Part shown: positions 1-16,020 of the stretch, one piece after another
How positions within the stretch are numbered: position 1 is the stretch's first letter
How the letters are laid out: each line of letters opens with the position of its first letter
Source of the DNA: a virus
Length of the DNA stretch: 16,020 nt
Virus genome (UHGV): UHGV-0044882
Reading direction: 5' to 3' (one strand)
Made by a program: the position numbers and the translations under genes
Notes under the pieces: model-generated
Databases searched by the model: none
The model's input: only the letters and a program-made list of their open reading frames with translations
Told to the model about the DNA's origin: nothing

Positions 1-92
1 AACTTGCTGGACAGTTCTTCAACTGCCACACCGTTCAGACGCGCCAGCTGCTGCAGGTAAGCGTTAAAAGCAAAGCGGGTATTCTTCTTCAT
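1..92 (-). CDS. N: Major capsid protein gpN, N-terminal fragment (gene runs off the left edge)
   Basis: Reverse complement of 1..92 translates MKKNTRFAFNAYLQQLARLNGVAVEELSSK, resembling the P2 gpN N-terminus as I recall it (TRFKFNAYL). ATG at 92..90 lies 17 nt after the gpO stop, as in P2 O-N order. Confidence 0.75.
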   Translation of the reverse strand, partial: MKKNTRFAFNAYLQQLARLNGVAVEELSSK

Positions 93-108
93 CAGGTTTT
101 GTGCTCCA

Positions 109-942
109 TCAGCAATTGGTCAGAGTGTCAGCGGGGGCGTTACCGCCTGTTGCACGCTGGCGGTAGTCCTGGCGGCTGTCTTCATGACTCAGCTTGTCCA
201 CCAGTTCGTTAAAGGCGGTTTGCTGTGCCTGCAGGGCAGTCTCCAGCTCAGACAGGCGTTCTTCCTGCTCAGACAGGGATTTTTCGGTGCGTGCGCTCAG
301 GTTCTGCTGCTCAGTGGCGACCAGCTCCACGGCCTTATGCACATCAGAGAACCGGGCGTCATCGGACTGCTCTTTTTTGGTAAACAGCGCCGTGACGCGG
401 GCAAACAGGGACGGTTTGTCGTCCTGGACTTCTTCCAGTTCGATCACCGTTTCCTCTGCGGCGGTAAAGAGATTGGCGGGATTCTGCTTGCGGTTTGCCA
501 GCGGGTTATGGGCTGCACTGGCGCTGAATGTCAGCATTTCAGTGCCCAGACTGGCAGGGTCATCAGTGGCAGCCAGGCCGACCAGGTAGGCTTTGCCCGT
601 ATCAGCGAACTTCGGGCTGACTTCCATAGAGGTGAATAATTTCTGGCCTTTTTTCACCAGTTCCACCAGGGACTCCGTTGGCTCAACGTCAGCATACAGC
701 GCCATCTTGCCTGCCAGCGGACCTTCCGTGATTTCTTCAGCAAACAGCGCCGTCACCTTGCCGTAGCGGTTAAAGGTGCTGTCCGGCAGATAAGACTTGA
801 TGTGCTCAAGGTTAATCAGCGCGGTATACACCGCCGGGTTATAGCTGGCTGCCATCTGTTCCAGCCATTCACGCTGGATTTCGCGTCCGTCGGTGGTGGC
901 ACCTTCCACCCCGATGCGAAAACGCTTTGCTTTCACTGTCAT
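109..942 (-). CDS. O: Capsid scaffolding protein gpO
   Basis: 277 aa with RIGVEG..DGR, INLEH, YLVGLAATDDPASLGTE and C-terminal ATGG..C motifs typical of the P2 gpO scaffold family. ATG at 942..940, GGAG about 8 nt upstream. Confidence 0.9.
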   Translation of the reverse strand: MTVKAKRFRIGVEGATTDGREIQREWLEQMAASYNPAVYTALINLEHIKSYLPDSTFNRYGKVTALFAEEITEGPLAGKMALYADVEPTESLVELVKKGQKLFTSMEVSPKFADTGKAYLVGLAATDDPASLGTEMLTFSASAAHNPLANRKQNPANLFTAAEETVIELEEVQDDKPSLFARVTALFTKKEQSDDARFSDVHKAVELVATEQQNLSARTEKSLSEQEERLSELETALQAQQTAFNELVDKLSHEDSRQDYRQRATGGNAPADTLTNC

Positions 943-1020
943 GAGCCGTGCTCCGTTAGAAAAAACTTACTGGAGCCTTATGGTTGCGGTGATGGGGGCA
1001 GTGAAACAATGCGCGGTATT

Positions 1021-1038
1021 TGTACCGACAACCACACA
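1021..1038. promoter_or_regulatory. TGT-N12-ACA dyad in the O/P divergent intergenic region; candidate Ogr/Delta-type late activator site
   Basis: Sequence tgtaccgacaaccacaca. P2 late promoters carry a TGT-N12-ACA element near -55. The centre is about 55 nt from a putative O transcript start near 975. Motif match only. Confidence 0.3.
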
Positions 1039-1084
1039 AACCGCAGGCGGGGAAAGCCTTCATTCAAGGCTGTAGGTTTGTGCC

Positions 1085-2851
1085 ATGAACACCACACTGA
1101 CACCCGCAGATCTCGATCCCCGTCGGCAGGCCATGCTGCTGTACTTTCAGGGATACCGCGTAGCCCGCATTGCTGAAATGCTGGGCGAGAAAGTTGCAAC
1201 CGTTCACAGCTGGAAAAAACGCGACAAGTGGGGTGACTATGGGCCGCTGGATCAGATGCAGCTCACCACCGCCGCACGCTACTGCCAGCTCATTATGAAG
1301 GAGCACAAAGAAGGGAAAGATTTCAAAGAGATTGACCTGCTGGCGCGCCAGTCGGAGCGCCATGCGCGGATCGGCAAGTTTAACAATGGCGGCAACGAAG
1401 CCGACTTAAACCCTAACGTCGCCAACCGCAACAAAGGCCCGCGCCGTCAGCCGGAAAAGAACGTTTTCACCGATGAACAGATTGAGAAGTTGGAAGAAAT
1501 CTTCCATTCCTCCATGTTCAACTACCAGCGCCACTGGTGGGAAGCCGGAAAAACCAACCGCATCCGCAACCTGCTGAAGTCACGCCAGATCGGCGCGACC
1601 TTCTATTTTGCCCGTGAAGCCCTGATTGACGCCCTGCTAACCGGGCGTAACCAGATTTTCCTTTCCGCCAGCAAGGCTCAGGCCCACGTCTTTAAGCAGT
1701 ACATCATCGACTTCGCCAAAGAAGTGGAGGTGGAGCTGAAAGGCGATCCGATGGTGCTTCCTAACGGGGCCACGCTGTACTTCCTCGGCACCAATGCCCG
1801 CACGGCCCAGAGTTACCACGGCAACCTGTATCTGGATGAATATTTCTGGATACCGAAATTCCAGGAGCTGCGCAAAGTGGCTTCCGGTATGGCTATTCAC
1901 AAAAAATGGCGACAAACCTATTTTTCCACGCCATCCAGCCTGACACACAGTGCTTATCCGTTCTGGTCCGGTGCGCTGTTCAACCGAGGGCGCAACAAAG
2001 CCGATAAGGTGGACATCGACCTGTCCCACAGCAATCTGGCCCCCGGCCTGCTGTGCGCAGACGGGCAGTACCGCCAGATAGTCACTGTGGAAGATGCGGT
2101 GCGCGGCGGCTGTAACCTGTTCGACCTCGACCAGTTGCGCATGGAGTACAGCCCGGACGAATACCAGAACCTGCTGATGTGTGAGTTCGTGGACGATCTC
2201 GCGTCTGTGTTCCCACTCAGCGAGCTGCAGGCGTGCATGGTGGACAGTTGGGAAGTCTGGACCGACTTTCATGCACTGGCCCTGCGCCCGTTTGGCTGGC
2301 GCGAAGTGTGGATCGGATATGACCCGGCGAAAGGTACGCAGAACGGCGACAGCGCCGGATGCGTGGTGGTGGCGCCGCCAGCCGTGCCGGGCGGTAAGTT
2401 CCGCATTCTTGAGCGTCACCAGTGGCGCGGAATGGACTTCCGCGCCCAGGCTGACGCCATCAAAAAACTGACCGAACAGTACAACGTGACCTATATCGGT
2501 ATCGACTCAACCGGCGTTGGTCACGGGGTTTACGAGAACGTGAAAGCGTTTTTTCCTGCCGTCCGGGAGTTTGTCTACAACCCCAACGTTAAAAACGCCC
2601 TGGTACTCAAGGCCTACGACATTATCAGCCACCGCCGTCTGGAGTTTGACGCCGGACACACCGACATAGCGCAGTCCTTTATGGCAATCCGTCGCGCCAC
2701 CACCGCCAGTGGCAACCGCCCGACCTATGAAGCCAGCCGCAGCGAAGAAGCCAGCCACGCCGATCTGGCCTGGGCAACGATGCACGCACTGTTTAACGAA
2801 CCGCTGCAGGGCGAATCCGCCAATACCAGCAATATTGTGGAGATTTTTTGA
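1085..2851 (+). CDS. P: Terminase ATPase (large) subunit gpP
   Basis: 588 aa, matching P2 gpP in length and position (upstream of Q, divergent from O). Stop TGA 2849..2851 overlaps the Q ATG at 2851. Confidence 0.9.
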   Translation: MNTTLTPADLDPRRQAMLLYFQGYRVARIAEMLGEKVATVHSWKKRDKWGDYGPLDQMQLTTAARYCQLIMKEHKEGKDFKEIDLLARQSERHARIGKFNNGGNEADLNPNVANRNKGPRRQPEKNVFTDEQIEKLEEIFHSSMFNYQRHWWEAGKTNRIRNLLKSRQIGATFYFAREALIDALLTGRNQIFLSASKAQAHVFKQYIIDFAKEVEVELKGDPMVLPNGATLYFLGTNARTAQSYHGNLYLDEYFWIPKFQELRKVASGMAIHKKWRQTYFSTPSSLTHSAYPFWSGALFNRGRNKADKVDIDLSHSNLAPGLLCADGQYRQIVTVEDAVRGGCNLFDLDQLRMEYSPDEYQNLLMCEFVDDLASVFPLSELQACMVDSWEVWTDFHALALRPFGWREVWIGYDPAKGTQNGDSAGCVVVAPPAVPGGKFRILERHQWRGMDFRAQADAIKKLTEQYNVTYIGIDSTGVGHGVYENVKAFFPAVREFVYNPNVKNALVLKAYDIISHRRLEFDAGHTDIAQSFMAIRRATTASGNRPTYEASRSEEASHADLAWATMHALFNEPLQGESANTSNIVEIF

Positions 2852-3885
2852 TGGGAAAGAGTAAGAAGAACCGCGCTGCGGCGACGAAACAGATCCAGCT
2901 TAAAAGTCAAACTACAGCCGAAGCATTCAGCTTCGGCGATCCCGTTCCTGTTCTGGACCGCCGAGAACTGCTGGATTATGTGGAATGCGTACAGATGGAC
3001 CGTTGGTATGAGCCGCCCGTCAGCTTTGACGGACTGGCGCGCACCTTCCGCGCCGCCGTGCATCACAGTTCCCCGATTGCAGTAAAGTGCAACATTCTGA
3101 CCAGTACCTATATCCCTCATCCGCTGCTCAGCCAGCAGGCTTTTTCGCGTTTTGTGCAGGACTATCTGGTATTTGGTAACGCCTACCTGGAGAAACGCAC
3201 GAACCGATTCGGTGAAGTTATCGCTCTTGAGCCTGCGCTTGCAAAATACACCCGACGCGGATTAGACCTAGATACCTACTGGTTTGTGCAATACGGTATG
3301 ACAACCCTGCCGTATCAGTTCACGAAAGGCAGCATTTTTCATCTGATGGAACCGGACATCAACCAGGAGATCTACGGCCTGCCCGGTTATCTTTCTGCCA
3401 TTCCGTCAGCCCTGCTCAACGAGTCCGCCACGCTGTTCCGCCGCAAGTATTACATTAACGGTAGCCATGCAGGCTTCATCATGTATATGACCGATGCCGC
3501 GCAGAACCAGGAAGATGTGAACAACCTCCGCAACGCAATGAAAAGCGCCAAAGGCCCTGGCAACTTCCGCAATCTGTTTATGTACTCGCCTAACGGCAAA
3601 AAGGACGGACTTCAGATTATCCCGTTGTCAGAGGTCGCAGCGAAGGATGAGTTTTTGAATATCAAGAACGTGAGTCGGGATGACATGATGGCAGCACATC
3701 GTGTGCCGCCGCAAATGATGGGGATTATGCCGAGTAATGTTGGGGGGTTTGGGGATGTGGAGAAAGCCAGCCGCGTCTTTGTTCGCAACGAGTTGATACC
3801 TCTGCAGAAGCGCCTTCAGGAATTGAACGACTGGCTTGGAGAAGAAGTCATGCGTTTTGAAGATTATAATTTAGGTATTGAATGA
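2851..3885 (+). CDS. Q: Portal (capsid portal vertex) protein gpQ
   Basis: 344 aa from ATG 2851 (the track's first M is TTG at 2848), the same length as P2 gpQ. Translationally coupled to P (TGATG). Confidence 0.88.
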   Translation: MGKSKKNRAAATKQIQLKSQTTAEAFSFGDPVPVLDRRELLDYVECVQMDRWYEPPVSFDGLARTFRAAVHHSSPIAVKCNILTSTYIPHPLLSQQAFSRFVQDYLVFGNAYLEKRTNRFGEVIALEPALAKYTRRGLDLDTYWFVQYGMTTLPYQFTKGSIFHLMEPDINQEIYGLPGYLSAIPSALLNESATLFRRKYYINGSHAGFIMYMTDAAQNQEDVNNLRNAMKSAKGPGNFRNLFMYSPNGKKDGLQIIPLSEVAAKDEFLNIKNVSRDDMMAAHRVPPQMMGIMPSNVGGFGDVEKASRVFVRNELIPLQKRLQELNDWLGEEVMRFEDYNLGIE

Positions 3886-3890
3886 AATTT

Positions 3891-3917
3891 AAAAGCCTGT
3901 ACAAACAGGCTTTTATT
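3891..3917. terminator. Bidirectional rho-independent terminator between convergent Q and the three-gene operon
   Basis: Stem aaagcctgt / acaggcttt with loop acaa, flanked by an A-run on one side and ttttatt on the other. Seen directly in sequence. Confidence 0.55.
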
Positions 3918-3954
3918 CTTTAGTTTAAAATCACCAAGACATGAGCATTAAAAC

Positions 3955-4620
3955 TTAAAGATCCGGATCTACAGGCTCATGATATAGATTTACAGGGTAA
4001 TGAATAACTTCATAATTCAGTTGAGTAACTGTGTGAACATGCTGGCTATAAAAAACCAATGGATTTTTTTGACAAGGAGTAATCGTTATAGATTTACAGG
4101 CATGAATTCTTGGTGCGAATTTATCTAAATGCGCCTTCCAGTTGCTCATCATTTCATTACATTTTCTATTACGAGTATAGATAATCAATCCACCACTTGC
4201 GCTGTCTACGGTCCCTGTACTATATCGTTCAGTGAGTTGAGCATACCCTTTAAATAAATAACTATATGAAGATGTATGTTTTTTGGCTTCGCCATGCCAA
4301 ATATAATCCTTTAGTTTTATTGTAATATCACAATGTCCGCGCTGATTATTTTCATGAAATGCTTCAATGCCCATATCTTTATTTTTGATATTGGCCAATA
4401 AAATTAAAGTAAGCTGATCTTCTGTTAAATCGAAGTTTAACTTATTTGAATTCTCTTCTATTTCCTTTACAGCAGAATCAAGTTCAATCCTGACAAATTG
4501 TTTGAAATTATCGTACGATTGAAGTGCAAATCTAACACGAGTAATAGAAGCATTAATACGCTGAAGAAAAATATCATTATCAATATCAGCCAAACTCATT
4601 GCTGCAGACATTTTTAACAT
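3955..4620 (-). CDS. Hypothetical protein, third gene of the AT-rich operon; weak PD-(D/E)xK-like nuclease motif
   Basis: 221 aa, ATG 4620..4618 overlapping the stop of the upstream gene (ATGA), stop TAA 3957..3955. Segment GHCDITIKLKDYIWHGEAKKH has a D then E-x-K spacing compatible with a PD-(D/E)xK core; this is inference by eye, not a domain hit. Confidence 0.6.
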   Translation of the reverse strand: MLKMSAAMSLADIDNDIFLQRINASITRVRFALQSYDNFKQFVRIELDSAVKEIEENSNKLNFDLTEDQLTLILLANIKNKDMGIEAFHENNQRGHCDITIKLKDYIWHGEAKKHTSSYSYLFKGYAQLTERYSTGTVDSASGGLIIYTRNRKCNEMMSNWKAHLDKFAPRIHACKSITITPCQKNPLVFYSQHVHTVTQLNYEVIHYPVNLYHEPVDPDL

Positions 4621-5054
4621 CAGATAATATCCTTTGATTTAGATTCATCTAATGTAAAAAAAGGAAATACGAATGACTTATAGTCATACATAAGCTCCCC
4701 TGTAAATGGGTTTGCTAAAGATTGACTGATTTCCGCCTCAATAACTTCCTCTATTTCAAGTTCTACAGGGTCATGAAAATCATCAATGAACCAATAATTG
4801 AGTTTTAAAAAATCAACCTTTGGGCTACAAAGAATTTGTATGGCCGGATAGATAACCTGCTCATACGTTTCTGGCTGTAAAACCTTATTATAACCACCAG
4901 CTATATTAAATAAATCCTTATAACTTAAGGCTATATTTGATGATTTTTTAGCCCTTGCCTCGATTTCATCGTACAAATAGCAAGCTAACGCCCCAATTTC
5001 AGGGCGTTCTGCACACATTTCTTTGATGATCTTGGGCATATCACCATCCTTCAT
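4620..5054 (-). CDS. Hypothetical small acidic protein, middle gene of the AT-rich operon
   Basis: 144 aa from ATG 5054..5052 (track lists a TTG start at 5066). GGAG 7 nt upstream. Stop TGA overlaps the start of the downstream gene at 4620. No recognisable motif. Confidence 0.55.
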   Translation of the reverse strand: MKDGDMPKIIKEMCAERPEIGALACYLYDEIEARAKKSSNIALSYKDLFNIAGGYNKVLQPETYEQVIYPAIQILCSPKVDFLKLNYWFIDDFHDPVELEIEEVIEAEISQSLANPFTGELMYDYKSFVFPFFTLDESKSKDII

Positions 5055-5066
5055 TGCTGACTCCAA

Positions 5067-6173
5067 TTATAATATCAGCTTTGTGAGGGTTTCGAAATCA
5101 TCTTTGGATATACATTTACTTAATATAGCATAGTTAACAGGAGAGCAACTACTCCCTCCTAGATGCCTGCGGAGTGTTCCCGGAATGATAAGCTCTACGT
5201 TATCCGCTAATTGCAGTTTTGGATTATTTCTATCAACTCTAATTCCAATACGATACAAACCAATACTGCCTACTGCTTTGATGCCTTCCTTATTAAACAA
5301 ATCATCACGTAAGTCTTTAGTGGCCACATTTTTCTTTTCTTTATGCGTAGTCCCCTCATTCGTCAAAAATGACAAATCAAAGACTTTATAGCTTAATTTT
5401 GAATAAGGCAATGAATTTTGTTTGAAAATTAGCTCAATTAACGGATAAAAATCTTTTTCCGATGATTTAAATTCATAACCGACATGATTATACAATTCAC
5501 GAATAATGTTACTCTTTGCAAAAGTAACATTATCACCAATAATATTACCATTAGTATCTACCAAAACATGAATTTTATTAGTAACAGAGTCTAATATACA
5601 GACATCAAAACATTGTCGCTTTTCTTTTCGCTTTGCAATAATTTCATCAAACTGCTTGTATTGCGCAAGTGCTGACGGGGGAATTTTTTCTCTTACAACT
5701 AATTCTCTGACAGATGAAAAAACAAGTATTGACTGGGTGTTTTGAATAGAATAATTAACAAGTTCAGGTTGATTTTTTACAGCATTTTGCAATTGGACAT
5801 CATCAAGGATCGAATCAACCAATAATGATGGTTGATTCATCAAATTCCATTGAAAACTAAATCTGTCATTTAGTGTTTTAATTACACTATTATCTACAGT
5901 CAAACTAAATATTGCTTTTTCACCATAAACGACCTGACCAAAAATTAGGTCATTTACGTTTGCCATAATGCCATCAAACTTTTGCCTATCTTTACTTTTA
6001 AGATCAATGAGGCTTTCTAGTATTTTTTCGTTTGTTGCTTCACGCCCCCTACCTGTTGGCAGCCCTAAAGACGCAATAATTGGCCTTGCAACGTTCCATG
6101 TGAAACGTTCAGTTAAGGTCAAGATCGACTTTAACTCAGACTCAGAAAGCACTACTGGGACACTACCTGTCAT
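5067..6173 (-). CDS. Hypothetical protein, first and largest gene of the AT-rich operon
   Basis: 368 aa from ATG 6173..6171 (track lists GTG at 6182), AGGTG 7 nt upstream, stop TAA 5069..5067. No Walker A, HExxH or nucleotidyltransferase motif found by eye. Confidence 0.62.
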   Translation of the reverse strand: MTGSVPVVLSESELKSILTLTERFTWNVARPIIASLGLPTGRGREATNEKILESLIDLKSKDRQKFDGIMANVNDLIFGQVVYGEKAIFSLTVDNSVIKTLNDRFSFQWNLMNQPSLLVDSILDDVQLQNAVKNQPELVNYSIQNTQSILVFSSVRELVVREKIPPSALAQYKQFDEIIAKRKEKRQCFDVCILDSVTNKIHVLVDTNGNIIGDNVTFAKSNIIRELYNHVGYEFKSSEKDFYPLIELIFKQNSLPYSKLSYKVFDLSFLTNEGTTHKEKKNVATKDLRDDLFNKEGIKAVGSIGLYRIGIRVDRNNPKLQLADNVELIIPGTLRRHLGGSSCSPVNYAILSKCISKDDFETLTKLIL

Positions 6174-6322
6174 AACTTGCACCTAGTCATCCAAAAAGCA
6201 ATAAGAATTTGCTCTTGTCTTAATTTATCCTTCGATACCTAACAAATTACCTCAATGTTGAAAAAATTTGCAAGCCATTTGCTTCTAAAAAGCGACCTTA
6301 CTCAGAGTGTTACAAAACTAAG

Positions 6323-6351
6323 CGAGCGCGCGCTCGTATCCCCGCCACGCC
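6323..6351 (-). other. Candidate cos (cohesive end) site with adjacent GC palindrome
   Basis: Reverse complement of 6333..6351 is GGCGTGGCGGGGATACGAG. Its first 13 nt match the 186 cohesive end as I recall it (GGCGTGGCGGGGAAAGCAT); 14 of 19 match P2 (GGCGAGGCGGGGAAAGCAC). The G-rich strand is the one expected downstream of Q. A 14-bp palindrome cgagcgcgcgctcg sits at 6323..6336. Confidence 0.45.
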
Positions 6352-6372
6352 TGCCCGCTTTGTGTAGTGGTT

Positions 6373-6476
6373 TTCATGCAGGTGCATGACATAAGCAAAA
6401 GCCCGCCAGAACTGGCGGGCCTGCATCAAAACGATCCTCAAACGATCATGCGTTCTCATGCAGCATAGTCATGCAC
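6373..6476. repeat. Cluster of short iterated motifs beside the cos-like site
   Basis: TCATGCA(G/C) at 6374..6381, 6456..6463 and 6469..6476, plus an inverted copy at 6383..6390 forming a dyad with the first. AAACGATC direct repeat at 6429..6436 and 6440..6447. Confidence 0.4.
6396..6420 (-). terminator. Rho-independent terminator, minus strand
   Basis: Stem gcccgccag / ctggcgggc (6401..6420). On the minus strand it is followed by TTTTGCTTAT. Confidence 0.45.
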
Positions 6477-6637
6477 GGATGAGAGAAATGAATGCGCGTA
6501 TCCAAATGCCCGTTAGAAAAACGCAGATGAACTAAAAAAGCTTAAGGTCTACTATGAGCGAGAAACGGACATTTAATTTTCGAGTAGTGGAAATCGAAGC
6601 CAGTACCTGCCGGAGCCATAGTATCGAAACCACGAAC

Positions 6638-6664
6638 AATAAAAAGCCTGGAAATATCCAGGCT
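6638..6664 (-). terminator. Rho-independent terminator after the oxidoreductase gene
   Basis: Stem agcctgg / ccaggct with loop aaatat (6645..6664). On the minus strand it is followed by TTTTTAT, 36 nt after the stop at 6700. Confidence 0.6.
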
Positions 6665-6699
6665 GCGCAAGACTCATTTATAGAATGCTGCGGTAAGGA

Positions 6700-7692
6700 T
6701 TACTCAACGGTCACAACTATTTTGCCGACCTGTCCATTGGACTCCATATAGCGCTGGGCGTCTGCAATCTCTTCGAACGGGAACGTCTTATCGATGACCG
6801 GCTTCAGTTTGCCGACTCGCAAGCCTTCTGTGATAAAGGATTTAGCGCGCGCCATTTTTTCAGAGTCCGTCGTGATTTCAAACAGCTCATATCCACGCAG
6901 GGTGAGATGCTTACCGAGAATATCAAATACAGGCACAAGCATGTCACGGCTATCGAGCGCGCCGTACTGGAAAAACATACCCTGTGGTGCCATCACCTGC
7001 GTCAGTTTTGCCACGTCCGGCCCACCGACGGGATCAAAAACAATATGGGCACCTGCGCCATCTGTTGCACGACTGATTTCAGCAACCATATCCTGCTCCG
7101 CAGTAGCAATGACGGCGGCTGCGCCAGCTTTAAGGAGCATTTCGCTTTTTTCAGAGGTCCGTGTGAGTGCAATTGGGTTTGCACCCAGCATGTTAGCAAT
7201 CTGTATGGCAGCCAGACCCACGCTGCTTGATGCTGCGCGGATCACGACATTCTGACCAGCCTGAAGGTTGCCATACTCAACCAGCGCACCATAAGCGGTG
7301 ACATACATCATCCAGCTTGCGGCGGCTTCCTCGAATGAAAGGTTTTCAGGATGCTTTACGACAGCATGAACCGGTGCGTTGACCACTTCACCATACATGC
7401 CGTATTCATTAAACATAAATGAAGGGATCACGCTTACCCGATCTCCAGTGGTAAACTCATCTACATTCTCACCTACTGCCTGTACAACGCCGGCCGCTTC
7501 ATAACCAAGACGTGCCGGAAATTCCGGCTCAATAACATATTGGCCGTTGCGGTACATGATTTCTGCACGGTTGATACCTATCGCATGTACGCGGATCTGC
7601 ACTTCACCCGCTGTCGGTGCAGGCACCTGCACATCAACAACTTCCAGCACTTCCGGGCCACCGGTGCGGTTAAAGGTAATAACTTTAGACAT
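6700..7692 (-). CDS. MDR-superfamily NAD(P)H:quinone oxidoreductase-like (zinc-type alcohol dehydrogenase family)
   Basis: 330 aa from ATG 7692 (track TTG at 7698). N-terminus MSKVITFNRTGGPEVLEVVDV and a Gly-rich nucleotide-binding stretch AASSSVGLAAIQ resemble E. coli Qor-type quinone reductases. Confidence 0.85.
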   Translation of the reverse strand: MSKVITFNRTGGPEVLEVVDVQVPAPTAGEVQIRVHAIGINRAEIMYRNGQYVIEPEFPARLGYEAAGVVQAVGENVDEFTTGDRVSVIPSFMFNEYGMYGEVVNAPVHAVVKHPENLSFEEAAASWMMYVTAYGALVEYGNLQAGQNVVIRAASSSVGLAAIQIANMLGANPIALTRTSEKSEMLLKAGAAAVIATAEQDMVAEISRATDGAGAHIVFDPVGGPDVAKLTQVMAPQGMFFQYGALDSRDMLVPVFDILGKHLTLRGYELFEITTDSEKMARAKSFITEGLRVGKLKPVIDKTFPFEEIADAQRYMESNGQVGKIVVTVE

Positions 7693-7841
7693 ATTCAACT
7701 CTCTTCAGTTAAAGGCACACCTTCAGAATAATGCCGAAGGGATGCCCGAATCATTTGTGAACAATCTACGTTGTTACGAACACACCAGAAATAGCTGAGA
7801 GGGAACTTCAGTATTAATTATCCATTAACAATCCGCCTGCT

Positions 7842-8744
7842 TCAGCGGATCTGCGTGGCCAGAATATCACTGAACCAGTCGATAAAGACGCGCACTTTTG
7901 GAGAAAGGTAGCGCCTGTCGGGATACATCACTGACACGGGCTTTGACACCGATGGGTATTGCGGCAGAATCTCTTCAAGAGCGCCGGAAGCAATATGGGG
8001 AGCAACGGCATCATAGGTAGCCTGGATAATGCCCAGACCAGCCAGAGCACAAGAAAGCAGAATATCGGAATTATCAACCAGCAGGCTGCCCGCAGGACGT
8101 AGCGAAACAATGCTCCCGTCTTCGATAAACTTCCATTCCATGACGTCACGACTGTGGTCGCTAAAAAAGTTAATTGCCCGATGTTTATCCAGATCCGCAA
8201 GTGTTTCTGGCCGCTCATGCTGCTGCAGGTAAGACGGGGCTGCACAGGTAACCATCCGGATGTCACCAAGACGTCTGGATATAAAACTAGAATCTTGAAG
8301 CGCCCCCAGGCGGACAAGGCAATCTACGCCTTCCGTAATCAAATCAGTTTTTTTATCGGAAGAAACCAGCACAACTTCAATACCTGGATACAGTGCCTGA
8401 AAATGCCTGAGATTAGGGATCAATATGGAATGCGCCAGCGCCAGGGGCACATCAAGTCTCAGGCGTCCTCGCGGTGGAAGTGTCGGTGAAAAACTGGCCA
8501 TCATGTCATTAACTTCGGCCAGAACATGCCTAGCATGATGATAGAACTCATCCCCTTCAGCAGTAACGCTCAGCTTTCGGGTTGTGCGATAAATGAGTTT
8601 TACACCCAGATCATGCTCTATCTGCTGTATCGCTTTGCTCACAGTGGGGCGATGAATCTGAAGTACATCAGCAGCTTTCGTGAAGCTACCCTGCTCAACA
8701 ACCTGTATGAAAATATTTAGGTATTCAATCATGTTGGCATGCAC
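7842..8744 (-). CDS. LysR-family transcriptional regulator (LTTR)
   Basis: About 300 aa. N-terminal HTH signature VVEQGSFTKAADVL..PTVSKAIQQIEHDLGVKLIYRTTRKLSVTAEG followed by a co-inducer domain. Start is GTG 8744 (AGGTGA 5 nt upstream) or ATG 8732. Confidence 0.85.
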   Translation of the reverse strand: MHANMIEYLNIFIQVVEQGSFTKAADVLQIHRPTVSKAIQQIEHDLGVKLIYRTTRKLSVTAEGDEFYHHARHVLAEVNDMMASFSPTLPPRGRLRLDVPLALAHSILIPNLRHFQALYPGIEVVLVSSDKKTDLITEGVDCLVRLGALQDSSFISRRLGDIRMVTCAAPSYLQQHERPETLADLDKHRAINFFSDHSRDVMEWKFIEDGSIVSLRPAGSLLVDNSDILLSCALAGLGIIQATYDAVAPHIASGALEEILPQYPSVSKPVSVMYPDRRYLSPKVRVFIDWFSDILATQIR

Positions 8745-8966
8745 GTGCTCACCTGTTTTGTAGGCTGTTCAAAACCGACATTGTAAAGTAAACCATCCCA
8801 ACGACATTATTTCTTTTCGTTCAGATAAGGGCTTTCTGACTGTCACAATGTCCACTTCTGGCACAAAGCGGACGACCATTTTCAAATGGCCGTCGCATCT
8901 AACACCTCGTTTCACTCATTGTTCAACCTTACCCCCATCAGAAGGAATTCTTTCGGGGGCAACGTT

Positions 8967-9200
8967 TCAGTGTAACCAGCTGTCGTCTTCCCAGACCTGC
9001 TGCAGAATTTCCATTACACGTTCCTTATCTTCAGCCTGTCTTACCCCGCTAAGTTCAATACCATTGGCGCTGCCCTTGCGGATTCGGATAGCTGTTTTTG
9101 GGTAGAGGGGGCGCAAATTTCGGTAAAGCTCGGATTCAAGTGCTTCTAAAAGCACCTGGCTAATTTTCTGCTCTTTATCGATCATTATTTCAATGCGCAT
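8967..9200 (-). CDS. DinI-family protein
   Basis: 77 aa from ATG 9200 (MRIEIMIDK..). Aligns by eye with E. coli DinI along its length, including the C-terminal EILQQVWEDDSW versus DinI EILQETWESADDW. SD AGGGGA upstream. The track ORF extends to 9245, but the internal ATG fits the family. Confidence 0.8.
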   Translation of the reverse strand: MRIEIMIDKEQKISQVLLEALESELYRNLRPLYPKTAIRIRKGSANGIELSGVRQAEDKERVMEILQQVWEDDSWLH

Positions 9201-9210
9201 AGATTTTCCC

Positions 9211-9399
9211 CTAACAGGTAACGTCCATTGTTCGGCTGTATTCATGGTTGCGGATTTTCGCCATCAGCTCGTCAGTCAGCTCGGAAACCCACTGGATGGC
9301 CAGCCCCTTCTCTTCATCACTACACTCACTAGCCGCTACAAGCTTAAGAAAAAAATCAATGCGCTGGAGCTTCAAAGACTCCAAAAAATAGTCCTGCAT
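9211..9399 (-). CDS. Small SOS-regulated protein; possible Tum-like antirepressor N-terminal module
   Basis: 62 aa, ATG 9399..9397 with strong SD AGGAGG 5 nt upstream. Lies directly downstream of a LexA operator; stop TAG is 10 nt before the DinI-like ATG. Function inferred from position only. Confidence 0.5.
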   Translation of the reverse strand: MQDYFLESLKLQRIDFFLKLVAASECSDEEKGLAIQWVSELTDELMAKIRNHEYSRTMDVTC

Positions 9400-9425
9400 C
9401 TTTCCTCCTATGACACCAAAACAAT

Positions 9426-9459
9426 ACTGTATATATAATCACTGTTTATATTTACAGTA
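9426..9459. promoter_or_regulatory. LexA operator (SOS box): one perfect box plus an overlapping imperfect box
   Basis: 9442..9457 ctgtttatatttacag is a perfect CTGT-N8-ACAG. 9426..9445 tactgtatatataatcactg matches the left half of the consensus, with the right half CAC instead of CAG. Confidence 0.7.
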
Positions 9460-9482
9460 TATAATAATCTTACTGATGTAAA
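9456..9482 (-). promoter_or_regulatory. Candidate sigma70 promoter of the SOS operon, overlapped by the LexA box
   Basis: Minus strand: -35 TTTACA (9482..9477), 15-nt spacer, -10 TATACT (9461..9456), with the -10 overlapping the CTGT of the perfect LexA box. Spacer is short, so the assignment is approximate. Confidence 0.4.
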
Positions 9483-9551
9483 ACGTTTTTTTACGTTCAT
9501 CAGCCTGATATGCCTGGTATTATTAAGAGCACGAATTGTTAACCCGCGTAA

Positions 9552-11972
9552 TTAATACAGCTCCCGCCACTTATCATCTTCCTGCAAACGCTGGTTCCGA
9601 TAGAAGATACGCAGGCCTGCTCCTGACGGAATACTGCCGCCGCAAAGGAGTAAATCGACTTCTTTCTCGCTGCCATCAAATCCTCTGGACTTCAGTTCAT
9701 AGACGAGCTGCTGTCGCTGATGGTCTGTAATTCGCTGTTTGTAGTCTTTACGCCGTTTCGGTTTCACCTGGCGTAACCTTGCAGCCAGTTCCCGGCGCTC
9801 TTTTTTGCTCATACTGTGCAGGTAATCGTGCAACTCCTTGTCATCCATGCGGGTAATGTCCGTTCTGGTATCCCCATCAGCTGATTTGTCGTTCCCTTGT
9901 TGGCTCAAATTTTCAGCAAGGGGACAGTTATTGCCACGAGTCCGAGTCCAAGGGGCGCAAGCGCCCTGGTCGGCTGCCGCCTCCTGAACGTCAACGGCCT
10001 TACGAACCATTTTCCACTTCACGGCATGAGTGCAGATCTTGCCCTCTGCAATAGGTGACCAGATGCCATAAATACGAATGCCGTGATCGCCATAGACGGT
10101 CGGCTCTTCGTTGATTTCATAAGCAGTTCTGATGAGGTGATATTTGCGGGGAACCAGTACGCCACCCTGCTTCATGATGTAGGTGGCAAAACAACCAGCA
10201 TCAGCAGCAGCCAGAATGGCATCAAGGCGCGGGTTATCCAGTACCGGCGCACCTGCTTTTTTGTCCCCCTGTTGCCTTGCCGCCTGACCAGCCAGCAATC
10301 GCAGTTCACGGTAAGCCTGACGCCCCGGAATGCCAAAGAAGCGGAATTGCTGAACACGATGCAGAGACGCCCAGGCATTAACGTATTCAGCATTCTCACG
10401 CAGGGATTTCCCCGTTTCCTTGCTGATCTCGCCAGCCAGACCACGCCCGTCAATGTTCTTACTGATGTATTTCGCGATGTAGCTTGTTGGCGTACCTTTG
10501 CGCGGGTTAATCAACTCAGACTTAAAGCGCGGCCCAGTGTTATTGCCCAGCTCCTCGCGGTCTTCACGGATGGCAAACTTACGCAGTAATGCAGTGATGG
10601 TGCGGCGGTCTTTTTTGCGCATAAAACACAACAGGTGCCAGTGAACTGTACCGTCATGATGCGGCTCAGCCACCCGCACGCCATACCACCGCAATCCGGC
10701 TTTGTGCATCGCCTTACGAAATGCAGCAAACATGCCGACCAGATAATCACTGCTTTGTCTTACCGTCGCATTTGTCCAGGTTGGGTTGGGCCTGCCGTTA
10801 TTTAGCGTGGAATGGAAACGTGACGGACAGGTGATGGTGTAGAAAACGGCGCAGTCACCGCGCATTTCCGCGATAAGCTCCAGACCTTTAACACAGGCCA
10901 TCATCTCATTGCGGCGATGCGCCGGGTTGCTGCTGCTGGCGTTTACCACATCCTCCATGTCCAGCGTGTCGCCCTCTTCGTTCACCAGTTCATGAGAACG
11001 GAAAAACTCCAGCGACTTACGGCGCTGCTCACGTTTATGCATCACGGCTTCATAGCTGACATAAGGAGATGCTTTTTTGCTGACAAGGCAGACTGCACGC
11101 AACTGCTCTTCCCGCCATTCGCAACGCATCTTCCATAATTTCCGATACCACCAATCGGCGCACAACATACGCGCCAGCGAACCCGGAATGAGTTCATAGG
11201 GCACGGGTTTACGGCGGTTTCTTTTCCGACGGAGTTGCTCAAACGCAGGCGGGATGACATCCAGACGCAGGGTTTCCGCTGCCACCCTTTCCCATGTATT
11301 GCGGATTTCTTCTGGCTTAACGTCATCGGTGGCATACAAATCGCCACAAGCGGCATCAAGGCACATACTCATATGCGCAGCTACCAGGGTGGACAGGCGT
11401 TTCACCTGATCCTGACTCATTTCAGGCAGGATCAGCAGGCCGTCCAGCCCTTCATGGCTTGCCATAAAGCGAAAAGATGCAGATAGCTGACTGTCGCGTA
11501 CATGCTCCAGTCGTTCCAGACATGGCTTAATCGTCTCACGTAAATAGCGGGAATAAGCCTTTGGCCTGCCCAGGCTGCTGAAGTATTCAATACGTTGCAT
11601 CAGCGGCTTGCTGATATGGGAAGGCTGGGCGTTGACGTCCGCCAGAATGACCATATCCGGATTAAAACGCTGCTGCTCATGCGCCAGCTTTGCCCGACTA
11701 ATGAGCTTATCCTGTTCCATTTCGCGCTGGACAGGATCACGGGATTCATTAAAGAAATAACGCTCCCAGACCTGATCACTCAGCGCCTCACGGCGCAGCT
11801 GTTCCTGCTCGTTATCGGCAGCGTACAGAGTGATCAGGTTTGAAAGCGTAGAAACCGGCGCAACTTCCACCGGGTCCAGATAAGGGTTAATGGCCTTTTT
11901 CGGGCTGTTCCATGAGAACGATGCGGCAGCTTCGTTAAAGCCGCAGCAGTTGTTCATATCGGCATGACTCAT
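9552..11972 (-). CDS. A: Replication initiation protein gpA (rolling-circle nicking endonuclease)
   Basis: 806 aa at the position of P2/186 gene A. Contains a paired-tyrosine segment YIAKYISKN of the kind found in gpA-type initiators. ATG 11972 overlaps the Dam stop. Confidence 0.85.
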
Positions 11973-12826
11973 GCACGTACTCCGTACACGGCAGAACTAT
12001 CCACGCCACGCGAATAATCAAATCCCACCCAGCAGCGCGGCCCGGAAACAGCAATGATTTCTGTTGCTGATTTACCCTCGCCAGCTGCCACACCGATGCT
12101 GCGTTTTGCCTTGATGTAGTGGTGAGTAAAATTGCGATACAGCGAACGGATCAGGGATGTGTCACTGTTAGAAACAATGACCGGATGTCCTTCTGATGAC
12201 CGATGTTCAAGAACAGATGCCAGGTGATACTGGTCATCTTCAGTGAAGCCGTCAGTGTGATAGCCGGAAAACGTACCGTCATACGGCGGATCGCAATACA
12301 CCACATCCCCCGCCTTCAACATCGCCAGCGTTTCATCAAAGCTGGCGCAGATAAACGTTGCTCGCTGGGCCTTTTCTGCAAATGCGCGAATTTCTTTTTC
12401 AGGGAAATACGGATTTTTATAATTACCGTAGGGAATGTTGAAATGCCCGCTCTTGTTATAGCGACATAAACCACGGTAACCGTGACGATTGAGATACAGG
12501 AAATATACCGCTTTCATGAAATCAGTAATTTCAGTGGAGTAATTAAACTCCTGCCTTATGTTGTAATAAGCCACCTCCCTGTTTGCGATCTCAAATAAAA
12601 CTCTGGCGCGAGATATAAACGATTCACAATCAGCGGCAACCTTTTTATAGAGGTTTATTAAATCAGGATTAATATCCGCAACCAGATAGCTGGGGTAATC
12701 CGTCTCCATCATCACAGCACAGGAACCCGCGAAAGGTTCAACCAGTCGCGGGCCAGCAGGAAGGTGTTTTTTCAGTTCGGACATAATGGCGGTTTTATTT
12801 CCCGCCCATTTCAGGATGGTGCTCAT
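11969..12826 (-). CDS. dam: Dam-type DNA N6-adenine methyltransferase (orphan)
   Basis: 285 aa from ATG 12826 (the track ORF starts 20 codons upstream). Motifs [16 protein letters not shown] (AdoMet site), [15 protein letters not shown] and catalytic DPPY align with E. coli Dam as recalled. GGAGGTG SD upstream. Confidence 0.9.
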
Positions 12827-13050
12827 ACAGCACCTCCGTTGTAATGTTTGCCTTTCAGCTCTGCGATTTCCTGGCAGGTAATGCAAAGATGCACTCCCGG
12901 AATGGCGCGGCGTCGTGCTGGCGGAATTGGCGCTTCACATTCAATACAAAGCACGCGAGACACGCCCGGTGTTTTGGCACGGGCAGCACGAATATGGCGC
13001 TGGCGTTCTTCTTCAACGCGCTGCTGTACGAGATCCATTGCATCAGCCAT
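12823..13050 (-). CDS. TraR/DksA-family C4-type zinc-finger protein
   Basis: 75 aa with CIECEAPIP and CITCQ (CxxC-N17-CxxC), typical of phage and plasmid TraR-like proteins. Stop overlaps the Dam ATG; start overlaps the stop of the upstream ORF. Confidence 0.75.
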   Translation of the reverse strand: MADAMDLVQQRVEEERQRHIRAARAKTPGVSRVLCIECEAPIPPARRRAIPGVHLCITCQEIAELKGKHYNGGAV

Positions 13051-13283
13051 TAGTGGATCTCCTGCGCTTCGTTCTGGATTGCTTCAGCAGTTACACGCAG
13101 TAGTTCTGCCGCTTCGACGTGGTTTAGCTGGCGGGATGTGATATGACACGCCAGGCTATCAAGGCGAGCTGCCATTGCTTCTGCCCTTGCCCGGCGTTCT
13201 TCCAGACGAGCCTCTGTCAGTAAAATATTAAGCCCTGCGTCATCCGGTCCGGTTTTAGTCGTGAGGGTTTCAATATTACGCAT
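13050..13283 (-). CDS. Hypothetical early-operon protein
   Basis: 77 aa from ATG 13283 (track TTG at 13289), SD AGGAGA 8 nt upstream. Stop overlaps the TraR-like start. No recognisable motif. Confidence 0.5.
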   Translation of the reverse strand: MRNIETLTTKTGPDDAGLNILLTEARLEERRARAEAMAARLDSLACHITSRQLNHVEAAELLRVTAEAIQNEAQEIH

Positions 13284-13350
13284 AATCAATTCTCCTGAAT
13301 TTAGATAAAGGGATGTCCGGCGGGTTTACGCCATTAATTTCATTAGTTGG

Positions 13351-13692
13351 TTAATTCGGCATGGTTAGCCGTCTGGGAAATAAGCTCACCACTGCACGAA
13401 AATGATTCATTGCTTTAATCAGCTCCCGCTTTTCGTCAGTGGTCAGCTCATTAATGCTGATGCTATGACGTTCAGCTGGAATTTTTGCCATAAAGAATAT
13501 GGCAGCCAGTGCCCGTTTATTTTGTTCATTATTGATATCCCGTGGATCACGCATATCTTTAATAAACCGCTCAAGCTCTGACTCAATATTCAGGCCAAAA
13601 ACTTTCGCCCTTAACTCCGCAATGTGATTAAGTCCATTCAGGCGTTCACCGGGGCTTAATGGAACAGTTGCTGCAGCGCCATTAATTGCCAT
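13351..13692 (-). CDS. Hypothetical early-operon protein
   Basis: 113 aa, ATG 13692 with a G-rich SD upstream. No recognisable motif. Confidence 0.5.
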   Translation of the reverse strand: MAINGAAATVPLSPGERLNGLNHIAELRAKVFGLNIESELERFIKDMRDPRDINNEQNKRALAAIFFMAKIPAERHSISINELTTDEKRELIKAMNHFRAVVSLFPRRLTMPN

Positions 13693-13714
13693 ACTTCATA
13701 TCCCCCAAACGCAG

Positions 13715-13939
13715 CTATCGTTCTTTGTTCTTACGGTAACGCTCAAGAGGAGATACATTTTTTCGTATCGTCTCTTTAACCTGCTCTCCCCGTAAAAACG
13801 TCCCATCCTTTAACGTGAAAAAGTAACTGCCATCGCCCGACAATGACGGATAGCAACAGAGCAAATCATCTTCAGGTACTGAATAACTCTCCCCTCTGTA
13901 ACGAAACTGATAAACCACTTCACTTTCTGCCGCATACAT
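13715..13939 (-). CDS. Hypothetical small protein
   Basis: 74 aa, ATG 13939 with SD GGAGAAA about 7 nt upstream. Its 5' part overlaps the ORF 13810..14106 in another frame. Confidence 0.45.
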   Translation of the reverse strand: MYAAESEVVYQFRYRGESYSVPEDDLLCCYPSLSGDGSYFFTLKDGTFLRGEQVKETIRKNVSPLERYRKNKER

Positions 13940-14106
13940 TTGGACTTTCTCCGTTTCCTCGTGGTCAATTCAGACAGCAATTCATCTTGTGAATGACATG
14001 GATGCCAGCGTTTTCCATCCTCACCCGTGATCCAGCCGTGACCGTAGTGCATTGCCGGACTTTGTTTTACCAGCAGCGATGCAAATGATGGTTCTTTCGT
14101 AAGCAT
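13810..14106 (-). CDS. Hypothetical small protein; 3' portion overlaps the next ORF
   Basis: 98 aa from ATG 14106 with SD GAGGTG 4 to 5 nt upstream, starting right after the cII-like stop. The last ~130 nt overlap ORF 13715..13939, so the true end is uncertain. Confidence 0.35.
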   Translation of the reverse strand: MLTKEPSFASLLVKQSPAMHYGHGWITGEDGKRWHPCHSQDELLSELTTRKRRKSKCMRQKVKWFISFVTEGRVIQYLKMICSVAIRHCRAMAVTFSR

Positions 14107-14113
14107 AAGCACC

Positions 14114-14623
14114 TCACAGCAAACCGAATGAAGCACCAAGACCAGTCATGGTATCAACTGCACTCGCCATCGCAGGATTAGCCTGTAAACGGGCCTGTAA
14201 TGAAACAGCAGCCAGCGCCATCAGTCGTGTAACAGAGTTAATGCTGCTGATCGCATCACGACGGCCTGCACTGGTTTTTACATCGCCAGAAACCGCACCT
14301 GCCGCGACACGTCCTATCTCTGCAGTTGCACTCATGACGTAATGCGGCAGTTTCTCTTTTGCTACCTCATTAATCGGTACACATGGCAGGCAGTGAATCT
14401 GTGCCAGAAAACCATCTACCAGCGTTGAATCTTCAGTCAGATCGGTAAGCAACCAAATTTCTGGTGCGGTTAATAAATGAGGTTGAGCTGGGTTCAGTTT
14501 GTTCCGCAGAATCTGCACATTCATGCCTGCACGTTCTGCCAGTTGCACCAGATTGTGGCGCAGTGCGAATGCACGACAGGCTTCATCAAAATGTGGATGT
14601 TTGGAAACTTGGTAATCAAACAT
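14114..14623 (-). CDS. CII-like lysogeny-establishment activator (186 CII family); alternatively a P2 B-like early protein
   Basis: 169 aa from ATG 14623 (track TTG at 14632), GGAG upstream. Second gene of the early rightward-type operon, directly after the Apl/Cox-like gene, as cII is in 186; length equals the 186 CII length as I recall it. Confidence 0.6.
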
Positions 14624-14687
14624 GGTTTTCAACTCCGAACTTATCGCAAAATCGAACTCAGCGTCTTATTGCGAAAATAGACGTCTA

Positions 14688-14891
14688 TTAAGCAGACAAA
14701 GCATCAACAGTCAGAGCAGCCAGGTTAATCATTACCTTTTCACGTTTTTTGTCTTTACGAAGACGATGACGAGGTAGTCGGCCATCAGCCAACATGTCGT
14801 TAATCGTATCAATAGAAAGGCCAGTCAGTTCGCTATAACGTTCGATTGTGACATGTGGTGTATTCAGAGTAATTGAAATGTTAGGTGTCAT
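14688..14891 (-). CDS. Apl/Cox-like excisionase and transcriptional regulator
   Basis: 67 aa with an HTH-like segment [24 protein letters not shown] resembling the P2 Cox DNA-binding region. First gene of the early operon, divergent in position from the repressor gene. Confidence 0.65.
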
Positions 14892-14974
14892 AAGGCAACA
14901 TTCCTTCTAGATATGGCTTGTGGCGAGCCGTTGTTTGTCGTGATTAGTAGTGAAGGCTCCAAAAGAACACTTCT

Positions 14975-15009
14975 GGTTCAACTTTAAGATCGCTTTTGGA
15001 ATCTGTCAA
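14975..15009 (-). promoter_or_regulatory. Candidate early lytic promoter (pR/Pe equivalent)
   Basis: Minus strand: -35 TTGACA (15009..15004), 17-nt spacer, -10 TAAAGT (14986..14981). Sits 28 bp upstream of the cI start and points toward apl, as in the 186 face-to-face switch. Confidence 0.4.
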
Positions 15010-15036
15010 CGAATTTTGGATTTCTTTGGAGGACTT

Positions 15037-15606
15037 GTGGATTTCAATAGCGGCGGTAAGAAAGCCATAGAACGTTTAGTTGAAGCATATGGGTTCGGTA
15101 CCCGTCAGGCTCTCTGTGATCATTTAGGTGTTTCTAAGAGCACCATGGCAACGCGCTATATGCGTGATATTTTTCCAGCAGATTGGGTAATCCAGTGCGC
15201 CCTTGAAACGGGCACCTCGCTTAATTGGCTAACAACAGGGCATGGTTCAAAGCAAGCATCAGCAAATACAAATACTATGGAAGTTGCTAAATATGTATTA
15301 TCTGATGGGGCCTTGTGTGAAGACGGTTTTTATATTTTCGATAGGGAATTTCTACCGTCGGCATTCAAGAATATTTTTGCAATCACAGATAATAATTCTG
15401 AATTTATTTGTGATAAGGAATTTGATGATATACGTGATGGTAAATGGGTAATAAGTATTGATGGCGAAATAACGATCCGTGACATTACTCGTTTACCCGG
15501 TGGAAGAATCTTCGTCGAGGGTGGAAACAGAGCCTTCGAATGCAAGATAGAAGACATTGAAATAATTGGTAAAATTATAAGTTTAACAGTCAAGTATGTT
15601 AAATAG
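15037..15606 (+). CDS. cI: CI-type immunity repressor (186 CI family)
   Basis: 189 aa from GTG 15037 with GGAGGA 4 nt upstream (the longest ORF starts at GTG 14950). N-terminal HTH region [23 protein letters not shown] and a C-terminal oligomerisation-type domain. Length is close to 186 CI (192 aa). Confidence 0.72.
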
Positions 15607-15622
15607 TACCGGGAGGAAAACT

Positions 15623-15814
15623 ATGCTTGGTAAGGTATTTTTTGTGGTTTTGTCATGTTCTTTGTTATTAAACCCACTAACTACCTATGCTAGAAATTAT
15701 CCCTGTTCAGGGAAAAAGGGAGGTGTTTCTCACTGTACCTCAGATGGCAAATTTGTTTGCAATGATGGAACTATTAGTAAATCCAAAAAAATCTGTACTA
15801 AAAACTCACGATAA
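15623..15814 (+). CDS. Small secreted Cys- and Lys-rich peptide (predicted signal peptide)
   Basis: 63 aa from ATG 15623 with GGAGGA upstream. Hydrophobic N-terminus [23 protein letters not shown], then a roughly 40-aa mature part with 4 Cys. AT-rich. It lies where int directly follows cI in 186. Confidence 0.45.
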
Positions 15815-16020
15815 CTTTTGCTTTTATATCTGCGCCTAAAATAAAAATGAGCCGCAGGTTAACCGCAAAAATTACATGCTCACATAGCAAAAAGAATAGC
15901 CAACTTAATTATGGCTTCAGTGAGATGTATGGTCGTAGGATTTCATACATTGACACTGGTTATACATGGGTCTTCCCCGATCATGGTGGGAAGGCTCAGA
16001 ACTCCATATTCAGCTTACCG

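Follow-up and report, generated by a model that had tools for sequence, protein, structure and literature searches.

The cassette, which a P2-type E. coli prophage carries beside its packaging site, consists of three co-directional open reading frames, all on the minus strand, at positions 3955–6173 of the analyzed window, which denotes the entire stretch of 16,020 nt. The genes and flanking elements are arranged as follows.

3890–3915, both strands: terminator-like bidirectional hairpin with an 11-bp stem and T-runs on each strand, separating the end of gene Q (portal, plus strand) from that of gene 3 (minus strand)
3955–4620, minus strand: gene 3, encoding protein 3 (221 aa), a predicted PD-(D/E)xK nuclease
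4620–5054, minus strand: gene 2, encoding protein 2 (144 aa, pI 4.4), small, acidic and adaptor-like
5067–6173, minus strand: gene 1, encoding protein 1 (368 aa, pI 8.5); ATG start, alternative GTG at 6182
6174–6332, minus strand: leader and presumed promoter region, about 160 nt between cos and gene 1
6333–6351, unstranded: cos-like core, counterpart of the 19-nt cohesive end of P2 when aligned with the cos segments of P2 and pFR109
6399–6422, minus strand: strong intrinsic terminator with a 10-bp stem (7 GC pairs) followed by a T-tract, upstream of cos and cassette

A first-pass annotation had described three packed minus-strand genes for proteins of 368, 144 and 221 aa, and these reading frames are present. 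The reported distance between gene 1 and gene 2 is right: gene 1 ends in TAA, and the 12 nt between this stop and the ATG of gene 2 include GGAG. The overlap of the gene 2 stop with the gene 3 start is real as well, but its sequence is TGATG, with one nucleotide common to both codons, and not ATGA. The AT-richness claimed relative to the flanks holds for whole genes, with GC contents of 0.341, 0.352 and 0.329 for genes 1, 2 and 3 compared to 0.51–0.57 for the O, P, Q and A genes. The three genes are translationally coupled, of foreign composition and bounded by terminators.

The hairpins at 3890–3915 and 6399–6422 bear out the proposed insulation on both sides. The latter would stop read-through from the rightward cargo and replication genes. 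In total, 10 terminator-like sites were found in the region compared to 2.1 expected from shuffles. The leader is conserved between the window and an 85% variant of the cassette according to their alignment. A consensus scan upstream of gene 1 gave no convincing sigma-70 site, and the cross-copy alignment contained no conserved promoter there. The cos-like site suspected next to the cassette could be placed by alignment: positions 6327–6419 match the cos segment of pFR109, a cloned P2-hotspot fragment, almost perfectly, and 6333–6351 align with the P2 cohesive end. A search for the cos sequence of 186 gave no match in the window within three mismatches.

Walker A and HExxH motifs, previously noted as missing from the large protein, are absent from all three proteins, as are transmembrane segments (maximum 19-residue hydropathy 1.07). 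Searches of proteins 1–3 against PADLOC, Pfam and NCBIfam gave no significant match, PHROGs returned families of unknown function only, and profile searches with all three families against PDB sequences gave no match. No methyltransferase is encoded in the cassette or adjoining its P4-like, lambdoid and alphaproteobacterial copies; the Dam gene at 11969–12886 lies outside the cassette and is part of the 186-type phage backbone.

Occupancy of the slot and spread of the unit

The conserved cos flank occurs in many P2-like phages and in about 1245 E. coli genomes. The cassette itself was found in 21 of 5426 complete E. coli genomes, corresponding to about 1.7% of the E. coli P2-type cos regions. 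In other prophages the slot between Q and cos holds an AIPR-family gene or a KAP NTPase instead. The comparison of homologous prophages, which the first-pass annotation had suggested, therefore reveals a variably occupied slot. This position between gpA and gpQ beside cos, together with the variable occupancy, is that of P2/P4 hotspot cargo; P2 old and tin and the other cargo described by Rousset et al. (2022) share the same locus. The hotspot is rich in defense systems, and the cassette, with 36 occurrences, is entered there as curated system #91, one that the authors neither cloned nor assayed (Table S5B in Rousset et al. 2022). Only about one third of the hotspot systems cloned in that study protected against the panel used.

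The same three-gene unit occurs intact in P2-like phages and prophages, in P4-like satellites and in one lambdoid prophage. P4-like copies adjoin the primase in the variable slot of the satellites, and one copy lies in a P2 remnant beside PRTase-CE/NADAR. Intact units were also found in 9 of 10 alphaproteobacterial genomes, located in prophages and islands, and in all 14 divergent viral contigs; 41 metagenomic loci were counted as further evidence of mobility as a unit.

The lambdoid copy, from Klebsiella, sits between the replication genes and Q. In lambdoid phages this interval is occupied by the nin recombination genes, a location that would suit an accessory of phage recombination, replication or lysogeny control. 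Protein 1 would then be an RdgC-like modulator of RecA/DNA transactions that, together with a structure-specific nuclease, serves the DNA metabolism of the phage itself, or the cassette would bias the lysis-lysogeny switch, as is reported for RexA. We regard this explanation as quite improbable. With just about 1.7% of the E. coli P2-type cos regions carrying it, the cassette is dispensable cargo. Its foreign composition and terminator insulation speak against an accessory of this kind as well, as does its carriage in the variable slot of size-constrained P4-like satellites.

Protein 3

The predicted fold of protein 3 begins with an N-terminal helical hairpin (residues 10–56), which is followed by the alpha-beta-beta-beta-alpha-beta core typical of restriction endonucleases. 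The putative catalytic set comprises (E/D)90, D98, E111 and K113; strands 2 and 3 carry its D...(D/E)xK motif. D98, E111 and K113 do not vary among the homologues, whether enteric, alphaproteobacterial or TIR-linked, and (E/D)90 is conserved among them as well. A PD-(D/E)xK-like core had been suspected before and is indeed present; the residues named at that time, D111, E125 and K127, were misnumbered, as the core reads D98...E111-x-K113 and positions 125 and 127 are Gly and Ala. On the basis of the model, protein 3 is predicted to be a PD-(D/E)xK nuclease with a BamHI-like fold. A relationship to P2 Tin was considered and rejected (hhalign probability 0.1%).

The top matches of protein 3 are restriction endonucleases and not nucleases of the lambda-Exo or RecB type, which is a further point against a recombination accessory. 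Compared to BamHI, OkrAI, BstYI and BglII, protein 3 resembles no solved structure in sequence, carries the N-terminal helical hairpin in addition and lacks the cognate methyltransferase of a BamHI-like Type II system. Unlike the BamHI family, it would presumably depend on proteins 1 and 2 as partners.

McrC was matched too. This match, the proximity to true restriction endonucleases and the lack of a methyltransferase in the cassette and its copies in other elements are consistent with a methylase-less, modification-dependent (Type IV-like) restriction, in which protein 1 would read modified or otherwise marked DNA of foreign origin, leaving protein 3 to cut it directly and without cell death. 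The attachment of the protein 2–protein 3 pair to bona fide restriction-modification (R-M) enzymes, described below, fits this picture. We nevertheless consider it unlikely: Pfam revealed no modified-base reader (SRA, YTH, PUA or DUF3578-type) in protein 1, and RdgC-type proteins bind DNA non-specifically according to PMC11077077. Moreover, such a system would be a special case of a defense function rather than a true alternative to it.

Protein 2 and its fusions

Protein 2 contains the conserved motif HPxTGE...(D/N)(Y/F)....PFF, and its enteric and alphaproteobacterial copies are related with an hhalign probability of 98.9. It also matches the C-terminus of a TIR-TM protein (hhalign probability 99.75, E 3e-27), and this TIR-TM-protein 2 fusion is likewise accompanied by protein 3. 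No further TIR-protein 2 fusions were found in viral contigs. In ten metagenomic loci the position of protein 1 is taken by a Type ISP enzyme (ISP_coupler, N6_Mtase, Type_ISP_C) with a C-terminal protein 2 domain. Fusions to three ResIII-type and two FeeM proteins complement these ten, the ResIII-type partners being Res-type helicase-nucleases (ResIII/RE_endonuc). In each case the gene for protein 3 comes next, and overlapping stop and start codons were observed at all six fusion-protein 3 junctions that were checked. Proteins 2 and 3 always occur together. From gene and domain architecture, we infer that protein 2, small and acidic, is an adaptor.

An acidic protein whose gene is coupled to that of a nuclease could also be the inhibitor in a toxin-antitoxin or addiction module, with protein 3 as DNase toxin and protein 1 as regulator. 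Such a module would stabilize the prophage or satellite, and any protection would be a side effect. The fusions make this assignment one of low probability, as the attachment of protein 2 to Type ISP and Res-type enzymes of >1100 aa argues against a labile free antitoxin. In addition, protein 1 is strictly conserved with the pair and is devoid of HTH-type regulator features, and the carrier elements and slots are defense hotspots. That the pair is attached to R-M enzymes and also to a TIR protein speaks against a role in phage recombination.

Protein 1

The predicted structure of protein 1 displays a two-domain alpha+beta fold of the RdgC type, as defined in PMC11077077. By this model protein 1 has the RdgC/RexA/IML3/CHL4 fold and is presumed to be the DNA-binding component. 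The resemblance to RdgC, the recombination-associated E. coli protein that forms rings and binds dsDNA, is one of fold only. Foldseek TM-scores against RdgC-type structures are about 0.3, implying a different domain arrangement, and hhalign gives probabilities of 0.5% for E. coli RdgC and 0.2% for RexA, i.e. no relationship at the sequence level. With 368 aa protein 1 is also longer than RdgC (303 aa) and RexA (279 aa). Pfam, including RdgC PF04381, matched neither protein 1 nor 105 members of its superfamily. The conserved residues R23, K50, K86, R156 and R289 and the pI of 8.5 hint at a possible ring or horseshoe dimer with affinity for dsDNA. Neither Pfam nor the predicted structure revealed features of an HTH-type regulator.

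The superfamily is large and unannotated (428 clusters at 50% identity), with no Pfam or PADLOC model. Within stand-alone cassettes, protein 1 is conserved no less strictly than the protein 2–protein 3 pair. DefensePredictor lists protein 1 of the 85% variant as a predicted novel defense gene with a log-odds of about 8.4. YejK/NA37 of DefensePredictor is a separate single-gene system, and the protein 1 family does not match NA37.

The nearest viral structures are annotated as recombination-associated protein RdgC or as exonuclease. Together with the regulation of RecA by RdgC and the effect of RexA on the lambda switch, both stated in PMC11077077, these annotations are in favor of the recombination accessory discussed above. 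The same source reports that DNA binding by RexA is not strictly required for exclusion. A literature search for RdgC-like defense components returned the RexA paper alone.

Comparison with known systems

Rst_3HP, a validated system encoded on pFR109 (hp+hp+hp), resembles the cassette as a three-gene operon of domain-less hypothetical proteins. Its proteins comprise about 335, 358 and 227 aa compared to 368, 144 and 221 aa. Identity of the two was rejected: the best BLASTP match had an E-value of 0.39, BLASTP and phmmer together gave nothing better than E 0.09, and PADLOC gave no hit. The systems of Moura de Sousa et al. 2026 (Crouga, Bandua, Aernus, Toga, Reve, Hailong) did not match the cassette either.

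In RexAB the RexA homologue is paired with a RexB-like multi-pass membrane protein, whereas the cassette combines protein 1 with an adaptor and a nuclease and contains no transmembrane segment. Type ISP enzymes of the LlaGI/LlaBIII type differ in their helicase, methyltransferase and specificity domains, none of which is encoded in the cassette. Characterized Type ISP enzymes are not known to carry a C-terminal domain of this kind or to work with a partner nuclease. Effector-associated adaptor domains (EADs) in bacterial conflict systems, reportedly described by Kaur, Burroughs, Iyer and Aravind in 2020, are similar in concept: a small domain on diverse sensor or enzyme cores seems to recruit a separately encoded effector, as protein 2 might do. 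In contrast to EADs, protein 2 is found on one partner only and exists free-standing as well.

Proposed function

Every comparative analysis carried out points towards defense, and the cassette is a candidate defense system. The variability of the slot, the spread as a unit and the fusions linked to R-M and TIR proteins support the original proposal of a defense-type cargo operon. The additional suggestion that the system is undescribed holds with respect to PADLOC, which has no model for it, but not entirely with respect to the literature, as system #91 of Rousset et al. and the DefensePredictor entry for protein 1 precede it.

In our assessment the cassette is probably an autonomous immune operon directed against phages (or mobile elements) that rides as cargo in the cos-proximal variable slot of a P2/186-like prophage. 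Protein 2 would dock and possibly restrain the protein 3 nuclease. Where the cassette stands alone, protein 1 may bind DNA as an RdgC-like dimer and take the slot that a DNA-tracking restriction enzyme has in the fused forms. It could recognize a feature of invading or replicating phage DNA, e.g. free ends or replication and recombination intermediates, and via protein 2 deliver or release protein 3, whereupon the DNA would be cut. Phage DNA might be restricted directly, or damage to the host DNA might lead to abortive infection. Several points count against an immune operon: neither a methyltransferase nor any other evident self-protection from a constitutively expressed nuclease is present, the RdgC fold serves phage recombination proteins too, protein 1 shares no more than this fold with RdgC, the scan upstream of gene 1 gave no promoter, PADLOC, Pfam and NCBIfam matched none of the proteins, and protection was seen for only about one third of the hotspot systems cloned by Rousset et al.

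A broader idea, which we consider possible but doubtful, is that proteins 2 and 3 form an unrecognized, widespread plug-in module on varied immune front ends (Type ISP, Res-type, TIR and FeeM-like). The stand-alone form would then represent a new immune family that senses invading DNA by means of a clamp with the RdgC fold, and the RdgC/RexA fold would be of general use in phage sensing.

If the cassette protects, a widespread immune family would be added that spans Alpha- and Gammaproteobacteria and has P2-type phages, P4-type satellites and further prophages as its vehicles. The RdgC/RexA fold would gain a role in immunity beyond the long-unsolved Rex system, and established restriction enzymes (Type ISP) could carry an accessory nuclease by means of a dedicated adaptor domain. 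With a defined catalytic triad and a clone of 2.4 kb, the adaptor-nuclease idea is directly testable. Structure prediction combined with the analysis of fusions can resolve some of the many "hypothetical" hotspot arrangements into sensor, adaptor and effector.

Results and Discussion

The AT-rich stretch beside portal gene Q of this E. coli P2/186-type prophage is a real, well-delimited cassette: an insulated, translationally coupled operon. Its elements and surroundings are as follows.

109-942, minus strand: scaffold gene O
1085-2851, plus strand: terminase P
2848-3885, plus strand: portal Q
3890-3915, both strands: bidirectional hairpin terminator between gene 3 and Q
3955-4620, minus strand: gene 3 (221 aa)
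4620-5054, minus strand: gene 2 (144 aa)
5067-6173, minus strand: gene 1 (368 aa counted from ATG)
6422-6399, minus strand: strong terminator upstream of the cassette
6700-7698, minus strand: zinc-type alcohol dehydrogenase/quinone oxidoreductase
7842-8744, minus strand: LysR regulator
8967-9245, minus strand: DinI-like protein
9552-11972, minus strand: replication gene A
right part of the window: Dam methylase and CI repressor
15596-15814, plus strand: 72-aa ORF, signal-peptide-like N-terminus, several cysteines

The three co-directional genes described in the first-pass annotation are thus present, and the gene 1 stop is indeed followed by 12 nt, containing GGAG, before the gene 2 ATG. Overlap of the gene 2 stop with the gene 3 start also holds, although the junction is TGATG with 1 nt in common and not ATGA as had been read. 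With 33-35% GC against 51-57% in O, P, Q and A, the proposed foreign composition is borne out, as are the terminators on either side; terminator-like sites in the cassette region number 10 versus 2.1 expected. The location between Q and cos follows from alignment, since the cos segment in a cloned fragment of the P2 hotspot is near-identical to 6327-6419, and the P2 cohesive end aligns with 6333-6351. The slot is variably occupied: other E. coli P2-like prophages hold an AIPR-family gene or a KAP-type NTPase there.

Walker A, HExxH and transmembrane segments were not found in proteins 1-3, in agreement with the original reading, which had noted the first two as lacking in the large protein, and PADLOC, Pfam and NCBIfam searches gave no match. 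In PHROGs only three families of unknown function were matched. Protein 1 is predicted to adopt a DNA-clamp fold. An exhaustive profile search places it in a family of 428 clusters at 50% identity, nearly all full-length (340-380 aa); 105 sampled members matched no Pfam or PADLOC model except for scattered single marginal ones. Protein 2, a small acidic protein (pI 4.4) for which PDB and Pfam yielded no relatives, is the fastest-evolving of the three, with window-versus-variant identities for proteins 1/2/3 running from 84/83/90% down to 25/21/29%. Protein 3 is a predicted nuclease with an intact catalytic site; the residue numbering first given for its motif was incorrect.

Among 5426 complete E. 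coli genomes the cassette turned up in 21 (nine at >99% identity, twelve with the 85% variant), always annotated as three hypothetical proteins; the cos flank adjoining it is found in about 1245 of the same genomes. Rousset et al. 2022 defined a defence hotspot in P2-like phages, the cos-proximal gpA-gpQ region, and their Table S5B has an entry for precisely this cassette (curated system #91, 36 occurrences, no domains). It is not included in their table of cloned systems. In DefensePredictor (DeWeirdt et al. 2026) the 85% variant's protein 1 carries the label "predicted novel defense gene" (log-odds ~8.4), and no sign of the cassette was found among the 94 operons tested there. Because of these two entries, and its place outside the cloned systems, the cassette is catalogued and predicted but uncharacterised. 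The initial description as a possibly undescribed system therefore stands only in that folds, mechanism and phenotype have not been assigned in the literature. Our searches found no earlier description of the fold assignments, of the operon's reach into Alphaproteobacteria, or of the reuse of protein 2-protein 3 by Type ISP, Res-type, TIR and FeeM-like proteins. Identity with the validated "hp+hp+hp" system of Rousset et al. 2022 was ruled out, the sequences being unrelated, and the cassette matches no system newly reported by Moura de Sousa et al. 2026.

A remote homologue of protein 3 (38% identity) comes after a 458-aa protein composed of TIR, transmembrane helices and a C-terminal domain matching protein 2 (hhalign probability 99.75%, E 3e-27). 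Scanning metagenomes with a broad protein 3 alignment revealed 16 loci where a long protein terminates in a protein 2 domain and the protein 3 gene comes immediately after it. Stop and start overlap at all six junctions checked (4 nt in five, 11 nt in one). The fusion partners are Type ISP restriction-modification enzymes with ISP_coupler, N6_Mtase/Eco57I and Type_ISP_C domains (10/16), ResIII-type helicase proteins, one with an RE_endonuc domain (3/16), FeeM-like acyltransferase domains (2/16) and an unannotated protein (1/16). From these loci and the TIR fusion we infer that proteins 2 and 3 are a conserved pair with an interchangeable partner, in most cases an enzyme already recognised in immunity or restriction; the domain architectures show that restriction and TIR front ends alike make use of the putative adaptor-nuclease pair. 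A toxin-antitoxin or addiction module, to which an acidic protein coupled to a DNase would be suited, is unlikely, as protein 2 also forms part of >1100-aa enzymes. The FeeM-like N-acyl amino acid synthase domain, fused to the adaptor and followed by the nuclease (L076 755-1918, L078 24-1184), is an unexpected non-nucleic-acid partner.

The three genes are kept together, tightly coupled and in the same order, in P2/186-like prophages (E. coli, Pantoea), P4-like satellites or islands adjoining primase (Providencia, Rouxiella), a lambdoid prophage (Klebsiella), a P2 remnant (Serratia), nine of ten alphaproteobacterial genomes found by a distant protein 1 profile (the tenth contig is incomplete), 14/14 divergent viral contigs and 41 metagenomic loci. 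Neighbours are mostly integrases, phage regulators and structural genes, with no recurrent fourth gene. An RdgC fold in protein 1, and the way its closest viral models are annotated, would suit a phage recombination or lysogeny-control module; this seems quite improbable given the sporadic, hotspot-restricted, satellite-borne distribution and the fusions to R-M and TIR proteins.

Hotspot location, distribution and the restriction and TIR partners instead support the candidate defence system first proposed, and we place the cassette, as a candidate, with nuclease-based prophage-hotspot immunity. Defence with a nuclease effector is, as a whole, the probable explanation; the specific sensor role of protein 1 is held with less confidence. 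Protein 1 would bind DNA in the RdgC manner, filling the role of the DNA-tracking Type ISP enzyme in the fused systems, and sense some property of phage DNA as it enters or replicates. Through protein 2, which would dock and perhaps restrain protein 3, it could deliver or release the nuclease, resulting in restriction of the phage or abortive infection. The cassette is without a methyltransferase; a modification-dependent, methylase-less restriction system, a special case of this defence explanation, is improbable.

In Serratia ureilytica (L011) a PRTase-CE and NADAR pair (5836-7474) lies directly upstream of the cassette in the degraded P2-like element; together with ankyrin-repeat proteins and a phospholipase-like protein encoded farther upstream, it is suggestive of a small defence island. 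The lambdoid prophage of Klebsiella pneumoniae BIDMC 36 (L012, 11009-14268) holds a cluster of competition genes: after the cassette come a tail-spike-like gene (Gp34/S74) and a bacteriocin gene with a pyocin S/cytotoxic domain, the latter accompanied by a cloacin-type immunity gene. Agrobacterium neighbours include a TIR protein and a helicase: in a MAG (L043, 7541-8608) a 355-aa TIR_2 and coiled-coil protein is convergent to the alphaproteobacterial copy of the operon, and two further proteins, one with Helicase_C and one of 736 aa that is unannotated, lie upstream. A P2-like prophage of E. coli MS 115-1, the widely used source strain of a model CBASS system, carries the cassette at 99.6% identity (NZ_CP146665.1 3090827-3093045), so a natural host for genetic tests is already in many laboratories. 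NucC of this strain is among the protein 3 fold matches.

In P2-like prophages, gene 1 is preceded at a distance of ~150-170 nt by a P2-type cos-like motif (GGCGTGGCGGGGATA...GCGCGC), which is present there too in the Rouxiella P4-like island, the Serratia P2 remnant and the Klebsiella lambdoid prophage (window 6333-6351; about 7840-7870 in L009, L011, L012 and L014). Since the motif is kept across element types, cassette and cos flank seem to travel as one, and a P2/P4-type element is the probable source of the lambdoid copy. Between cos and gpA (6700-9245) the window holds non-phage cargo, the dehydrogenase, LysR and DinI-like genes. These genes differ in other carriers, e.g. a DUF6694 lipoprotein in MS 115-1; variation on one side of cos is therefore independent of that on the other. 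GC content drops again, to 35-38%, just past the CI repressor gene (15150-16020). The 72-aa ORF, which has no Pfam match, lies in this second stretch, a possible further moron slot whose counterpart in PA45B is taken up by a DUF4041 gene.

Follow-up and report, generated by a model that had tools for sequence, protein, structure and literature searches.

A conserved three-gene cassette in the portal/cos hotspot of a P2-like prophage encodes a predicted BamHI-like nuclease and is a candidate anti-phage system

Introduction

Nucleases of the PD-(D/E)xK type are the effectors of several described systems, including HamA in Hachiman, NucC and Cap4 in CBASS, Can2 and Card1 in type III CRISPR, SduA in Shedu, and McrC, and the proteins that accompany them are a helicase, a cyclic-nucleotide sensor domain or the McrB GTPase. 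A nuclease effector encoded by a hotspot operon is a familiar kind of thing. A different arrangement is found with PrrC, a latent nuclease that is coupled to a Type I restriction enzyme and can fire when a phage disables restriction. Translation proteins, too, are among the known targets of phages. PARIS acts as a guard of restriction systems (PMC9122126). In the same study a P2-hotspot system, the "hp + hp + hp" locus of E. coli E1114, was validated against P1 (Rousset et al. 2022, PMC9122126), and for the P4 hotspot it was reported that six of eight randomly chosen unknown loci protected against phage (PMC13586616).

Here we analyse a window of 16,020 nucleotides (the whole stretch of DNA considered, taken from the virus genome UHGV-0044882) that carries an operon of three genes, which we refer to as A, B and C. 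Gene C encodes a protein with the predicted fold of the BamHI-class Type II restriction enzymes but with no sequence-level relationship to them; it differs from these enzymes in having an extra N-terminal helical hairpin, in always being paired with B and a partner protein, and in having no cognate methyltransferase linked to it at any of the loci listed. It differs from the PD-(D/E)xK effectors named above in its partners, which are an RdgC-like protein and a small acidic adaptor. RdgC itself, a recombination-associated DNA-binding ring protein, has no sequence similarity to A, which in addition has an N-terminal region of four helices. PrrC-EcoprrI and PARIS provide an analogy for variants in which B is fused to another protein, not a homology: PrrC is an anticodon nuclease and AriB a Toprim nuclease, and both come with ABC-type ATPase parts, unlike C. 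The E1114 locus resembles A-B-C in its place in the P2 hotspot, in its three genes without recognisable domains and in the cos block that flanks it, but its proteins are about 345, 355 and 225 amino acids long as compared with 371, 148 and 221 for A, B and C. Finally, part of the C family has already been flagged by PADLOC as the single-gene, unvalidated defence candidate PDC-S54. A search of the literature yielded no paper that names PDC-S54 or the RefSeq accessions of the operon proteins, no description of A-B-C in the KELShedu paper or in the hotspot and modularity papers of 2025-2026, and nothing relevant on RdgC-like defence proteins, integrated decoys or EF-Tu. The openly searchable literature does not describe such a combination of an RdgC-like partner and a portable, acidic adaptor found on restriction enzymes, TIR and EF-Tu as well.

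Results

The operon occupies the interval between portal gene and cos in a P2-like prophage

The window includes the packaging end of a P2-like prophage (Table 1). The operon, in which C is the third gene after A and B, is tightly packed and convergent with the portal gene, and the hairpin between the two is likely to be a bidirectional terminator. (Terminator-like sites are more frequent than expected, with 10 found and 1.7 expected.) The stop codon of B and the start codon of C share one nucleotide (TGATG). Note that for A a start at the ATG at 6173, giving 368 aa, is likelier than the GTG start of the open reading frame list, and that B has ATG alternatives at 5054 (144 aa) and 5039 (139 aa), which are represented by start variants in RefSeq and other databases. 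A promoter scan of the operon leader gave no signal above that of shuffled sequences and no convincing sigma-70 consensus.

Table 1. Features of the window, in order of position.
Feature	Position	Strand	Remarks
Large terminase, P2-type	1085-2851	+	Pfam Terminase_5/6N/6C; with the portal gene, left border of the hotspot; near-identical locus annotated in RefSeq
Portal gene (Q)	2848-3885	+	Pfam Phage_portal; with the terminase, left border of the hotspot; near-identical locus annotated in RefSeq
Palindromic hairpin, 11-bp stem	3890-3915		Separates the portal gene (stop 3885) from the convergent gene C (stop 3955)
Gene C, 221 aa	3955-4620	-	ATG start; open reading frame list
QLxxRY motif (codons Q128-L-T-E-R132-Y133)	4222-4239	-	Helix 120-133, after strand 3; Q 99%, R 99%, Y 100%
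Segment EAFHENNQRGHCDITIKLKDYIWHGEAKKH, aa 86-115 of C	4276-4365	-	Strand 1 (85-88), G95-H96-x-D98 turn, strand 2 (99-103), strand 3
(D/E)xK motif (codons E111-A112-K113)	4282-4290	-	Strand 3 (106-115); E and K 100%, A 92%
D98 codon, predicted metal-binding Asp	4327-4329	-	Start of strand 2; 100% conserved
E67 codon	4420-4422	-	Start of helix 67-76; 100% conserved in 133 representatives
Gene B, 148 aa	4620-5066	-	TTG start; open reading frame list
Gene A, 371 aa	5067-6182	-	GTG start at 6182; open reading frame list
Operon leader and putative promoter region	6183-6332	-	Between the cos-like element and gene A
cos-like core GGCGTGGCGGGGATACGAG	6333-6351	-	Conserved block upstream of A

Upstream of A is a conserved block that we take to be a P2-type cos core, on the basis of the P2/P4 cos sequence. 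The block is also present in records of P2-like phages, and it occurs in the cloned P2-hotspot sequences of Table S2A of Rousset 2022 (PMC9122126). Its position places the operon between the portal gene Q and cos. Past cos are a quinone-oxidoreductase/LysR gene pair, a DinI-like region, the gene for the replication endonuclease gpA and a Dam methylase gene (11969-12886). The G+C content of the operon block is 34%, whereas the prophage genes on its left side have 55%; such a difference is a signature of acquired cargo.

The distribution of the operon in E. coli was assessed in 5426 complete genomes. A near-complete operon, with at least 80% of the query covered, was present in 21 of these, and partial matches to a query made up of the operon and the adjacent cos-side stretch were present in 1245; in nine of the ten top-listed genomes the whole operon was 99.6-99.7% identical. 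In strain 2022CK-00450 the operon lies between the portal gene and the DarT/macro (DarTG) genes of a near-identical P2-like prophage, and in strain KFu019 a variant that is 85% identical occupies the same site with other neighbours. The operon thus sits in the portal/cos hotspot of P2, next to content that varies (DarTG or other genes), as is the case for anti-phage systems.

The three proteins are entered in Table S5B of Rousset 2022 (PMC9122126) under P2 hotspot system 91, for which 36 occurrences and the absence of any Pfam domain are recorded; the sequences of A, B and C are absent from the tables of tested systems in that paper. Nor is the operon among the systems tested, or the new systems named, by Moura de Sousa et al. 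2026 (PMC13586616). We considered whether the operon might be the validated "hp + hp + hp" system (Rst_3HP) and rejected this, because no BLASTP hit was better than E 0.4 and HMMs of the A, B and C families gave no hit.

The predicted catalytic residues of C are conserved across a large family

The initial annotation had proposed, from the pattern of residues in the segment EAFHENNQRGHCDITIKLKDYIWHGEAKKH, that C carries a PD-(D/E)xK nuclease core: an acidic residue, an Asp at the start of a predicted strand and an E-A-K 14 residues later. The bare pattern D-x(8-25)-[DE]-x-K is common by chance, being found in 75% of shuffles of C and also in the majority of the window's other proteins, and we therefore rejected it as evidence by itself. 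The core is supported instead by conservation, by predicted fold and by the domain fusions described below. Across 36 close relatives from Enterobacterales, together with one distant metagenomic sequence, D98, E111 and K113 do not vary. An exhaustive profile search extended the family to 568 representative clusters (at 50% identity) with E <= 1e-3, of which 445 had E <= 1e-10, spread over several bacterial phyla. Conservation was then scored in 133 of these representatives, which share no more than 50% identity with one another. In this set E67, G95, D98, E111, K113, G125 and Y133 are conserved in every sequence, Q128 and R132 in 99% and W108 and H207 in 98%, and the family signature reads ED..T / GGHxD / W[LI][GA]EAK[IK] / G[FY]xQLxxRY. 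With a mean pairwise identity in the family of only 28-32%, the conservation of the catalytic residues argues for C being an active enzyme.

Two details of the proposed motif needed adjustment. D98 and E111 are 13 residues apart, and the discrepancy from the stated 14 is trivial. There is indeed an acidic residue upstream, but those within the segment are weaker candidates for the active site, E86 showing no conservation and E90 being D or E in 88% of the representatives; the first acidic residue of the active site is likely to be the invariant E67, which lies outside the segment.

C is predicted to have a restriction-endonuclease fold

Structure prediction and fold comparison had been named in advance as the check on the proposed core, and they returned a restriction-endonuclease fold, not an unrelated one. 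The AlphaFold2 model of C, made from a shallow alignment of 36 sequences, has a mean pLDDT of 89.9 and a pTM of 0.85. It contains helices at residues 10-32, 36-56 and 67-76, strands at 85-88, 99-103 and 106-115, a helix at 120-133, a strand at 142-149 and a helix at 154-172, together with three more strands, so that a two-helix hairpin at the N-terminus (residues 10-56) is followed by the nuclease core (residues 67-211). The core is the alpha-beta-beta-beta-alpha-beta arrangement that is canonical for PD-(D/E)xK proteins. As the initial annotation had supposed, D98 directly precedes a predicted strand (99-103 by DSSP on the model) and E111-A-K113 lies on the next (106-115), such that the positions of the family-conserved Asp, where strand 2 begins, and of (D/E)-x-K, on strand 3, are those seen in the superfamily. 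E67 heads the first helix of the core; the helix that follows strand 3 carries Q128, R132 and Y133. The topology of the model suggests that E67, D98, E111 and K113 cluster in space.

When the model was compared with solved structures, the closest, with moderate Z-scores and identities of only 6-9%, were OkrAI (9.5), BamHI (9.2), BstYI (8.6) and BglII (8.3), followed by the CdiA-CT DNase toxin of EC869 (7.5), McrC (7.1) and HamA of Hachiman (6.6); lower matches included Can2, NucC, SfsA, Cas4, SduA and many other Type II enzymes. The sequence searches were less informative. A profile of the C family gave no significant match to sequences in the PDB, a Pfam scan of C and 82 diverse relatives gave no hit, and A, B and C of the window had no significant match in Pfam, NCBIfam or PADLOC. 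In particular, C and its relatives had no Pfam or PADLOC match to HamA/DUF1837, Shedu/DUF4263, Cap4, NucC, Mrr, NERD or others of this kind. (Sub-threshold matches of C to Rep3_C and of A to DUF7628 were judged to be noise, and a match of one C relative to PADLOC LmuA at E 0.005 was treated as chance.) The PADLOC candidate PDC-S54 (model PDLC05036) was matched by 22 of the 82 diverse relatives of C, with a best E of 1.4e-10; C of the window itself had no hit at E <= 1. By sequence, C looks like a member of the PDC-S54 superfamily, but of a clade that has no model.

We predict with good confidence that C is a DNA nuclease with a restriction-enzyme fold like that of BamHI and BglII. Within the PD-(D/E)xK superfamily C represents a clade that is new and unnamed, and the BamHI class is nearest to it in predicted structure.

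A, B and C form a mobile cassette

Loci encoding C were collected from contigs representing one genome per species by means of a degenerate nucleotide pattern encoding W-x-[GA]-E-A-K...G-x-x-Q-x-x-x-R-Y. At least 120 stretches matched, and all 120 that were listed encode true members of the C family; the hosts of the loci listed are Alpha-, Beta- and Gammaproteobacteria, Cyanobacteria and Bacteroidales. The architecture of each locus was determined from our own open reading frame calls and iterated HMMs. The commonest arrangement, in 78 of the 121 loci listed, was A (about 357 aa), B (about 138 aa) and C (about 210 aa) in this order. The remainder included loci with a B domain fused to a large protein and followed by C (13 of 121), loci with B and C only, mostly cut by the edge of the locus (9 of 121), loci with A and C separated by a gap the size of B (6 of 121) and loci with C fused to a larger protein (4 of 121). 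When the loci listed were limited to those with at least 1.7 kb upstream of C, A-B-C accounted for 65 of 91 (71%). Among 69 complete triplets the gap was 10 nt or less for 90% of A-B pairs and for all B-C pairs, with a mode of -4. The pairwise-identity matrices of the three families were correlated (r = 0.79-0.82), although shared phylogeny may explain part of this.

Mobile elements of many kinds carry the cassette: a P4-like satellite in Providencia, Klebsiella phage KP12, phages of Acinetobacter and Moraxella, seven Stx1a-converting phages, in which A-B-C lies between the antiterminator gene Q and stx1AB, 27 IMG/VR contigs, and 16 plasmid records. One of the plasmids is a mobilizable Col-type plasmid of 6.1 kb that also carries a RelE/ParE system and of which the cassette makes up one third. 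The cassette occurs as well on chromosomal islets without phage genes. Integrases were the commonest family among flanking genes, at a modest 8 of 126, and the rest were unrelated housekeeping genes, which is what small mobile islets look like. No methyltransferase was found next to C in the window or among the 121 other loci listed. The three genes make up a cassette that is conserved and moves horizontally.

The B domain is also found fused to restriction enzymes and other proteins

B is small and acidic (pI 4.4), with a conserved L-x-[HN]-P-x-T-G motif, and is otherwise poorly conserved: the mean column identity of the family is 23%, and only P120 and G123 are nearly invariant. The B family had no match in the databases, including a comparison of its profile with PDB sequences, and family scans of A and B revealed neither an enzymatic signature nor a PADLOC counterpart.

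The fusions were identified with an HMM built from standalone B proteins only. This clean HMM detected a full-length B domain at the extreme C-terminus of proteins encoded directly upstream of C. Among the loci listed these were seven Type ISP enzymes and two Type I HsdR subunits; in addition to B, the Type ISP enzymes contain helicase, coupler, methylase and Type_ISP_C domains, and one of them includes an Mrr-type nuclease. Four further fusions are single observations: to a TIR_2 protein (E 1e-40), to a FeeM-like acyltransferase, to a full-length EF-Tu paralog with intact G motifs in Litoreibacter roseus (locus L042; E 2e-21) and, as a weak match, to a paralog of ribosomal protein S3 (E 7e-5). 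(The EF-Tu paralog of L. roseus adjoins a protein whose N-terminus resembles, by eye, a MORC-type ATPase.)

Fusions of C itself were of another kind. The C domain forms the C-terminal part of proteins that combine NACHT or NB-ARC with HEAT or TPR repeats, and it is also fused to a HEAT-only protein and, N-terminally, to a LexA-type Peptidase_S24 domain (the loci with C fusions include L012, L060 and L092). It had been suggested that C would be the effector of the operon; the fusions to NACHT and NB-ARC proteins support that suggestion, as do the matches of relatives of C to PDC-S54. From gene order and from the fusions we infer a contact between B and C, and we propose for B the role of an adaptor or inhibitor linking C with its partner.

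The model of A resembles RdgC

The A family, as represented by 69 diverse members, had no match in Pfam, PADLOC, NCBIfam or PDB sequences, and the Pfam RdgC model in particular matched neither A nor any of the 69. The AlphaFold2 model of A (pLDDT 86.3, pTM 0.84, from a shallow alignment) nevertheless has an RdgC-like fold behind the N-terminal four-helix region. Foldseek, run independently on the model, ranked RdgC of E. coli and of P. aeruginosa at the top (E 4e-6 to 2e-5, probability 1.0), followed by the RdgC-like kinetochore proteins CENP-N and CENP-L. The TM-scores of A against RdgC are low (0.33-0.39), so the comparison supports the fold class only. A has a pI of 8.5. That it binds DNA is a guess made from the modelled fold, and we propose that it serves as a DNA-binding sensor or partner.

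Discussion

The location of the operon, its distribution, the fusions of its parts and the conservation of the catalytic residues favour the reading of A-B-C as an anti-phage system whose nuclease C would cleave DNA when a cue from the phage engages the partner, and we consider this reading probable. From these lines of evidence we infer the nuclease activity of C with its substrate and trigger, the contacts of B with C and of A with B, and the defence phenotype. The cassette might work as follows. C would be a metal-dependent DNA nuclease with an active site made up of E67, D98, E111 and K113 and supported by Q128, R132 and Y133, and it would provide the output of the cassette, acting either by interference or by abortive infection. 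The small acidic B would keep C latent in a complex and would dock it onto a partner, in trans or by fusion, with the partner supplying the input. In the operon of the window the partner would be A, with its predicted RdgC-like fold, which may bind DNA. The cue could be phage DNA or intermediates of replication or recombination that are bound by A, or it could be a phage protein that binds the partner. In either case the cue would release or activate C, DNA would be cut and the infecting phage stopped, possibly with the death of the cell.

Other functions have to be weighed against this one. B and C might constitute a toxin-antitoxin or addiction module that stabilises mobile elements, with C as nuclease toxin, B as antitoxin and A as an accessory or regulator. 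The properties of B are consistent with such a module, as it is small, acidic and fast-evolving and is translationally coupled to C, with which it overlaps and co-varies, and so is the occurrence of the cassette on many kinds of mobile element, including the 6.1-kb plasmid, a third of which it occupies beside RelE/ParE. We regard this reading as unlikely, however, since a third gene of 357 aa is kept with B and C in 71% of loci with enough upstream sequence, since fusions of B to restriction enzymes, TIR and EF-Tu and of C to NACHT are typical of immune systems, and since the operon is in a dedicated defence hotspot. (Note that roles in addiction and in defence are not exclusive.) It is quite improbable, in our estimation, that the operon serves the DNA metabolism of the prophage, either through an RdgC-like modulator of recombination acting with a structure-specific nuclease (a resolvase or end processor) or through degradation of host DNA or exclusion of superinfecting phages during lytic growth. 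The operon behaves as variable cargo, near-complete in 21 of the 5426 complete E. coli genomes against 1245 with partial matches; relatives have DarTG and other systems at the site instead; its G+C content is foreign; the cassette also occurs on plasmids and on chromosomal islets without phage genes; and the best structural matches of C are restriction enzymes, not resolvases.

Those matches raise the question of whether C could instead be a sequence-specific orphan among the Type II endonucleases, belonging to the BamHI/BglII class and with protection from an unlinked methylase such as the Dam-family enzyme that the prophage encodes. We give this very little credence, even though the closest solved structures are of just such enzymes. 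None of the roughly 120 loci listed has an adjacent methyltransferase, the invariable neighbours of C being B with A or a B-fused partner; the Type ISP and Type I companions of C already have a nuclease and a methylase of their own; and Dam is a core gene of the lineage, given that the order of replication endonuclease and adenine methylase is kept in both reference prophages examined. As catalytically dead PD-(D/E)xK domains are known, C could also be a pseudo-enzyme that uses the restriction-endonuclease fold for DNA binding or scaffolding, with the real effector elsewhere. This is barely credible for a family in which all canonical catalytic residues are 100% conserved at a mean pairwise identity of 28-32%, and neither A nor B has an enzymatic signature by which it might fill the role of effector.

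Returning to the anti-phage reading, the fusions of B with restriction enzymes and with translation-protein paralogs suggest a more specific arrangement, in which B would act as a docking or guard domain, portable between proteins, by which the latent, BamHI-fold nuclease C is tethered to interchangeable baits, as a form of modular guard or integrated-decoy immunity. We put this forward only as a tentative and rather doubtful proposal. The baits would include the RdgC-like DNA binder of the common form, Type I and Type ISP enzymes, the paralogs of EF-Tu and S3, the TIR protein and the acyltransferase, and the triggers acting on them might be an anti-restriction protein, an enzyme that modifies EF-Tu or the ribosome, or a phage recombination intermediate. 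Such a scheme would generalise the logic of PrrC and PARIS by means of one small adaptor.

If confirmed, the anti-phage function would add a widespread, unnamed defence system, with a nuclease family of 568 clusters in several phyla, and would assign a function to one of the catalogued P2-hotspot cassettes. The carriers are medically relevant, as they comprise P2-like prophages, P4-like satellites, Stx1-converting phages and small Col plasmids. The B adaptor may be the more interesting part of the cassette, because it recurs at the C-terminus of restriction enzymes and of translation-protein paralogs and is then always followed by C. This recurrence leads to a testable model in which a suicide or backup nuclease would be bolted onto the proteins that phages attack, and the natural B-fusion variants would provide the material with which to dissect how docking occurs.

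Fusions of the B and C domains

The B domain, the sequence family of the small acidic protein encoded by gene B, was found at the end of Type ISP restriction enzymes at seven related loci (L043, L050, L059, L083, L091, L098 and L118) and at the end of the Type I enzyme HsdR at two more (L017 and L034), the source bacteria being unrelated. Every one of these Type ISP and HsdR genes is followed by a gene for a nuclease of the C family (that of gene C, a predicted PD-(D/E)xK nuclease), in most cases with a 4-nt overlap. Note that the Type ISP enzyme of L098 retains its own Mrr-type nuclease.

Two paralogs of translation proteins are further cases, the second of them weak. In Litoreibacter roseus (L042) it occupies aa 439-568 (E 2e-21) of an EF-Tu paralog that is full-length and has intact GTPase motifs; this paralog looks like a translation factor serving as bait or decoy within an immune locus. 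By eye, the N-terminal sequence of the protein encoded upstream looks like that of a MORC-type ATPase. A ribosomal protein S3 paralog with KH_2 and S3_C domains, encoded on a 3.3-kb Nioella sp. contig (L062), carries a C-terminal extension of ~100 aa with a weak match to the B domain (E 7e-5; a single observation), and its gene is followed after 14 nt by one for a nuclease of the C family. The C-family protein P0216 (356 aa) has a LexA-type Peptidase_S24 domain fused N-terminally to the nuclease domain, a hint that some relatives are released or controlled through RecA-stimulated self-cleavage.

Setting of the operon in the window prophage

A palindromic hairpin with a perfect 11-bp stem separates gene C from the convergent portal gene and is likely a bidirectional terminator common to both. 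Within the prophage, a pair of genes encoding a quinone oxidoreductase and a LysR regulator has cos on one side and the DinI/gpA region on the other. A near-identical E. coli prophage has DarTG in the place of this pair, which was found in only three complete E. coli genomes; the arrangement of the window was reproduced in no complete E. coli genome.

The DinI-like region shares only ~83% identity with its E. coli counterparts, against 99.7% for the A-B-C operon. Such a difference suggests either a recent exchange of the cassette among P2-like prophages that have diverged in other respects, or an origin of the window outside E. coli. The operon is present at 99.6% identity (window 3886-6400 compared) in E. 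coli MS 115-1 (NZ_CP146665.1), the source strain of a much-studied CBASS system whose nuclease is NucC; a laboratory strain that has the locus in its native form is thus already at hand.

Positions of features in the window and at related loci
Feature	Location	Strand	Source or context
Palindromic hairpin	window 3890-3915		flanked by gene C and the portal gene
PIG3-like zinc-dependent quinone oxidoreductase and YafC/AaeR-like LysR regulator	window 6700-8744	-	
DinI-like region	window 8848-9500		adjoins gpA
EF-Tu paralog with B domain	L042:4575-6293	+	Litoreibacter roseus NZ_BLJE01000007.1
C-family nuclease gene	L042:6259-6924		directly after EF-Tu paralog gene
Ribosomal protein S3 paralog	L062:743-1804	-	Nioella sp.
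A-B-C cassette, complete	L125:2975-5082		Stx1a-converting phage Stx1_499, LC567825.1
A-B-C cassette	L126:36-2186		K. pneumoniae plasmid pRGF99-1-6115bp, NZ_CP075557.1
A-B-C cassette	L004:6431-8666		Providencia manganoxydans, GCA_041095215.1; P4-like satellite

The cassette on other mobile elements

Seven Stx1a-converting phages carry a complete A-B-C cassette in the moron position adjoining the Shiga toxin genes, with the gene for late antiterminator Q on one side and stx1AB on the other; in Stx1_499 the A, B and C proteins are 350, 130 and 221 aa long, respectively. The cassette also makes up about one third of pRGF99-1-6115bp, a 6.1-kb Col-type mobilizable plasmid that additionally encodes a RelE/ParE toxin-antitoxin pair. 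In the P4-like satellite of Providencia manganoxydans it is flanked by a Toprim primase gene on one side and by psu/delta homologues on the other. According to a recent study, defence genes are almost never common to P2 and P4 (PMC13586616); with the cassette present in a P4-like satellite, the A-B-C family is perhaps a cross-genus exception to this lack of sharing.

Follow-up and report, generated by a model that had tools for sequence, protein, structure and literature searches.

A three-gene cassette at the cos-proximal hotspot of P2-like prophages as a candidate nuclease-based defence module

RdgC (PDB 2OWL, Pfam PF04381) is a recombination-associated, nucleoid-associated DNA-binding protein of Escherichia coli, and is a modulator of recombination, not an immune protein. 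Its DNA-binding scaffold is common to RexA of phage lambda and to IML3 and CHL4, and RdgC dimers encircle DNA (PMC11077077). RexA belongs to the two-gene RexAB system and is used in prophage exclusion, with RexB being a multi-pass membrane protein (PMC11077077); a RexB-like protein listed in Table S2B of a survey of anti-phage systems has four transmembrane segments (Rousset et al. 2022, PMC9122126). In the same survey, the gpA-gpQ locus of P2 was shown experimentally to be a reservoir of anti-phage systems, including Rst_3HP (hp + hp + hp) from the P2 hotspot of E. coli E1114, which protects against P1 (Rousset et al. 2022, PMC9122126). Here, we describe a cassette of three genes, A, B and C, from the same hotspot, whose first protein is predicted to have an RdgC-like fold and whose third is a predicted nuclease.

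The window analyzed is a stretch of 16,020 nt from the virus genome UHGV-0044882. It belongs to a P2-like prophage of E. coli, with genes for a capsid scaffold, terminase, portal, the replication endonuclease gpA and a Dam methylase as neighbors, and at least 80% of the window is matched in each of 13 complete genomes. Genes A (6173..5067, ATG start, 368 aa), B (5054..4620, ATG start, 144 aa) and C (4620..3955, 221 aa) form an operon on the minus strand, with C as its third gene. The mechanical open reading frame for A begins at a GTG at 6182 and encodes 371 aa, and the RefSeq version of B begins at the second methionine and has 139 aa; homologues keep the N-terminal residues MTG (A) and MKDGDMP (B), which supports the starts chosen here. 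Twelve nucleotides containing a GGAG separate the stop codon of A from the start codon of B, while the stop codon of B and the start codon of C overlap in a TGATG, and B and C are translationally coupled. At 31-35% GC within phage DNA of roughly 50-55%, the 2.2-kb cassette is a low-GC island.

On the 3' side of C, a bidirectional hairpin terminator (3890..3915), with an 11-bp stem and a T-run on both strands, lies between the end of C and the end of the portal gene gpQ (2848-3885, plus strand), which is found beyond it. On the other side, 160 bp upstream of A, is the core GGCGTGGCGGGGATACGAG (6333..6351, minus strand), which is similar to the P2/P4 cos core seen in cloned sequences and is a putative cos site. 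The 13-mer GGCG[AT]GGCGGGGA is present upstream of A in 22 related loci, in the same orientation and at the same relative position. With this cos-like core on one side and gpQ on the other, the cassette lies on the gpQ side of the cos-proximal gpA-gpQ hotspot. Further upstream, a terminator-like hairpin (6399..6422, minus strand) ends the preceding minus-strand unit, which carries Zn-ADH-like and LysR cargo, and forms the upstream limit of the cassette control region; a scan for consensus promoters upstream of A gave nothing convincing. In other strains, DarTG is present at the same hotspot beside the cassette.

A described system similar in location and layout is Rst_3HP, which also occupies this hotspot in P2-like prophages and also consists of three genes without recognizable domains. 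The proteins of Rst_3HP have 336, 348 and 226 aa compared with 368, 144 and 221 aa for A, B and C, and the identification of the cassette as Rst_3HP was rejected after BLASTP searches against hp1-3, in which the best E-value was 0.39. That survey lists the exact A-B-C trio separately, under the name System #91 (Table S5B), and gives it 36 occurrences and no Pfam domain (Rousset et al. 2022, PMC9122126). Its sequences and accessions are absent from the tables of tested systems in that work, through the last P2 rows. The three proteins also correspond to PHROGs families 12777 (A), 11490 (B) and 9664 (C), all of unknown function. An earlier note on this DNA, made from the sequence alone, had called A and B the part of the window most likely to be new as protein families; given System #91 and the two PHROGs entries, this needs correcting, as the proteins had been seen before. 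No paper characterizing the trio was found in literature searches covering RdgC-like defence, the RefSeq accessions, DefensePredictor and Stx-phage morons, and the trio did not appear in the DefensePredictor supplements that were searched. The trio is likewise absent from the main text of a P2/P4 survey (NAR 2026), and none of the six systems named there fits a description of three genes without domains. Altogether, the trio has been catalogued and is uncharacterized, and the sources searched contain no description of its component families or of an architecture combining an RdgC fold, a winged helix and a nuclease. Mobile cargo that combines a sensor with a PD-(D/E)xK effector is, in its general logic, already known.

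Searches against family models gave a similarly sparse picture. At E<=1, A, B and C matched no model in PADLOC (PADLOC-DB v2.0.0, 2023) or NCBIfam. Pfam returned nothing above its thresholds, and we count as noise a below-cut-off match of C to Rep3_C (E 0.003) and a match of A to DUF7628 (E 0.047). Diverse family members searched against PADLOC gave isolated weak matches at E>=0.002 (PDC-S54, CARF, Cas8b), and PDB sequences searched with five different profiles of the A, B and C families yielded no meaningful relative. The maximum 19-residue Kyte-Doolittle window in the three proteins is 1.07, and none exceeds 1.6. A and B are real minus-strand genes, and the earlier note was right that no catalytic signature can be recognized in them and that no transmembrane segment is evident; nor do their sequences point to a family. 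The lack of transmembrane segments also separates the cassette from RexAB, in which two genes include that for the multi-pass membrane protein RexB, whereas A-B-C comprises three genes and a predicted soluble nuclease effector.

The fold of A is predicted with confidence. An alignment of 37 sequences gave an AlphaFold2 model with a pLDDT of 86.9 and a pTM of 0.85, and the structures that match it best are those of RdgC and of phage proteins carrying recombination-associated or exonuclease annotations. Against viral models, Foldseek aligned A over about 340 columns to proteins of the recombination-associated or RdgC-type exonuclease kind, with E-values of 1e-6 to 5e-5, and the base and center domains of the three-dimensional RdgC fold are both found in the model. 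On the basis of this model, A is predicted to be an RdgC-like protein (RdgC/RexA/IML3-CHL4 fold) and a putative DNA-binding sensor. At the level of sequence, Pfam RdgC (PF04381) matched neither A at E<=1 nor any of 50 diverse members of its family at E<=0.01, the RdgC structure 2OWL was not recovered in PDB profile searches with A, and a single-sequence comparison of A with RdgC gave no signal. An hhalign comparison of the A family (50 sequences) with an RdgC alignment (7 sequences) returned a probability of 4% and an E-value of 0.01 over 35 columns; this single local match aligned the best-conserved motif of A, EGTTHKEKK...DLRDDLFN...GLYRIGIRV (residues about 273-313; EKMRR...DLRxE...YRIAVxW in the superfamily), to RdgC residues 203-241. 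The link between A and RdgC, as suggested by the model, is structural only, and a link at sequence level is not established. The two proteins have the fold in common at an identity of about 10%, with A being 65 residues longer. Their gene settings also differ: rdgC stands alone, as a housekeeping gene or as a recombination gene of phages, whereas genes for a winged-helix protein and a predicted nuclease always come directly after A, at mobile cargo loci. RexA, which has the same fold class, showed no sequence similarity to the A family in hhalign (probability 0.2%).

B is a small acidic protein (pI 4.43, 26 D+E against 14 K+R, net charge -12), and its acidity is kept in 14 of 15 diverse homologues. 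It evolves fastest of the three, with the C-terminal half as its conserved part. A model of B, built from 8 close sequences and confident only in the best of the five models produced, has a helix-turn-helix followed by a beta-hairpin wing, and its structural matches include the SMC-associated adaptors JetB, MukF and LmuC. From this model, B is predicted to be a winged-helix protein, possibly an adaptor or regulator, and the regulatory or antitoxin-like partnership that the earlier note suggested as possible for it is compatible with this predicted fold and with the way its translation is coupled to that of the predicted nuclease gene. That note was correct about the acidity of B but placed it toward the C-terminus, while the densest acidic stretch is internal (residues 91-108). 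Its view that A and B have no assignable function likewise holds for sequence and fails for fold, with an RdgC-like fold for A and a winged helix for B. Neither protein could be assigned with confidence to a characterized family outside defence, as the RdgC likeness is confined to the fold and RexA shares this fold (PMC11077077).

In C, the residues E67-D68, G95-H96-x-D98, E111-A-K113, Q128 and R132-Y133 are invariant over the superfamily, E67-D68, H96-x-D98 and E111-A-K113 being so in 36 close and 15 diverse homologues, and the alignments contain the PD-(D/E)xK signature, D...(D/E)-x-K with an upstream acidic residue. One of 15 family members, a distant one, matched Pfam PDDEXK_9 (E 4e-4), while C of the window had no match. 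From these conserved residues C is a predicted PD-(D/E)xK nuclease, and it is the putative effector. The D...ExK signature is shared with Shedu, with HamA of Hachiman and with type IV restriction enzymes, and at several loci restriction genes of types I and IV lie near the cassette. A, B and C match no PADLOC or Pfam models of the Shedu, Hachiman or type IV restriction families, and, unlike the defence systems with PD-(D/E)xK effectors that were compared, the cassette has no helicase, ATPase or methylase partner.

The three genes are sporadic in distribution and strictly linked. The cassette is rare in complete E. coli genomes (21 of 5,426) and was found in 36 of 18,150 P2 hotspot loci. A word-indexed search recovered 40 clusters for A, 11 for B and 37 for C, all hypothetical proteins, and those clusters that carried organism names were nearly all from Enterobacterales; a scan of GTDB with close-family patterns gave only four loci. 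With the A alignment as profile, an exhaustive search extended the family to 428 clusters (50% identity) at E<=1e-3, 231 of them at E<=1e-10. Members of this A superfamily are nearly all full-length (340-390 aa), and 50 that were sampled had no Pfam match and no meaningful PADLOC match. Sixty-four loci with an A homologue were collected, and in all 62 of those with at least 1.2 kb of downstream DNA, B and then C follow A directly on the same strand. Among these 62 loci are 48 A sequences that are not identical to one another, the most distant pairs sharing about 21% of residues. The presence of A, B and C homologues at identities down to 24-30% in dozens of independent loci is not a matter of chance. 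Gene junctions in the homologous cassettes examined overlap or almost do so. In pairwise comparisons, identity is higher for C than for A in 94% of pairs and lower for B than for A in 74%; a most conserved C and a least conserved B fit a conserved effector accompanied by faster-evolving recognition or regulatory parts.

Carriers of the cassette are diverse. In addition to P2-like prophages and phages, it is found in a P4-like satellite of Providencia, between primase and psu; in Stx1a-converting lambdoid phages, between the antiterminator Q and stx1A and on the opposite strand; in Klebsiella phage KP12; in an integrative element; in a Pantoea rodasii islet adjoining an integrase; on larger plasmids of Leclercia, Enterobacter and Pantoea; and on a mobilizable Col(Ye4449) plasmid of K. 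pneumoniae of 6,115 bp, seen in 230 index blocks. This small plasmid also encodes a RelE-type toxin-antitoxin pair. On one metagenomic contig, the neighbors are a type I restriction-modification system, a reverse transcriptase and an M78/HTH protein, on another they are McrB_N-HNH and GmrSD_C proteins, and at another P2-type hotspot an EcoRI-methylase and a GmrSD-HNH protein.

Taken together, the strict A-B-C linkage, the carriers, the restriction-type neighbors and the predicted folds are counted in favor of a role in defence, as are the gpA-gpQ location, the low-GC island and the proximity of DarTG. The P2 hotspot and the conserved linkage to a predicted nuclease gene make a defence setting plausible. 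Guilt by association at hotspots is unspecific; the same hotspot also holds a Zn-dehydrogenase and a LysR regulator. We put at about an even chance the interpretation that A-B-C is a new three-component, nuclease-based defence module acting against phages or other mobile genetic elements. From the features above we infer the defence activity itself, DNA binding by A, a complex of the three proteins and the order of events. A would probably dimerize in the manner of RdgC, as a DNA-binding ring or horseshoe, and would sense phage DNA as it enters or replicates, for example through ends or through recombination or replication intermediates. B, translationally coupled to C, may bridge A and C or keep C inactive, and C, as the nuclease effector, would cut DNA after A is engaged. 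A broader version, in which A-B-C is an unrecognized and widespread immune family of at least 428 clusters, distributed by P2, P4-like and Stx phages, Col plasmids and genomic islands, with an RdgC/RexA-fold clamp that detects a phage-specific DNA state and licenses the nuclease via the acidic winged-helix adaptor, is more tentative and is considered here a possibility on the doubtful side.

The best surviving alternative, though an unlikely one, is that the cassette stabilizes its carrier by addiction, with C as a toxic nuclease, the acidic B as its antitoxin (an inhibitor or DNA mimic) and A as a regulator or chaperone, so that the element is retained. A small, acidic protein whose gene is translationally coupled to that of a predicted nuclease would suit such a role, and stabilization modules are common on mobile elements of the sort that carry the cassette, the 6.1-kb plasmid among them. 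However, that plasmid has a RelE-type pair of its own, a 368-aa protein with an RdgC fold that is invariably encoded first of three genes makes an atypical toxin-antitoxin layout, and the cassette turns up in prophage hotspots and beside restriction systems as well. Addiction also overlaps with abortive-infection defence, and is a rival only in part.

An explanation that we hold to be quite improbable would make the cassette a recombination or replication accessory of its carrier, in which the RdgC-like A would modulate RecA or strand exchange and C would be a structure-specific nuclease, on the model of the rdgC-like genes found in many phages. The best structural matches of A, RdgC and recombination-associated or exonuclease phage proteins, are consistent with such an accessory, and true RdgC homologues are encoded in 387 phage records. 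However, A is not RdgC at sequence level, the cassette is a low-GC insert of the sporadic distribution described above, and its sites are variable cargo loci (the P2 cos-proximal hotspot, the Q-stx moron site of Stx phages and the Col plasmid) instead of replication or recombination modules, all of which weighs against it. Counter-defence or competition between elements, aimed for example at helper phages, satellites or plasmids and not at unrelated lytic phages, or at inhibition of host RecBCD or RecA, would accord with the position next to cos in P2-like phages, the version in a P4-like satellite and the inhibition of RecA functions by RdgC (Drees et al., cited in PMC11077077), but a predicted nuclease effector and a restriction-system neighborhood suit defence better, and we regard it as very improbable.

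The cassette is one of many candidates at such hotspots, yet it is unusually widespread and strictly conserved. If A-B-C is a defence module, it would be a compact and widely mobile system that is missed by PADLOC, Pfam and NCBIfam, and it would help explain P2/P4 hotspots reported without recognizable defence genes. It would also mean that phage exclusion employs the RdgC/RexA DNA-binding fold in a second way, by a different mechanism. The way in which RexA detects infection has been in question for decades, and a soluble, nuclease-coupled relative of RexA could make this sensing step easier to test. Should the broader and more doubtful interpretation hold, the RexA fold would be tied to a soluble nuclease effector, and the cassette would provide a tractable model for RdgC-like DNA sensing. 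Its occurrence beside toxin genes in Stx1 phages and on small Klebsiella plasmids makes the cassette relevant to phage-host dynamics in pathogens.

The cassette formed by genes A, B and C (encoding a predicted RdgC-like fold, an acidic predicted winged-helix protein and a predicted PD-(D/E)xK nuclease, respectively) is not confined to P2-like prophages. The complete A-B-C trio was found on a Providencia manganoxydans contig (L002, JBGAAG010000015.1, positions 8001-10224), where it is carried by a P4-like satellite with an integrase, a Toprim primase, Psu and Delta, and its proteins are 40% (A), 31% (B) and 53% (C) identical to those of the window. P2 and P4 almost never have defence genes in common (2026 NAR survey). 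The A-B-C cassette is present as divergent homologues on both P2-like and P4-like elements.

A more distant trio, with proteins of 350, 130 and 221 aa and an A protein about 22% identical to that of the window, was detected in the Stx1a-converting phage Stx1_499 (L022, LC567825.1, locus 4854-6961). It lies on the opposite strand, between the antiterminator gene Q and stx1A, and the identical arrangement was found in six further loci (L034-L039). This site, adjoining the Shiga toxin genes, is a classical moron position.

In Klebsiella, the trio is located on a 6.1-kb mobilisable Col(Ye4449) plasmid, represented by K. pneumoniae pRGF99-1-6115bp (L023, NZ_CP075557.1) and by L013 and L014, which, apart from the trio itself, carries essentially just genes for replication and mobilisation and a RelE-type TA pair. 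Gene A is absent from the PLSDB gene table for NZ_CP075557.1. The A protein of this plasmid type is common in Klebsiella, as shown by its recovery from 230 index blocks. On the chromosome of Klebsiella sp. I138 (L010, NZ_CP180447.1, 5977-7106), a frameshift divides gene A into two ORFs of 145 and 233 aa, and B and C are intact; A is a pseudogene there unless the frameshift is an error in the sequence. A 2.9-kb contig of a Firmicute MAG labelled Turicibacter sp. (L008, JBOFCV010000430.1) also bears a trio, with 55-57% identity to that of E. coli; a very similar version was found in a Plesiomonas MAG contig of that study. The Turicibacter label probably reflects mis-binning of a contig from Enterobacterales or a phage, not a true occurrence in this genus.

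Among the homologues of C, alignment revealed that the distant proteins (L015, L016, L019, L020 and L022) end, beyond the conserved 'PxD', in a tail rich in Lys and Arg (KSARNRVKKP and SGRRRNKTK are examples), which is not found in the C protein of the window and its close relatives. This tail may be an extra nucleic-acid-binding element. An outlying homologue of 207 aa, the JGI metagenome protein P0088, was retrieved by word-indexed search; it is 38% identical and retains every catalytic residue.

Within the window, the genes for a DinI-like protein (8967-9245), the 806-aa replication endonuclease gpA (9552-11972) and a D12-class Dam methyltransferase (11969-12886, its stop overlapping the gpA start), all on the minus strand, are ordinary P2-like backbone. 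Gene A is preceded, at a distance of 160 bp, by a cos-like core, GGCGTGGCGGGGATACGAG (6333-6351, minus strand), which places the cassette between the portal gene and cos; such a core also precedes A in 22 related loci. The remaining cargo of the gpA-gpQ hotspot is located on the far side of cos, and thus the 'hotspot' consists of two sub-loci, one per side. This second cargo comprises, on the minus strand, a 332-aa Zn-dependent alcohol-dehydrogenase-family protein (6700-7698) and a 300-aa LysR-type regulator (7842-8744), for neither of which PADLOC returned a match. At that position in strain 2022CK-00450, they are replaced by DarT and a macro-domain protein, together DarTG, along with IS elements. 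The alcohol-dehydrogenase/LysR pair appears to serve metabolism, not defence, and the hotspot is therefore not defence-only.

Follow-up and report, generated by a model that had tools for sequence, protein, structure and literature searches.

A conserved block of about 151 bp between the portal and replication genes as the probable cos site of a Fels-2-type P2-like prophage

In P2-like phages the cohesive-end site, cos, lies between gpA and gpQ, and a cos-proximal hotspot of these phages has been described by Rousset et al. (PMC9122126); the slot between cos and Q is likewise an insertion hotspot in phiCTX and in Ralstonia phages (PMC5694545). Phages of the P2 type use monomeric circles as the substrate of packaging (PMC2231350), and P4, which shares only cos with P2, is packaged by the P2 terminase (PMC9122126, PMC2231350). 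A cos core of 55 bp is quoted for the family and ascribed to Ziermann and Calendar (1990) in passages of two later papers (PMC5694545, PMC9594776). GenBank records carry annotated cos features for P2 (GGCGAGGCGGGGAAAGCAC) and 186 (GGCGTGGCGGGGAAAGCAT), and the genome paper of SEN8 gives “a cos site (ggcgtggcggggatacgag)” (PMC5427200), which in that paper was assigned by annotation. The closest described relatives of the locus reported here are the cos sites of Felsduovirus members (SEN8, Fels-2, RE-2010, SopEPhi), with which it shares the 19-mer of SEN8, a 151-bp block that is 88–92% identical, and the gene order of Fels-2, and from which it differs only in the flanking cargo genes. The kind of element and its sequence are already known, as the same 19-mer and block occur in published phages. 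The additions made here are modest and consist of the 151-bp boundary, an in-register distal TGCAT triplet, a putative GCGCGC nicking half-site, and a pair of GATC sites.

The DNA analysed, called the window below, is the 16,020-nucleotide stretch of UHGV virus genome UHGV-0044882. It is a Fels-2-type (Felsduovirus) P2-like prophage, in which the genes O (scaffold), P (terminase), Q (portal), a first cargo, the block, a second cargo, DinI, A (replication protein), and Dam follow one another in synteny with Salmonella prophage Fels-2. The genes that frame the block are as follows.

1085-2851, plus strand: gpP-type large terminase (Pfam Terminase_6N/6C/Terminase_5)
2848-3885, plus strand: portal protein (Pfam Phage_portal)
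3955-4620, 4620-5066, and 5067-6182, minus strand: left cargo of three ORFs, between portal gene Q and cos
6700-8744, minus strand: right cargo, a zinc-dependent alcohol dehydrogenase (ADH) and a LysR regulator (Pfam)
8967-9245, minus strand: DinI (Pfam)
9552-11972, minus strand: P2 gpA-type replication protein (Pfam Phage_GPA)
11969-12886, minus strand: Dam methylase (Pfam)

The block therefore has the location between Q and A, in company with a gpP-type terminase, that is characteristic of P2-family cos. In P2 and 186, cos adjoins Q directly, whereas here 2.3 kb of cargo stand between the two. Positions within the block are counted below on the minus strand from base 1 of the 19-mer, so that relative position r corresponds to window position 6351 − r. 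Its parts are listed here.

6326..6476, unstranded: whole conserved cos unit of about 151 bp, in which the 19-nt overhang is followed by 7 bp toward portal gene Q and by about 125 bp toward replication gene A
6326..6331, unstranded: GCGCGC, the portal-side half of the putative symmetric nicking site, in the same place (+20 to +25) in the window, P2, 186, and P4
6333..6351, minus strand: predicted 19-nt 5' cohesive end, GGCGTGGCGGGGATACGAG (the reverse complement), placed by homology
6353..6358, minus strand: GCGGGC, the replication-side half of the putative symmetric nicking site, placed by conservation of cos regions
6374-6380 (plus), 6383-6389 (minus), 6456-6462 (plus), and 6469-6475 (plus): copies of TCATGCA, the first two forming an inverted pair
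6374..6389, unstranded: proximal inverted pair TCATGCA-GG-TGCATGA, which on the minus strand reads as TGCAT at -29, ATGCA at -36, and then AAAACC
6399..6422, minus strand: GC-rich, terminator-like hairpin with a 9-10 bp stem and a 2-4 nt loop, followed by TTTTGCTT
6433..6447, unstranded: GATC (Dam) pair, 11 bp apart (6433-6436 and 6444-6447), inside the AAACGATC repeat and adjoining the third distal repeat
6446-6452: degenerate fifth copy, TCATGCG, which the preliminary description had not counted and which on the minus strand is CGCAT at -101
6446..6475, minus strand: distal array of three direct repeats, (T/C)GCAT at -101, -111, and -124

Taken together, these parts are very probably the cos site of a Fels-2-type P2-like prophage, in which 6326-6476 would combine a terminase cut yielding 19-nt ends, a symmetric nicking element, a TGCAT docking array, and a terminator in the spacer. 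Identity of the 19-mer, in-register homology to the cos sites that experiment has defined in P2, 186, and P4, the position between Q and A, and the sharp edges of conservation all support this assignment. It agrees with the preliminary description, which had proposed from the sequence of the window a cos-like motif resembling the ends of 186 and P2, and for which the identity with SEN8, the cosR feature of phage fiAA91-ss, the Q-A position, and the in-register motifs now speak.

The resemblance that had been noted between the complement of 6333..6351 and the 19-nt ends of 186 and P2 can be given in numbers. When GGCGTGGCGGGGATACGAG is compared with the annotated cos features, 15/19 bases match 186 and 14/19 match P2, and the match with SEN8 is complete. 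The first 13 nt of the window overhang are exactly those of 186, and the difference is concentrated in the last six, which read TACGAG here and AAGCAC or AAGCAT in P2, 186, and P4. The 6333-6351 interval conforms to the G-rich P2-family pattern GGCG(A/T)GGCGGGGA......, and GGCGWGGCGGGGA occurs only once when the whole 16-kb window is scanned. The 19-mer is also the most frequent of its kind, being present in 36 of the 119 unique sequences of a set derived from IMG/VR. Two records point to this interval: the terminus of the SEN8 record falls exactly opposite window position 6352 in the blastn alignment, and the annotated cosR feature of fiAA91-ss corresponds to window 6333-6352. By homology to the annotated P2 and 186 sites, the nicks are predicted to fall 19 nt apart, on the minus strand between 6352|6351 and on the plus strand between 6332|6333.

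Next to the overhang, a repeat finder located a perfect 14-bp palindrome, CGAGCGCGCGCTCG, at 6323-6336. The preliminary description had drawn attention to this palindrome as a whole, which proved only partly meaningful: it is perfect and lies where stated, but its outer bases, 6323-6325, are unconserved. Relatives with an identical 19-mer diverge fully just past CGCGCGC, so that 6323-6325 belong to the variable flank and the outer three nucleotides of the palindrome are particular to the present cargo junction. Its conserved parts are limited to CGAG, which lies inside the overhang, and CGCGCGC, with GCGCGC as the sole conserved piece beyond the overhang. The GCGCGC core is accounted for as one half of a two-fold symmetric nicking element. 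The predicted nicks are bordered by GCGGGC(A)| on one side and by |(C/T)GCGCGC on the other, and on the cut strands GCGCGC(R)| mirrors GCGGGC(R)|, giving a two-fold symmetric GCG(G/C)GC(R) in the window, P2, 186, and P4. These four sequences constitute the independent evidence for GCGCGC, which belonged to the pattern used in the IMG/VR search; GCGGGC and AAGCGGGCA lay outside that pattern, and AAGCGGGCA is at least 80-95% conserved over the 119 cos regions. The symmetric elements (GCGSGC) that flank the nicks would position the nuclease.

The extent of the unit was defined from its relatives. A blastn search of 50,697 phage records found the block in about 100 of them, with matches confined to 6325/6326-6476/6477 at 85-92% identity; the matching records are P2-like phages of Klebsiella, Yersinia, Escherichia, Salmonella, Erwinia, Aeromonas, and Ralstonia, and include Fels-2, RE2010, SopEPhi, and SEN8. 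A pattern scan of IMG/VR supplied 119 unique cos regions (the window, P2, and 186 being counted among them), or 120 with P4; within this set, the search pattern itself accounts in part for how well the 19-mer core and GCGCGC are conserved. In the 36 IMG/VR relatives with an identical 19-mer, conservation runs from +25 to -125 (6326-6476) and ends abruptly on both sides in unrelated flanks, and each conserved position is intact in the window block. Over the 119 regions, the overhang, AAGCGGGCA, AAAACC, and the TGCAT motifs stand out as the peaks of conservation. The most conserved stretch, from -29 to +25 (6326-6380), is 55 bp long and aligns gap-free with P2, 186, and P4; it thus fits the quoted 55-bp core, and the proximal inverted pair of repeats forms the outer edge of this core. 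The sharp edges left by recombination act as a natural deletion analysis, which puts the cos unit at about 151 bp, clearly more than the usual 55-bp core.

Among complete E. coli genomes, 1247/5426 contain a match to the block. This breadth, together with its occurrence in more than 100 phage records, bears directly on the idea that the motif cluster arose by chance in an intergenic region. Window-wide counts of TCATGCA and TGCATG do not exceed expectation (for TCATGCA, 6 observed and 3.9 expected, which is unremarkable), but four copies of TCATGCA within 110 bp were obtained in 0/2000 dinucleotide-preserving shuffles, in which the largest cluster was three copies, seen three times. A chance origin has a negligible probability and is already refuted by the conservation data. 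The block also does not behave as coding sequence: it holds no ORF of at least 50 aa, only ORFs of 25-49 aa overlapping it, and its variation shows no three-base (codon) periodicity. A coding block was ruled out on these two grounds. In MK416011.1, MK422453.1, PP599993.1, and other records a “hypothetical protein” is annotated over the cos block; these annotations are probably spurious. Scanning of the whole window at the Rfam gathering threshold gave no match.

A further alternative is that the site is intact in sequence yet functionally dead, as part of a defective prophage that has lost the ability to package DNA. The window covers 16 kb, and the genes for gpM, capsid, tail, and integrase lie outside it, which leaves room for such a defect. 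However, the ORFs of O, P, Q, A, Dam, and DinI all have their full length and match their families strongly, and the cos block shows 85-92% identity to those of the plaque-forming isolates SEN8 and RE2010 with every conserved position kept, so that a dead site is considered very unlikely.

The four copies of TCATGCA within about 100 bp, two of them inverted, that the preliminary description had reported were recovered at the coordinates given above, and in relatives the motifs hold their register in P2, 186, P4, Erwinia phage ENT90, and a Ralstonia phage. TGCAT is found at -29 in 116/120 sequences and the inverted ATGCA at -36 in 81/120; 186 and ENT90 carry both motifs, and P2, P4, and Ralstonia phage YO009_3 likewise carry the TGCAT at -29. 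The two pentamers together average 4.7 copies between -130 and -1, as compared with 0.2 and 0.14 in the flanks. In the distal array, positions differ by at most one base from those in 186, P4, P2, and YO009_3: the window, 186, and P4 align without gaps, as does P2 except for a one-base shift of the outermost repeat. YO009_3 has the same repeat layout, including CGCAT at -101, and that of ENT90 is similar. The array stops exactly at the edge of conservation. The block has in common with the cos sites of P2, 186, and P4 the GCGGGC and GCGCGC elements that flank the nicks, AAAACC, TGCAT at -29, and three distal TGCAT repeats at about -124, -111, and -101. Of the two TCATGCA copies outside cos, one, at 11969-11975, stands exactly where the stop of the gpA ORF and the start region of the Dam ORF overlap by four bases, and looks coincidental.

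P4 retains all four TGCAT positions. As packaging is all that P4 has to share with P2 and P4 yet keeps these repeats, they are most likely terminase recognition sites, putatively analogous to those of lambda cosB. The cos of lambda consists of a nicking site, cosN, and of cosB, which contains the small-terminase sites R3-I1-R2-R1, with gpNu1 as the binding protein and I1 as the IHF site. Judged from anatomy, the two systems would share a nicking site that is partly two-fold symmetric, short repeats arrayed asymmetrically on one side of it, and the division of these repeats by a spacer into proximal and distal groups. They differ in that there is no sequence similarity, in that the overhang has 19 nt here and 12 nt in lambda, and in that the present phage does not belong to the lambda family. 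No IHF-like site was recognised in the block when it was read by eye against the IHF consensus. The preliminary description had offered terminase binding, or another packaging function, as the role of the motifs; of this suggestion, the packaging function is strengthened by the in-register conservation that extends to P4, and the small terminase stands as the presumed binding partner.

The distal array is not universal, given that it is missing from the distant P2-like Aeromonas phage vB_AsaM_LPM4, where the 55-bp core and a central hairpin are kept and three GGATC-containing repeats replace the distal TGCAT triplet. The exchange of TGCAT for GGATC in LPM4 may reflect a switched specificity of the small terminase.

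Between the two sets of repeats lies the hairpin, whose presence had been noted earlier and which the repeat finder resolved into a 9-bp GC-rich stem with 100% complementarity (6401-6409 paired with 6412-6420). A terminator scan scored 6399-6422 on the minus strand as 10 pairs, seven of them GC, with a 4-nt loop and the tail TTGCTTATGT, which is the combination of stem-loop and T-run expected of an intrinsic terminator. Many members of the family, among them 186, P4, and Aeromonas phage LPM4, have a palindrome of the CGCCAG-NN-CTGGCG type near -66, with stems that differ in sequence; in the 120-sequence set the stem is missing from P2 and many other relatives. The hairpin was consequently dropped as a defining part of cos, and is interpreted as a lineage-variable predicted intrinsic terminator. 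In close relatives from IMG/VR the stem is identical and the loop is AA (n=13) or TT (n=8). The most likely role of the hairpin, as judged from its form and place, would be to insulate the nicking site from transcription reading through from the cargo side.

In a rival division of the block, the 55-bp core alone would be cos, and the remainder, 6390-6476, which holds the hairpin, the two GATC sites, and the distal set of TGCAT repeats, would be a transcription-control or insulator region made up, for example, of operators for a phage regulator and a terminator that ends the early or cargo unit. For transcription arriving from the cargo side, the hairpin has a terminator-like T-run, in 186 the annotated terminators t95a and t95b precede cos on that same side, the literature names the 55-bp core only, and in LPM4 other repeats take the place of the distal ones. 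The spacing of the distal repeats nevertheless argues for packaging: their distance from the nick is held in P2 (within one base), 186, P4, and the Ralstonia phage despite wholly different neighbouring genes, and conservation ends at the last repeat whatever cargo follows. P4, moreover, is regulated by another circuit and shares with P2 packaging alone (PMC9122126), and in one study longer cos flanks improved cosmid transduction (PMC9594776). A separate regulatory module is unlikely, and the full 151-bp block is retained as the cos unit.

On this assignment of the full block to cos, the following sequence of events is proposed. After replication, the terminase, with gpP as its large subunit and gpM, encoded outside the window, as its small subunit, would recognise the block on circular phage DNA. 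The TGCAT array (-29 and -36; -101, -111, and -124) would serve for the docking of gpM on one side of the nick, in the manner of the lambda cosB R sites, and nicking at 6352|6351 and 6332|6333 would produce linear genomes with the 5' overhangs GGCGTGGCGGGGATACGAG. The hairpin in the spacer between the repeat sets would stop transcription of the cargo and early genes before it reached the nicking site. A 151-bp unit with a TGCAT triplet at fixed distance is useful for the design of P2/P4 cosmids and transducing particles, and the conserved layout helps in the automatic location of cos in P2-like prophages.

The AAACGATC direct repeat that had been pointed out earlier was found at 6429-6436 and 6440-6447 by the repeat finder, and it is here that the two GATC sites reside. 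P2, 186, and P4, unlike the present locus, are without this pair, which is present at both -96 and -85 in 39/120 sequences, almost all of the GATACGAG/T cos class. Among relatives, GATC persists on both sides of several different 7-nt spacers. For loci that reach the gpA start, Dam is present in 17/22 with the pair and in 1/20 without it, and three pair-bearing loci with sufficient flank have no Dam. The pair-bearing loci all have a Fels-2-type gpA (82-98% identity), and in the remaining loci the gpA is, with few exceptions, of the P2 type (about 30%). The association of the pair with Dam was therefore rejected as evidence of a functional link, being inseparable from shared ancestry, since gpA type tracks the pair.

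The pac site of phage P1 is rich in GATC, and its cleavage is under the control of Dam methylation. The present locus resembles it in having conserved GATC sites inside a packaging signal in a phage lineage with its own Dam; it differs in having two or three GATC only and in being a cos rather than a headful packaging site, and shared ancestry explains the association equally well. By analogy, the GATC pair of the Fels-2-type lineage, one helical turn apart, might make recognition of cos sensitive to Dam methylation or SeqA, so that packaging would be timed by the methylation state of new DNA, with rapid methylation by the phage's own Dam (11969-12886). This proposal is speculative and quite unlikely to be correct; the pair in a Dam-encoding lineage is a weak lead, confounded with phylogeny.

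The assignment fixes the predicted ends of the prophage genome and shows that cos is flanked by two separate cargo slots. The left cargo (3955-6182) has 30-37% GC, as compared with about 52% in the phage core, and gave no sequence match in Pfam, PADLOC, NCBIfam, or PDB, matching only the PHROGs 9664, 11490, and 12777, of unknown function. Because it occupies the P2 defence hotspot, it is a candidate for an uncharacterised anti-phage system. An exact search for the junction between cargo and cos, with each species represented by a single genome, gave no hit. The cassette has an identical location in 21 complete E. coli genomes, which share the left cargo and cos at 98-99% identity up to window position 6475, where homology ends; one of the 21 has a gene with a HEPN domain where ADH and LysR stand in the window.

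ADH and LysR are metabolic and regulatory in character, not defence-like, and are unusual as cargo in the P2 hotspot. Only three E. coli genomes have the ADH-LysR cargo. The pair (99.7% identity) also occurs in the tRNA-Phe island of E. coli G3/10, beside integrase genes, with homology beginning at about window position 6544. Exchange of the cargo by way of a P4-type cos was considered and set aside, as no cos motif is present in this island. Directly after the ADH gene, at 6645-6664 on the minus strand, stands a second terminator-like hairpin, AGCCTGGA-TATT-TCCAGGCT followed by TTTTTATT, which belongs to the imported cargo module, since it is present in the G3/10 island as well.

Follow-up and report, generated by a model that had tools for sequence, protein, structure and literature searches.

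The LysR-reductase gene pair described here is probably a self-contained bacterial two-gene module that was captured as cargo in the gpA-gpQ hotspot of an E. coli 186/Fels-2-like prophage. A LysR-type activator would come first, and the second gene, 149 bp downstream, would encode a zinc-free reductase that uses NAD(P)H. The window, i.e. the whole stretch of DNA that was analysed, is 16,020 nucleotides of UHGV virus genome UHGV-0044882.

Insertion in the prophage

The pair lies inside a 186/Fels-2-like (Peduoviridae) E. coli prophage, between cos and the LexA-controlled tum/dinI operon. The prophage has Pfam matches to Phage_GPA, Phage_CI_repr, Phage_CI_C and DinI, and carries gpO, gpP, gpQ, gpA and a 186-type CI repressor. 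The phage features around the pair are:

6326 to 6476, unstranded: phage cos flank, about 90% identical to vB_EcoM-813R9, Fels-2 and SopEPhi
6337 to 6351, unstranded: cos core, GGCGTGGCGGGGATA, a unique match
6422 to 6399, minus strand: phage terminator-like hairpin within the cos flank (terminator scan)
8967 to 9200, minus strand: DinI-family gene, second half of a split tum (Pfam DinI, phrog_189)
9211 to 9399, minus strand: 62-aa gene (orf62) in the antirepressor-half position of the split tum (phrog_698)
9442 to 9457, unstranded: LexA box upstream of orf62 and the DinI gene (tum/dinI operon), CTGTTTATATTTACAG, the sole match in the window with 0.17 expected

The 62-aa gene is also found in Fels-2, SopEPhi and vB_EcoM-813R9, and a split tum has been described for Fels-2 and PSP3 (PMC3121763). 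The tum/dinI operon and the cassette are on the same strand.

Phage vB_EcoM-813R9 is 95% identical to the window over gpP/gpQ and over dinI to gpB. Phage-homologous DNA borders the pair at either end, with the cos flank to one side and the dinI region from position 8915 to the other, which bears out an earlier, sequence-only reading that placed the pair inside the prophage between cos and the SOS module. That reading also proposed a comparison with related phages lacking the pair. The two flanks are 24 bp apart in vB_EcoM-813R9 versus 2438 bp (2.44 kb) in the window, and the pair is present in none of the 58 phage records matching the flanks. Fels-2 and SopEPhi have other cargo at the equivalent place. 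The location is the known cargo hotspot of P2-like phages, the cos-proximal gpA-gpQ region or old/tin locus (Rousset et al. 2022, PMC9122126; NAR 2026, PMC13586616). The portal-to-cos half of the hotspot in the window holds a separate low-GC, three-gene candidate system. The host-like GC content ascribed to the pair is uninformative. GC content is 48.8% in the cassette, 47.6% in the window as a whole and 44-55% among the phage genes, so base composition does not discriminate a foreign origin of the cassette.

The reductase and its regulator

The genes and the terminator of the module are:

6700 to 7692, minus strand: MDR-superfamily quinone-oxidoreductase-type reductase, 330 aa (Pfam ADH_N, ADH_zinc_N, ADH_zinc_N_2)
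7842 to 8732, minus strand: LysR-type transcriptional regulator (LTTR), 296 aa (Pfam HTH_1 and LysR_substrate)
6645 to 6664, minus strand: intrinsic-terminator-like hairpin and T-tract of the cassette (terminator scan), conserved in orthologous cassettes

Both genes are intact and co-oriented, with the regulator upstream and a spacer of 149 bp, as had been read from the sequence (about 150 bp). The pair also has its own downstream terminator, as claimed; the hairpin, read from 6664 to 6645, lies 36 bp past the MDR stop codon.

The MDR open reading frame spans 6700-7698, with a likely ATG start at 7692. Its Pfam architecture (PF08240, PF00107, PF13602) combines a GroES-like ADH_N domain with a Rossmann ADH_zinc_N domain, as expected for the branch. 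Among proteins of solved structure it is closest to zeta-crystallin (1yb5, E 9e-45), VAT-1, PIG3 and E. coli Qor, and the alignment is full-length to 1yb5, 2j8z and 1qor (E 9e-45 to 5e-35). Zeta-crystallin, Qor and PIG3 share this architecture and also lack the zinc ligands. The protein differs from PIG3 and Qor in scoring under the cut-offs of their models, with 233.5 bits against 296.8 for TIGR02824 (PIG3) and 155.5 bits against 348 for NF008024 (Qor). It also has the nucleotide-binding motif AASSSVG, versus the usual G-rich form. The protein contains no cysteine, therefore the classical zinc sites are absent. Zinc alcohol dehydrogenases carry GxCHxD and GHE motifs, and the MDR protein reads GINRAE and GYEAAG at these positions. 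By its sequence, the enzyme is a zinc-free member of the quinone-oxidoreductase branch of the MDR superfamily, which makes a quinone- or electrophile-reducing role reasonable.

The regulator open reading frame spans 7842-8744, with a likely ATG start at 8732. The protein has the N-terminal winged-helix HTH domain (HTH_1, PF00126, residues 7-64, E 1.6e-19), the C-terminal substrate-binding domain (LysR_substrate, PF03466, residues 91-293, E 4.6e-38) and the length of about 300 aa that define an LTTR. The closest NCBIfam models are YafC and AaeR, with scores under their equivalog cut-offs, and the PDB relatives are 3mz1, Neisseria CrgA (3hhg) and AphB (3szp). CrgA controls the quinone reductase gene mdaB, from which it is divergent, and the MdaB enzyme is of the flavodoxin-like type, outside the MDR superfamily. 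A divergent arrangement of an LTTR and its target, with autoregulation through the shared control region, is usual for the family but not obligatory. It is absent here, where the regulator is upstream of the MDR gene and co-oriented with it.

Distribution and exchange of the pair

Representatives of about 20 species, as far as Burkholderia, have kept the tandem LysR-MDR layout together with its spacer. The pair occurs in many genera, on chromosomes as well as plasmids; it is common on Klebsiella chromosomes and is also chromosomal in Kluyvera, Erwinia and others. The co-oriented layout, which the sequence-only reading had set against the usual divergent one, is thus not special to this prophage. 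Judged from these loci, the tandem arrangement is ancestral and was not created by the capture. A variant of at least 90% identity occurs on at least 1000 Klebsiella contigs. The pair has no conserved gene neighbours; the largest neighbour cluster reaches 5 of 20 loci, and both its position and its orientation vary among them. More distant enzyme orthologues (61-64% identity) have a divergent LysR gene adjoining, therefore the link between regulator and target recurs. The orthologues of the pair are under purifying selection, with dN/dS of 0.03-0.14 (0.03-0.11 for the MDR gene and 0.08-0.14 for the LysR gene). In E. coli the pair is rare, occurring in 3 of 5426 complete genomes and in none of these within a P2-like prophage, so that a benefit, if there is one, would not be general. 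It is absent from 50,697 deposited phage records.

The unit that is shared with other mobile elements is:

6512 to 8873, minus strand: LysR-MDR cassette, 2.36 kb

The cassette is 99.2% identical to a copy in the tRNA-Phe island of E. coli G3/10, an integrative island in which the pair adjoins a restriction endonuclease. It is 100% identical in six prophages (L010, L011, L012, L015, L018 and L019) whose backbones differ by up to 25%; in L011, gpA is 80% and dam 75% identical. Since the cassette is fully identical in diverged backbones, its exchange between phages was recent. At least seven E. coli P2-like prophages, these six and L070, have the DinI-LysR-MDR-cos arrangement, and on the far side of cos they carry six different cargos. 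Four of them (L010, L012, L018 and L019) have lost structural genes while the cassette is still intact. Spread of the module between diverged P2-like phages would occur by recombination in the conserved flanks.

It is possible, if doubtful, that the pair is a neutral passenger, swept into the hotspot by illegitimate recombination without benefit to phage or lysogen and intact perhaps from recent capture alone. The full identity of the prophage copies points to a spread so recent that the cassette had little time to decay. The rarity of the pair in E. coli and its absence from phage records are also consistent with a passenger, as are the filler DNA at the junctions and a flanking repeat that is truncated on one side, which are typical of imprecise capture. 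However, the cassette sits in diverged backbones beside different cargos and has therefore been transferred or retained repeatedly. Its persistence in the four prophages that lost structural genes and the strong purifying selection on the orthologues likewise argue against a neutral passenger.

Ends of the cassette

The ends and junctions are as follows:

6506 to 6570, minus strand: REP/BIME-like composite repeat at the MDR-distal end, with unit2 at 6547-6570 and a degenerate unit1 at 6506-6532
8850 to 8873, minus strand: REP-like unit1 hairpin at the LysR-proximal end
6477 to 6511, unstranded: junction filler on the cos side, matching neither the empty-site phage nor the island copy
8874 to 8914, unstranded: junction filler on the dinI side, holding most of the hairpin 8871-8894

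Plasmids of Pantoea, Enterobacter and Klebsiella carry multiple copies of the REP/BIME-like element. Neither junction filler has a meaningful match in phage records. The hairpin at 8871-8894 is strong, with a 10-bp stem, but has a poor U-tract, and could limit read-through from the tum promoter. The flanking 24-nt hairpins were compared by eye with the motifs of other elements and rejected as integron attC sites (no R''/R' cores), Xer/dif sites (no dif-like arms), a sigma-54 promoter (no TTGC at -12) and transposon inverted repeats. A further copy of the pair is in a lambdoid prophage; its site in other E. coli strains holds a flxA-like gene and a hypothetical gene and provides no empty site.

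These repeats allow for another, unlikely explanation. The 2.3-kb LysR-reductase unit would be a recombinase-less mobile cassette bounded by REP/BIME-like two-hairpin repeats, and recombination at the repeats would carry it between an integrative island, prophages of two kinds, plasmids and chromosomes. Because the unit landed between dinI and the phage terminator in the P2-like prophage, it could receive read-through from the LexA-controlled tum promoter, so that DNA damage would switch on a quinone/electrophile reductase in lysogens.

Predicted control region

The candidate control elements of the two genes are:

7714 to 7746, minus strand: conserved stem-loop (RNAalifold) in what is predicted to be the 5' leader of the MDR transcript
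7760 to 7775, unstranded: inverted repeat AACAATCTACGTTGTT, overlapping the -10 hexamer and unsupported as an LTTR box
7763 to 7768, minus strand: predicted -10 hexamer TAGATT of the MDR promoter (conservation), with a predicted start near 7756 and a weak -35
7810 to 7832, minus strand: candidate LTTR recognition site of the T-N11-A type, ATTGTTA-N9-TAATACT, centred at 7821, 65 bp upstream of the predicted start
8780 to 8794, minus strand: conserved block upstream of LysR with a -10-like TACAAT, GGTTTACTTTACAAT, kept across genera

A simple sigma-70 consensus scan finds no promoter in either upstream region, therefore the promoters of both genes are placed by conservation only. The T-A-x-x-x-T pattern at 7763-7768 is kept in 27 of 27 orthologous spacers, Burkholderia included, and the column identity of the hexamer is 0.90 versus 0.70 for the spacer. 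From this conservation we infer that 7763-7768 is the -10 element of the MDR promoter. The block at 8780-8794 is likely the promoter of the regulator, carried by the cassette itself.

LTTR sites typically comprise a T-N11-A dyad about 65 bp upstream of the target start and a second site near -35. The arms of the dyad at 7810-7832 have identities of 0.94 and 0.86 among the orthologous spacers, and its 53-nt spacing from the -10 hexamer is conserved along with the arms and the hexamer. At the equivalent position Burkholderia has a perfect 23-nt palindrome, ATTGTTATTCGTCGAATAACAAT, from which the window's dyad differs by two mismatches. No other site in the 16-kb window matches with three or fewer mismatches, and chance alone predicts about one. 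There is no second copy of this box upstream of the regulator gene.

The sequence-only reading had instead proposed the dyad at 7760-7775 as a T-N11-A LTTR site, and it is very unlikely that this dyad is the operator of the reductase promoter. The dyad exists in the spacer as described, and one arm and the centre (CGTAGATTGT) are conserved. However, a dyad of this kind is at chance level, with three inverted repeats with 5-bp arms in the spacer versus 1.8 +/- 1.7 in shuffles, 76% of which hold at least one. Its symmetric pairs are A...T and not T-N11-A. The second arm varies freely among the 27 orthologous spacers (AGCAG, ACCAC, AGCGC, ACCCC), with an identity of 0.68 versus 0.70 for the spacer overall. 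The conserved arm overlaps the -10-like hexamer, and what is kept in every orthologue is the -10 signature. The far better conserved dyad 53 nt upstream is thus, on sequence conservation, the better candidate for the LTTR site.

The stem-loop in the predicted MDR leader has eight pairs, five with compensatory changes, and a modest energy. A scan of 6200-9600 against Rfam at a permissive threshold gives no match.

For the captured bacterial module, these elements suggest the following mechanism. The regulator would be made from the cassette-borne promoter near 8780-8794. It would bind as a tetramer to the T-N11-A dyad at -65 and contact a second site near -35 (7786-7795). The inducer would be a small molecule, most plausibly the quinone or alpha,beta-unsaturated carbonyl substrate of the enzyme. 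The inducer-bound regulator would then activate the MDR promoter with its weak -35, and the reductase mRNA would end at the cassette terminator. SOS-induced transcription from the LexA-controlled tum promoter may also read into the module, because it follows dinI with no canonical terminator in between and precedes the phage's own terminator. An inducible reductase, normally missing from E. coli, would be available to the lysogen.

Relation to known systems

The pair is an ordinary kind of phage extra-gene module. Like other P2 hotspot cargo, it is between gpA and the portal gene gpQ, beside cos, in a place where the content varies and modules are swapped between backbones. Unlike the usual cargo, it combines a regulator with a metabolic-type reductase, has no defence signature and occupies the cos-to-dinI half. 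The pair resembles the morons of temperate phages in its insertion between two genomic neighbours, dinI and cos, that are nearly adjacent in a relative, in its own terminator and in its conserved upstream region. It differs from them in that its base composition is not distinctive and in having two genes, including its own regulator.

The layout also has a tandem precedent in mexT-mexEF-oprN of Pseudomonas aeruginosa, where the LTTR gene lies just ahead of its target and is read in the same direction (PMC2794183). A further gene activated by MexT is mexS, which probably encodes an oxidoreductase, and the MexT regulon has been proposed to serve detoxification (PMC2794183). The MexT system has an efflux pump, whereas the LysR-MDR pair has none. 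The MexT box ATCA-N5-GTCGAT-N4-ACYAT is different from the ATTGTTA-N9-TAAYAC of the pair.

An unrecognised role in anti-phage defence, the function of most gpA-gpQ hotspot cargo, is extremely unlikely for this pair. P2-like phages do have their main defence hotspot at this location (PMC9122126, PMC13586616), many hotspot genes without a defence annotation proved defensive, and the G3/10 copy adjoins a restriction endonuclease. However, no PADLOC model matches either protein of the pair, nor any of the three neighbouring cargo proteins. The layout is a standard one of LTTR plus enzyme from Enterobacterales to Burkholderia, and the abundance of the close variant in Klebsiella fits a housekeeping-like accessory enzyme and not a fast-turnover defence gene. 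The other half of the hotspot already holds the three-gene candidate system. That the window is a join of two elements, with the pair chromosomal here as in Klebsiella, Kluyvera, Erwinia and others, can practically be dismissed, since the phage DNA on both sides contradicts it, other contigs have the pair between dinI and cos inside prophages, and L012, L018 and L019 are bounded by int and ogr with E. coli chromosomal genes beyond.

Significance

The hotspot is best known for anti-phage systems. In this prophage it also holds a metabolic or stress enzyme from Enterobacterales chromosomes, together with its regulator. The analysis provides a corrected, predicted operator and promoter model for a widespread regulator-enzyme pair. 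It also improves the annotation of the enzyme, as the label 'zinc-dependent alcohol dehydrogenase' is wrong for a protein without cysteine. Should the pair indeed give lysogens inducible reduction of quinones or electrophiles, this would be a small, clean case of metabolic lysogenic conversion in E. coli.

The prophage and the position of the pair

The window covers part of a P2-type prophage (186/Fels-2 group) in reverse orientation. Its features are:

109-942, minus strand: gpO
1085-2851, plus strand: gpP terminase
2848-3885, plus strand: gpQ portal
3955-6182, minus strand: low-GC three-gene block
between the three-gene block and the DinI-family gene: cos region, then the LysR and medium-chain reductase (MDR) genes
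8967-9200, minus strand: DinI-family gene
9211-9399, minus strand: 62-aa gene
9552-11972, minus strand: gpA, with the Dam methylase next in order
14950-15606, plus strand: 186-type CI repressor

Escherichia phage vB_EcoM-813R9 matches the window at about 95% identity over two segments, 1168-3806 and 8915-13509. The sequence GGCGTGGCGGGGATA (6337-6351), which has no second match in the window, is a cos core by comparison with P2 and 186. The 62-aa gene and dinI are preceded by a perfect LexA box, CTGTTTATATTTACAG (9442-9457; 0.17 expected by chance). Fels-2 and PSP3 carry the LexA-controlled tum gene of 186 in two parts, one for the antirepressor and one for DinI (PMC3121763). Therefore, the SOS module proposed beside the pair is real.

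The sequence-only reading had taken the LysR-MDR pair to be cargo within the prophage. This main interpretation is correct and the observation behind it largely right, since phage DNA lies on both sides. Both ends of the interval 6200-9500 are matched by 58 phage records, with about 21% query coverage each, and none of these backbone-related records carries the LysR-MDR middle. The flanks of cos and dinI are only 24 bp apart in vB_EcoM-813R9, which has the empty site and defines the insert as 6477-8914. Fels-2 and SopEPhi have unrelated genes at the same place. The order dinI-LysR-MDR-cos is also seen within prophages on contigs from other assemblies, so the window does not join two elements with the pair on the chromosomal one. 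Three of these prophages (L012, L018 and L019) have int at one end, ogr at the other and E. coli chromosomal genes outside; one chromosomal flank is 100% identical to E. coli. The GC content, which had been called host-like, is uninformative either way (cassette 48.8%, window 47.6%, phage genes 44-55%).

The two genes

Both genes are intact and co-oriented on the minus strand. The regulator has HTH_1 and LysR_substrate domains, and the enzyme has ADH_N, ADH_zinc_N and ADH_zinc_N_2 domains. The RefSeq annotation of identical genes places the ATG starts at 8732 (regulator, 296 aa) and 7692 (enzyme, 330 aa), which gives a spacer of 149 bp. The pair also has the downstream terminator attributed to it, an 8-bp-stem hairpin followed by TTTTATTGTT (6664-6645, minus strand).

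Full-length alignments link the enzyme to human zeta-crystallin (1yb5, E 9e-45), VAT-1, PIG3 (2j8z, 2oby) and E. coli Qor (1qor). Its scores against the PIG3 and Qor subfamily models are under the curated cut-offs. It contains no cysteine and has GINRAE and GYEAAG at the zinc alcohol dehydrogenase ligand positions; therefore, the annotation "zinc-dependent alcohol dehydrogenase family protein" is a superfamily label only. The nearest solved structures to the regulator are 3mz1, CrgA and AphB, and its nearest NCBIfam models are YafC and AaeR, all under cut-off. At the family level, the enzyme is predicted to reduce a quinone or activated alkene with NAD(P)H, and the putative inducer of its gene would be the reduced compound itself or a related one.

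Predicted regulation of the pair

A dyad in the spacer had been proposed as a T-N11-A-type site for the LysR-type regulator (LTTR). The dyad, AACAATCTACGTTGTT, is present at 7760-7775, but its symmetry pairs A with T at spacings 6 to 14 and is not T-N11-A. Inverted repeats of this kind (5-bp arms, loop of at most 12) occur at chance level, with three in the spacer versus 1.8 +/- 1.7 in dinucleotide shuffles and at least one in 76% of the shuffles. Among 27 aligned orthologous spacers the AACAA arm changes to AGCAG, ACCAC, AGCGC or ACCCC, and its column identity is 0.68 versus 0.70 for the whole spacer. The centre and the other arm owe their conservation to TAGATT, which lies within them. Every spacer sequence keeps T-A-x-x-x-T (TAGATT, TAAATT, TAGAGT, TAGAAT, TACAGT or TACGAT), which is the pattern of a putative -10 hexamer. 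The dyad was therefore rejected as the operator.

The most conserved spacer block begins 10 bp past the regulator stop codon and reads ATTGTTA-ATGGATAAT-TAATACT (7832 to 7810, gene direction). Column identity reaches 0.94 in one arm and 0.86 in the other, and the block contains T-N11-A. Two Burkholderia loci, with a regulator about 51-52% and an enzyme about 62-65% identical, have ATTGTTATTCGTCGAATAACAAT, a perfect 23-nt palindrome, or ATTGTTATTCCCCGAATAACAAT at the same spacer position. A match to the Burkholderia palindrome as good as that of the window is expected about once per 16 kb by chance. The dyad centre (7821) is upstream of TAGATT and 53 nt from its first base in all aligned sequences. 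If the hexamer occupies -12 to -7, transcription would start near 7756 and the candidate dyad would be centred at -65, which Maddocks and Oyston reportedly gave in 2008 as the usual position of an LTTR recognition site. LTTR recognition and activation sites have been described (PMC11739112). A poor -35 region (TTTCTG) falls inside a conserved block, GCTATTTCTG (7795-7786), consistent with an activator-dependent promoter; a consensus scan of the spacer found no sigma-70 promoter. In the reductase mRNA, the 64-nt leader predicted from this start has a conserved stem-loop (7714-7746, minus strand) with compensatory changes at five of eight pairs, modest energy and no match in Rfam. Based on positional conservation, the candidate operator at 7810-7832 and the predicted promoter make a better model than the dyad at 7760-7775.

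The cassette has the same orientation as the tum/dinI operon and lies between dinI and a hairpin-plus-T terminator of the cos flank (6422-6399), which follows dinI in the empty-site phages. A terminator scan of the minus strand from 9200 to 6664 found none, and folding of 8725-8975 gives three hairpins, one of them strong (8871-8894) and none with a good U-tract; therefore, read-through is possible. The LexA-controlled promoter may possibly read into the regulator and reductase. The strong hairpin (minus strand, 10-bp stem) is mostly junction DNA between dinI and the regulator and precedes CGCUUUGUG; some of the transcripts from the tum promoter might end there.

Distribution and age of the pair

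Copies with this order, orientation and 149-bp spacer occur in Klebsiella (chromosome, 85% identity), Pantoea (megaplasmid, 88%) and Lelliottia (IncFII plasmid, 90%, adjoining a Tn3-family transposase). In a scan of one genome per species, the enzyme occurs in about 25 Enterobacterales species and Aeromonas; Stutzerimonas, Burkholderia, Pasteurellaceae and Neisseria are among the groups with more remote relatives (about 70% to about 55%). A co-oriented regulator precedes the enzyme in about 20 species representatives, while four distant orthologues (61-64% identity) have a divergent LysR gene alongside instead. The latter (in Aggregatibacter, Neisseria, Testudinibacter and Oxalobacter; L047, L049, L050 and L051) is unrelated to the tandem regulator. 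Kluyvera loci (L036, L037 and L040) have lost the regulator and carry the enzyme beside a gene that, from its sequence, appears to encode adenosine deaminase. In a Pantoea insect symbiont (L041) the regulator is reduced to a fragment, and the regulator of Pantoea brenneri (L034) may be frameshifted. The genes neighbouring the pair are not conserved across the loci compared.

Both genes have dN/dS of 0.03-0.14. A variant in the same 90% cluster occurs on at least 1000 Klebsiella contigs, and the exact E. coli sequence on 89 contigs. Copies outside Enterobacterales, in Aeromonas eucrenophila (L046, enzyme 94% identical) and a Neisseriaceae MAG (L039, 84% identical), point to between-order transfer or, for the MAG, a contaminated bin. 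The pair is an old, self-contained unit. The co-oriented layout with LysR upstream is confirmed here, but it is ancestral, occurs on chromosomes and plasmids, and is not special to the phage. A well-studied precedent is mexT-mexEF-oprN, where the LTTR gene precedes a co-oriented target; its product MexT activates mexS too, which probably encodes an oxidoreductase (PMC2794183).

Only three of 5426 complete E. coli genomes have the pair, at sites other than the P2 hotspot. One copy (strain G3/10; 99.2-99.7% identity depending on the aligned span) is in a tRNA-Phe island beside a restriction endonuclease. The other two (L005, L006 9001-11263; database matches H85-H95; 94.9% identical) adjoin paoD/yagP at the tail-fibre end of a lambdoid prophage; therefore, the pair is cargo in a second, unrelated prophage type.

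Cassette ends

Between genera, similarity breaks off abruptly, about 130 bp before the regulator and 60-170 bp past the enzyme. The break falls at a REP/BIME-like composite of two 24-nt hairpins (gene direction: unit 2, GTCCGYTTCTCGCTCAYAGCGGAC; unit 1, GTCCGCTTTGTGCCAGRAGCGGAC), which flanks the cassette as direct repeats in most genera. The copies are:

8850-8873: regulator end, unit 1 only
6506-6570: enzyme end, unit 2 (6547-6570) and a degenerate unit 1 (6506-6532)
other loci: L007 4871-4886 and 7210-7225; L008 4873-4888

The composite is a dispersed repeat, with 393 places in 148 plasmid records and up to nine per Pantoea megaplasmid, and also occurs in Enterobacter and Klebsiella. Both cassette/phage junctions have short fillers without a meaningful match in phage records. 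The repeats suggest that the cassette may move by repeat recombination in genomes carrying them, and that its capture into the phage was imprecise. An empty site supporting such recombination was not found; the lambdoid slot of other E. coli strains holds different cargo, a flxA-like gene and a hypothetical gene.

Hotspot cargo and exchange between phages

The gpA-gpQ interval is a P2-like cargo hotspot holding mostly defence systems; its 18,150 occurrences in E. coli fall into 1,650 gene arrangements (PMC9122126; PMC13586616). Here cos splits it into a portal-to-cos half with the low-GC block and a cos-to-dinI half with the cassette. The low-GC block has three abutting minus-strand genes (371, 148 and 221 aa; 34% GC). 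Their proteins match nothing in Pfam, NCBIfam, PADLOC or deposited phage genomes and nothing meaningful in the PDB, and fall only into PHROG families of unknown function (12777, 11490 and 9664). In sister prophages this spot is occupied by SIR2 and an ATPase, by GmrSD or by a Hypoth_Ymh-domain protein. The block is a candidate for an uncharacterised anti-phage system. A defence function for the pair itself would suit its location in the P2 hotspot but is unlikely, since it has no PADLOC match, its layout is the standard metabolic one and it is very common in Klebsiella.

The cassette and cos flank (6326-8873) are 100% identical in six other prophages (L010, L011, L012, L015, L018 and L019) and 99.9% identical in an IMG/VR contig. 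Across these six and L070, identity to the window is 75-97% for gpA, dam and the portal gene (80%, 75% and 83%, respectively, in L011), and the other hotspot half is filled by six different cargos, SIR2 with an ATPase and GmrSD among them. An identical cassette in differing backbones beside differing cargos therefore indicates recent movement from one diverged phage to another, for which recombination within the conserved flanks at cos and dinI is the simplest route. Large deletions in structural or replication genes mark four of the seven related prophages (L010, L012, L018 and L019), all with dinI, the LysR-reductase pair and cos intact. The cassette is cargo of the known P2 hotspot, or a moron, of a kind already known.

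Follow-up and report, generated by a model that had tools for sequence, protein, structure and literature searches.

Tum of phage 186 is a demonstrated antirepressor that binds the CI repressor (Shearwin et al. 1998, as cited by Lemire et al. 2011, PMC3121763). According to the 186 record, the tum gene is located just downstream of gene A and behind the LexA-controlled promoter p95, with a LexA box lying over the -10 region. Tum is encoded as one fused polypeptide of 146 aa, and an internal GTG start additionally gives rise to a DinI-like product of its own, about 76 aa long. Lemire and colleagues (2011, PMC3121763) described a split tum for both Fels-2 and PSP3, in which the antirepressor is the upstream half, and cited Bunny et al. 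(2002) for this split; the activity of the split upstream gene is given there second-hand, as a personal communication on PsP3. As related in the same paper, Bunny et al. (2002) attributed the lethality of lexA-null mutations in Salmonella to Fels-2. In the PsP3 record, tumA (60 aa) is annotated as 'similar to 5' end 186 tum; UV induction of prophage' and tumB, encoding a DinI-like protein of 77 aa, as 'similar to dinI and 3' end of 186 tum'; the two genes reside downstream of gene A and behind a LexA box. A comparable arrangement is provided by the GfoA/GftA operons of the Salmonella Gifsy prophages, which are LexA-repressed and encode a small antirepressor, directed against a non-cleavable repressor, together with a DinI homologue (PMC3121763); however, they feature the reversed gene order (dinI first) and other antirepressor and repressor families, and belong to lambdoid rather than P2-like hosts. 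The two-gene reading of tum is already known from the literature and from GenBank annotation, and the case presented here is real but ordinary in this respect; a literature search for tumA and tumB retrieved nothing relevant.

The window analyzed in this study, i.e., the whole stretch of 16,020 nucleotides from the virus genome UHGV-0044882, very probably carries a two-gene version of 186 tum, namely the SOS operon of a P2-like prophage (Peduoviridae) of the Fels-2 type, acting by the mechanism set out below. The replication endonuclease gene A (positions 9552 to 11972, minus strand; Pfam Phage_GPA, E-value 2.3e-127) is the upstream neighbor and ends 155 nt ahead of a 62-aa ORF (ORF62; 9211 to 9399, minus strand, ATG at 9399), a TumA-like gene predicted to encode an antirepressor. 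The Shine–Dalgarno sequence AGGAGG, as read from the sequence, is located 4 nt ahead of this ATG (9404 to 9409, minus strand). ORF62 is followed, after a gap of 10 nt and in a different reading frame, by a TumB/DinI-like gene (8967 to 9200, minus strand, ATG at 9200, stop at 8967) encoding 77 aa, whose ribosome-binding site AGGGGA (9212 to 9207, minus strand) overlaps the ORF62 stop codon. The sequence-only reading of this DNA had described just such a module, a 62-aa ORF with a strong ribosome-binding site followed 10 nt later by a DinI-family gene, in the tum position of 186, and this description was recovered in each of its parts. The 186 record also agrees with the size of 146 aa quoted there for Tum, and the combined length of the two products, estimated at about 140 aa, amounts to 139 aa (62 + 77).

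The same order of gene A, operator, 62-aa ORF, 10-nt gap, and 77-aa DinI-like gene was found in Fels-2 (Salmonella prophage, genus Felsduovirus; STM2728 and STM2726.1), where the module DNA is approximately 87% identical to the window, the small protein (STM2728) shares 93% identity with ORF62, and hardly any difference exists in the promoter and double LexA operator. Fels-2 differs downstream: its DinI-like gene is followed by an ORF of 243 aa, and that of the window by a hairpin and then by cargo, a LysR regulator and a Zn-dependent dehydrogenase. To place the module in a wider frame, related loci were searched with a five-sequence alignment of the ORF62 family, and 32 loci from different species were obtained, in which DinI copies were detected by tblastn. 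In 25 of these 32 loci, the distance from the end of a gpA homologue to the ORF62 homologue downstream of it is 119 to 233 nt. The AGGAGG(G) ribosome-binding site is conserved across related loci, and the position downstream of gene A, close to the right end of a P2/186-like genome, is common to the window, 186, PsP3, Fels-2, and Cartapus.

Regarding the second gene, its product matched Pfam DinI (PF06183) with an E-value of 2.3e-23 and 82.7 bits (cut-off 24.2) over profile positions 2 to 63 of 63, and aligned to residues 71–145 of 186 Tum with 40% identity (E-value 6e-24), in accordance with the DinI-like C-terminal half ascribed to Tum in the sequence-only reading. The NCBIfam equivalog for chromosomal E. 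coli DinI (NF007893) yielded 51.8 bits, below its cut-off of 111, and the protein appeared, by eye, close to PsP3 TumB. By its sequence, it is to be classified as a phage paralogue of the TumB type and not as an orthologue of host DinI. Family membership suggests that it may bind RecA filaments and modulate the SOS response; in Gifsy prophages, induction was not significantly altered by non-polar dinI deletions (PMC3121763).

The relationship of ORF62 to Tum was less apparent, since pairwise BLASTP between ORF62 and 186 Tum returned no alignment and profile methods were accordingly needed. The ORF62-family profile matched residues 6–48 of Tum with 33.9 bits (E-value 7e-13), the best of 20,000 shuffles reaching 12.1 bits, and hhalign of the family against the N-terminal half of Tum gave 97.9% (E-value 5.6e-13). 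The reciprocal Tum-N profile recovered ORF62 at an E-value of 7e-6 and PsP3 TumA at 5e-7. PsP3 TumA is nearer to the 186 Tum-N family by this value, and its match to the ORF62 family was marginal (E-value of approximately 0.002 in a single comparison); a core motif, C-x3-D/E-x-x-LAL/I-x-(L/W)-(I/V)-(A/S)-(E/D)-L, is common to TumA and ORF62. At the level of sequence profiles, and there alone, ORF62 is recognizable as a homologue of the N-terminal, non-DinI half of Tum. The alignment of both ORFs to Tum, set beforehand as a check of the proposed split, thus succeeded for the DinI half by pairwise comparison and for ORF62 by profile, and the two-gene version of tum stands with both halves homologous; a linker of approximately 20 residues in the fused Tum has no counterpart in the window.

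The median dN/dS of ORF62 was approximately 0.07 at a dS of approximately 1 (27 orthologues), and, judged by this ratio, ORF62 is a real gene under strong purifying selection. Its family comprises 66 clusters at 50% identity, mostly of about 55 to 75 aa; in the few longer members, the match is positioned away from the N-terminus. An AlphaFold model proposed a two-helix hairpin (pLDDT 88). Neither Pfam nor NCBIfam contained a family covering ORF62, and a profile search of PDB sequences with the ORF62 family gave nothing up to an E-value of 1. The small gene is spread over Enterobacterales and about a fifth of the complete E. coli genomes. Nearly everywhere, current annotations call its product a hypothetical protein, the E. 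coli genomes with this label numbering more than 1,100. A family model bearing the name TumA would sharpen the prediction of SOS-inducible P2-like prophages.

The presumed target of ORF62 is the CI repressor encoded at positions 14950 to 15606 on the plus strand (Pfam Phage_CI_repr, 3.1e-31; Phage_CI_C, 2e-26), the true start of which is probably located about 30 codons inside this ORF. It can be aligned with the CI proteins of 186, 813R9, Cartapus, and SEN8 and, from these sequence matches, is a repressor of the 186 type, which is also the type of the cognate repressor of Tum, rather than of the P2 C type or the lambda-type cleavable CI. Such a repressor fits induction by DNA damage and the earlier proposal that the prophage is SOS-inducible like 186 and unlike P2. 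The best match of the window CI among all phage CI proteins in the collection was 57% identical, and, by sequence, its immunity type is distinct from every one of them. Among five CI proteins compared, the N-terminal domain shared 70–82% identity within the ORF62-type phages and 40–44% with 186 CI, whereas the C-terminal domain shared 24–48% throughout; in this comparison, antirepressor type and CI N-terminal domain go together.

The function of ORF62 as an antirepressor is inferred for this locus from its relatives. Of the alternatives considered, the one surviving best, although improbable, retains SOS control of the operon and assumes that ORF62 is not directed against CI, but serves the DinI-like protein as a small partner or regulator, or acts on the host as an SOS effector, the prophage being induced, if at all, in another way. 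ORF62 is 82–93% conserved among phages whose whole CI proteins are just 39–57% identical to that of the window, which, for the sequences compared, is unexpected for a specific antirepressor–repressor pair and appears to be only partly accounted for by the conserved CI N-terminal domain. The predicted fold is also that of a generic helical hairpin: Foldseek searches of the model against the PDB returned only such structures, with a best E-value of 1.9 and no informative neighbor. Moreover, tum of the related prophage BTP5 is transcribed, yet no infectious phage was detected (PMC7067206). These points are opposed by the homology of ORF62 to the non-DinI part of Tum, the CI-binding antirepressor of 186 in the account given by Lemire et al. 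(PMC3121763), by the annotation of PSP3 tumA with UV induction, by the lexA-null lethality put down to Fels-2 (Bunny et al. 2002, as cited there), and by the co-variation of the CI N-terminal domain with the antirepressor type. In addition, the DinI gene is missing beside the ORF62 homologue in 14 of the 32 loci, which argues for the small protein being an autonomous unit and not merely a partner of DinI.

The sequence-only reading had further noted a perfect LexA box and an overlapping imperfect one over a candidate promoter, and both boxes are present on the minus strand. The candidate promoter, as read from the sequence, consists of the -35 hexamer TTTACA (9482 to 9477), a 17-nt spacer, and TACTGT (9459 to 9454), and its geometry resembles that of the annotated 186 promoter p95 (TTCACA, 18 nt, TACTGT). 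TTTACA or TTCACA is kept at the -35 position in nearly all of the 32 related loci. LexA box 1 (TACTGTAAATATAAACAGTG; 9440 to 9459, minus strand) agrees with the consensus at 17 of 20 positions and overlaps the candidate -10 element, be it TACTGT or, alternatively, TATACT (9461 to 9456). Its core CTGT-N8-ACAG (9457 to 9442) is the sole perfect core within the window. In a scan with the consensus TACTGTATATATATACAGTA and a limit of three mismatches, box 1 was the only 20-mer of the window retained, and none was found in 200 window shuffles. LexA box 2 (CAGTGATTATATATACAGTA; 9425 to 9444, minus strand; 16 of 20, read from the sequence) is perfect in its right half and degenerate in the left one (GTGA), with its core at 9442 to 9427. 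It starts 15 nt after box 1, so that the two 16-nt cores have one base in common.

It is very improbable that these LexA-like sequences are AT-rich palindromes devoid of a regulatory role, with the operon being expressed constitutively or by read-through from gene A. The bare CTGT-N8-ACAG core did arise in 33 of the 200 window shuffles, a generic sigma-70 scan of positions 8700 to 9700 called no minus-strand promoter, the candidate tum-type promoter included (its one plus-strand match lies within the operator), and the terminator scan found no canonical terminator between gene A and ORF62. However, a 20-mer match at 17/20 was absent from all shuffles, 31 of the 32 loci retain a LexA-like box ahead of the ORF62 homologue although the flanking sequence diverges, and box 2 recurs at the identical +15 offset in 20 of them. 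In 186, the homologous site carries the annotation of the p95 LexA operator, the double box differs little from colicin operators characterized by experiment (PMC2994835), and a lysogen could not remain stable if it produced an antirepressor constitutively. The 17/20 box over the -10 element, the second box, and the conservation in 31 of 32 loci point to a tum-type operon under a predicted LexA-repressed promoter.

The idea that the two ORFs are the remains of a once-fused 146-aa tum inactivated by a frameshift or nonsense mutation, or a product of sequencing error near 9200 to 9250, where the sequence-only reading had suggested a possible frameshift, with the small ORF being functionless, is the least credible of all and was rejected: a summed length near that of Tum, the 10-nt spacing in different frames, and the loose wording 'split by a stop codon' in the literature (PMC3121763) speak for it, but the split is conserved in genera of the Enterobacterales, the two-ORF layout with a gap of 8–13 nt recurring in 17 loci of other species and the split also being found in Fels-2, RE2010, Cartapus, many Klebsiella phages, and 1,125 of the 5,426 complete E. 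coli genomes, while each ORF possesses its own ribosome-binding site, ORF62 shows the low dN/dS given above and persists in loci without DinI, no fused protein with an ORF62-type domain occurs among the 66 cluster representatives, and 186 itself yields a separate DinI-like product from its internal GTG.

Under the preferred reading of a LexA-controlled two-gene tum operon, LexA would occupy the two adjoining boxes over the -10 region and the transcript start in the undamaged cell and keep the operon off. Upon DNA damage, RecA-stimulated self-cleavage of LexA would free the promoter, and a bicistronic mRNA would be produced. Its first product, the 62-aa predicted two-helix hairpin homologous to Tum-N and, more distantly, to PsP3 TumA, would act as an antirepressor binding the 186-type CI, probably via the N-terminal DNA-binding domain of the latter. 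CI would be kept off its operators, the early lytic promoter would fire, and induction would proceed without cleavage of CI. The second product, the DinI-family TumB equivalent to the C-terminal half of Tum, would most likely act on RecA filaments, adjusting how strong the SOS signal is or how long it lasts, and is proposed to be dispensable for the antirepressor function. The prophage in the window is, on this reading, almost certainly inducible by DNA damage, by way of an antirepressor rather than by repressor cleavage.

Box 2 distinguishes the operator from those of 186 and PsP3, which both feature a single LexA box; the intergenic gap of PsP3 is 3 nt instead of 10 nt. The window operator can be aligned with colicin E1-like and alveicin promoters and has the colicin-type layout, i.e., two 16-nt cores overlapping by one base and placed over the promoter, including the same non-consensus GTG(A/G) left half of box 2. 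Against the operator of a colicin E1-like plasmid, the window matched at 31 of 34 nt and at all 21 nt spanning box 2. In colicin operators, the double SOS box is occupied cooperatively by two LexA dimers, with delayed induction, and untimely lethal expression is prevented (PMC2994835); in the literature searched, no assay of cooperative LexA binding or delayed induction on a tum operon was found. Both operators control a product that is lethal to the cell when expressed (PMC2994835), whereas the controlled genes differ, being bacteriocin and lysis genes on small plasmids in one case and a prophage antirepressor in the other. For the tum operon, tighter repression and a later, threshold-like induction than with the single box of 186 would be expected.

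The likeness of the operators may reflect either common descent or convergence on the preferences of LexA. A tentative proposal, rather unlikely as a whole, is that the Fels-2-type cassette of about 75 nt and the colicin double SOS box are the same mobile element by descent or exchange, and that, in addition, the TumA-like hairpin recognizes the conserved CI N-terminal domain. If so, the cassette would represent a portable 'late, all-or-none SOS' switch ahead of cell-killing genes, and a hairpin recognizing the N-terminal domain, conserved in CI proteins that otherwise diverge, could make the cross-induction of heteroimmune P2-like prophages possible. The colicin-like double operator and the tracking of the CI N-terminal domain by the antirepressor type offer testable leads as to when induction occurs and how specific it is. 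Cross-induction by an antirepressor was shown for Gifsy phages.

Downstream of the module, a stable G+C-rich hairpin lacking a U-tract is located just past the stop codon of the DinI-like gene (8929 to 8962, minus strand). The 76-nt stretch holding it (8975 to 8900) folds with -24.1 kcal/mol (z = -2.78), and the terminator scan of positions 8700 to 9700 called no terminator, the hairpin included; the structure possibly represents the operon end or an RNA stabilizer. The 186 record places a terminator, t95a, at the corresponding position, and orf97, which is absent from the window, follows tum in 186. PADLOC matched none of the five cargo genes to a defense system, and the P2 cos sequence was not found within three mismatches.

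The elements that a sequence-only reading had combined into a LexA-controlled, split or two-gene version of the phage 186 antirepressor gene tum (8967-9482) were all found where it had placed them, on the minus strand. The replicase gene A (11972..9552, minus strand; Pfam Phage_GPA, E 2.3e-127) terminates with TAA and, as read from the sequence, is followed by a conserved TTTACA (9482..9477), LexA box 1 (TACTGTAAATATAAACAGTG, 9459..9440, starting 17 nt after TTTACA) and the overlapping LexA box 2 (CAGTGATTATATATACAGTA, 9444..9425). AGGAGG (9409..9404) precedes the start codon of the small ORF, ORF62, which translates into 62 codons from the ATG at 9399 to the TAG at 9213..9211, and the DinI-like ORF of 77 codons begins 10 nt later (ATG 9200, ending at 8967). 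An inverted repeat, CTGATG-AACGT-A7-CGTT-TTA-CATCAG (9473-9503, minus strand), is located 3' of the gene A stop and ahead of the tum promoter, overlapping the -35 hexamer; it is shared by the window, Fels-2 and one further locus (L006), and is missing from most other loci.

For comparison, 31 loci from 31 Enterobacterales species (32 loci counting the window) were collected, with genera including Citrobacter, Enterobacter, Kluyvera, Raoultella, Serratia, Pantoea, Erwinia, Tatumella and Klebsiella. The two-ORF layout, with a gap of 8-13 nt, was present in every locus having the DinI-like gene (18/32, including the window), and the median dN/dS of ORF62 was 0.07 at dS ~1 (27 full-length orthologues). 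A frameshift or sequencing error as the origin of the split, which the sequence-only reading had considered, is therefore ruled out by purifying selection and by the recurrence of the layout across species. Among those 18 loci, the DinI-like copy is truncated in two (L014 and L033) and carries an internal stop in another (L012), and in the remaining 14 of the 32 loci (L004, L020-L025, L027-L032 and L034; positions 3689 onward) the small ORF directly adjoins diverse, variable and unrelated genes. The small ORF is therefore an autonomous unit with the DinI-like gene as an optional companion, a partner that evidently is often lost. Of 5,426 complete E. coli genomes, 1,125 also contain the module, and among the matches listed the small ORF carries the label 'hypothetical protein'. 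The family as a whole bears this label nearly throughout, a few records reading 'levan regulatory protein' instead.

The resemblance of the small ORF to the N-terminal region of Tum was confirmed at the profile level, while a pairwise BLASTP comparison of the 62-aa product with 186 Tum found nothing and searches of Pfam, NCBIfam and PDB sequences with this product gave no match. Exhaustive searching of 1.8 billion cluster representatives yielded only 66 relatives, mostly of ~55-75 aa and none fused to DinI. When 29 of these were made into a profile, it matched residues 6-48 of 186 Tum (33.9 bits; E 7e-13 as a single comparison), compared to a top score of 12.1 bits among 20,000 shuffled Tum N-termini; hhalign of the ORF62 family against the Tum N-terminal family gave a probability of 97.9% (E 5.6e-13), and the reciprocal Tum-N profile recovered ORF62 (E 7e-6) and PsP3 TumA (E 5e-7). 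By these comparisons, the 62-aa protein is a true, though diverged, homologue of the half of Tum that is not DinI-like. The common core reads (I/L)-(E/Q)-R-(V/I)-(E/D)-x-(I/F)-x-(R/K)-L-x-A-x-x-x-C-x-(E/D)-x-(D/E)-(R/K)-x-(I/L)-A-(L/I)-x-(L/W)-(I/V)-(A/S)-E-(I/L). In the AlphaFold model of ORF62 (pLDDT 88), helices 2-23 and 28-61 form a two-helix hairpin, the conserved Cys immediately preceding its turn; no informative structural neighbour of this fold was found in the PDB. Homologues of the 186-type Tum N-terminus (P0183-P0302) likewise stand alone for the most part, as proteins of 63-91 aa, several of them called 'Tum protein'; fusion into a 146-aa protein, as in 186, may therefore be exceptional and not ancestral.

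The proposed kinship of the second ORF with the DinI-like C-terminal half of Tum likewise held, since its 77-aa product matched Pfam DinI far over threshold (E 2.3e-23) and aligned without gaps to 186 Tum residues 71-145 (40% identity, E 6e-24). Its score against the NCBI equivalog model for chromosomal DinI was far under the cut-off (51.8 versus 111 bits), and the protein is therefore a phage DinI-like paralogue and not host DinI. A stable, G+C-rich hairpin lacking a U-tract (8929-8962, minus strand) is located 3' of the DinI-like stop codon; the 76-nt stretch including it (8975..8900) folds with -24.1 kcal/mol (z = -2.78), and the hairpin flank falls within the DNA matches of phage Cartapus and E. 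coli prophages, and outside the Fels-2 match.

The two-gene interpretation is thus correct, yet it re-derives published knowledge. In the GenBank record of PsP3, tumA (60 aa) is described as 'similar to 5' end 186 tum; UV induction of prophage' and tumB as 'similar to dinI and 3' end of 186 tum'; the Fels-2 record ties its DinI-like gene to PsP3 TumB, and Fels-2 STM2728 is 93% identical to ORF62. In Lemire et al. 2011 (PMC3121763), Tum is likened to a fusion of an antirepressor with DinI. A small correction to the wording of the literature is needed, namely that the two genes of the window are not parted by a simple in-frame stop: their frames differ, 10 nt lie between them and each has its own ribosome-binding site, and the ~20-residue linker of 186 Tum has no counterpart. 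With the observation confirmed and the system known, the modest added value lies in the annotation gap, as the ORF62 family has no Pfam or NCBIfam model although the module occurs in about a fifth of complete E. coli genomes, and in side observations on the CI domains and a colicin-like operator.

Box 1 is the sole perfect CTGT-N8-ACAG in the window, a bare core that is not rare by chance (33 of 200 shuffles have one), and also the sole 20-mer with at most three mismatches from the full LexA consensus (0/200 shuffles). In box 2, the right half is perfect and the left half degenerate (GTGA in place of CTGT). A LexA-like 20-mer (at least 15/20) was detected upstream of the ORF62 homologue in 31 of the 32 loci, the single exception having a decayed small ORF, and box 2 lies at exactly +15 in 20/32. 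The TTTACA hexamer and the subsequent TA-TACTGT are conserved across loci between variable flanks. The annotated 186 promoter p95 has the same geometry, its LexA site likewise covering the -10 region. 186 and PsP3 have one LexA box each, compared to two in the window. A generic scan for promoters gave no call at the minus-strand tum promoter, because TACTGT is a poor -10 under its rule, and the assignment of TTTACA/TACTGT as candidate operon promoter therefore rests on conservation and on analogy with p95. On the plus strand, a near-consensus sigma-70-like site (9410-9439; ATGACA, 18 nt, TATAAT; 11/12) lies inside the LexA operator and is directed towards the gene A 3' end, to which it would be antisense; it may be no more than a by-product of the AT-rich, palindromic operator.

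The 64-nt tum operator (9412-9475, minus strand) matched 572 plasmid records (412 predicted to be mobilizable), with matches located, for example, at L040:1501-1542, L041:1501-1545 and L042:408-454 (operator-matching plasmid loci). In pAlvA, the match lies directly upstream of a colicin-like pore-former gene (alveicin), and in a 5.9-kb Shigella sonnei plasmid upstream of an ORF whose N-terminus appears colicin E1-like. Alignment of the window (CTGTAAATATAAACAGTGATTATATATACAGTAT) with the colicin E1-like plasmid (CTGTATATAAAACCAGTGATTATATATACAGTAT) revealed 31/34 identical positions, box 2 being identical over 21 nt, and the likeness to the plasmid operators extends partly into the 5' UTR (TGTTTT..GTCAnAG(G)AGG). 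The Fels-2-type tum operator therefore shares the double SOS box architecture of colicin operators, being almost the same as the boxes preceding colicin E1-like and alveicin genes on small mobilizable plasmids, and the double box plausibly makes induction tighter and later than with the one box of 186. The resemblance may have arisen by descent or by convergence on the preferences of LexA.

The best-supported model leads from LexA via the TumA-like protein to CI; the present analysis shows its sequence-level steps, and the biochemical ones are inferred from 186 Tum and from what is reported for PsP3 and Fels-2. LexA would keep the operon repressed via the double box; upon its removal after DNA damage, the TumA-like hairpin would be produced, bind CI and block CI-operator binding, so that the lytic promoter fires, and the DinI-like protein would modulate RecA filaments. 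Across phages with a whole CI just 39-57% identical to that of the window, the ORF62-type proteins keep 82-93% identity. In the four CI proteins paired with an ORF62-type protein, the N-terminal helix-turn-helix domains share 70-82% identity and are only 40-44% identical to that of 186 CI; identity of the C-terminal domain ranges from 24% to 48% throughout, and from 29% to 48% within the ORF62-type group. As a lead and not a result, given that five CI sequences were compared, the antirepressor type appears to follow the CI N-terminal domain. The conservation of this domain within otherwise divergent repressors suggests it as the antirepressor target. Such a pattern would suit a protein that prevents DNA binding, and cross-induction may be possible between heteroimmune relatives.

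The window represents the interior of a P2-like prophage, in the order scaffold O, terminase P and portal Q (109-3885), a five-gene cargo block (3955-8744, minus strand), the tum-type operon, gene A, a Dam methylase, a DksA-like zinc-finger gene, a DUF5347 gene, CII, an Apl-sized ORF and the 186-type CI (14950-15606, plus strand). Fels-2 has the same gene order, and the isolated phage Cartapus carries the same module ~1.1 kb from the right end of its linear genome. The cargo block occupies the variable right-end region of P2-like phages. Three of its proteins (221, 148 and 371 aa) had no match in Pfam, NCBIfam or PADLOC; the others, a Zn-dependent alcohol dehydrogenase (6700-7698, minus strand) and a LysR-type regulator (7842-8744, minus strand), are unusual phage cargo.

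Follow-up and report, generated by a model that had tools for sequence, protein, structure and literature searches.

Genes annotated as "Dam DNA adenine methylase" or "DNA adenine methylase" are found in Peduoviridae such as Escherichia phage Cartapus (gp42, Elveevirus), Klebsiella phages KP12 and 4LV2017, and an E. coli prophage (WP_000104157.1). What phage Dam enzymes do is still poorly understood (PMC7556043), and our literature searches found no experimentally characterised alpha-class Dam from the Peduoviridae.

The 16,020-nucleotide stretch of viral DNA that we analysed, called the window below, carries a gene of this kind. The Cartapus, KP12, 4LV2017 and WP_000104157.1 loci are 97-99.8% identical to it at the nucleotide level over a block encoding DUF2732, TraR-like, Dam and gpA proteins, with the same gene order and overlapping coordinates. 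Some E. coli relatives have an extra DUF3850 gene inside the matched block that is absent from the block in the window, and the Dam-bearing relatives differ from the window in their immunity region and cargo. At a coverage of at least 80%, searches recovered the same block, 1.6 kb of it, from 1230 of 5426 complete E. coli genomes, 58 phage records and at least 599 IMG/VR contigs, and RefSeq already annotates it with the same genes and layout. The Dam gene just upstream of gene A is a standard, annotated feature of many E. coli and Klebsiella P2/186-family prophages, and there is nothing new in its presence. The locus carries little weight as a discovery: roughly one complete E. coli genome in four, and many phages of Klebsiella and Salmonella, have this gene, its family and its position as routine annotation. 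Many P2-family phages of Dam+ hosts nevertheless carry a second GATC methylase, and the gene is so common that its role bears on a large share of enterobacterial genomes.

A P2-family early operon and its methylase

The window represents a 186-like prophage of the P2 family (Peduoviridae). It is 95-98% identical to Peduoviridae phages, and includes P2-type gpO, gpP and gpQ head genes as well as cos homology at 6339-6390. Genes for Cox-like, CII, DUF5347, DUF2732, TraR-like, Dam and gpA proteins share one strand and follow a pR-like promoter that faces CI (Table 1). This promoter matches the consensus at 10 of 12 positions and is located between the Cox-like gene and CI, a position corresponding to that of pR in 186. 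The region is collinear with the P2 and 186 records, and its operon with the annotated early operon of 186. The order CI/Cox, CII, DUF2732, TraR-like and gpA, together with the head genes and cos, identifies an early replication operon of the Peduoviridae.

Table 1. Predicted genes, gene junctions and control elements of the early operon, in window coordinates
Feature	Coordinates	Strand	Basis
Predicted early lytic (pR-like) promoter for cox-cII-...-DUF2732-traR-dam-A	14981..15009	minus	TTGACA-17-TAAAGT, consensus match only
DUF2732 protein, 77 aa, counterpart of P2 orf80, first in the overlapped chain	13050..13283	minus	PF10809 2.9e-29, phrog_128
DUF2732 stop / TraR-like start overlap, TAATG, 1 nt, CACTAATGG	13048..13052	minus	read from sequence
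TraR/DksA-family C4 zinc-finger protein, 75 aa, counterpart of P2 orf82	12823..13050	minus	PF01258 2.3e-10, TIGR02419, phrog_54
TraR-like stop / dam start overlap, ATGA, GTATGAGC	12823..12826	minus	read from sequence
Dam-family (alpha-class, D12) N6-adenine DNA methyltransferase, 285 aa, predicted GATC specificity	11969..12826	minus	PF02086, TIGR00571, 2G1P/4GOL matches
Predicted RNA hairpin GUGUACG-GAGUA-CGUGCAU	11971..11989	minus	ViennaRNA, single-sequence prediction
dam stop TGA / gene A start ATG overlap, ATGA, GCATGAGT	11969..11972	minus	read from sequence
Replication endonuclease gpA, 806 aa, rolling-circle initiator	9552..11972	minus	PF05840 2e-127, phrog_91

The methylase had been predicted to be of the Dam type, and profile and structure matches agree on this. 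The entire PF02086 profile (positions 1-253 of 253) matches the protein at 1e-76 (258.5 bits, with a cut-off of 22), the TIGR00571 "dam" model scores 321.9 bits (cut-off 114.85), and the best PADLOC model is "orphan methyltransferase" (3e-111). E. coli Dam (EcoDam) structures 2G1P and 4GOL align with residues 4-263 at 2e-73. The motifs occur in the order of an AdoMet-binding, FxGxG-type EPFAGS (30-35), a recognition hairpin region (116-136) and a catalytic DPPY (179-182). We place the start of dam at the ATG at 12826; a longer, TTG-initiated ORF from 12886 is unsupported by homologues or by the RefSeq annotation of a 99.8% identical locus.

EcoDam reads GATC through residues K9, Y119, N120, L122, R124, P134 and Y138, among which R124 has been shown to enforce the fourth base pair (PMC4417163). 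Six of the seven are identical in the phage enzyme (K6, Y117, L120, R122, P132 and Y136), so that the base-contact and intercalating residues K9, Y119, L122, R124, P134 and Y138 are all kept, including the R124 equivalent, R122. To judge from these residues, the enzyme almost certainly methylates GATC. The seventh contact, N120, is replaced by R118, and at a further aligned position R137 of EcoDam corresponds to N135. The protein also scores 288.1 bits against NF008152, the NCBIfam equivalog for the housekeeping enterobacterial Dam, below its 441-bit cut-off. It is a phage-borne paralogue rather than an orthologue of the host Dam, and the two substitutions and the low equivalog score mean that a specificity identical to that of the host enzyme is not guaranteed.

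The original prediction described this methylase as lacking an adjacent restriction partner, and within the window that description is borne out. Neither neighbour of dam, the TraR-like gene or gene A, encodes a restriction nuclease, and scans of ORFs of at least 60 aa with Pfam, PADLOC, NCBIfam and PHROGs profiles detected no restriction enzyme in any part of the 16 kb, which covers only a portion of the prophage and includes three cargo ORFs, at 3955-6182, that have no function match. A PDB sequence search with the 371-aa cargo ORF likewise did not find a restriction partner. With no restriction endonuclease detected next to it or nearby in the window, the protein fits the description of an orphan methyltransferase.

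The overlapped gene chain and the start of gene A

The genes for DUF2732, the TraR/DksA zinc-finger protein, Dam and gpA form a head-to-tail chain on the minus strand, with junctions read directly from the sequence. The coordinates and gene identities of the original prediction are correct, as is the overlap of the dam frame with gene A inside the early lytic (replication) operon. The DUF2732 gene starts at ATG 13283, which is preceded by AGGAGA, and a TTG at 13289 was set aside in its favour. The TraR-like protein carries a CxxC...CxxC pattern (Cys 35, 38, 56 and 59) and scores 66.7 bits against TIGR02419 (cut-off 59.7). Shine-Dalgarno motifs (GGAGAT, GGAGGT and GGAG) lie 7-8 nt ahead of the TraR-like, dam and A start codons, respectively. 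The chain is co-directional, with -1 and -4 overlaps and Shine-Dalgarno motifs inside the upstream genes, and has the layout of termination-reinitiation pairs.

The overlaps are stable among relatives. The dam/A ATGA is identical in all 70 ungapped IMG/VR relatives, and the TraR-like/dam ATGA in 69 of the 70, the remaining one having TTGA. Stop/start overlaps are also present in Gegavirus (73% amino acid identity), Seongnamvirus (48%) and Novemvirus, with GTGA or ATGA at the dam/A junction in Gegavirus and Seongnamvirus relatives, and the 1-nt DUF2732/TraR-like overlap is likewise annotated in P2 and 186. The arrangement that drew attention to the locus is real, but a very common prophage family has this layout conserved among its members, and it is not peculiar to this phage. 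Overlaps of -4 and -1 are the commonest layout of co-directional prokaryotic gene pairs, and for ATGA and TGATG pairs in general coupling has been shown experimentally (PMC6728339). Other overlapping or abutting pairs occur in the window itself (gpP/gpQ and orf221/orf148/orf371). Given how common such overlaps are, and these further pairs, the chain is statistically unremarkable.

The slot just upstream of A is occupied by different genes in different relatives: DUF5405 in P2, the PAPS-reductase-like orf84 in 186, and a small ORF in Novemvirus. In every relative compared, the slot gene overlaps A, including orf83/A of P2 and orf84/A of 186, which makes the overlap a property of the slot and not of Dam. 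According to the 186 record, translation of the A protein appears to need translation through the end of orf84, and by analogy translation of A in the window may depend on that of dam. The 1- and 4-nt overlaps would permit termination-reinitiation, so that how much gpA is made, and when, would depend on translation of the upstream gene.

The final codons of dam are predicted to form a small hairpin with the start codon of gene A, pairing its A and U, which would sequester this start codon. The ViennaRNA probability of the AUG being unpaired is 0.13 for gpA, compared with 1.00 for dam, 0.81 for traR and 0.75 for DUF2732, and the fold of the 151-nt dam/A junction has a z-score of only -1.9. Predictions for Gegavirus, Novemvirus and 186 likewise show a paired A start codon, but those for the ESSI-2 and P2 junctions do not. 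Covariation is not available for this hairpin among 80 IMG/VR relatives, which are 98-100% identical and have their variants in the loop or downstream, and the DNA of the dam/A, orf84/A and orf83/A junctions is too divergent for an informative alignment.

GATC sites and the role of the enzyme

GATC occurs 53 times in the window, where 56 +/- 6.8 sites are expected, and is neither avoided, enriched nor clustered, a count consistent with reliance on methylation rather than loss of sites. Its density is uniform across gene A, dam and the early operon; gene A has one site per 303 bp, and the window one per 302 bp.

We consider it about 80% probable that this is an ordinary phage Dam, third in the DUF2732-TraR-Dam-gpA block, whose CI-repressed, early co-expression with gpA yields fully GATC-methylated, restriction-protected phage DNA. 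The pR-like promoter would transcribe the block, which closes the early lytic operon. Because the operon is placed under a predicted CI-repressed pR, Dam would be made only after infection or induction, along with gpA, and its expression is presumably confined to the lytic cycle. The phage enzyme could add activity while phage replication outpaces the small host Dam pool, so that packaged genomes would be fully methylated at GATC and, in the next host, would resist enzymes cutting only unmethylated GATC. Such DNA would also not look hemimethylated or unmethylated to MutH or SeqA. Among the three roles that the original prediction offered, protection of progeny DNA from GATC-directed restriction appears the most plausible. 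Two points speak against this explanation: the usual hosts are Dam+, so that a second Dam would be of uncertain benefit, and P2 and 186 do well without one.

A regulatory enzyme, exerting epigenetic control over a phage promoter, repressor binding, origin nicking by gpA or cos cutting, would have precedents in P1 pac cleavage, Mu mom and IS10, and dam and the replication initiator gene are translated together. Some GATC sites are suitably placed: one (14988-14991) falls within the predicted pR spacer, a single base ahead of the -10 hexamer, and those at 6433 and 6444 are about 50-100 bp from the cos homology. We nonetheless regard such a function as unlikely. Only 5 of 82 Dam-carrying relatives share the switch region of the window, so Dam is not tied to this promoter, and P2, which has no dam gene, has a GATC in its Pe/O1 region; the spacer site was accordingly abandoned as a general Dam-linked switch. 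Aligning gpA with its P2 and 186 counterparts, for which ori positions are annotated, places the homologue of the ori nick at about codon 677 of gpA (~9944). This homologue contains no GATC, the nearest being at 10035 and 10085, about 90 and 140 bp away, and for this reason a GATC at the replication origin was dropped as a candidate. By inspection, the final 120 bases at the right ends of P2 and 186 also contain none, the density in gene A is average, the overall count is that expected by chance, and host Dam would methylate these sites anyway. The idea that the methylase tunes the phage's own replication consequently finds no support in the sequence. A link between Dam and gpA in function as well as in translation, in which GATC methylation gates rolling-circle initiation or cos cutting and Dam serves as a timer for replication or packaging instead of a protective enzyme, is very improbable. 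A timer could account for the position-specific coupling and for a clade-specific 22-aa C-terminal tail; with no GATC at the ori homologue and no GATC clustering, the sequence gives it no positive support.

An effect on the host is somewhat less likely than regulation of the phage. Excess Dam, made in lytic growth or through leaky expression, could inactivate methyl-directed mismatch repair, prevent SeqA from sequestering oriC, or methylate normally protected GATC sites and thereby alter host expression; an excess of Dam is known to be mutagenic and to affect phase-variable loci. Among neighbouring early genes in 186-type phages, some do act on the host (the 186 record gives fil and dhr), and the TraR/DksA-like protein probably targets RNA polymerase. 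The suggestion that the methylase alters host gene expression fares poorly for a lysogen, where a gene downstream of the predicted CI-repressed pR is not expected to be expressed and where the usual hosts already methylate GATC, and effects within a single lytic cycle would bring little obvious benefit. In the one methylome study found, a prophage Dam homologue of E. coli EC958 was not transcribed in the lysogen (PMC4659465), which also weighs against action on the host if it is the same protein as that of the window. An attempt to link the window Dam to M.EcoMIV of EC958 (PMC4659465) was given up, since the P2-like prophage located in that strain, at 950-988 kb, has no dam gene. There is only a slight chance that the methylase is a passenger of little selective value in a permissive slot, where any translated ORF ending at the start of A would deliver ribosomes. 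The unrelated slot genes of relatives, all overlapping A, fit this explanation, as does the 186 record, in which slot genes are annotated "not essential" and yet A needs translation to the end of orf84. However, the Dam ORF is intact, with its catalytic and DNA-contact motifs kept, in hundreds of prophages and in genera at 44-73% amino acid identity, which argues for purifying selection on the enzyme.

Comparison with known methylases and with 186

EcoDam (PDB 2G1P) shares its fold family, motif order and DPPY with the phage methylase, and both are orphan enzymes. The phage protein is five residues shorter in the loop that follows DPPY and ends in the 22-aa tail, which EcoDam lacks. The phage gene resides in a repressed phage operon, whereas EcoDam is encoded in the host dam operon.

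The orf84-A junction of 186 (Eganvirus ev186) has the same operon position, the same ATGA overlap with A and a similarly paired predicted A start. The gene order of 186 is DUF2732, TraR-like, slot genes and A, and the slot genes encode a DnaQ-like exonuclease, a DUF5405 protein and a PAPS-reductase-like protein but no methylase. A further difference is the terminator tM1 of 186; a consensus scan of the window listed neither a 186-style tM1 nor any other site resembling a terminator close to where gene A starts.

More distant counterparts are P1 Dmt, which is 36% identical over 91% of the window protein, and T4 Dam, whose structures match that protein at 5e-18. In P1, the methylase forms one portion of a larger, bifunctional protein and has a link to pac cutting. 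Like the Dam of the window, both are phage GATC methylases without a restriction partner, but they belong to other phage families and have different genomic contexts and regulation.

Organization and distribution of the dam block

Four consecutive minus-strand genes, recognized from the ORF listing and by direct reading of the sequence, encode a DUF2732 protein, a TraR/DksA-type zinc-finger protein, a DNA adenine methyltransferase (Dam) and the replication endonuclease gpA. Judged by sequence similarity, these family assignments are unambiguous, and they bear out the prediction of a Dam-type methylase. As originally predicted, the dam stop codon overlaps the start of A (GCA-TGA/ATG-AGT), the dam start overlaps the stop of the TraR-like gene (GTA-TGA/ATG-AGC), each by 4 nucleotides as ATGA, and the TraR-like gene overlaps the DUF2732 gene by 1 nucleotide (CAC-TAATG-GCT). 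A Shine-Dalgarno-like GGAG motif precedes each start. The next gene upstream, DUF5347 (13692-13351), is separated from the chain by 67 nucleotides, and therefore "four coupled genes" is a fitting description.

Features in the window
Feature	Position	Strand	Assignment or context
DUF2732 protein, 77 aa	ATG 13283, stop 13050-13052	minus	PF10809
TraR/DksA-type zinc-finger protein, 75 aa	ATG 13050, stop 12823-12825	minus	PF01258, TIGR02419
Dam methyltransferase, 285 aa	ATG 12826, stop 11969-11971	minus	PF02086 (1e-76), TIGR00571 (322 bits)
gpA replication endonuclease, 806 aa	ATG 11972, end 9552	minus	PF05840 (2e-127)
62-aa ORF	9399-9211	minus	phrog_698, downstream of LexA-box-like palindrome
DinI/Tum-like gene	9245-8967	minus	downstream of LexA-box-like palindrome
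ORFs of oxidoreductase/LysR segment	6700-7698 and 7842-8744	minus
Three hypothetical ORFs (221, 148, 371 aa)	3955-6182	minus	phrog_9664, phrog_11490, phrog_12777
72-aa Cys-rich protein	15596-15814	plus	phrog_6000, just downstream of CI

A search with the 1.6-kb block at 11800-13400 recovered it from 1230 of the 5426 complete E. coli genomes when coverage of at least 80% was required; most of these matches have 95-99% identity. It was also recovered from 58 phage records and from at least 599 IMG/VR contigs, the best 80 of which show 98-100% protein identity. RefSeq labels the E. coli genes as DUF2732 family protein, TraR/DksA family transcriptional regulator, DNA adenine methylase and replication endonuclease. 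Dam also lies directly upstream of gpA, with a 4-nucleotide overlap, in more distant genera such as Gegavirus (73% amino acid identity) and Seongnamvirus (48%); in Novemvirus (44%) one small ORF separates them. This prevalence, and the same layout in distant Peduoviridae genera, mean that the arrangement is already known and routinely annotated, and the original reading of it is correct. In some E. coli relatives the match is in two pieces, ~300 bp longer than the query, and an extra DUF3850-domain gene is listed beneath it. The DUF3850 gene of P2 (orf91) instead follows gene A, a difference in placement that shows module shuffling around the Dam slot.

Phage context and accessory genes

Upstream of the chain are a CII-like activator, a Cox/Apl-like excisionase-repressor and a divergent 186-type CI repressor, and on its opposite side are P2-type gpO, gpP and gpQ. 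A cos region, with GGCGTGGCGGGGATACGA on the minus strand, was placed at about 6339-6390 (interval 6334-6390) from its similarity to the P2 and 186 right ends (E = 1e-4 for either). The window is therefore a circularly permuted (prophage-order) segment belonging to a 186-like phage within the Peduoviridae. The cos match lies ~2.4 kb from the portal gene, which cos adjoins in P2. The closest named phages, Escherichia phage Cartapus (Elveevirus) and several Klebsiella phages, share 97-98% identity across the block.

Between gpA/DinI and cos, where P2 has its old/tin hotspot, 6552-8862 (minus strand) carries an NAD(P)H quinone oxidoreductase of the PIG3-type Zn-ADH family and a LysR-family regulator. 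Loci on the chromosomes of Klebsiella sp., Scandinavium, Erwinia, Rosenbergiella and Pseudescherichia, outside any prophage, match this 2.3-kb segment at 90-94% identity, and the phage collection contains no match to it. The segment resembles a host metabolic module acquired recently, which would be unusual for this hotspot. None of the complete E. coli genomes spans 80% or more of the cargo region.

Just downstream of gpA is a perfect LexA-box-like palindrome, CTGTTTATATTTACAG (9442-9457). Its arrangement with the 62-aa ORF and the DinI/Tum-like gene mirrors the SOS-controlled p95-tum antirepressor operon of 186, and so the prophage is probably SOS-inducible. The 72-aa Cys-rich protein has an apparently hydrophobic, signal-peptide-like N-terminus and may be a product of lysogenic conversion; at this position, between CI and the integrase, RefSeq annotates a "hypothetical protein" in a related E. 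coli prophage.

Specificity and role of the methylase

The window Dam aligns with E. coli Dam (EcoDam) across residues 4-263 (2e-73). In EcoDam, R124 contacts the fourth base pair, Y119 intercalates, L122 and P134 contact the inner base pairs, N120 makes a base hydrogen bond, and K9 and Y138 contact the first base pair (Horton and colleagues, PMC4417163). All are retained (K6, Y117, L120, R122, P132 and Y136) except N120, which is replaced by R118, and the catalytic motif DPPY occupies residues 179-182; specificity for GATC is therefore very likely. The protein scores 288 bits, below the 441-bit NCBI equivalog threshold for housekeeping Dam, and has a 22-aa C-terminal tail (residues 264-285; 11972-12037) that extends beyond the alignable region and is absent from EcoDam. 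The enzyme is a phage paralogue and not a host gene captured recently. A tail similar to that of the window Dam (W-GFD...VRA) occurs in the Gegavirus homologue, and none in that of ESSI-2.

The predicted absence of an adjacent restriction partner holds: neither neighbour, TraR-like or gpA, is a nuclease partner, and the best PADLOC model is "orphan methyltransferase" (3e-111). No restriction enzyme family was detected among the cargo ORFs of the window, three of which, at 3955-6182, lack functional assignment. These abut or overlap, are low in GC (31-35%) and lie in a variable hotspot of their own, bounded by cos and the portal gene; some P2-like prophages of E. coli carry them as "hypothetical proteins". 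Pfam gave nothing convincing (only a sub-threshold Rep3_C match for the 221-aa ORF), PADLOC and NCBIfam gave no match, and searching PDB sequences with the 371-aa ORF likewise found nothing. In location and composition the three ORFs are consistent with an uncharacterised anti-phage cassette.

As in the early operon of 186, dam lies downstream of a pR-like promoter (TTGACA-17-TAAAGT, 15009-14981) facing CI, and therefore should be silent in lysogens, with Dam made alongside gpA upon induction or infection. The window contains 53 GATC sites (56 +/- 6.8 expected), at uniform density across gene A, dam and the early operon, and the homologue of the P2/186 ori nick site (~9944) has none; there is thus no sign of avoidance or of oriC-like clustering. 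One GATC (14988-14991), in the predicted pR spacer one base upstream of the -10 hexamer, is a weak hint of a regulatory role; it is kept in the five relatives with the same immunity region. However, only 5 of 82 Dam-carrying relatives have this switch region, and a GATC is also present in the Pe/O1 region of P2, which lacks dam. On the reading with the best support, Dam would top up GATC methylation on fast-replicating phage DNA, so that packaged genomes would be fully modified. Our literature search found no experimental study of the Peduoviridae alpha-class Dam group. The original interpretation is partly upheld: the view of an orphan Dam within the replication operon, overlapping A, stands, but of the three suggested roles (protection against GATC-sensitive restriction, altered host gene expression, tuning of phage replication) two find no support in the sequence.

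Predicted translational coupling upstream of gene A

RNA folding places the A start codon in a predicted hairpin (GUGUACG-GAGUA-CGUGCAU) with the last dam codons and leaves it mostly paired (P(unpaired) 0.13), whereas the dam, traR and DUF2732 starts are predicted to be open (1.00, 0.81 and 0.75). The codons of the Dam tail also make up this hairpin and the Shine-Dalgarno motif of A, and the constraint on them may be on RNA, protein or both. The start codon of A is predicted to be paired in Gegavirus, Novemvirus and 186 as well, and not in ESSI-2 or P2, although the P2 Shine-Dalgarno motif is paired. The predicted pairing is consistent with coupling by termination-reinitiation, a mechanism demonstrated by experiment for ATGA/TGATG pairs in general (PMC6728339); coupling through this hairpin stays a prediction because the relatives are too alike to yield covariation.

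Comparable chains precede A in P2 and 186. That of P2 comprises orf80 (DUF2732), orf81, orf82 (TraR-like), orf83 and A, with overlaps of 1, 1, 4 and 11 nucleotides, and that of 186 comprises DUF2732, TraR-like, exonuclease, DUF5405, orf84 and A, with overlaps of 1, 4, 4, 4 and 4; the 186 record notes that translation of the A protein appears to need translation to the end of orf84. Across these phages the occupant before A differs while an overlap with A is constant, which indicates that coupling is a property of the slot and not of Dam.

Follow-up and report, generated by a model that had tools for sequence, protein, structure and literature searches.

A heteroimmune 186-type lysis-lysogeny switch with probable face-to-face promoters in a common Escherichia coli prophage

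Judged from its sequence, the region 14870..15040 of the virus genome UHGV-0044882 is very likely the lysis-lysogeny switch of a 186-like prophage with face-to-face promoters, of which the weak one is formed by TTGAAA at 14873 and CAACAT at 14896. The switch is a heteroimmune member of the well-known 186-type kind. An immunity switch of the 186 type with face-to-face promoters had been proposed in the initial annotation of this DNA, and this proposal was right in kind, as indicated by the gene families, the quality and conservation of the promoter-like sites and their register to phage 186.

The stretch of DNA that was analysed, here called the window, has a length of 16,020 nucleotides and contains the early region of a 186-like (P2-family) prophage of E. 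coli, including cII, an apl-like gene and cI, with int starting at the window end. The DNA around the switch is found as a prophage in many E. coli chromosomes. A query of 1051 nt matches four genomes with 100% identity and 91 records with 95% identity or more, and 82 records from a collection of 5426 complete E. coli genomes contain the 401-nt switch region with 99% identity or more. E. coli 89-3156 and 2012C-4502 are among the carriers of the prophage. In the RefSeq annotation of an identical copy, the minus strand encodes, from right to left, a 67-aa hypothetical protein, a CII-family protein, Fil, a DUF5347 protein, a DUF2732 protein, a DksA-like protein, Dam and a replication endonuclease. 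The plus strand of this copy encodes a "phage repressor protein CI" (15037..15606), a small ORF and an integrase from 16003. In addition, cargo ORFs are present at 3955..6182, for which PADLOC and Pfam scans gave zero matches. The apl-like gene and cI had been described as divergent genes that are 145 bp apart, and this is confirmed, with the apl ATG at 14891 and the GTG of cI at 15037. The features of the switch and its adjoining genes are as follows:

14114..14623, minus strand: cII, the activator for establishing lysogeny (Pfam Phage_CP76, 3.4e-42)
14688..14891, minus strand: apl-like gene, the first of the lytic operon, at the place of 186 apl and P2 cox, encoding a helix-turn-helix protein of 67 aa
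14873..14901, plus strand: likely lysogenic promoter, equivalent to 186 pL, with -35 TTGAAA (14873..14878), 17 nt and -10 CAACAT (14896..14901), assigned by its register to 186 pL
14885..14913, plus strand: the candidate of the initial annotation, GTGTCA (14885..14890), 17 nt and TAGATA (14908..14913), probably not a promoter
14981..15009, minus strand: lytic promoter, equivalent to 186 pR, with -35 TTGACA (15009..15004), a 17-nt spacer and -10 TAAAGT (14986..14981), assigned by its sigma-70 score and conservation
15028..15032, plus strand: ribosome-binding site of cI, GGAGG
15037..15606, plus strand: cI, the immunity repressor of 189 aa with a GTG start, assigned by its Pfam domains and its similarity to 186 CI

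The products of these genes connect the switch to phage 186. Both domains of 186 CI, the N-terminal helix-turn-helix domain and the C-terminal oligomerisation domain, are recognized in the repressor (Pfam Phage_CI_repr, 2.3e-31, and Phage_CI_C, 1.4e-26). The protein is 33% identical to 186 CI over 175 aa, and its closest solved structures are the 186 CI entries 2FJR and 2FKD. CII is 70% identical to 186 CII over 169 aa. The apl-like protein gives weak Pfam matches to HTH_17 and Phage_Cox, both under the curated cut-offs, and is 40% identical to 186 Apl over 20 N-terminal residues. The order of the lytic operon is that of the 186 type: it is divergent from cI, and a small gene in the Apl/Cox position comes first, followed by cII of the CP76 family.

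Relatives of the switch were gathered by a search with CI, resulting in 9 loci from one-genome-per-species contigs and 80 loci from viral contigs, and were supplemented with four annotated phages. Klebsiella phage 4LV2017 (L093) was left out because it has no apl-like ORF in the expected range. In the loci L005-L009 and L011, the promoter DNA and the N-terminal domain of CI are those of the window, combined with unrelated C-terminal domains. Conversely, the L026 group has the C-terminal domain of the window and a nearly identical apl, but its CI N-terminus is different and its lytic-promoter region is unrelated. L010, vB_EcoM-813R9, Salmonella phage RE-2010 and Klebsiella phage ST13-OXA48phi12.1 are more distant relatives. 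Natural chimeras of this type, in which the same CI N-terminal domain and operator DNA are combined with another C-terminus, or the reverse, could help to define operator specificity.

The relatives also bear on the start of cI, which had most plausibly been placed at GTG 15037 with a Shine-Dalgarno sequence. This start is supported by the RefSeq annotation of identical DNA, by the start-codon column and by the conserved GGAG: the column reads GTG, TTG or ATG in relatives and lies 4 nt past GGAG. Counted from GTG 15037, the Pfam domain of CI begins at residue 10. The start of the longest ORF, at 14950, was rejected, as the resulting extension would overlap with the lytic promoter and is without an equivalent in the L026 group, where the spacer is different.

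In a scan of both strands with a simple sigma-70 weight matrix, which was built from textbook base frequencies and is not a curated model, the lytic promoter, TTGACA-17-TAAAGT, scores 15.4 bits, the top score of both strands in the whole 16-kb window. It agrees with the consensus at 10 out of 12 positions. The good sigma-70 match that had been noted on the minus strand, pointing toward apl, is therefore borne out and lies far above chance. The promoter is kept in every switch type with 12-15 bits. In relatives, the -35 element reads TTGACA, TTGACG or TTAACA, and the -10 element reads TAAAGT, TATGTT, TAGTAT, TAATAT or TAATGT. Transcription is predicted to start at about 14972-14974, giving apl a leader of about 82 nt.

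For the opposite direction, the best plus-strand site in 14800..15100 is TTGAAA-17-CAACAT with 9.4 bits. Scores of at least 9.4 bits occur once per about 1300 nt per strand in the 16-kb window, and a chance match at one fixed register is therefore unlikely. Such a register is given by the 186 record, in which pL reads TTGCGA-17-CATGAT in the orientation of the window. The -35 element of 186 pL starts 16 nt before, and its -10 element 7 nt after, the C of the complement of the apl start codon. In the window, TTGAAA and CAACAT are located at exactly these positions, -16 and +7. The same register is observed in L005, L006, L007, L010, L011, L026, vB_EcoM-813R9 and Salmonella phage RE-2010, and it also holds in Klebsiella phage ST13-OXA48phi12.1 if an upstream ATG is taken as the apl start.

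Conservation within the two hexamers points in the same direction. In 11 switch types, which are mutually related and are not independent samples, positions 1-3 and 6 of the -35 element are invariant (TTG..A), as are positions 1, 2, 5 and 6 of the -10 element (CA..AT), of which positions 3-4 agree in seven of the 11. The codons between the two elements are variable in the same 11 types. The pattern CA..AT is what would be expected of a -10 element, in which the A at position 2 and the T at position 6 matter most. The element CAACAT itself matches three of the six -10 consensus positions and has no TG extension. Within the -35 element, the third codon bases of Ser6 and Ile5 lie at 14874 and 14877, respectively. 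Both are fixed in the nine types that encode Ile-Ser-Ile, where the third positions of neighbouring codons vary. TTGAAA at 14873 and CAACAT at 14896 most likely form a weak lysogenic promoter, located 12 bp upstream of the site proposed earlier. From this promoter, transcription would start at about 14907-14909, and the predicted leader of cI is about 130 nt long. A terminator-like hairpin at 14913..14931, just past the predicted lysogenic start, was considered and rejected; one of its stem pairs is broken in L011, and its T-run is gone in 813R9. Neither of the leader RNAs folds better than shuffled sequences (z-scores of +1.1 and -0.1).

Other arrangements of the promoters have to be weighed against this reading. 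A lambda-like, back-to-back arrangement, in which the cI promoter lies to the right of the lytic promoter and diverges from it, would fit the divergent orientation of the apl-like and cI genes themselves. However, the 27 bp that separate the lytic -35 (15009) from the cI start (15037) are too few for a promoter and a leader, a weight-matrix scan found no plus-strand site above 3 bits between these positions, and the strong promoter adjoins cI and not apl, which is the opposite of lambda. This arrangement has next to no chance of being correct. With only 27 bp available, a cI promoter within the spacer has to be oriented against the lytic promoter. It would be positioned on the left side of the latter and read through it, so that every choice of a plus-strand site gives a convergent arrangement. 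This leaves the choice of the site, for which GTGTCA at 14885 and TAGATA at 14908 had been suggested as a weaker candidate, with starts about 55 bp apart; transcription from this site would begin near 14920. Both hexamers exist as described, with an ideal spacer of 17 nt, the aligned -10 in L006 is the -10-like TAAGTT, and a separation of about 55 bp fits the 40-60 bp quoted for P2-like phages (PMC7498355). The strings are present, but their role as a promoter did not hold up. The score of 2.97 bits is at chance level, as such a value occurs once in about 29 nt on each strand of the window, and TAGATA has no T at the last -10 position. In relatives, GTGTCA changes to GGGTCA, GGGGCA or GTCTCA and TAGATA to TCAGTG, TTAGTT or TTTAAT, the hexamers being conserved only where they overlap with the apl start codon. 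TAGATA is also polymorphic among close copies, since it reads TAGGTA in L013 and L065, in which the 413 nt around the switch are otherwise identical to those of the window. In addition, the site is shifted by 12 bp relative to the register of the pL annotated in 186. That this site is the lysogenic promoter is very improbable.

It could also be argued that the spacer has no constitutive promoter at all and that cI is transcribed from further left, either from the CII-dependent promoter at 14597..14652 or from TAGAAA 14813 / TAACGT 14836 inside apl. In this case, the conserved TTGAAA and CAACAT would reflect only the coding and translation signals of Apl. TTGAAA falls within codons 5-7 of apl and CAACAT between its ribosome-binding site and the ATG, and because the -35 lies in coding DNA and the -10 in the translation-initiation region of apl, their conservation could partly reflect protein and translation signals. 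The site at 14813 scores 7.4 bits, and a similar site is found in the same place in L026. On the other hand, a stable lysogen requires expression of cI without CII, and the homologous hexamers are the annotated pL in 186. Moreover, the CA..AT pattern resembles a -10 element and not a ribosome-binding spacer, and the codon third positions in the -35 are frozen where neighbouring ones vary. A spacer without its own cI promoter is considered very unlikely.

With the lysogenic promoter at TTGAAA 14873 / CAACAT 14896, the earlier claim of convergent starts about 55 bp apart stands for the predicted convergence, which follows from the 27-bp geometry, but not for the separation, which is predicted to be about 65 bp (starts at about 14908 and 14973). 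These starts were predicted from the spacing in the 186 annotation or from the usual 7 nt between the -10 element and the start. In the 186 GenBank record, which contains the Adelaide group's annotations of promoters and binding sites, the -35 of pR is at 23026 and its -10 at 23049, and the apl ATG is at 23141. The opposite strand carries pL, whose -10 element is located at 23131..23136 and whose -35 element is located at 23154..23159. The two promoter features end at 23063 and 23125, which are 62 bp apart.

Two further control elements known from 186 have likely counterparts in the window, one upstream of the lysogenic promoter and one past gene A on the minus strand:

14597..14652, plus strand: CII-dependent establishment promoter, equivalent to 186 pE, assigned by its CII half-sites
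8967..9457, minus strand: probable SOS operon for prophage induction, assigned by a LexA box and a DinI-like ORF
9211..9399, minus strand: ORF of 62 aa
8967..9200, minus strand: DinI-like ORF (Pfam DinI)

The CII half-sites ATGTTTG (14597..14603) and CAAACAT (14617..14623) have the sequence and the 13-nt gap of the annotated 186 CII site. At 22-23 nt downstream, the -10-like CAAAAT (14647..14652) is found, which is conserved as CAAAAT, CAGAAT or CATAAT; we infer a pE start in the window. In the probable SOS operon, the LexA box CTGTTTATATTTACAG at 9442..9457 is an exact match to CTGT-N8-ACAG. The C-terminal half of 186 Tum and the DinI-like ORF share 40% identity, and no similarity was found between the 62-aa ORF and Tum, including its N-terminal half.

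The way in which these elements would work together can be derived from studies on 186 and its relatives. In 186, the weaker pL is suppressed through transcriptional interference by the strong pR that faces it, and CI relieves this suppression (PMC3675496). 186 CI binds three operators over pR and, aided by distal sites about 300 bp away on either side, represses pR and not pL (PMC3675496, PMC7498355). 186 Apl binds direct repeats between the promoters (PMC3675496, PMC7498355). It has been described that face-to-face promoters are general in P2-like phages, with the repressor operators over the lytic promoter and the Apl/Cox sites either in the interval that separates the starts or on top of the lysogenic promoter (PMC7498355).

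By analogy, we infer that the same interference logic applies here, including the transcript starts, the interference and the places where CI and Apl would bind, on the basis of the difference between 15.4 and 9.4 bits, the conserved CII half-sites and the LexA box with its DinI-like ORF. From the strong lytic promoter (15009..14981), transcription would run leftward through the leader and reach the apl-like gene, followed by cII, fil and the replication genes. From the weak lysogenic promoter, which lies over the start of the apl-like gene, it would run rightward, passing directly over the lytic promoter before it reaches cI and int. As in 186, the strong promoter may suppress the weak one by transcriptional interference, and CI bound over the lytic promoter would shut it off and thereby free its own promoter. 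The Apl-like protein, again as in 186, may bind between the promoters and dampen lysogenic transcription. CII would activate the upstream establishment promoter at 14597..14652, and the LexA-controlled operon (9457..8967) would supply the inducer.

For the binding sites of CI and Apl, the following candidates were obtained:

14959..15043, no strand assigned: candidate CI operator zone over the lytic promoter, based on repeats with a spacing like that of the 186 pR operators
14676..14689, no strand assigned: palindrome AATAGACGTCTATT, perfect over 14 bp, at the apl stop codon, in the position of the distal CI site FR of 186

In the operator zone, three TT(T/G)TGGA(A/T)T repeats, TTTTGGAAT, TTTTGGATT and TTGTGGATT, are present at 14994, 15014 and 15035. 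Their distance of 20-21 bp matches the three pR operators of 186, which are two turns apart (PMC3675496). An inverted copy of the repeat, TCCAAAAG, is located at 14959..14966. The spacer of the lytic promoter (14987..15003, 17 nt) shows no variation among seven relatives with the same CI N-terminal domain. The 17-bp palindromes of 186 (e.g., ATTCAC-N5-GTGAAT) are absent over the lytic promoter of the window. For the ogr/B promoter, the other end of a prophage with an identical switch region was used (NZ_CP101233, L096), where one GTGAAT half-site is found upstream of ogr/B. In a search for a motif shared by the lytic-promoter region and the ogr/B promoter, words were no commoner than in shuffled sequences. 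Palindromic half-sites with spacers of 2-8 nt did not rise above background at the lytic promoter, at the FR and FL positions or at the ogr/B promoter. A second copy of AATAGACGTCTATT is absent from the window, and relatives whose CI N-terminal domain is that of the window have not kept the palindrome. Direct-repeat Apl sites of a 186-type switch would be expected with a spacing of 10-11 bp between the promoters, and a second time at att. Between the promoters, loose GT.GTG(A/G) repeats are present at 14917-14953. The string GTGGCG also occurs in the att-proximal DNA and resembles the consensus of the Int arm-type sites in the 186 record.

A further-reaching suggestion is that CI would bind the three direct TT(T/G)TGGA(A/T)T repeats instead of 17-bp palindromes, and that the 62-aa ORF would be a stand-alone antirepressor, not of the Tum type and separate from the DinI-like domain. 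We regard this combination as unlikely. If true, the repressor would be a variant of the 186 "wheel" repressor with a new mode of DNA recognition, and the antirepressor would be new as well.

The 186 face-to-face design, with a weak promoter over the apl start codon, appears to be kept in heteroimmune relatives from Escherichia, Klebsiella, Salmonella and other enterobacteria. The corrected promoter coordinates are useful for reporters or the engineering of a common E. coli prophage, and are of little importance beyond annotation.

Compared to known switches, the window shares with lambda PR/PRM the divergent genes for the repressor and the lytic regulator, the bistable switch and a CII-dependent establishment promoter beyond the first lytic gene. 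In lambda, however, the promoters are back-to-back with shared operators (PMC7498355), whereas those of the window must be face-to-face. The CI and Cro families of lambda are also unrelated to the proteins of the window.

The C repressor of P2 is a small protein from another family that binds direct repeats, and we know of no cII, establishment promoter or SOS induction in P2. The window is not of the P2 type, as its repressor belongs to the 186 CI family (189 aa) and cII and a LexA box are present. The likeness to P2 lies in Pe/Pc, the early and repressor promoters, which are face-to-face, and in the first lytic gene, which encodes a small helix-turn-helix protein that is an excisionase as well in P2 (PMC7498355).

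Phage 186 (Eganvirus) is the closest of the three. The gene order int-cI / apl-cII-fil is common to both, and the early region of 186 broadly matches the order Fil, DUF5347, DUF2732, DksA-like and gene A on the lytic strand of the window, although no DUF5347 gene is among the listed features of the 186 record. Unlike 186, the window carries a small secreted-looking ORF between cI and int. Apl has 87 aa in 186, and the apl-like protein is 20 aa shorter (67 aa) and barely similar. Where 186 has a single Tum, two separate ORFs are found in the window, the first of which is unrelated to Tum. The hexamers also differ, with TTTACT/TATATT for pR and TTGCGA/CATGAT for pL in 186, compared to TTGACA/TAAAGT and TTGAAA/CAACAT in the window, and the distance from the lytic -35 to the cI start is 15 bp in 186 and 28 bp in the window. 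Against these differences, the annotated pR of 186 occupies the same place as the lytic promoter of the window, adjoining cI. The position of the p95-tum operon, past gene A, corresponds to that of the LexA box and the DinI-like gene. The starts are 62 bp apart in 186 and are predicted to be about 65 bp apart in the window, and the leaders of 78 and 114 nt in 186 compare with predicted leaders of about 82 and 130 nt, respectively.

The switch proves to be a mosaic when window 14870..15250 is compared with the related loci L005-L011 and the L026 group. In one set of relatives, the N-terminal domain of CI and the DNA of the promoters are those of the window, but the CI C-terminal domains are unrelated. 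Another set carries the window's C-terminal domain and apl; its CI N-terminus differs, and its lytic-promoter region is unrelated. One breakpoint of the mosaic is located immediately rightward of the hexamer CAACAT. Between both promoters, the word GTGGCG is found within the hairpin-like GGCTTGTGGCGAGCC (14917..14929). The same word is observed in locus L001 (5970..6035), where two direct copies, 11 bp apart, and one inverted copy are located in the DNA separating int from the host junction. GTGGCG is similar to the Int arm-type consensus stated in the 186 record.

The 3' end of cI is AT-rich and contains a sigma-70-like site, TTAACA-17-TATAAT (15574..15602, minus strand), which scores 14.9 bits and ranks second among such sites in the whole window. 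The site is directed antisense into cI, and the minus strand downstream of it is without a gene. This site may be spurious or may be the source of an antisense transcript.

Multiple other features are present in the window:

3955..8744, minus strand: cargo, from the portal gene to the SOS operon
8967..9457, minus strand: region with a perfect LexA box, CTGTTTATATTTACAG (9442..9457), upstream of two ORFs
9211..9399, minus strand: 62-aa ORF, downstream of the LexA box
8967..9200, minus strand: DinI-like ORF
14676..14689: perfect 14-bp palindrome AATAGACGTCTATT, across the apl stop codon
15623..15814, plus strand: small ORF in the cI-int interval, part of the lysogenic transcript

The cargo comprises ORFs of 221, 148 and 371 aa, for which Pfam and PADLOC gave no matches, followed by a gene resembling those of zinc-dependent alcohol dehydrogenases and by one for a LysR-type regulator. 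The prophage in record NZ_CP101233, whose switch is identical to that of the window, carries other cargo at this position. The product of the small ORF has a signal-peptide-like N-terminus and several cysteines, and is annotated as a YdcA family protein in some genomes; 186 lacks a gene between cI and int.

The palindrome, which is present as a single copy in the window, is placed where 186 has its distal CI site FR, and the related loci L006 and L007 carry AAACGTTT, also a palindrome, at the equivalent position. No similarity was found between the 62-aa ORF and the N-terminal half of Tum, the SOS-operon antirepressor of 186, and this ORF may encode a different antirepressor. In 186, both functions are fused in Tum, whereas in the window the 62-aa ORF and the DinI-like ORF are separate.

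What the first reader, a model, noticed from the sequence alone, without database searches (positions are those of the whole stretch)
15623..15814. Small secreted cysteine-rich peptide gene downstream of cI
A 63-aa ORF with a strong SD, a typical signal peptide and a Lys- and Cys-rich mature part of about 40 aa (4 Cys) lies directly after cI in an AT-rich stretch, where int directly follows cI in 186. It could be a lysogenic-conversion factor expressed from the repressor transcript in the lysogen, for example a periplasmic peptide, a toxin or bacteriocin-like peptide, or a superinfection-exclusion factor.
Basis: inference. Interest (0 to 1): 0.5.

Follow-up and report, generated by a model that had tools for sequence, protein, structure and literature searches.

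The report
Prophage YdcA-family secreted mini-protein gene
The small gene after the phage repressor is real: it encodes a secreted, disulfide-rich mini-protein of the already catalogued YdcA family (function unknown), a common add-on gene in E. coli prophages related to phage 186, so it is not a new kind of element.

Summary
The 63-aa ORF at 15623..15814 is real. It has a GGGAGG Shine-Dalgarno 6 nt upstream and lies 16 nt after the cI stop. It scores above the curated cut-off of NCBIfam NF007463, matches phrog_6000, and RefSeq already calls the identical protein (WP_000900883.1) "YdcA family protein". Purifying selection is strong (11 synonymous vs 1 nonsynonymous change between alleles, dN/dS about 0.02). 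Its DNA is found in 631 of 5426 complete E. coli genomes, about half of those with a 186-like cII, between cI and int in every locus inspected. An unannotated homolog sits directly after cI in Haemophilus phage HP2.

The protein is a Sec signal peptide plus a 40-aa basic domain with four invariant Cys. [quoted passage not shown] In other bacteria the same domain is the N-terminus of three unrelated secreted nuclease families.

The cI–int gap is a cargo and defence hotspot: relatives carry PD-Lambda-1, a KAP NTPase or other genes there. My best reading is a lysogen-expressed periplasmic binding protein. Its exact role (phage exclusion or envelope fitness) is unresolved, and a toxin or bacteriocin is unlikely. 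This is an ordinary member of a known family, with a few useful new links.

The parts
15037..15606 (+). cI repressor gene (GTG start, 189 aa), the upstream gene of the presumed lysogenic transcript
   Evidence: Pfam Phage_CI_repr 2.3e-31 and Phage_CI_C 1.4e-26. RefSeq annotates the same coordinates as 'phage repressor protein CI' in the identical prophage L002.
15611..15616 (+). Shine-Dalgarno GGGAGG, 6 nt upstream of the ATG at 15623, within the 16-nt cI-ORF spacer
   Evidence: Read directly from the sequence. The spacer is conserved in 6 other prophage alleles as GGGAGG or TGGAGG.
15623..15691 (+). Coding region of the predicted Sec signal peptide (residues 1-23, [23 protein letters not shown]); predicted signal peptidase I cleavage after Ala23
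   Evidence: Hydrophobicity profile. Ala at -1 is invariant, while the rest of the leader diverges freely among 27 homologs. It is not a lipobox: Leu at -2, the Cys is at position 12, and the second allele group has I/F/V at -1.
15692..15814 (+). Mature YdcA domain (40 aa, [40 protein letters not shown]) plus the stop codon
   Evidence: NF007463 115.8 bits against a cut-off of 93; phrog_6000 1.9e-34. P27 C28 S29 K32 G33 G34 C38 F44 C46 D48 G49 S52 S54 K55 C58 are invariant. The AF2 model has pLDDT 85 and superposes on Dis2 7muc_AN over 36 columns, RMSD 1.5 Å, TMq 0.70.
15815..15967 (+). AT-rich spacer downstream of the ORF, shared with uninterrupted prophages; it holds a minus-strand terminator-like hairpin at 15868-15852
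   Evidence: Identical to L002 up to 15967. No + strand terminator-like site was found here. GC is 35.9%.
15968..16020 (.). End of an ISL3-like ISEc53 insertion that separates the ORF from int; not part of the gene, but it changes the operon
   Evidence: The first mismatch to the uninterrupted prophage is at 15968. The same junction occurs in strains N32 and CE10, where RefSeq annotates an 'ISL3-like element ISEc53 family transposase'.

Best explanation
The ORF is a cargo gene (a 'moron') of a 186-like P2-family (Peduoviridae) prophage. It encodes a member of the YdcA family (NCBIfam NF007463/PRK10040, Pfam PF27300, phrog_6000).

Proposed working, with shown and inferred steps marked:
1. The gene sits 16 nt after cI with its own strong SD and no intervening + strand terminator-like or promoter-like site (shown). 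It is therefore transcribed with cI from the lysogenic promoter in lysogens (inferred by analogy with the 186 pL/pE operon).
2. The precursor is exported by Sec and cleaved after Ala23 (predicted).
3. The 40-aa, strongly basic mature domain folds in the periplasm around its four invariant cysteines, presumably as two disulfides (inferred from the Dis2 relative, whose lobes are disulfide-pinned).
4. The domain is a small periplasmic binding module that acts at the inner face of the outer membrane. This is inferred from its fold relative Dis2, which docks on the outer-membrane lipoproteins DotC, DotD and DotK, and from its use as the N-terminal module of secreted nucleases.
5. As a stand-alone prophage protein it most likely changes an envelope property of the lysogen. 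The two leading options are exclusion of incoming phage or foreign DNA at the envelope, and envelope or acid-stress fitness. The evidence does not separate them.
For: Family membership:
- NF007463 115.8 bits above the cut-off of 93; phrog_6000 1.9e-34.
- PF27300 'YdcA' is pre-assigned to the homologs.
- RefSeq names WP_000900883.1 'YdcA family protein'.

A real, selected gene:
- dN/dS is 0.02-0.15 in all allele pairs with any nonsynonymous change; neighbouring cI gives 0.06-0.25.
- The mature domain is near-invariant while the leaders diverge.

Cargo character:
- GC is 34% against 48% for the window.
- The ORF DNA is in 631 genomes, against 1299 with a 186-like cII.
- It is absent from 186 itself.
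- Relatives carry other genes in the same cI-int gap: PD-Lambda-1 in vB_EcoM-813R9, a 349-aa protein in Klebsiella phage 4LV2017, and a KAP NTPase (PDC-S20) added after YdcA in E. coli and Klebsiella.
- The gene recurs independently right after cI in Haemophilus HP2/S2, while HP1 has four other ORFs there.
- It lies in the head/tail late gene region of Moraxella and Acinetobacter temperate phages.
- 505 IMG/VR viral contigs encode a relative.

Operon logic:
- The 186 annotation shows the lysogenic operon.
- The scan found no + strand promoter-like or terminator-like site between cI and the ORF.
- HP2 has an ATGA stop/start overlap with cI.
- In uninterrupted prophages a 12-bp hairpin plus U6 precedes int.

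Periplasmic binding module:
- Dis2 is the top PDB hit by sequence profile (E 2e-4 with the leader, 0.011 without).
- hhalign gives 78% probability.
- A Dis2 homolog carries PF27300.
- By structure: 36/36 columns, RMSD 1.5 Å, TMq 0.70, probability 0.98; the next unrelated hit has TMq 0.30.
- Dis2 lies near the outer membrane, is disulfide-pinned, and contacts DotK, DotC and DotD (PMC8486379, PMC12716638).
- The domain is fused N-terminally to SNase, Endonuclease_NS and PLD-type nucleases.

Precedent: K139 Glo is a periplasmic exclusion protein encoded between cI and int, and the cI-int gap of K139-like prophages is a described defence hotspot (PMC9122126).
Against: - No expression, localisation or phenotype data exist for the prophage copy. 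Signal-peptide cleavage and disulfides are predictions.
- There is no PADLOC hit and no similarity to Glo, so an exclusion or defence role rests only on position and analogy.
- The family also has chromosomal, non-prophage members (K-12 ydcA; P0052 in a housekeeping context). This argues for a general envelope function rather than a phage-specific one.
- In this window the IS cuts the operon after the gene, so the prophage may be defective.
Confidence: 0.75

Rival explanations
1. Specific reading A: a superinfection-exclusion or anti-foreign-DNA factor. The mature mini-protein docks on an outer-membrane-associated protein or complex in the periplasm. That blocks genome entry of other phages, or DNA uptake or transfer, so it protects the lysogen.
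For: - It occupies the slot in the lysogenic operon where K139 encodes Glo, annotated 'periplasmic protein; involved in phage exclusion'.
- Relatives carry the known defence system PD-Lambda-1 and the PADLOC candidate PDC-S20 (KAP NTPase) in that slot.
- The fold relative Dis2 binds outer-membrane lipoproteins of a T4SS (PMC12716638).
- The gene recurs in temperate phages of several genera.
Against: - No PADLOC match and no homology to Glo.
- Chromosomal housekeeping-context paralogs exist.
- No phenotype data are available.
- P2 and 186 use LPS as receptor (my own knowledge), so no obvious protein target is known.
Confidence: 0.25
2. Specific reading B: an envelope or acid-stress fitness factor (classical lysogenic conversion). 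It duplicates the role of chromosomal YdcA and benefits the host under organic-acid or low-pH stress.
For: - In E. coli W, deletion of chromosomal ydcA caused severe growth reduction in 300 mM 3-hydroxypropionate.
- ydcA is reported to be induced at pH 5 under YdcI control (both points from PMC7642389).
- The mature domain closely resembles that of the K-12-type protein (the sequence [36 protein letters not shown] is among the family representatives).
Against: - This rests on a single study and no mechanism is known.
- It does not explain why the domain is attached to nucleases or built into a T4SS cap.
- E. coli already has a chromosomal copy, so the benefit of a second copy is unclear.
Confidence: 0.2
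3. Specific reading C: a periplasmic or extracellular polyanion (DNA) binding module. The basic domain binds nucleic acid, which would explain its fusion to nucleases. As a free protein it would bind or sequester DNA in the periplasm or at the cell surface.
For: - The mature part has 9 basic against 2 acidic residues, pI 9.7.
- The domain is fused N-terminally to three unrelated nuclease folds: SNase in P0109, Endonuclease_NS in P0153 and P0191 plus one more protein, and PLDc_2 in P0170.
- It co-occurs with the basic PBCV_basic_adap domain.
Against: - Nuclease fusions are about 5 of the 150 best representatives.
- In Dis2 the domain makes protein-protein contacts, not DNA contacts (PMC12716638).
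- An anchoring role would explain the fusions equally well.
Confidence: 0.12
4. A secreted toxin or bacteriocin-like peptide that kills competitors.
Against: - It has a Sec-type leader, not a double-glycine leader.
- No immunity, modification or export gene is adjacent; the neighbours are cI and int, or the IS.
- The same domain is a repeat unit or module in larger periplasmic proteins and a structural T4SS subunit.
- Chromosomal copies sit alone in housekeeping contexts.
Confidence: 0.04
5. A spurious ORF in AT-rich intergenic DNA, or an outer-membrane lipoprotein processed at the L-S-C in the leader.
For: The DNA is AT-rich and the ORF is short. The motif V-L-S-C in the leader looks superficially lipobox-like.
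Against: - dN/dS is 0.02-0.15 where measurable and the HMM score is above the curated cut-off.
- The Cys is at position 12, with Leu at -2.
- The second allele group has I/F/V at -1, and most homologs have no Cys in the leader at all.
Confidence: 0.02

Closest known systems
E. coli K-12 YdcA and the YdcA family (NCBIfam NF007462/NF007463, PRK10040; Pfam PF27300; phrog_6000)
   Same: It has the same architecture: a Sec leader plus a single domain of about 35 aa with the motif PCSGxKGG[IV]SHC...F[VI]CNDG[ST]xSxSKKxC and four invariant Cys. It scores above the NF007463 cut-off, and RefSeq gives the identical protein this name.
   Different: It is encoded in a prophage lysogeny module rather than at the chromosomal cybB-rydC-ydcA locus (bioRxiv 10.1101/2024.02.12.579971). 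It falls below the cut-off of NF007462, the K-12-type model (68.5 against 118). The function of the whole family is unknown.
Legionella pneumophila Dis2 (Lpg0823), outer-membrane-cap subunit of the Dot/Icm T4SS (PDB 7MUC/7MUD)
   Same: Each Dis2 lobe has the same fold and motif (CSKMGGINYC...RLVCNNGFYS). The model superposes over 36 of 36 columns, RMSD 1.5 Å, TMq 0.70, 42% identity. Dis2 is the top PDB hit by profile, and a Dis2 homolog carries PF27300. Dis2 is also Sec-exported, disulfide-rich and periplasmic (PMC8486379).
   Different: Dis2 has two lobes with five disulfides and is a stoichiometric part of a T4SS. This protein has one lobe and four Cys, and no T4SS is nearby. The Dis2 literature calls the protein Legionella-specific with no obvious homologs (PMC12716638).
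Vibrio phage K139 Glo
   Same: It has the same genomic logic: a gene for a periplasmic protein between cI and int in the PL lysogenic operon of a P2/HP1-family phage. It is annotated as involved in phage exclusion.
   Different: There is no sequence similarity (BLASTP E 0.16). Glo is 137 aa and lies after orf2 rather than directly after cI.
Unannotated ORF of Haemophilus phages HP2/S2 (NC_003315, complement of about 2486-2668; L001 2920..3102)
   Same: It is a homolog (54% identity, E 1e-18; phrog_6000 6.6e-23) at the same position, directly after cI with an ATGA overlap and before int.
   Different: It is followed by another secreted-looking protein, orf1(S), before int. It is not annotated in the GenBank records.
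Cargo and defence hotspots of P2-like prophages (Rousset et al. 2022, PMC9122126; NAR 2026 gkag898, PMC13586616)
   Same: The cI-int gap varies between close relatives and holds PD-Lambda-1 or PDC-S20 (KAP NTPase) in some of them. [quoted passage not shown]
   Different: YdcA is not a recognised defence gene: it has no PADLOC hit and is not mentioned in PMC13586616.

Membership tests
YdcA family (NCBIfam NF007463 / PRK10040.1-2; Pfam PF27300) | Whole-protein HMM score above the curated cut-off | tested here: met
   115.8 bits against a cut-off of 93, E 5.3e-34, covering model positions 1-58 of 58. PF27300 'YdcA' is pre-assigned to close homologs, including the 98%-identical P0001. The local Pfam copy lacks PF27300, so that model was not run directly.
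YdcA family (NCBIfam NF007463 / PRK10040.1-2; Pfam PF27300) | N-terminal signal peptide followed by one ~35-aa domain with four conserved Cys and the PCSGxKGG / FxCxDG / SxSK motifs | tested here: met
   Alignment A1 has invariant A23, P27, C28, S29, K32, G33, G34, C38, F44, C46, D48, G49, S52, S54, K55 and C58. The same motifs appear in 59 representatives.
phrog_6000 (phage protein family, unknown function) | HMM match over the full profile | tested here: met
   E 1.9e-34, profile positions 1-56 of 56.
Dis2 (Lpg0823)-type T4SS outer-membrane-cap subunit | Fold of a Dis2 lobe | tested here: met
   Foldseek of the mature-domain model against PDB gives 7muc_AN as the top hit: 36 columns, RMSD 1.5 Å, TMq 0.70, probability 0.98, E 0.18. 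hhalign probability is 78%.
Dis2 (Lpg0823)-type T4SS outer-membrane-cap subunit | Two tandem lobes pinned by five disulfides | tested here: not met
   This protein has a single domain with four Cys. Dis2 has two lobes (PMC8486379; P0228 and P0229).
Dis2 (Lpg0823)-type T4SS outer-membrane-cap subunit | Association with a Dot/Icm-type T4SS | tested here: not met
   The neighbours are cI, int or the IS, and other phage genes. No T4SS genes are in the window. The host genome as a whole was not examined.
Lysogenic-operon cargo gene ('moron') of P2/HP1-family phages (K139 Glo type) | Located between cI and int on the same strand, without its own promoter or a preceding terminator | tested here: met
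   The gap after cI is 16 nt and the scan found no + strand promoter-like or terminator-like site in it. The order cI-ORF-int holds in L002, L007, L010, L011 and L093-97.
Lysogenic-operon cargo gene ('moron') of P2/HP1-family phages (K139 Glo type) | Present or absent, or replaced by other genes, among close relatives; atypical base composition | tested here: met
   It is absent in 186. Other cargo occupies the gap in vB_EcoM-813R9 and 4LV2017. HP2 and HP1 differ there. GC is 34.4% against 47.6%.
Lysogenic-operon cargo gene ('moron') of P2/HP1-family phages (K139 Glo type) | Expressed in the lysogen and confers a phenotype (exclusion or virulence) | not testable with these tools
   This needs RNA-seq or proteomics of a lysogen and phage-plating assays.
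Lysogenic-operon cargo gene ('moron') of P2/HP1-family phages (K139 Glo type) | Sequence homology to Glo | tested here: not met
   BLASTP E 0.16, 23% identity over 30 residues.
Known or candidate anti-phage defence proteins (PADLOC-DB 2.0) | Match to any defence-protein HMM | tested here: not met
   0 families at E <= 1e-3, whereas the neighbouring-slot proteins of relatives match PDC-S20 and PD-Lambda-1.
Bacteriocin / microcin | Dedicated leader (for example double-glycine) with adjacent immunity and export genes | tested here: not met
   The leader is Sec-type with Ala at -1. The adjacent genes are cI and int or the IS. Antibacterial activity itself cannot be tested here.
Bacterial lipoprotein | Lipobox [LVI][ASTVI][GAS]C at the end of a 15-25 residue leader | tested here: not met
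   The motif is V-L-S-C with the Cys at position 12 and Leu at -2. The second allele group has I/F/V at -1, and most homologs have no Cys in the leader.

The most novel reading that the evidence does not exclude
YdcA-domain mini-proteins could be a widespread, unrecognised class of periplasmic 'docking' modules. In this reading, temperate phages of Enterobacteriaceae, Haemophilus, Moraxella and Acinetobacter deploy them from lysogeny or moron slots. The proteins would bind outer-membrane lipoprotein complexes, as Dis2 binds DotC, DotD and DotK, and thereby block entry of competing phages or foreign DNA. The same module would target secreted nucleases to that site. That would make this gene the founding member of a new envelope-level exclusion family. 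It would also show that Dis2 is not Legionella-specific.
Probability: 0.15. Interest if true: 0.6.

Novelty: new member of a known kind. Interest (0 to 1): 0.33.

Why it matters
The gene itself is ordinary and already annotated, so the window holds no new kind of element. Three by-products could still be useful.

1. About one in nine complete E. coli genomes, including E. coli B and BL21, carries this prophage copy in the lysogenic operon. A function for YdcA would therefore explain a very common accessory trait.
2. The Dot/Icm subunit Dis2 is described as Legionella-specific and without structural neighbours. It appears to be a tandem duplication of the YdcA domain, which gives both proteins a context.
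3. The domain's fusion to three unrelated nuclease families, and its position in a defence and cargo hotspot, give concrete hypotheses that can be tested cheaply for a family that has had none.

Tried and rejected
- Local Pfam-A: no significant hit, only GULLO2-like_3rd at E 0.075. The family model PF27300 is newer than the local copy.
- NCBIfam lpg1681_fam at E 0.11: rejected. It is insignificant, and lpg1681 is a 105-aa protein with two transmembrane helices.
- Foldseek with the full-length model: Dis2 was top but weak (TMq 0.39), because the leader helix was included. Repeating with the mature domain gave a clear match.
- LDL-receptor class A repeats score nearly as well as Dis2 in the mature-only sequence search (E 0.02-0.07). 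I treat this as Cys-rich composition noise, because they are not structural hits.
- PADLOC on the ORF: nothing.
- Rfam on 14600-16020: only sub-threshold CRISPR-repeat noise.
- Megablast of cI plus the ORF against isolated phages: only the IS end matched, so no sequenced phage isolate carries this immunity region.
- Pseudomonas phage Y12 tblastn hit: rejected as phage cargo. It is host DNA (GNAT and metallo-beta-lactamase-like ORFs; my own reading, not database-checked) at the end of an 'UNVERIFIED' record.
- E. coli 'plasmid' hits: these carry rcdA-ybjJ and look like chromosome pieces.
- The Acinetobacter plasmid p3ABAYE context was uninformative.
- The UniRef name 'Conjugal transfer protein' for the cluster could not be traced to any T4SS context. 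I treat it as an annotation artefact.
- The IMG/VR scan returned only near-identical E. coli prophage ends among the best 80 loci, so it added counts but no new contexts.
- The literature search for HP2 gave nothing on this ORF.
Full report
**1. The observation**

The ORF is present exactly as described. ATG 15623 to TAA 15814 on the + strand encodes the 63-aa protein [63 protein letters not shown]. GGGAGG (15611-15616) lies 6 nt before the ATG. The stop of the upstream gene is at 15604-15606, so the gap is 16 nt.

The upstream gene is a 186-type cI repressor (Phage_CI_repr 2.3e-31, Phage_CI_C 1.4e-26). It is followed leftwards, on the other strand, by an Apl/Cox-like gene and a CII/CP76 gene. 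The region is AT-rich: 34.4% GC for the ORF, against 47.6% for the window and 53-57% for two other phage genes, the terminase and the replication gene.

An ISL3-like ISEc53 element starts at 15968, 36 nt before the place where int begins in uninterrupted copies of this prophage.

**2. It is a real, selected gene and it is already named**

- The protein scores 115.8 bits on NCBIfam NF007463 (PRK10040.1-2), whose cut-off is 93.
- It matches phrog_6000 over the full profile, E 1.9e-34.
- Its close homologs carry the precomputed Pfam label PF27300 'YdcA'. The local Pfam copy predates that model and gives nothing.
- RefSeq annotates the identical protein WP_000900883.1 as 'YdcA family protein' between 'phage repressor protein CI' and 'phage integrase'.
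- Across seven prophage alleles, dN/dS is 0.02-0.15 in every pair that has any nonsynonymous change. The window against E. coli BL21-AI gives 11 synonymous and 1 nonsynonymous difference. Over all pairs with differences, the adjacent cI ranges 0.06-0.25, and in most pairs the ORF is under the stronger constraint of the two.
- In an alignment of 27 homologs the leaders diverge freely, but Ala at -1 and 15 positions of the mature domain, including all four Cys, are invariant.

**3. Distribution and context**

The ORF's DNA is found in 631 of 5426 complete E. coli genomes. A 186-like cII is found in 1299, so roughly half of these prophages carry the gene. E. coli B and BL21 are among them.

In every locus inspected the order is cI - ORF - int. 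It is coupled to at least two different cI/apl immunity types. A second allele group (61 aa, different leader, same mature domain) occupies the same place in E. coli and Klebsiella prophages, followed by a KAP-family NTPase and then int.

Close relatives of the window's phage carry something else in the gap:
- a 558-aa protein in vB_EcoM-813R9 that matches the defence system PD-Lambda-1 (3e-120);
- a 349-aa protein in Klebsiella phage 4LV2017.

The KAP NTPase matches the PADLOC candidate PDC-S20 (1e-171). The cI-int gap is therefore a cargo and defence hotspot. This fits the hotspot described between cI and int of K139-like Vibrio prophages (PMC9122126). [quoted passage not shown] That paper does not mention YdcA.

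Outside the enterics, tblastn against 50,697 phage records finds homologs of the mature domain in several groups:
- 20 Moraxella catarrhalis phage records and three Acinetobacter temperate phages. In the two loci I inspected (Mcat17 and Ab11510-phi) the gene sits among head and tail genes, a typical moron position.
- The P2-family Haemophilus phages HP2 and S2.

In HP2 the homolog is an unannotated 60-aa ORF (54% identical, E 1e-18; phrog_6000 6.6e-23). It starts in an ATGA overlap with the cI stop and precedes orf1(S) and int. The sister phage HP1 has four unrelated ORFs in that gap.

The same family has thus been captured independently at the same operon position in two distant branches of Peduoviridae. 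IMG/VR holds 505 viral contigs that encode a relative.

The family also has plainly chromosomal members. P0052 sits among housekeeping genes. K-12 ydcA is a 57-aa predicted periplasmic protein of unknown function next to rydC (bioRxiv 10.1101/2024.02.12.579971).

**4. What the protein is**

Residues 1-23 form a Sec-type leader (hydrophobic core, T-Y-A, invariant Ala at -1). The L-S-C inside it is not a lipobox: the Cys is at position 12, Leu is at -2, and other alleles have I/F/V at -1. The predicted mature product is 40 aa and 4.3 kDa, with pI 9.7 and 9 basic against 2 acidic residues.

A profile search of all PDB sequences puts one protein first: Dis2 (Lpg0823) of the Legionella Dot/Icm T4SS. 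The E-value is 2e-4 with the leader and 0.011 with the mature domain only. LDL-A repeats come next at 0.02-0.07, which I regard as Cys-rich noise.

Three further lines agree:
- hhalign of the domain profile against a Dis2 homolog gives 78% probability.
- That homolog carries the PF27300 label.
- The AlphaFold2 model of the mature domain (pLDDT 85, no templates) superposes on a Dis2 lobe over all 36 columns, with RMSD 1.5 Å, TMq 0.70, 42% identity and Foldseek probability 0.98. The next unrelated hit has TMq 0.30.

**5. Domain architectures**

An exhaustive profile search of 1.84 billion representatives finds 459 clusters at E <= 1e-3. Most are small single-domain proteins with low-complexity tails. 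Some have two or three tandem domains, like Dis2 (P0079-P0083).

In several proteins the domain directly follows the leader and precedes a nuclease:
- SNase (P0109);
- Endonuclease_NS (P0153, P0191 and one more);
- a PLD/Nuc-type domain (P0170).

Others carry a VasL C-terminal domain, DUF4124 or the basic PBCV_basic_adap domain. Attachment to three unrelated nuclease folds says the module either binds the substrate, a polyanion, or places the enzyme at a site in the envelope.

**6. How it most likely works**

Shown:
- position, SD, and no + strand promoter-like or terminator-like site in the 16-nt gap after cI;
- conservation, and the cargo character of the gene;
- the fold relationship to Dis2.

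Inferred:
- co-transcription with cI from the lysogenic promoter, as in the 186 pL/pE operon;
- Sec export and cleavage after Ala23;
- two disulfides;
- action as a small binding protein at the periplasmic face of the outer membrane.

In uninterrupted prophages a 12-bp hairpin followed by U6 (-19.4 kcal/mol, z -4.6) lies immediately before the int ATG and covers its SD. This suggests that cI and the ORF form the constitutive part of the transcript and that int is gated. In this window that hairpin lies beyond the IS.

Which envelope property changes is open. The slot and the K139 Glo precedent ('periplasmic protein; involved in phage exclusion') favour exclusion. The only phenotypes for any family member favour a stress-fitness role: ydcA deletion is 3-hydroxypropionate sensitive, and ydcA is induced by acid through YdcI (PMC7642389). 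The nuclease fusions and the charge allow a DNA-binding reading. A bacteriocin or toxin is unlikely, for the reasons given under the rival explanations.

**7. Comparison with what is known, and novelty**

It is a member of the YdcA family: every defining feature that could be tested was met. It works like a lysogenic-operon moron such as K139 Glo but is not homologous to it. It shares a fold with Dis2 but is not a Dis2-type T4SS subunit, since it has one lobe and no T4SS nearby. It is not in PADLOC.

It is therefore a new member, strictly an already annotated member, of a known kind with unknown function. The modestly new points are:
- the Dis2-YdcA link;
- the unannotated HP2/S2 homolog at the same operon position;
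- the nuclease fusions;
- the documentation that the cI-int gap of 186-like prophages is a cargo and defence hotspot in which YdcA is the commonest occupant.

**8. Verdict**

| Item | Score |
|---|---|
| Confidence: lysogen-expressed, Sec-exported YdcA-family periplasmic cargo protein | about 0.75 |
| Specific function: exclusion | 0.25 |
| Specific function: stress fitness | 0.2 |
| Specific function: DNA binding | 0.12 |
| Specific function: toxin | 0.04 |
| Interest | 0.33 |

Noticed in passing
window 15968-16020 (continues beyond the window): The end of an ISL3-like ISEc53 element is inserted 36 nt upstream of the int start codon. It splits a promoter-like TTGACA (15950-15955) from its -10. 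It also separates int, and the hairpin that precedes it, from the cI-ORF transcript. The same junction is in strains N32 and CE10, where a ClbS/DfsB-family gene lies between the IS transposase and int. The prophage may be locked in place.
   Followed up: partly
   Followed up: yes
L002 7074-7103 (uninterrupted copy of this prophage, just before int): A 12-bp hairpin followed by U6 (-19.4 kcal/mol, z -4.6 against shuffles) ends 1 nt before the int ATG and sequesters the int Shine-Dalgarno. It could be a terminator or attenuator that uncouples int from the cI-YdcA transcript. The simple terminator scan missed it.
   Followed up: partly
window 15602->15574, minus strand: A strong sigma-70-like site (TTAACA, 17 nt, TATAAT; 11 of 12 matches) at the 3' end of cI points antisense into cI. 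It is conserved in L002. It may be a chance match in AT-rich DNA or an antisense promoter.
   Followed up: no
window 3955-8744, minus strand: Five ORFs (221, 148, 371, 332 and 300 aa; 41.9% GC) lie between the portal gene and the replication gene. This is the classical P2 defence hotspot between GpA and GpQ. None matches PADLOC, so they may be an uncharacterised cargo or defence cluster.
   Followed up: partly
L093 4198-5529; L103 2291-3967: Other occupants of the cI-int gap in related prophages are a KAP-family NTPase, 12 nt after the YdcA gene (PADLOC candidate PDC-S20, 1e-171; weaker matches to PifA and QatA), and a PD-Lambda-1 protein (3e-120) in phage vB_EcoM-813R9.
   Followed up: partly
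P0109, P0153, P0191, P0170 (representative proteins): The YdcA domain occurs as the N-terminal module, right after the signal peptide, of secreted nucleases of three unrelated folds: SNase, Endonuclease_NS and PLD/Nuc-like. Tandem 2-3 domain proteins also exist (P0079-P0083).
   Followed up: partly
PDB 7MUC/7MUD chain AN (Dis2, Lpg0823); P0228, P0229: Dis2 of the Legionella Dot/Icm T4SS is published as species-specific with no structural neighbours. It looks like a tandem duplication of the widespread YdcA domain.
   Followed up: yes
L107 780..1118 (record OQ572413, 'UNVERIFIED: Pseudomonas phage Y12'): The YdcA-plus-PBCV_basic_adap-like ORF at the start of this phage record is flanked by ORFs that look like host genes: a GNAT acetyltransferase, a metallo-beta-lactamase-like protein and a kinase-like protein. 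This is my own reading of the translations, not database-checked. The record seems to include host DNA.
   Followed up: partly
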